Shown: piece after piece, positions 1-10,572 of the stretch | Layout of the letters: every line of letters begins with the position of its first letter | Position numbering within the stretch: the first letter of the stretch is position 1 | NCBI GenBank assembly: GCA_030740155.1 | Contig: JASLXV010000042.1 | Span: forward strand, 1-10,572 | Direction: 5' to 3' | Length of the DNA stretch: 10,572 nt | Origin: Dehalococcoidia bacterium | GTDB taxonomy: Bacteria > Chloroflexota > Dehalococcoidia > Lucifugimonadales > UBA3495 | Notes under the pieces: model-generated | The model's database searches: none | What the model saw: only the letters and a program-made list of their open reading frames with translations | What the model was told of the DNA's origin: nothing | Position numbers and translations under genes: made by a program

Positions 1-123
1 GAGTAGGCCCAAAAACCGTACGAGGGTTAGTTTCCCTTCCGTTATAAGGGATTCAAGGGATTTGGCCCAACCGCGCCGTTTTCGCATACGTTTGGCCGTT
101 TGTGCGAGGAGCGGCAATCCAAT

Positions 124-130
124 AGGGAGG
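124..130 (+). promoter_or_regulatory. Shine-Dalgarno of SBP gene
   Basis: AGGGAGG, 8 nt before ATG 139. Confidence 0.8.
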
Positions 131-138
131 TAGTATTT

Positions 139-1833
139 ATGAGTGTGATAACTGACCGTAAACGGGCGTTCCTAATCTTGTTGGCCGCATTCGTGGTGTT
201 GGCGCTGCCGGTAATTGGCGCCGCCTGCGGCGGAGAAGCAACAGCCACCCGCAGGCCAACCGTACCGCCGACCATAGCGCCGACTGCGCTCCCGGCCCCG
301 ACGGCGACATCTGTTCCATCCGGACCAACAGCCACCTCCAGACCAGTGGTAGTGCCGACCGCAGTCCCCACACCGACGGCAATCCCTGAGCCATCCGGAC
401 TGAAGCGCGGCGGCTCTCTAAAGGTGGTGATGGAGGCAGACCACTACGGGTTCGACCCGCCGCTTCTCCTCGGCATGCCCGATGTGATTGCCACCCAGCA
501 CACCAACGACAATCTATTGATGCGGCAGAACGACCTCGCGCTGAAGCCGATGCTGGCTGAGTCATGGGAGGCCAACGATGACCTGACTCAGTACACGTTC
601 AAGCTGCGCGAGGGCGTAAAATTTTCCCACGGCAGGGAGTTCACGGCGGACGACGTAGTCCACAGCTTCAAGCGGTTGCTCGATCCTGAGGTAGGGTCCC
701 CGGCCCGGTCCACCCTTGAGATCATCACGGACGTCGTTGCCGTCAACGACCACACGGTCCGCTTCGAACTCGTCGGCACCAACGCCTTCTTGCCGGATAC
801 CATGTCAATATATCAAGCCCGGATCACTCCCTCGGACATCGATGCTGGACAGCTGGCTGTCCAGACGTTTGGAACTGGCCCTTTTATCATGACTGAGCAC
901 GTGTCCGGCGAGCGCACGGTTATGGAACGCAATCCAGACTACTGGGAGATCGGCACCCCCTACCTCGACGAGCTGGTCTTCATCTATATGCCTGAGCCTG
1001 AAACGCGGGTCGAGGCGCTCAAGACCGGCGCGGTGGATGCCTATTATAAGTTGGATGCCCTGAGCGTCGCGGGTCTCGAGGCCCATCCCGACACCAAAGT
1101 GGCGGAGACGGCCAGCGCATCCTACATGAACATAGCAATGGACATGAGGGTCGAGCCGTGGGACAACAAGCTGGTGCGGCAGGCCATGCAGGCCGCGACC
1201 GACCGGGAAGCGATCCGCAAGGCATCCCTCTTTGGGAAGGGCGCAATCGCCTATGACCATCCGATTCCGCCCAATGACCCGCATTTTGCGGCGGATGTCA
1301 AAGTGCCGACCTACGACCCCGCGCGGGCGAAGGAACTTCTGGCGGAAGCCGGATACCCCGACGGGCTTGAAGTTACCCTGTTTACGGCCTCAGTGGGGGC
1401 ACCCATGGTCGAAATGGCGGTAGCACTCAAAGAGTCGGCCGCACCCGCTGGTTTCACGATCAACATCGAGCGGATGCCCGAAGACCAGTACTGGGCCAGT
1501 GTATGGATGACGGAGCCGTTCACCACCGTTTACTGGAACGGCCGGACCCCGGACCTGGCGCTGAGCATCGTGTACCAGTCGGATGCCGAGTGGAACGAGT
1601 CGCGGTACTCCAACCCTGTGCTTGACGATCTGATCATCAAGGCCCGGAGCCAGACCGACCTGGAGGACCGCAAGGAGACCTACGCGGAGATTCAACGCAT
1701 CCTGATCGAAGACGTGCCGCGCATTCTCCCGGTGTTCCAGCCATACTTCGTGGGCTTGCGCAACAACGTGCGTGGTGTGGAAGCCCATCCAAACGGCTGG
1801 CTGATCCTCAATAACGCGTGGATTGACAACTAG
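139..1833 (+). CDS. ABC transporter substrate-binding lipoprotein, family 5 (OppA/DppA/NikA-like)
   Basis: ATG at 139 follows the RBS AGGGAGG (124-130). The protein has a basic N-terminus, a hydrophobic helix, a lipobox (IGAA-C) and a Pro/Thr-rich linker. SBP_bac_5 motifs follow: PMLAESWE..YTFKLREGVKFSHGREFTADDVVHSF, GTGPF, RNPDYW, VRQAMQAATDR. It lies upstream of two permeases and an ATPase. Confidence 0.95.
   Translation: MSVITDRKRAFLILLAAFVVLALPVIGAACGGEATATRRPTVPPTIAPTALPAPTATSVPSGPTATSRPVVVPTAVPTPTAIPEPSGLKRGGSLKVVMEADHYGFDPPLLLGMPDVIATQHTNDNLLMRQNDLALKPMLAESWEANDDLTQYTFKLREGVKFSHGREFTADDVVHSFKRLLDPEVGSPARSTLEIITDVVAVNDHTVRFELVGTNAFLPDTMSIYQARITPSDIDAGQLAVQTFGTGPFIMTEHVSGERTVMERNPDYWEIGTPYLDELVFIYMPEPETRVEALKTGAVDAYYKLDALSVAGLEAHPDTKVAETASASYMNIAMDMRVEPWDNKLVRQAMQAATDREAIRKASLFGKGAIAYDHPIPPNDPHFAADVKVPTYDPARAKELLAEAGYPDGLEVTLFTASVGAPMVEMAVALKESAAPAGFTINIERMPEDQYWASVWMTEPFTTVYWNGRTPDLALSIVYQSDAEWNESRYSNPVLDDLIIKARSQTDLEDRKETYAEIQRILIEDVPRILPVFQPYFVGLRNNVRGVEAHPNGWLILNNAWIDN
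240..400 (+). repeat. Degenerate tandem duplication encoding the Pro/Thr/Ala linker of the SBP
   Basis: AACAGCCACC at 240 and 327, CCGACGGC at 298 and 373, CCATCCGGAC at 316 and 391. Peptide units are TATRRPTVPPTIAPTALPAPTATSVPSG and TATSRPVVVPTAVPTPTAIPEPSG. Confidence 0.65.
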
Positions 1834-1850
1834 GAGGTTCCCGATCCGGT

Positions 1851-1874
1851 CCTGGTGGATGGAAATTCACCAGG
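1851..1874 (+). other. 10-bp hairpin with GNRA tetraloop downstream of SBP stop
   Basis: CCTGGTGGAT-GGAA-ATTCACCAGG, with one G-U pair. Confidence 0.6.
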
Positions 1875-1884
1875 TATGTACCCT

Positions 1885-1920
1885 TTCGCACGCTCCCCTT
1901 ACCAAAGGGGAGCGTGCGAA
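1885..1920. repeat. Perfect 16-bp inverted repeat (mRNA-stabilising/attenuating hairpin or REP-like element)
   Basis: TTCGCACGCTCCCCTT-ACCA-AAGGGGAGCGTGCGAA. No U-tract follows on +. Confidence 0.8.
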
Positions 1921-2086
1921 TCCCTCCCGTCTTGCGAAAGGGAAGACCATGTCTGGCTCCGATTGGGCGGGGTCGAGGGTCTCGATAAAGTTGGAGACAG
2001 GGGTCCCGGGCTAGGCATTAAAACTAGCTGACAGCAGACCCGGGCGGGCCTCACCAAGAGCCTCTGTTTGAGGCTGGAGCCTCTGT

Positions 2087-3031
2087 ATGTTGCGATTTAT
2101 TCTCAGGCGTTTAAGCCTGATCGGAGTCACCTTGCTGGTGGTCTCCTTGGCCATCTTCTTGGTGACCGAGATACTGCCCGGTGACGTGGCGACGATGATC
2201 CTGCGCCAGGGGGCGACCGAGGAAAACCTGGCAGTTGTCCGCCGCGATTTGGGTCTGGATCGCCCGGCCCACGAGCGTTACCTGAGTTGGGTCGGGAGCG
2301 CCGTCCGCGGCGACCTTGGTGACTCTTACAAACAGAAAAGACCAATTACCGAGGTCGTGAGACCGAGGCTTTCGAACTCTGCGATTCTTGCCGTCTTCGC
2401 GTTTCTGGTGGCCGTCCCGGCGGCGGTGATCATCGGGGTCTGGACTGGCGTGCGTCGAGACACCTGGGGAGACCGGGCCATAAGCATCGGAAGCTTGGTG
2501 GCCATCTCGCTGCCGGAGTTCGTGACGGCGGTGCTGCTCATCGTCATCTTCTCCTCGACTCTGGGTTGGCTGCCCTCCTCGAGCATCATTCTCCCCGGAA
2601 CCAGTCCCCTTACGAGGCCCGAGATCTTGGTGCTGCCGGCGCTAACTTTGACCGGCGTCCTGTTCGCCTACATCATGCGAATGACCCGGGCAAACGTGAT
2701 CGAGGCAATGCAGTCGAACTACGTGCGCACGGCGATTCTCAAGGGCCTTCCCATGCGGCGGGTGCTCTTCCGTCACGTTGTGCCAAACGCGATGCTGCCG
2801 ACCATCAGCGTGATCGCGGCGAACATCGGCTGGATGCTTGGGGGGCTCATCATCGTGGAAAACGTCTTCGCCTATCCAGGGCTCGGAAGGTTGGTGTTGG
2901 AAGCAACCCAAAGCCGTGATGTCCCGCTGTTGCAGTCCGTGACCCTGCTCATCGCTGCGACCTTCGCCTTCAGCAACCTGGCTGCCGACCTTTGCTACGC
3001 CGCCCTCAATCCACGGATCAGGTACGCATGA
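2087..3031 (+). CDS. ABC transporter permease (DppB/OppB family)
   Basis: N-terminus MLRFILRRL...LPGDVA...LGLDRP..ERYLSW...GDLGDS. Multiple TM segments, an EAA-like loop RANVIEAMQSNYVRTAILKGL..HVVPNAMLP, and a C-terminus ADLCYAALNPRIR. Confidence 0.95.
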   Translation: MLRFILRRLSLIGVTLLVVSLAIFLVTEILPGDVATMILRQGATEENLAVVRRDLGLDRPAHERYLSWVGSAVRGDLGDSYKQKRPITEVVRPRLSNSAILAVFAFLVAVPAAVIIGVWTGVRRDTWGDRAISIGSLVAISLPEFVTAVLLIVIFSSTLGWLPSSSIILPGTSPLTRPEILVLPALTLTGVLFAYIMRMTRANVIEAMQSNYVRTAILKGLPMRRVLFRHVVPNAMLPTISVIAANIGWMLGGLIIVENVFAYPGLGRLVLEATQSRDVPLLQSVTLLIAATFAFSNLAADLCYAALNPRIRYA

Positions 3032-3957
3032 TGGCGGCACAATTGTTGAGAGGAAAATTCCGGGAAAGGGCACTCCGCGCCGGCAGCCGTTGGGGAGCCG
3101 CGACAAGGAGGGCGGTCCGGAACGAGCTGGGTTTGGCGCTCCGCACGACGGCGGGGAGGATTGGACTGCCGTTGGTGCTGCTTTATCTAACCCTGGCTCT
3201 CATCGGCTCGTGGTTGGCGCCTTACTCCGCAACCGAACAACATTTGGATCGCCAGCTTGAGGCGCCGTCCTGGCAATTCTGGCTCGGCACCGACCAGTTC
3301 GGACGCGACATATTGAGCCGTGTCATGTCCGGAGCGGGATCCATCATCAGCATGTCCGTCGCCGGCGCAGCCTTGGGTATTATCCTGGGCACCGTGGTGG
3401 GGATGAGCAGCGGCTACAAAGGCGGAAAGACCGATGAGATAGTCATGCGCGTGATGGACGGGCTGATGTCGTTCCCATCTTTGCTGCTGGCCCTCCTCGT
3501 CCTGACTACCCTCGGCGCCAGTTGGCAGAACATCGTGCTAACCATTGGGATCGTGTTCACGCCAGGCGTGGCGAGGGTGATGCGGAGCGCCACACTCACG
3601 CTGAAAACTATGGAGTTCGTCCAGAGCGCGCGTTTGCGGGGTGAGCCGGCGCCGTACATCATCTTCATGGAGATACTGCCCAACACCGTGCCAGTCCTGG
3701 TGGTGGAGGCGTCCGTGCGCCTCAGCTACGCGATTCTGCTCGCGTCTTCCCTTGGGTTCCTCGGTCTCGGCGTGCAGCCGCCTTCGCCCGACTGGGGCCT
3801 GATGATCAGCGAGAGCCGTCGATTCATAGTAGATGCCCCCTGGGTCGCGCTGGTTCCCGCGGGCGCCGTTGCCTCCCTGGTCGTGGGCGTCAACCTTCTC
3901 TCAGATGGTCTCAGACAAGCGCGGGGACTACCAAAACGGGAGGACCGTGATGAGTGA
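3028..3957 (+). CDS. ABC transporter permease (DppC/OppC family)
   Basis: ATG 3028 overlaps the upstream TGA (ATGA); ATG 3031 is an alternative start. Motifs APS..FWLGTDQFGRDILSR, EFVQSARLRGE, ILPN, LGFLGLGVQPPSPDWGLMI, NLLSDGLR. Confidence 0.95.
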   Translation: MMAAQLLRGKFRERALRAGSRWGAATRRAVRNELGLALRTTAGRIGLPLVLLYLTLALIGSWLAPYSATEQHLDRQLEAPSWQFWLGTDQFGRDILSRVMSGAGSIISMSVAGAALGIILGTVVGMSSGYKGGKTDEIVMRVMDGLMSFPSLLLALLVLTTLGASWQNIVLTIGIVFTPGVARVMRSATLTLKTMEFVQSARLRGEPAPYIIFMEILPNTVPVLVVEASVRLSYAILLASSLGFLGLGVQPPSPDWGLMISESRRFIVDAPWVALVPAGAVASLVVGVNLLSDGLRQARGLPKREDRDE

Positions 3958-6034
3958 GCAGCCGAACGAATTTGCTCCGCTGGTCGAAGTAGACCGGCTG
4001 GCGGTTACATTTCATACGCCGCGCGGCACGGTCCGCGCGGTGCGCGAGGCGACTTTCGAGGTCCGACGAGGTGAGGTTCTGGGCCTTGTCGGCGAGTCGG
4101 GATGCGGGAAGTCAACCGTCGCCTTTGCGATGATGGGCTATCTGCCGGGGACAGCGCATGTGGACGGCGCGATTCGCTTCGAGGGCAAGGACATTGCCCG
4201 TCTGCCGACATCCGAGCTACGCCTGCTCCGTGGTAACCGGGTCGCCATGGTCTACCAGGACCCAGCCACCTCACTGAATCCCACCATGCGGATCGGTGCG
4301 CAGGTGGAAGAGGTGCTGCGTGAGCACTTGCGATTGGATTCGAGGCAAGCCCAGGCCCGGACGGTGGAGCTATTCGAGAGCGTCGGCCTGGCTGATCCGG
4401 AATGGATCGGCAAGCGTTATCCGCATCAACTGAGCGGCGGGATGCAGCAACGGGTGGTGATCGCGATCGCGCTGGCCTGCGACCCGGACCTGCTAATCAT
4501 GGACGAGCCCACCACAGGTCTCGACGTTACGACGGAGGCGACCATCCTCGATCTGGTGGTCGACCTGAAGCAACGTGTGAACGCCGGCATCCTGTATGTG
4601 AGTCACAACCTGGGTGTGATCGCGCGGGTCGCCGATCGCGTGGTGGTTATGTATTCAGGCCAGACCGTCGAGCAGGCGCCCGTTGGGCCGCTGTTCAAGG
4701 ACCCAAAACATCCCTACACCACGGGGCTGCTAAGCTGTGTGCCCACGCCTCCCGGGGAGAGTGGGTCGGTCACCCAGCTCAGCAGCATTCCTGGCTCCGT
4801 CTATTCCGCCAGCAAGCAGGCCGGCGAAGCTTGTCTGTTTGCGTCCCGGTGCCCAATTGCGCGTGACTCGTGTCAATCGGAGACGCCCGAGATGATCGAC
4901 GCGGGAGGCGGCCACCAATCGCGCTGCTTCTTCTGGAATGAGGTCGGTTCGGAGATATGGGGCGAGACGACGGATCGGGATGATCGCCGCCGTAACGGTG
5001 AGTCCAAGCCGGTGCTCGTTGCAAAAGGGCTGAGACGGTTCTACGGCCGTTGGCAACGGAAATATGTACTCGTCGGCCCCCGGGTGCGAACACCGGTCCG
5101 AGCAGTAACGGACGTCGATTTCGAGGTTGGGGCTGGCCGGACGCTGGGTATCGTCGGCGAGAGCGGCTGCGGCAAGACCACCGTCGCACGGGTTGTGGTC
5201 GGCCTGGTCCCGCAGGATCGTGGCGAGATCCGGCTGCGCGATGAGGAACTCGCCCGGCGGGTTGGAGACCGGACCCGCGAGCAGCGCGCCGCGCTGAGGA
5301 TGGTGTTCCAGAACCCAACGGCTTCGCTCAACCCAAGGCTTCCCACGCGCCATGCGATCATTCGATCTTTGAGGAAGTTCGCGCGCCTGGGCCGTCATGA
5401 TAGCCGTGAGCGTGCTGTGGAATTGATGCAAGCCGTTGGGTTGGGTCCTGCGTATCTGGACCGCCACCCCGGCGAACTCAGTGGCGGCGAGCAGCAGCGG
5501 GTGGCATTGGCGTCCGCGTTTGCGGCCAATCCCGCTCTCATCGTCGCCGATGAGGCGGTTTCGGCACTGGACGTGTCCGTCCAGGCCCAAGTGCTCAATC
5601 TACTGGGAGAGCATCAACGTGAAAACGGCACCTCGTTCATCTTCATATCCCACGACCTGGGCGTGGTGCGCTACGTTTCTGATGATATCCTGGTGCTCTA
5701 TGCTGGGCATGTGGTGGAATCGGGACCGGCGGAATGCGTGCTGAGCGCACCGTCACACCCGTACACGGAGACGCTTCTTTCGGCCGCTCCTGTCCCCGAT
5801 CCGGATGCCGCGCCGAACCCCATCCGGCTTCCCGGCGCCGTGCCGACCCTCCGGGAGCGGTTCCGCGGCTGCTCGTTCGCCGGGCGCTGTCCCCGCAAGG
5901 TAGGACAGATATGCGACGATACGCCGCCACCCACCCGGTCTGGGCCAGATTCCTCCGACCATCTTATTTGCTGCCATATTTCAGTCGAGGATCTCAAGTC
6001 GATGCAGCGGGGGAAAAGCGCGGTCGCCAGCTAG
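3950..6034 (+). CDS. Fused dipeptide/oligopeptide ABC ATP-binding protein (DppD+DppF-like, two NBDs)
   Basis: Two Walker A motifs (GESGCGKS, GESGCGKT), signatures LSGGMQQR/LSGGEQQR, Walker B LLIMDEPT/LIVADEAV, and two HPY C-terminal domains with Cys clusters. RBS GGGAGGA (3938-3944) precedes ATG 3950, which overlaps the end of the permease. Confidence 0.95.
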   Translation: MSEQPNEFAPLVEVDRLAVTFHTPRGTVRAVREATFEVRRGEVLGLVGESGCGKSTVAFAMMGYLPGTAHVDGAIRFEGKDIARLPTSELRLLRGNRVAMVYQDPATSLNPTMRIGAQVEEVLREHLRLDSRQAQARTVELFESVGLADPEWIGKRYPHQLSGGMQQRVVIAIALACDPDLLIMDEPTTGLDVTTEATILDLVVDLKQRVNAGILYVSHNLGVIARVADRVVVMYSGQTVEQAPVGPLFKDPKHPYTTGLLSCVPTPPGESGSVTQLSSIPGSVYSASKQAGEACLFASRCPIARDSCQSETPEMIDAGGGHQSRCFFWNEVGSEIWGETTDRDDRRRNGESKPVLVAKGLRRFYGRWQRKYVLVGPRVRTPVRAVTDVDFEVGAGRTLGIVGESGCGKTTVARVVVGLVPQDRGEIRLRDEELARRVGDRTREQRAALRMVFQNPTASLNPRLPTRHAIIRSLRKFARLGRHDSRERAVELMQAVGLGPAYLDRHPGELSGGEQQRVALASAFAANPALIVADEAVSALDVSVQAQVLNLLGEHQRENGTSFIFISHDLGVVRYVSDDILVLYAGHVVESGPAECVLSAPSHPYTETLLSAAPVPDPDAAPNPIRLPGAVPTLRERFRGCSFAGRCPRKVGQICDDTPPPTRSGPDSSDHLICCHISVEDLKSMQRGKSAVAS

Positions 6035-6037
6035 CCG

Positions 6038-6253
6038 GCGGCTGCGTAAAACGCGTCCAATAATTCATACCTGGGTCAGAGCTGGGAGTGCGACGCCGAT
6101 ATGTGCCGGAAGGCGTTGGCCTTGGGGACAGATGTAGCTGATGGTGGCAGTGTTATAGACAAAGCGATCTTTGAAGTAAGGTCCTTGGACGCCGGCGTGG
6201 TAGCGCTCGGGCATGACGAACACGTCACCTCGGCGTTCGCCAGCTATGTTAGA
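6038..6253 (-). mobile_element. IS1182-family remnant (internal transposase fragment plus probable terminal end)
   Basis: The minus-strand peptide NIAGERRGDVFVMPE...PYFKDRFVYNTATISYICPQGQRL matches the F-x-Y..Y-x-C-P-x-G-x-x-L motif typical of IS1182 transposases. GCGGCTGCGTAAAAC at 6038 resembles IS1182-type terminal IRs (recalled, not verified). Confidence 0.65.
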
Positions 6254-6360
6254 AACCGGTATCCGGCCAGAAGGCGGCATAACGGCAAATAGGGGGAATG
6301 TGTAAGCCTCCGTGAGGTAAAGTGTCAAGGGCGGCGGGAAAGTTTACCGGCGTGTCAGAA

Positions 6361-6495
6361 GAACTTCCTAATCTGTACACCGCAGGCTGCGACGTGGGAA
6401 GCATCATCACCGTTGGACACGTCGGCGGGCTGTCGGCGGCGCTCACCACCGGCCGGATCGCCGGCCGGGCGGCGGTTGCTTGTGCGCGGGCGGCT
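6361..6495 (+). pseudogene. C-terminal fragment of FAD-dependent oxidoreductase (FAD_binding_2; FrdA/TcuA/KstD-like)
   Basis: ELPNLYTAGCDVGSI...VGGLSAALTTGRIAGRAA matches the P-x-L-Y-A-A-G...G-G-L..A...G-R-I-A-G..AA C-terminal flavoprotein motif. The N-terminal part is absent. Confidence 0.7.
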
Positions 6496-6626
6496 AGCAC
6501 CGCTGCGGGACCATACGGATGTAACCGGGGAAGTGCGGCCGCCAATCCGGGTAGGACACCTATCCGGTGGAGGCTACGGGGCAGCCCCATTCAGCCAATA
6601 GGCTAGAATACCGGAAGGAGGAAGGC

Positions 6627-7073
6627 ATGTTAAAAAGAGAGATCACGTTCGGAGAACTTACCGTAGGCTCCGAAGCAATGGAGCCCATGGAGGTGGAACT
6701 CACTCCCGCGCTGGTCCAGTGGTACGCCCATGCCCTGGACAGCCCCAACGACGACTGGTACCGCTACGGCTCTCCTTTGGGGGAGCCCATCGTGCCGCCG
6801 GCGGTAATCGAGAACCTGGCCTTGTGCAGGGCCTATCGCATCAGCGCTCCCGGCGGCAACGTTCACGCCTGGTCGGAGGTGCAACATATAAAGCCAGTGA
6901 AGGTGGGCACCACAATTCGCACCGAATCAATCACCACCGACAAGTACGAGAAGCGTGGCAAGTTTTATGACGTGTGGGTAGTCACCGTACGGGACGAAAG
7001 CGGCGACGAGGTGATGGTGGCCAAGTACTCCGAATGCGCTCTGCCCGAGGGGCAGAAGGTCCGATACCGCTGA
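6627..7073 (+). CDS. MaoC-like / hotdog-fold dehydratase domain protein
   Basis: RBS AAGGAGG (6615-6621) precedes ATG 6627. Motifs SPLGEPIVPP, NVHAWSEVQHIKPVKVGTTI and TDKYEKRGKFY..VRDESGDEV are typical of MaoC_dehydrat_N-like proteins. Confidence 0.8.
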   Translation: MLKREITFGELTVGSEAMEPMEVELTPALVQWYAHALDSPNDDWYRYGSPLGEPIVPPAVIENLALCRAYRISAPGGNVHAWSEVQHIKPVKVGTTIRTESITTDKYEKRGKFYDVWVVTVRDESGDEVMVAKYSECALPEGQKVRYR

Positions 7074-7078
7074 CCGGC

Positions 7079-7213
7079 CCCAAGGAATGAATAGCTAACG
7101 GTCCACAGACACGGGTGGCCAACGCTGATGCGGGTACCTCCGAAGACGTGACGTACCAGACCAAGTGGGCCTTGGCATTGACCTTGATCGACCGTACCTT
7201 GGAGTGGCACGTT
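7079..7213 (+). pseudogene. IS701-family transposase fragment
   Basis: My translation PKE*IANGPQTRVANADAGTSEDVTYQTKWALALTLIDRTLEWHV resembles the IS701 segment LPxEW..DP.RR..AGVPEDV.F.TK..LAL..IDRA..WGV. An in-frame TGA sits where Trp is expected. Not in the ORF track. Confidence 0.6.
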
Positions 7214-7424
7214 CTAGACCGTCAGCGACAATAGGACACAACCAGGAGTAACAAAACCCGAGAGTGGGAAAGCGGCGTGAACCCCTGGAGTGAGGGTAAA
7301 GCACTCACACGATGGCGGAACGACCGAACCCTCGTTTTGCATCGCCCCGATCCTGTCGAACTGATGGGGTCCACTTCCATACGGCATTTCCAATAGACCT
7401 CCCTAGCCCCAATATGAGGAATAA

Positions 7425-7453
7425 TTGACGCGTCGCGCTACCATCTTTAGAAT
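7425..7453 (+). promoter_or_regulatory. Sigma70-type promoter of the Gfo/Idh/MocA gene
   Basis: TTGACG (7425-7430), a 17-nt spacer, then TAGAAT (7448-7453), with an AT-rich stretch upstream. RBS GAGGAG is at 7475-7480. Confidence 0.75.
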
Positions 7454-7488
7454 CATGCGGGATGCCGACACGTTGAGGAGCAAGCGTC

Positions 7489-8586
7489 GTGACAAACAAG
7501 ATTCGCTTGGGGTTTGTGGGAGCTAACATTAGGTCGACCTGGTCATCCCAGTCGCACTTCCCGGCGCTACTGGCCAGTCCGGATGTCGAGCTTACCGCGG
7601 TTTGCACCTCCAGGCCTGAGAGCGCGGAAGAGGCGCGCCAAGCGTTTGGAGCGAAGCTCGCCTTCCACGACTTCCGGGCGATGGCGTCGTCGCCAGAGAT
7701 CGACGCGGTGGCCGTGGTCGTGCGGGTGCCATCGCATTATGAGCCAACGAAGGCCGCCATCGAAGCCGGCAAGCATGTCTACACTGAGTGGCCACTGGGC
7801 CGGACTACCGCCGAAGCCGAAGAGCTGGCAGCGCTTGCTCGGGCCAAAGGGGTGCAGACGGCGGTCGGCCTGCAATCGCGGGTCAGCCCCGCATTGCTAT
7901 ACATCAAGGAGCAAATCGACGCTGGCTTTGTGGGCGAGGTGCTGTCCTGTCATGTCACCACGATGCGTGACGGCGCGTTGGAACGCCCTTCCAGCCGCAC
8001 TTGGCAGCGCGATGCCAGCCTCGGCGCTAACACCCTGACCATCGCCAACGGGCACGTGATTGACGCCTTGCGCTTCGTGGTGGGTAACTTCACACGGGTG
8101 GCGTGCATGGTCACGACCCAGGTACAGCAATTGTACGAGACCGATACTCAGCAATTTGTGGAGGTCACCTCCCCGGACAACGTGCGAGTATGCGGACAGC
8201 TAGAGAGCGGAGCGTCTGCGTCGGTCCATGTCGCGGCTGTCCCCTGGGCCGGCGGCGGCTTTCGAATGGAGATATACGGTCGGGAAGGCACGCTGGTCAC
8301 CACCGGGAGCGTCTCGTCTCAGCGCGGTGAGATGTTAGGCGTGCAAGGAGCACGGGGAAGCCACGAGTTGAGGGATCTGACCATACCCGAGCGTTTCGTA
8401 TATGTCCCGGCCGACTTCCCCCGCGGCGATCCGTTCAATGTCGGTCAGATGTATGCCCTGTTTGCCGAGGCGATCCGAACCGGGCAGAGCCGCCTGCCGA
8501 CGTTCGATGTCGCGGTTGACCTGCATCGATTTGTTGACACGATCAAGCAGGCGTCGGATACGGGCCGGGAGCTGCGTGTCGCCTGA
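7489..8586 (+). CDS. Gfo/Idh/MocA family NAD(P)-dependent oxidoreductase
   Basis: GTG start after RBS. Rossmann N-terminus KIRLGFVGA, EIDAVAVVV..PSH, AIEAGKHVYTEWPLG (EWP variant of EKP), GHVIDAL, MEIYGREG, and C-terminal PTFDVAVDLHRFVD. Confidence 0.93.
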   Translation: MTNKIRLGFVGANIRSTWSSQSHFPALLASPDVELTAVCTSRPESAEEARQAFGAKLAFHDFRAMASSPEIDAVAVVVRVPSHYEPTKAAIEAGKHVYTEWPLGRTTAEAEELAALARAKGVQTAVGLQSRVSPALLYIKEQIDAGFVGEVLSCHVTTMRDGALERPSSRTWQRDASLGANTLTIANGHVIDALRFVVGNFTRVACMVTTQVQQLYETDTQQFVEVTSPDNVRVCGQLESGASASVHVAAVPWAGGGFRMEIYGREGTLVTTGSVSSQRGEMLGVQGARGSHELRDLTIPERFVYVPADFPRGDPFNVGQMYALFAEAIRTGQSRLPTFDVAVDLHRFVDTIKQASDTGRELRVA

Positions 8587-8755
8587 GGAGACTTTTGTGT
8601 AAGAACGGGATACGTGTCATCTATGCGGACCGGACCATGGTGCAGGGAAATCTCATTGGTATTGCGGCCGATGGCGTGACAGAACTTGGCAACAAGTCAA
8701 TCCCTCTAATACTCCTGCCGATCCTCGTGGTTACGGCAGACTAAGGTTCAACTGT

Positions 8756-8905
8756 AGGCTGCTGGTCGACCGCATCACGGTGGAAGACCAGACCGTTATG
8801 ATCGAGACGATTATTCCCCACGGAAATGAACGTGGTCAATTGCGCACACGTCGTGGTGAGCTTGTCGAACCACCGGCCCTGCGCCCTTCGACAAGCTCAG
8901 GATGA
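8756..8905 (+). pseudogene. 3' remnant of a second large serine recombinase-like gene
   Basis: My translation RLLVDRITVEDQTVMIETIIPHGNERGQLRTRRGELVEPPALRPSTSSG* resembles the LSR C-terminal pattern 'R-L-L-V-x-R-I-x-V...V-x-I'. There is no plausible start or upstream domains. It reads into the palindrome. Confidence 0.6.
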
Positions 8906-8908
8906 ACG
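8849..8908. repeat. REP-like palindromic element (inverted doublet)
   Basis: Perfect 13-bp IR TGAGCTTGTCGAA (8857-8869)/TTCGACAAGCTCA (8887-8899) with a 17-nt spacer. Outer arms are CGTCGTGG and (rc) CGTTCATCC. Each arm is itself closed by complementary bases (GGT..ACC; CCT..AGG). Confidence 0.85.
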
Positions 8909-10447
8909 CTTGCCACCTACATCATTCTGGCGCCAGAGGCTGTAGGCGAAGAGGGGTGCGTACTGTGGCCGGGGCTTCACCGCCACCAGCCTACCCTCTC
9001 TCAAGCGGACCTCCAGGAAGACCTCCCTGGCCAGCTCCCGGCGCTGTTGTGATGTCACTCCGGCATGGTGCCATAAGGCAGGCAGGTCCTGCAAGAGTTG
9101 TGCAGCCCGGTCCAGGTTCGGCGTTAAGACTTGCGACGGCGGGGGCTCGAGGGCCCGGATCTGGCGCTTGAGCGCCTGGTACTCATCCTTGAACTCCTCG
9201 TCACCGATCACTCCCCAGAGGTGCTGTTTCCTGAGATTGGCCAACGCCGCCTCGGTCCGCTTGATGTCCACGCTGTTGTCAGGCTTCGGCCCTTCGCCGG
9301 CCAGGGCCAGCAGCACCGCCTGCCGCCAGCCATTGTCCAGGTTGAGACACTCCAGGACTCCTTCGGCCAGCTCCGTCTCCACCTTTTGGGCAGGTACTGA
9401 CTGGGGGCGCATCGGGCAGCGGCGCCAACTGTGCCTCATGCGCAAAGATCGGAGGCCATGGGAGCGGTGAGTAATTCCGTGGAAGGGCTCGCCACAACCG
9501 TCGCAAGTCAGAACTCCAGTCAGTGGATAGACTTGCTGCTCTTTACCCGGTGGGCTGACCCGGCCTGCCCCCGCACGTTCTTGCCTGACCTCCTGGCACC
9601 TCCTCCAAAGCGCCCGCACGTCCTCAGGCACCTTGTGGGCTCCATCGCGCACCTCCTCATCGGAACGGCCCAGGTGGTAGACGGCTTTGCCTTCGTAGAA
9701 GCGGTTGTTGAGGGCCGTGCTGATGGAACTCTCGGTGAATGACCTGTTGGCCGCCGTGCGGTATCCCTTGGCATTCAGGTCTTGGGCCAGGGTCCGGAAT
9801 GAGTGGTCCCCTGAAGCGTAGCCCCGCAGAAGCTGCAGGAGGGCAGGCATGGTCCCCTTGTCGGGCACCAACCTGGCACCCCTGCCGCTGGGAGGCTTTT
9901 CCTGACGGTAGCCCAGGGGGGCGTGGCCTATCACATGGCCCTGGGCGGCCTTGGCCGCGAAACCCGAGCGTACGTAGCGGGAGAGGTTCCTGCTGTAAGC
10001 TTCGTCCAGGGTCTCGTTGATCCGCTCCGCCAGGAAGTCCCGCTCGCTCCCGCTGATGATTCCCTGGGATACGAAGACCACTACCTTGTTCAGGTCCTGA
10101 AGCTGACGCTTGTAATGGATACACTCTTCCTGGTTGCGGCCGAAGCGGCTGGTATGGTCAACCAGGAGAACGTCGTATCTGTCCATCGCGGCATCGCCCA
10201 GGGCCCCCCGGAACTCGAGACGGTTCTTGACGCTTCGGCCACTCACGAATTCGGTGTACCAGCGATCGCCGAGAATTAGGCCGTACGACTCGGCGAAACG
10301 TATCTCGTTTTGCCTTTGGATATCCGGGCCATAGCCATCCTGTTGGTCCAGCTTGGAGTCTCTGACGTACCCTTCAGCCCGAAGGCCCCTCAGGTCCTCG
10401 AAGGTCATTTGAGCGGGGGCGCTCCTGTTCAAGAAGCTCGCAGCCAT
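8897..10447 (-). CDS. Large serine recombinase / integrase (resolvase + recombinase + Zn-ribbon/coiled-coil)
   Basis: 516 aa. Catalytic N-terminus GYVRDS..Q..GYGPDIQ, E.VSG...R..F, VDHTSRFGRN, helix E (EAYSRNLSRYVRSG..AKA.QG..G.APLGY), recombinase domain (SFRTLAQDLNAKGYRT...LNNRFYEG), Zn ribbon YPLTGVLTCDGCG, and a coiled coil. TGA stop at 8899-8897. Confidence 0.93.
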   Translation of the reverse strand: MAASFLNRSAPAQMTFEDLRGLRAEGYVRDSKLDQQDGYGPDIQRQNEIRFAESYGLILGDRWYTEFVSGRSVKNRLEFRGALGDAAMDRYDVLLVDHTSRFGRNQEECIHYKRQLQDLNKVVVFVSQGIISGSERDFLAERINETLDEAYSRNLSRYVRSGFAAKAAQGHVIGHAPLGYRQEKPPSGRGARLVPDKGTMPALLQLLRGYASGDHSFRTLAQDLNAKGYRTAANRSFTESSISTALNNRFYEGKAVYHLGRSDEEVRDGAHKVPEDVRALWRRCQEVRQERAGAGRVSPPGKEQQVYPLTGVLTCDGCGEPFHGITHRSHGLRSLRMRHSWRRCPMRPQSVPAQKVETELAEGVLECLNLDNGWRQAVLLALAGEGPKPDNSVDIKRTEAALANLRKQHLWGVIGDEEFKDEYQALKRQIRALEPPPSQVLTPNLDRAAQLLQDLPALWHHAGVTSQQRRELAREVFLEVRLREGRLVAVKPRPQYAPLFAYSLWRQNDVGGKRSS

Positions 10448-10498
10448 GGTCCTTTTCTCCTACGGGCGCTGTTGGAGCGTGGCGGTTCGGACAAAGAT

Positions 10499-10526
10499 AG
10501 TTTATCGGAGGGGATGGGCGAGTCAA
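10499..10526 (-). promoter_or_regulatory. Candidate sigma70 promoter of the recombinase
   Basis: Minus strand TTGACT (10526-10521), a 16-nt spacer, then TAAACT (10504-10499). A purine-rich RBS GGAGAAAAGGA precedes ATG 10447. Confidence 0.55.
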
Positions 10527-10572
10527 CCCCTGGAGGGCTTGTATCACGTTCGGTCGAAGAGGAGTAATGCCG

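Follow-up and report, generated by a model that had tools for sequence, protein, structure and literature searches.

Why do the 3' ends of two dissimilar serine recombinase genes meet head-on in the two arms of one short palindrome? The question is raised by a 10,572-nucleotide stretch of DNA (hereafter, the window), which makes up the entire contig C42 of assembly G000 (3.6 Mb in 108 contigs, with completeness of 93.7% and contamination of 7.65%); the sequencing runs that hold the window are marine. A sequence-only reading of this DNA proposed two independent integrations by different lineages of large serine recombinases (LSRs), each with attP in the 3' end of its own gene and with a multicopy palindromic repeat as attB. 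The comparative data agree with this proposal: the two recombinases, LSR-1 and LSR-2, belong to separate clades and are 24% identical. On the strength of sequence comparison, we consider it very probable that the locus was formed in this way.

Layout and integrity of the locus

On its left, the locus is flanked by a host Gfo/Idh/MocA oxidoreductase gene (7489-8586, plus strand, assigned by Pfam), followed by host intergenic DNA (8587-8755). Next to it is the apparent remnant of an LSR-2 island (8756-8855, plus strand), which holds the final 33 codons of the recombinase, would represent the P arm of its attR, and mirrors the arm of an LSR-2 attL at 16 of 30 positions. The palindrome itself (8855-8901) consists of a left arm (8855-8871, plus strand), which is the host half of the LSR-2 attR, a copy-specific spacer (8872-8884) that is unique in G000, and a right arm (8885-8901, minus strand), which is the host half of the LSR-1 attR. 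The P arm of the latter (8900-8929, minus strand) encodes the final residues of LSR-1 (...GGKRSS). The intact LSR-1 gene (8897-10447, minus strand) specifies a protein of 516 amino acids in its integrated form, and its start is overlapped by the 3' part of a conserved 81-residue ORF (10429-10572, minus strand), the rest of which is found on contig C70; C42 and C70 overlap by 141 bp.

Could the head-on layout be a chimeric assembly across the repeat? No single record in four runs covers the whole stretch, and the contamination of G000 would also speak for this explanation. Set against it are the contigs of independent runs that link the unique spacer both ways (8000-8901 in X1, X2 and X6, and 8872-9135 in X3), and the length of the repeat, which at 47 bp is far shorter than the 141-bp contig overlaps in the assembly; the chance of a chimera seems very slight. 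The same layout is present in four runs from four studies. Misassembly of the locus appears unlikely, because the spacer is unique in G000 and is tied to either side by contigs from other runs.

The palindromic repeat

The palindrome is predicted to form a hairpin of -15.8 kcal/mol (z -2.09), and the window arm folds into a 5-bp stem with an 11-nt loop. Arms of this repeat are about 27 bp long and occur in more than 100 copies; the genome-wide count in the 3.6 Mb of G000, which bears out the multicopy nature of the palindrome, gave 78 exact arms and 149 with one mismatch. They are mostly intergenic: 13 of 112 fall inside ORFs of at least 200 residues, even though such ORFs occupy 72% of G000. 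As a control for chance, 6 of 153 G000 arms terminate an open frame of at least 150 codons, the LSR-1 gene included. Two repeat families serve the LSR-1 clade (see below), namely that of the window and one starting with TGTCATTCTGAGCG; the latter begins with TGTC and has at least 18 copies in G285. Repeats are dynamic, and orthologous intergenic regions of relatives often lack them or have them arranged differently. In one locus, L008, a gene for a GIY-YIG nuclease adjoins an arm, and a third group of LSRs terminates in yet another hairpin family.

Short, mostly intergenic palindromes that form head-to-head dimers are also the hallmark of the CGTC-tagged REPs, for which the text of PMC3733652 gives no known dedicated transposase. 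Five phyla are listed there as carriers of CGTC repeats, Chloroflexota not among them; these families have a terminal CGTC or TGTC tag, with stems of 8-9 bp and loops of 4-5 nt. The window arm is outside these stem and loop sizes, and the second target family starts with TGTC.

LSR-1 and the ends of its genes

LSR-1 matches the Resolvase (E 4e-17) and Recombinase (E 3e-8) domains of Pfam, and has a zinc-ribbon match with E 0.0011 and 19.8 bits, under the curated cut-off of 25.3; there was no Pfam match to DUF4368 up to E of 1. In the catalytic serine motif, Arg29 and Ser31 are invariant across 49 aligned homologs, and relatives with structures in PDB include SPbeta and TP901-1 integrases. A catalytic role of LSR-1 in recombining attP with a repeat arm is to be expected. 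Among named records, those with close relatives are mostly from Dehalococcoidia or Chloroflexota, which makes the host a probable marine member of the former class. In viral contigs, we found neither relatives of LSR-1 nor its attL pattern. Among plasmids, 109 records match LSR-1, all at less than 60% identity, and 8 among the matches listed are at 23.7%.

We fetched 119 LSR-1 loci, of which 25 were left out because the match fell short of the 3' end. With the clade line drawn at 60.5% identity, a value chosen after the data had been viewed, and an arm match defined as at most three mismatches to either of two consensuses, the stop codon is found at offset 0 in a repeat arm in 36 of 37 loci above the line and in none of 57 below it. 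These loci are not independent, some being the same element in different assemblies. The sole exception among the 37 is an arm that was later occupied by LSR-2. Similarly, the C-terminus is within one residue of position 516 in 63 of 70 close homologs and in 2 of 45 distant ones.

The ends are shared, and the neighbors are different. The 32 clade loci with enough downstream DNA have 30 distinct flanks. In locus L006, another copy of the repeat holds the same element as the window, with 97.7-99.5% identity across 5 kb of C42 and C70; L005 and L006 have nearly the same LSR-1 P arm next to other neighbors; and G285 has two element copies at two loci, 93% alike over 4,353 bp. The proposed strategy of "multi-site, repeat-guided" mobility therefore stands as to its first half. 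The second half is better replaced by "repeat-targeting", as nothing suggests a guide and the layout is that of att recognition by protein-DNA contacts.

Outside the clade, most of the 57 loci terminate at tmRNA or tRNA sequences. Many loci about 50% identical to LSR-1 end in the ssrA 3'-end repeat, which matches a primer from PMC3146451 read in reverse, and more distant ones read into tRNA-Pro, tRNA-Asp and tRNA-Asn genes or tmRNA. We built a quick tree of 69 rows with a midpoint root and with target labels assigned by ourselves (L088 and the "tRNA-like" rows by eye); ten loci had no sequence, and row L036, a wrongly extracted ORF, was disregarded. In this tree, a single clade (SH-aLRT 100), nested among users of tRNA and ssrA ends, unites the 15 repeat-targeting LSR-1 rows that had been extracted correctly, and LSR-2 forms a separate clade (SH-aLRT 99). 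The simplest reading is that repeat targeting arose twice independently.

The use of ssrA 3' ends and tRNA genes by sister clades, as well as the acceptance of two different repeat families by the LSR-1 clade itself, could mean that tmRNA or tRNA is still the primary target, with repeats as secondary sites of relaxed integrases. This is highly improbable in view of the gene ends: not one of the 37 clade loci terminates at a tRNA or tmRNA sequence, and 36 are in a repeat arm, the exception being the arm taken by LSR-2. In the same vein, neither the window nor any of 9 clade loci was found to have a tRNA or tmRNA, and Rfam had no match in the window, C70 or L006.

Probable crossover sites and islands of LSR-1

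If the right arm is one half of an integration site, the other half should be elsewhere. A scan of G000 for left halves of the repeat that lack the remainder of the arm revealed three LSR-1 attL sites (on C2, C39 and C103), each consisting of a host half, TG, and an element end that matches, perfectly and in inverted orientation over 13 bp, the DNA of the final LSR-1 codons. Around TG, the attL and attR arms mirror each other at 20-21 of 30 positions, and six attL/attR pairings have 16-20 of 30 positions in mirror register. A mirror score of 20/30 is attained in G000 by 10 non-self sites, i.e., the three LSR-1 junctions and 7 others. Taken by itself, mirror symmetry is a modest argument, but when it is in register with a repeat half it is not due to chance. 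Contig C53 ends directly after TG and shares these 141 bases with the start of C2, a fork that resembles an assembly split between the occupied and another allele. The TG register recurs in other attL sites, one in G537, two in G285, and one each in L043 and L077.

Shared sequence limits the LSR-1 crossover to positions 8898-8901, and within these symmetry points to the TG dinucleotide at 8898-8899 (minus strand), in agreement with the three G000 junctions and the contig fork. For LSR-2, the likely dinucleotide is GT at 8856-8857 (see below); these would be the exact 2-bp cores of the two families. Both crossovers are thus placed inside the arm, 6-9 nt inward of its outer CGT edge, and not at that edge, where the sequence-only reading had put the junctions. 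That reading also derived the end of LSR-1 from the right arm, which is correct for the stop codon: the TGA of the gene is the TGA of the arm, although of its bases (8897-8899) only the final one is certainly host DNA. It does not hold for the preceding RSS codons, CGT...TCC. Since the crossover would be inside the arm, these are best assigned to the element, as part of an attP arm that resembles the host arm.

A complete island is seen in G537, where an attL is located 60,554 bp from an LSR-1 attR in the same orientation, and the two halves rejoin into an intact arm. By eye, the ORFs between them look like metabolic and transport cargo; attL-attR distances may take in accreted islands. The same data bear on the opposite view of the locus, in which LSR genes are truncated by a mobile REP or MITE, copies of which insert at the gene 3' ends. 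The dynamic behavior of the repeats among relatives and the GIY-YIG nuclease gene beside an arm in L008 fit such a scenario. It does not account for an arm that is split, with its left half up to 60-66 kb away and fused to the missing LSR tail, for separated halves that rejoin into an intact arm, or for a cut at the same base in every member of the clade, and its probability is close to nil.

Returning to integration into the repeat, G000 contains three LSR-1 attL and one attR, so that most copies of the element must be incomplete in the assembly or decayed. The proposal had called for the other junction of the window element. Three candidates were found, but synteny did not show which of them (C2, C39 or C103) pairs with the window. 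In G285, attL and attR either lie on separate contigs or have an order that does not fit, and the synteny test gave no convincing pairing. One of the G000 attL sites occupies the same locus in G411, and some insertions are therefore old. We saw no excised circle of the window's LSR-1 element and no empty allele of the exact window copy of the repeat; excision to a circle is presumed.

Several other candidate junctions were discarded. Two of them, a GTCAT word at the edge of L019/L028 homology and a stretch resembling the repeat some 200 bp upstream of certain LSR genes, were possible attL sites, and both lack the mirror arm. The 4.35-kb block shared within G285 is not a whole island, as its left edge has no repeat half. 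Finally, L005 is not an LSR-1 attP, since the DNA that comes next has the LSR-2 tail and is a left end of that family.

The second family, LSR-2

On the plus strand, the frame from 8756 is 55% identical over 33 residues to a partial LSR on contig C33 (pairwise E 2e-7). The peptide matches 67 of 240 stored proteins; every one of these belongs to the second-family set, the LSR-1 set gives no match, and the best match is of 70% over 33 residues. The proposed LSR C-terminal remnant is therefore real, and consists of the last 33 codons of LSR-2. In P0121, a member of this family, the Resolvase, Recombinase and zinc-ribbon domains are all above cut-off, and there is no Pfam match to DUF4368 up to E of 0.1. 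Among 120 LSR-2 homologs, continuation into the repeat peptide is seen in 71 of the 87 with at least 50% identity, in 8 of 21 at 40-50% and in none of 12 below, with the caveat that the peptide pattern was written after the data had been viewed and that related loci are not independent.

G000 has two further LSR-2 attR sites (C33 and C90), identical for 140 bp before their flanks diverge, and three attL sites (C12, C35 and C60), symmetric around CT. The core is CT at all five of these sites, and GT in the window and in G464. In the window, the crossover is limited to a few bases around 8856, and the symmetry center of the P and P' arms points to GT at 8856-8857 (plus strand), one base further out in the arm than the crossover of LSR-1. 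There are two LSR-2 copies in G464, and one of them, with the GT core, lies between attL and attR sites 65,698 bp apart and is another complete island. The exact LSR-2 attL pattern was searched for in 301 genomes and matched in G000 only.

Genes to the left of the C12 attL and to the right of the C90 attR are found 0.55-1.5 kb apart, island-free, in G411, G413 and G417. By synteny, this locus is evidently an empty site in these genomes, and the empty site sought by the sequence-only reading thus exists for LSR-2, though not for the exact copy in the window. To recapitulate with respect to that reading, homologous LSRs do not end in unrelated sequence, the palindrome is not single-copy, the plus-strand peptide does have LSR matches, and the arrangement is not fixed at one locus; none of the four observations named there as speaking against it was made.

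What became of the LSR-2 island in the window? In relatives, DNA next to the Gfo/Idh/MocA orthologs contains neither an LSR piece nor the window repeat. In G417, the flank behind this gene matches the window up to position 8755 or so (92%), and slightly less far in G419; the similarity stops at about 8752-8755, where the remnant starts, and beyond the flank both genomes lack the LSR piece and the window repeat. This break, a probable deletion junction, makes the window remnant look like an island reduced by deletion to its terminal 100 bp. In L005, an LSR-2 left end is joined, in the LSR-2 register, to an LSR-1 right end; this fusion indicates that the attR of LSR-1 remains usable by LSR-2.

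The LSR-2 side of the window is, then, plainly dead. Is its LSR-1 a stranded relic as well, i.e., an intact ORF without a working partner end, left from a time when both systems were repeat-targeting? The single attR for three attL in G000, the attL shared with another species (G411), and the same head-on layout in four runs of four studies would all be expected of a relic. Other signs are against it: a near-identical element resides at another copy of the repeat, a contig fork is found exactly at the attL core, and two weak hints come from contigs of the four runs, namely the depth of the LSR side, 0.77-0.84 of the host side (contigs only), and the break of three runs out of four at 8901, where occupied and empty alleles would part. 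We regard the relic explanation as unlikely, yet deserving of consideration. The intact ORF, the near-identical copy elsewhere, and the C53 fork hint at activity, and LSR-1 may well be active at present.

C-terminal tails split by integration

All eight LSR-1 attL ends encode a related in-frame peptide of about 28-33 residues (48 in one case), with motifs W/C-x-E-x-x-P-P-T and S-G-I/V-x-V-L. Beyond the att arm, differences between tails by codon position are 79/44/108 in five lineages, as expected for coding DNA. Natural LSR-1 forms with the full tail are also known (P0072, L053 and L084). The structure model of L053 has mean pLDDT of 83; the tail contains a helix, residues 558-573, predicted with moderate confidence, and the linker before it scores below 50. 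At LSR-2 attL ends, there is a conserved 21-residue tail with an RFTL motif.

Upon integration of LSR-1, the next host base after TG turns a Trp codon into TGA. Integration would accordingly truncate LSR-1 by a new stop, and would swap the LSR-2 tail for read-through into the repeat. A role of the tails in directionality or its regulation is plausible.

Alteration of the integrase C-terminus by integration into an att site within the integrase gene is described in PMC4701971 for Mx8 and for the streptococcal rumA ICEs, and the integrated form of the Mx8 integrase is reported there as less active. Mx8 has a tyrosine integrase, whereas here there are two serine families; the rumA ICEs target one gene, and the losses observed here are of short conserved tails.

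Neighboring genes and known systems

The core motif of the 81-residue ORF, LVEILADMLRSALAWE, is found upstream of the LSR in 69 of 80 loci. The ORF starts on C70 behind the gene for a small serine resolvase, has no match in Pfam or Atlas, and may be considered, speculatively, as a directionality or regulatory factor. In L036, a relative, the module is also accompanied by ParB and Mom genes, which are not among the ORFs listed in 3.4 kb of C70.

This arrangement is reminiscent of the ssrA islands of Dehalococcoides. As these are portrayed in PMC3146451, common features are the DsiB-like LSR with variable C-terminus and a 3' end overlapping the att site, an adjacent small serine recombinase (DsiA-like), variable cargo, and accretion of islands; of the ParB and Mom genes of that module, the counterparts seen here are those in L036. 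The target of the ssrA islands is single-copy ssrA, and here it is a multicopy intergenic palindrome. The ssrA-overlapping LSRs in our set are about 25% identical and belong to another clade, and DsiB itself is likened by description. No DNA-binding motif was found in DsiA according to the same paper, whereas the C70 resolvase ORF has a weak HTH match. It is also suggested there, as a speculation, that DsiB is perhaps fully functional only on the circle; in the present case the lost tail is identified and conserved. In short, the locus works like a DsiB/DsiA island, yet it is not an ssrA island.

The concept of a repeat as attB has precedents. REP13E12 is a long repeat with few copies. It is the integration site of phiRv1 of Mycobacterium tuberculosis, whose serine integrase Rv1586c, likened to ours by description, also has its attB within a repeated host sequence (PMC9317374, PMC1931498); phiRv1 is presented as prophage-like, and LSR-1 is without relatives in viral contigs. 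REP palindromes are used as precise, low-cost, multicopy targets by insertion sequences IS1397, IS621, ISPa11, ISPpu9/10 and ISRm22, from the IS3, IS110, IS4, IS256 and IS5 groups (PMC1525189). Those elements are small, while here serine integrases carry islands of up to about 60 kb; the word "serine" is absent from the text of that article.

Multi-targeting LSRs such as Cp36, where one cluster is found at many chromosomal sites, are described in PMC10083194, which allows for targets present at multiple sites. The main multi-targeting clade there mostly contains DUF4368 and has relaxed motifs; here, DUF4368 was not found, and a defined repeat serves as target. The main text of that study does not contain the words "palindrom", "repetitive" or "tRNA". 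In a limited literature search, which covered articles without their supplements, we found nothing on this system among LSRs targeting REP palindromes.

A model for the locus and its implications

In the model that best explains these data, a host REP-like palindrome dimer would have been struck twice. LSR-1 would be the integrase of an island with the layout of the Dehalococcoides ssrA islands (small serine resolvase, small ORF, LSR with 3' attP), and its lineage would descend from integrases that targeted tRNA or tmRNA, with the repeat arm now serving as attB. It may act at TG to recombine an approximately symmetric attP with whichever arm is suitable; if any such arm is accepted, a genome offers tens of possible sites, most of them intergenic. 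The Trp codon would become TGA upon integration, and the conserved tail (about 28-33 residues) would stay behind at attL, so that the circle and the chromosome would encode different LSR-1 proteins. LSR-2, of an unrelated lineage, would do the same one base further out (at CT or GT), with the loss of its own 21-residue tail. In the window, the left arm probably received an LSR-2 island of which a later deletion spared the last 100 bp, and an LSR-1 island, intact at the window end, entered the right arm; this order of events is our assumption.

A broader reading, which we offer tentatively and with more doubt than conviction, is that host palindromes are a shared landing platform for LSRs, with stacked islands, directionality set by the crossover, and a switch of target in one clade. 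In Dehalococcoidia-like bacteria, several serine integrase lineages would use such a platform; two are evident from the junctions described above, and the third group would use its other hairpin family. Removal of the tail by the crossover would mean that an integration-competent enzyme is made from the circle only, and directionality would be partly set thereby. One clade would have switched from tRNA and tmRNA ends to two repeat families, providing a natural specificity series.

Natural attB and attP sites can now be proposed at the base level for two uncharacterized integrase families, which comprise dozens of members and, in at least some cases, flank 60-kb islands. With the lost tail identified, the suggestion that DsiB functions fully only on the circle becomes testable. 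The apparent move of a clade from tRNA and tmRNA ends to two repeat families is material for the study and engineering of LSR specificity. For the biology of these uncultured bacteria, the implication is that small repeats may become hot spots of gene gain, at which genes of the host are left unbroken.

Recombinase loci and their surroundings

Within the clade of LSR-1, the intact large serine recombinase of the window, two members (L001 and L002) are found on records labelled Methanobacteriota and Planctomycetaceae and have the same repeat arm; these labels reflect either spread across phyla or misbinning. At another locus, the repeat arm that LSR-1 uses is immediately followed by a gene for a GIY-YIG nuclease (L008:9104-9424); GIY-YIG nucleases of this kind may be linked with these repeats. 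PRTRC-like genes (L023:132-2279), named by eye, are located upstream of another clade member. The genome under study has four further LSR genes (C76:696-2330, C37:47819-49342, C13:23164-25107 and one on C82), none of which has the palindrome arm of the window as its gene end. The C76 gene seems to continue into an ORF that by eye is comF-like.

A glutamine-synthetase-like gene is located just within the left end of an island both in our genome (contig C2, L225) and in G464, the genome with the 65,698-bp LSR-2 island (contig C1, L213), and the two stretches match at 72% over 990 bp. In the former, ORFs resembling, by eye, an ammonium transporter and PII accompany it. In G285, which has two copies of the LSR-1 element, core-like genes (ftsA, ftsZ, clpP and pdxS, by eye; C2:1731017-1748546) are on the island side of an LSR-1 attR, the end with the recombinase 3' terminus, which hints at rearrangement between att sites.

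Other repeats

Window positions 7206-7315, with 31 matches in the genome at about 75-84%, many of them at contig ends, are a multicopy element end, probably that of an insertion sequence. A perfect 16-bp inverted repeat (1885-1920) separates genes for an ABC substrate-binding protein and a permease; the adjoining motif has three copies genome-wide.

In more distant relatives (L130-L134, L137, L139, L146, L147 and L155; about 30%) of LSR-2, the second recombinase family, the gene end is a hairpin from a different family of repeats, one marked by long stretches of G and of C, which suggests a further repeat-targeting group. The four of these relatives that are rows in the tree do not form one clade.
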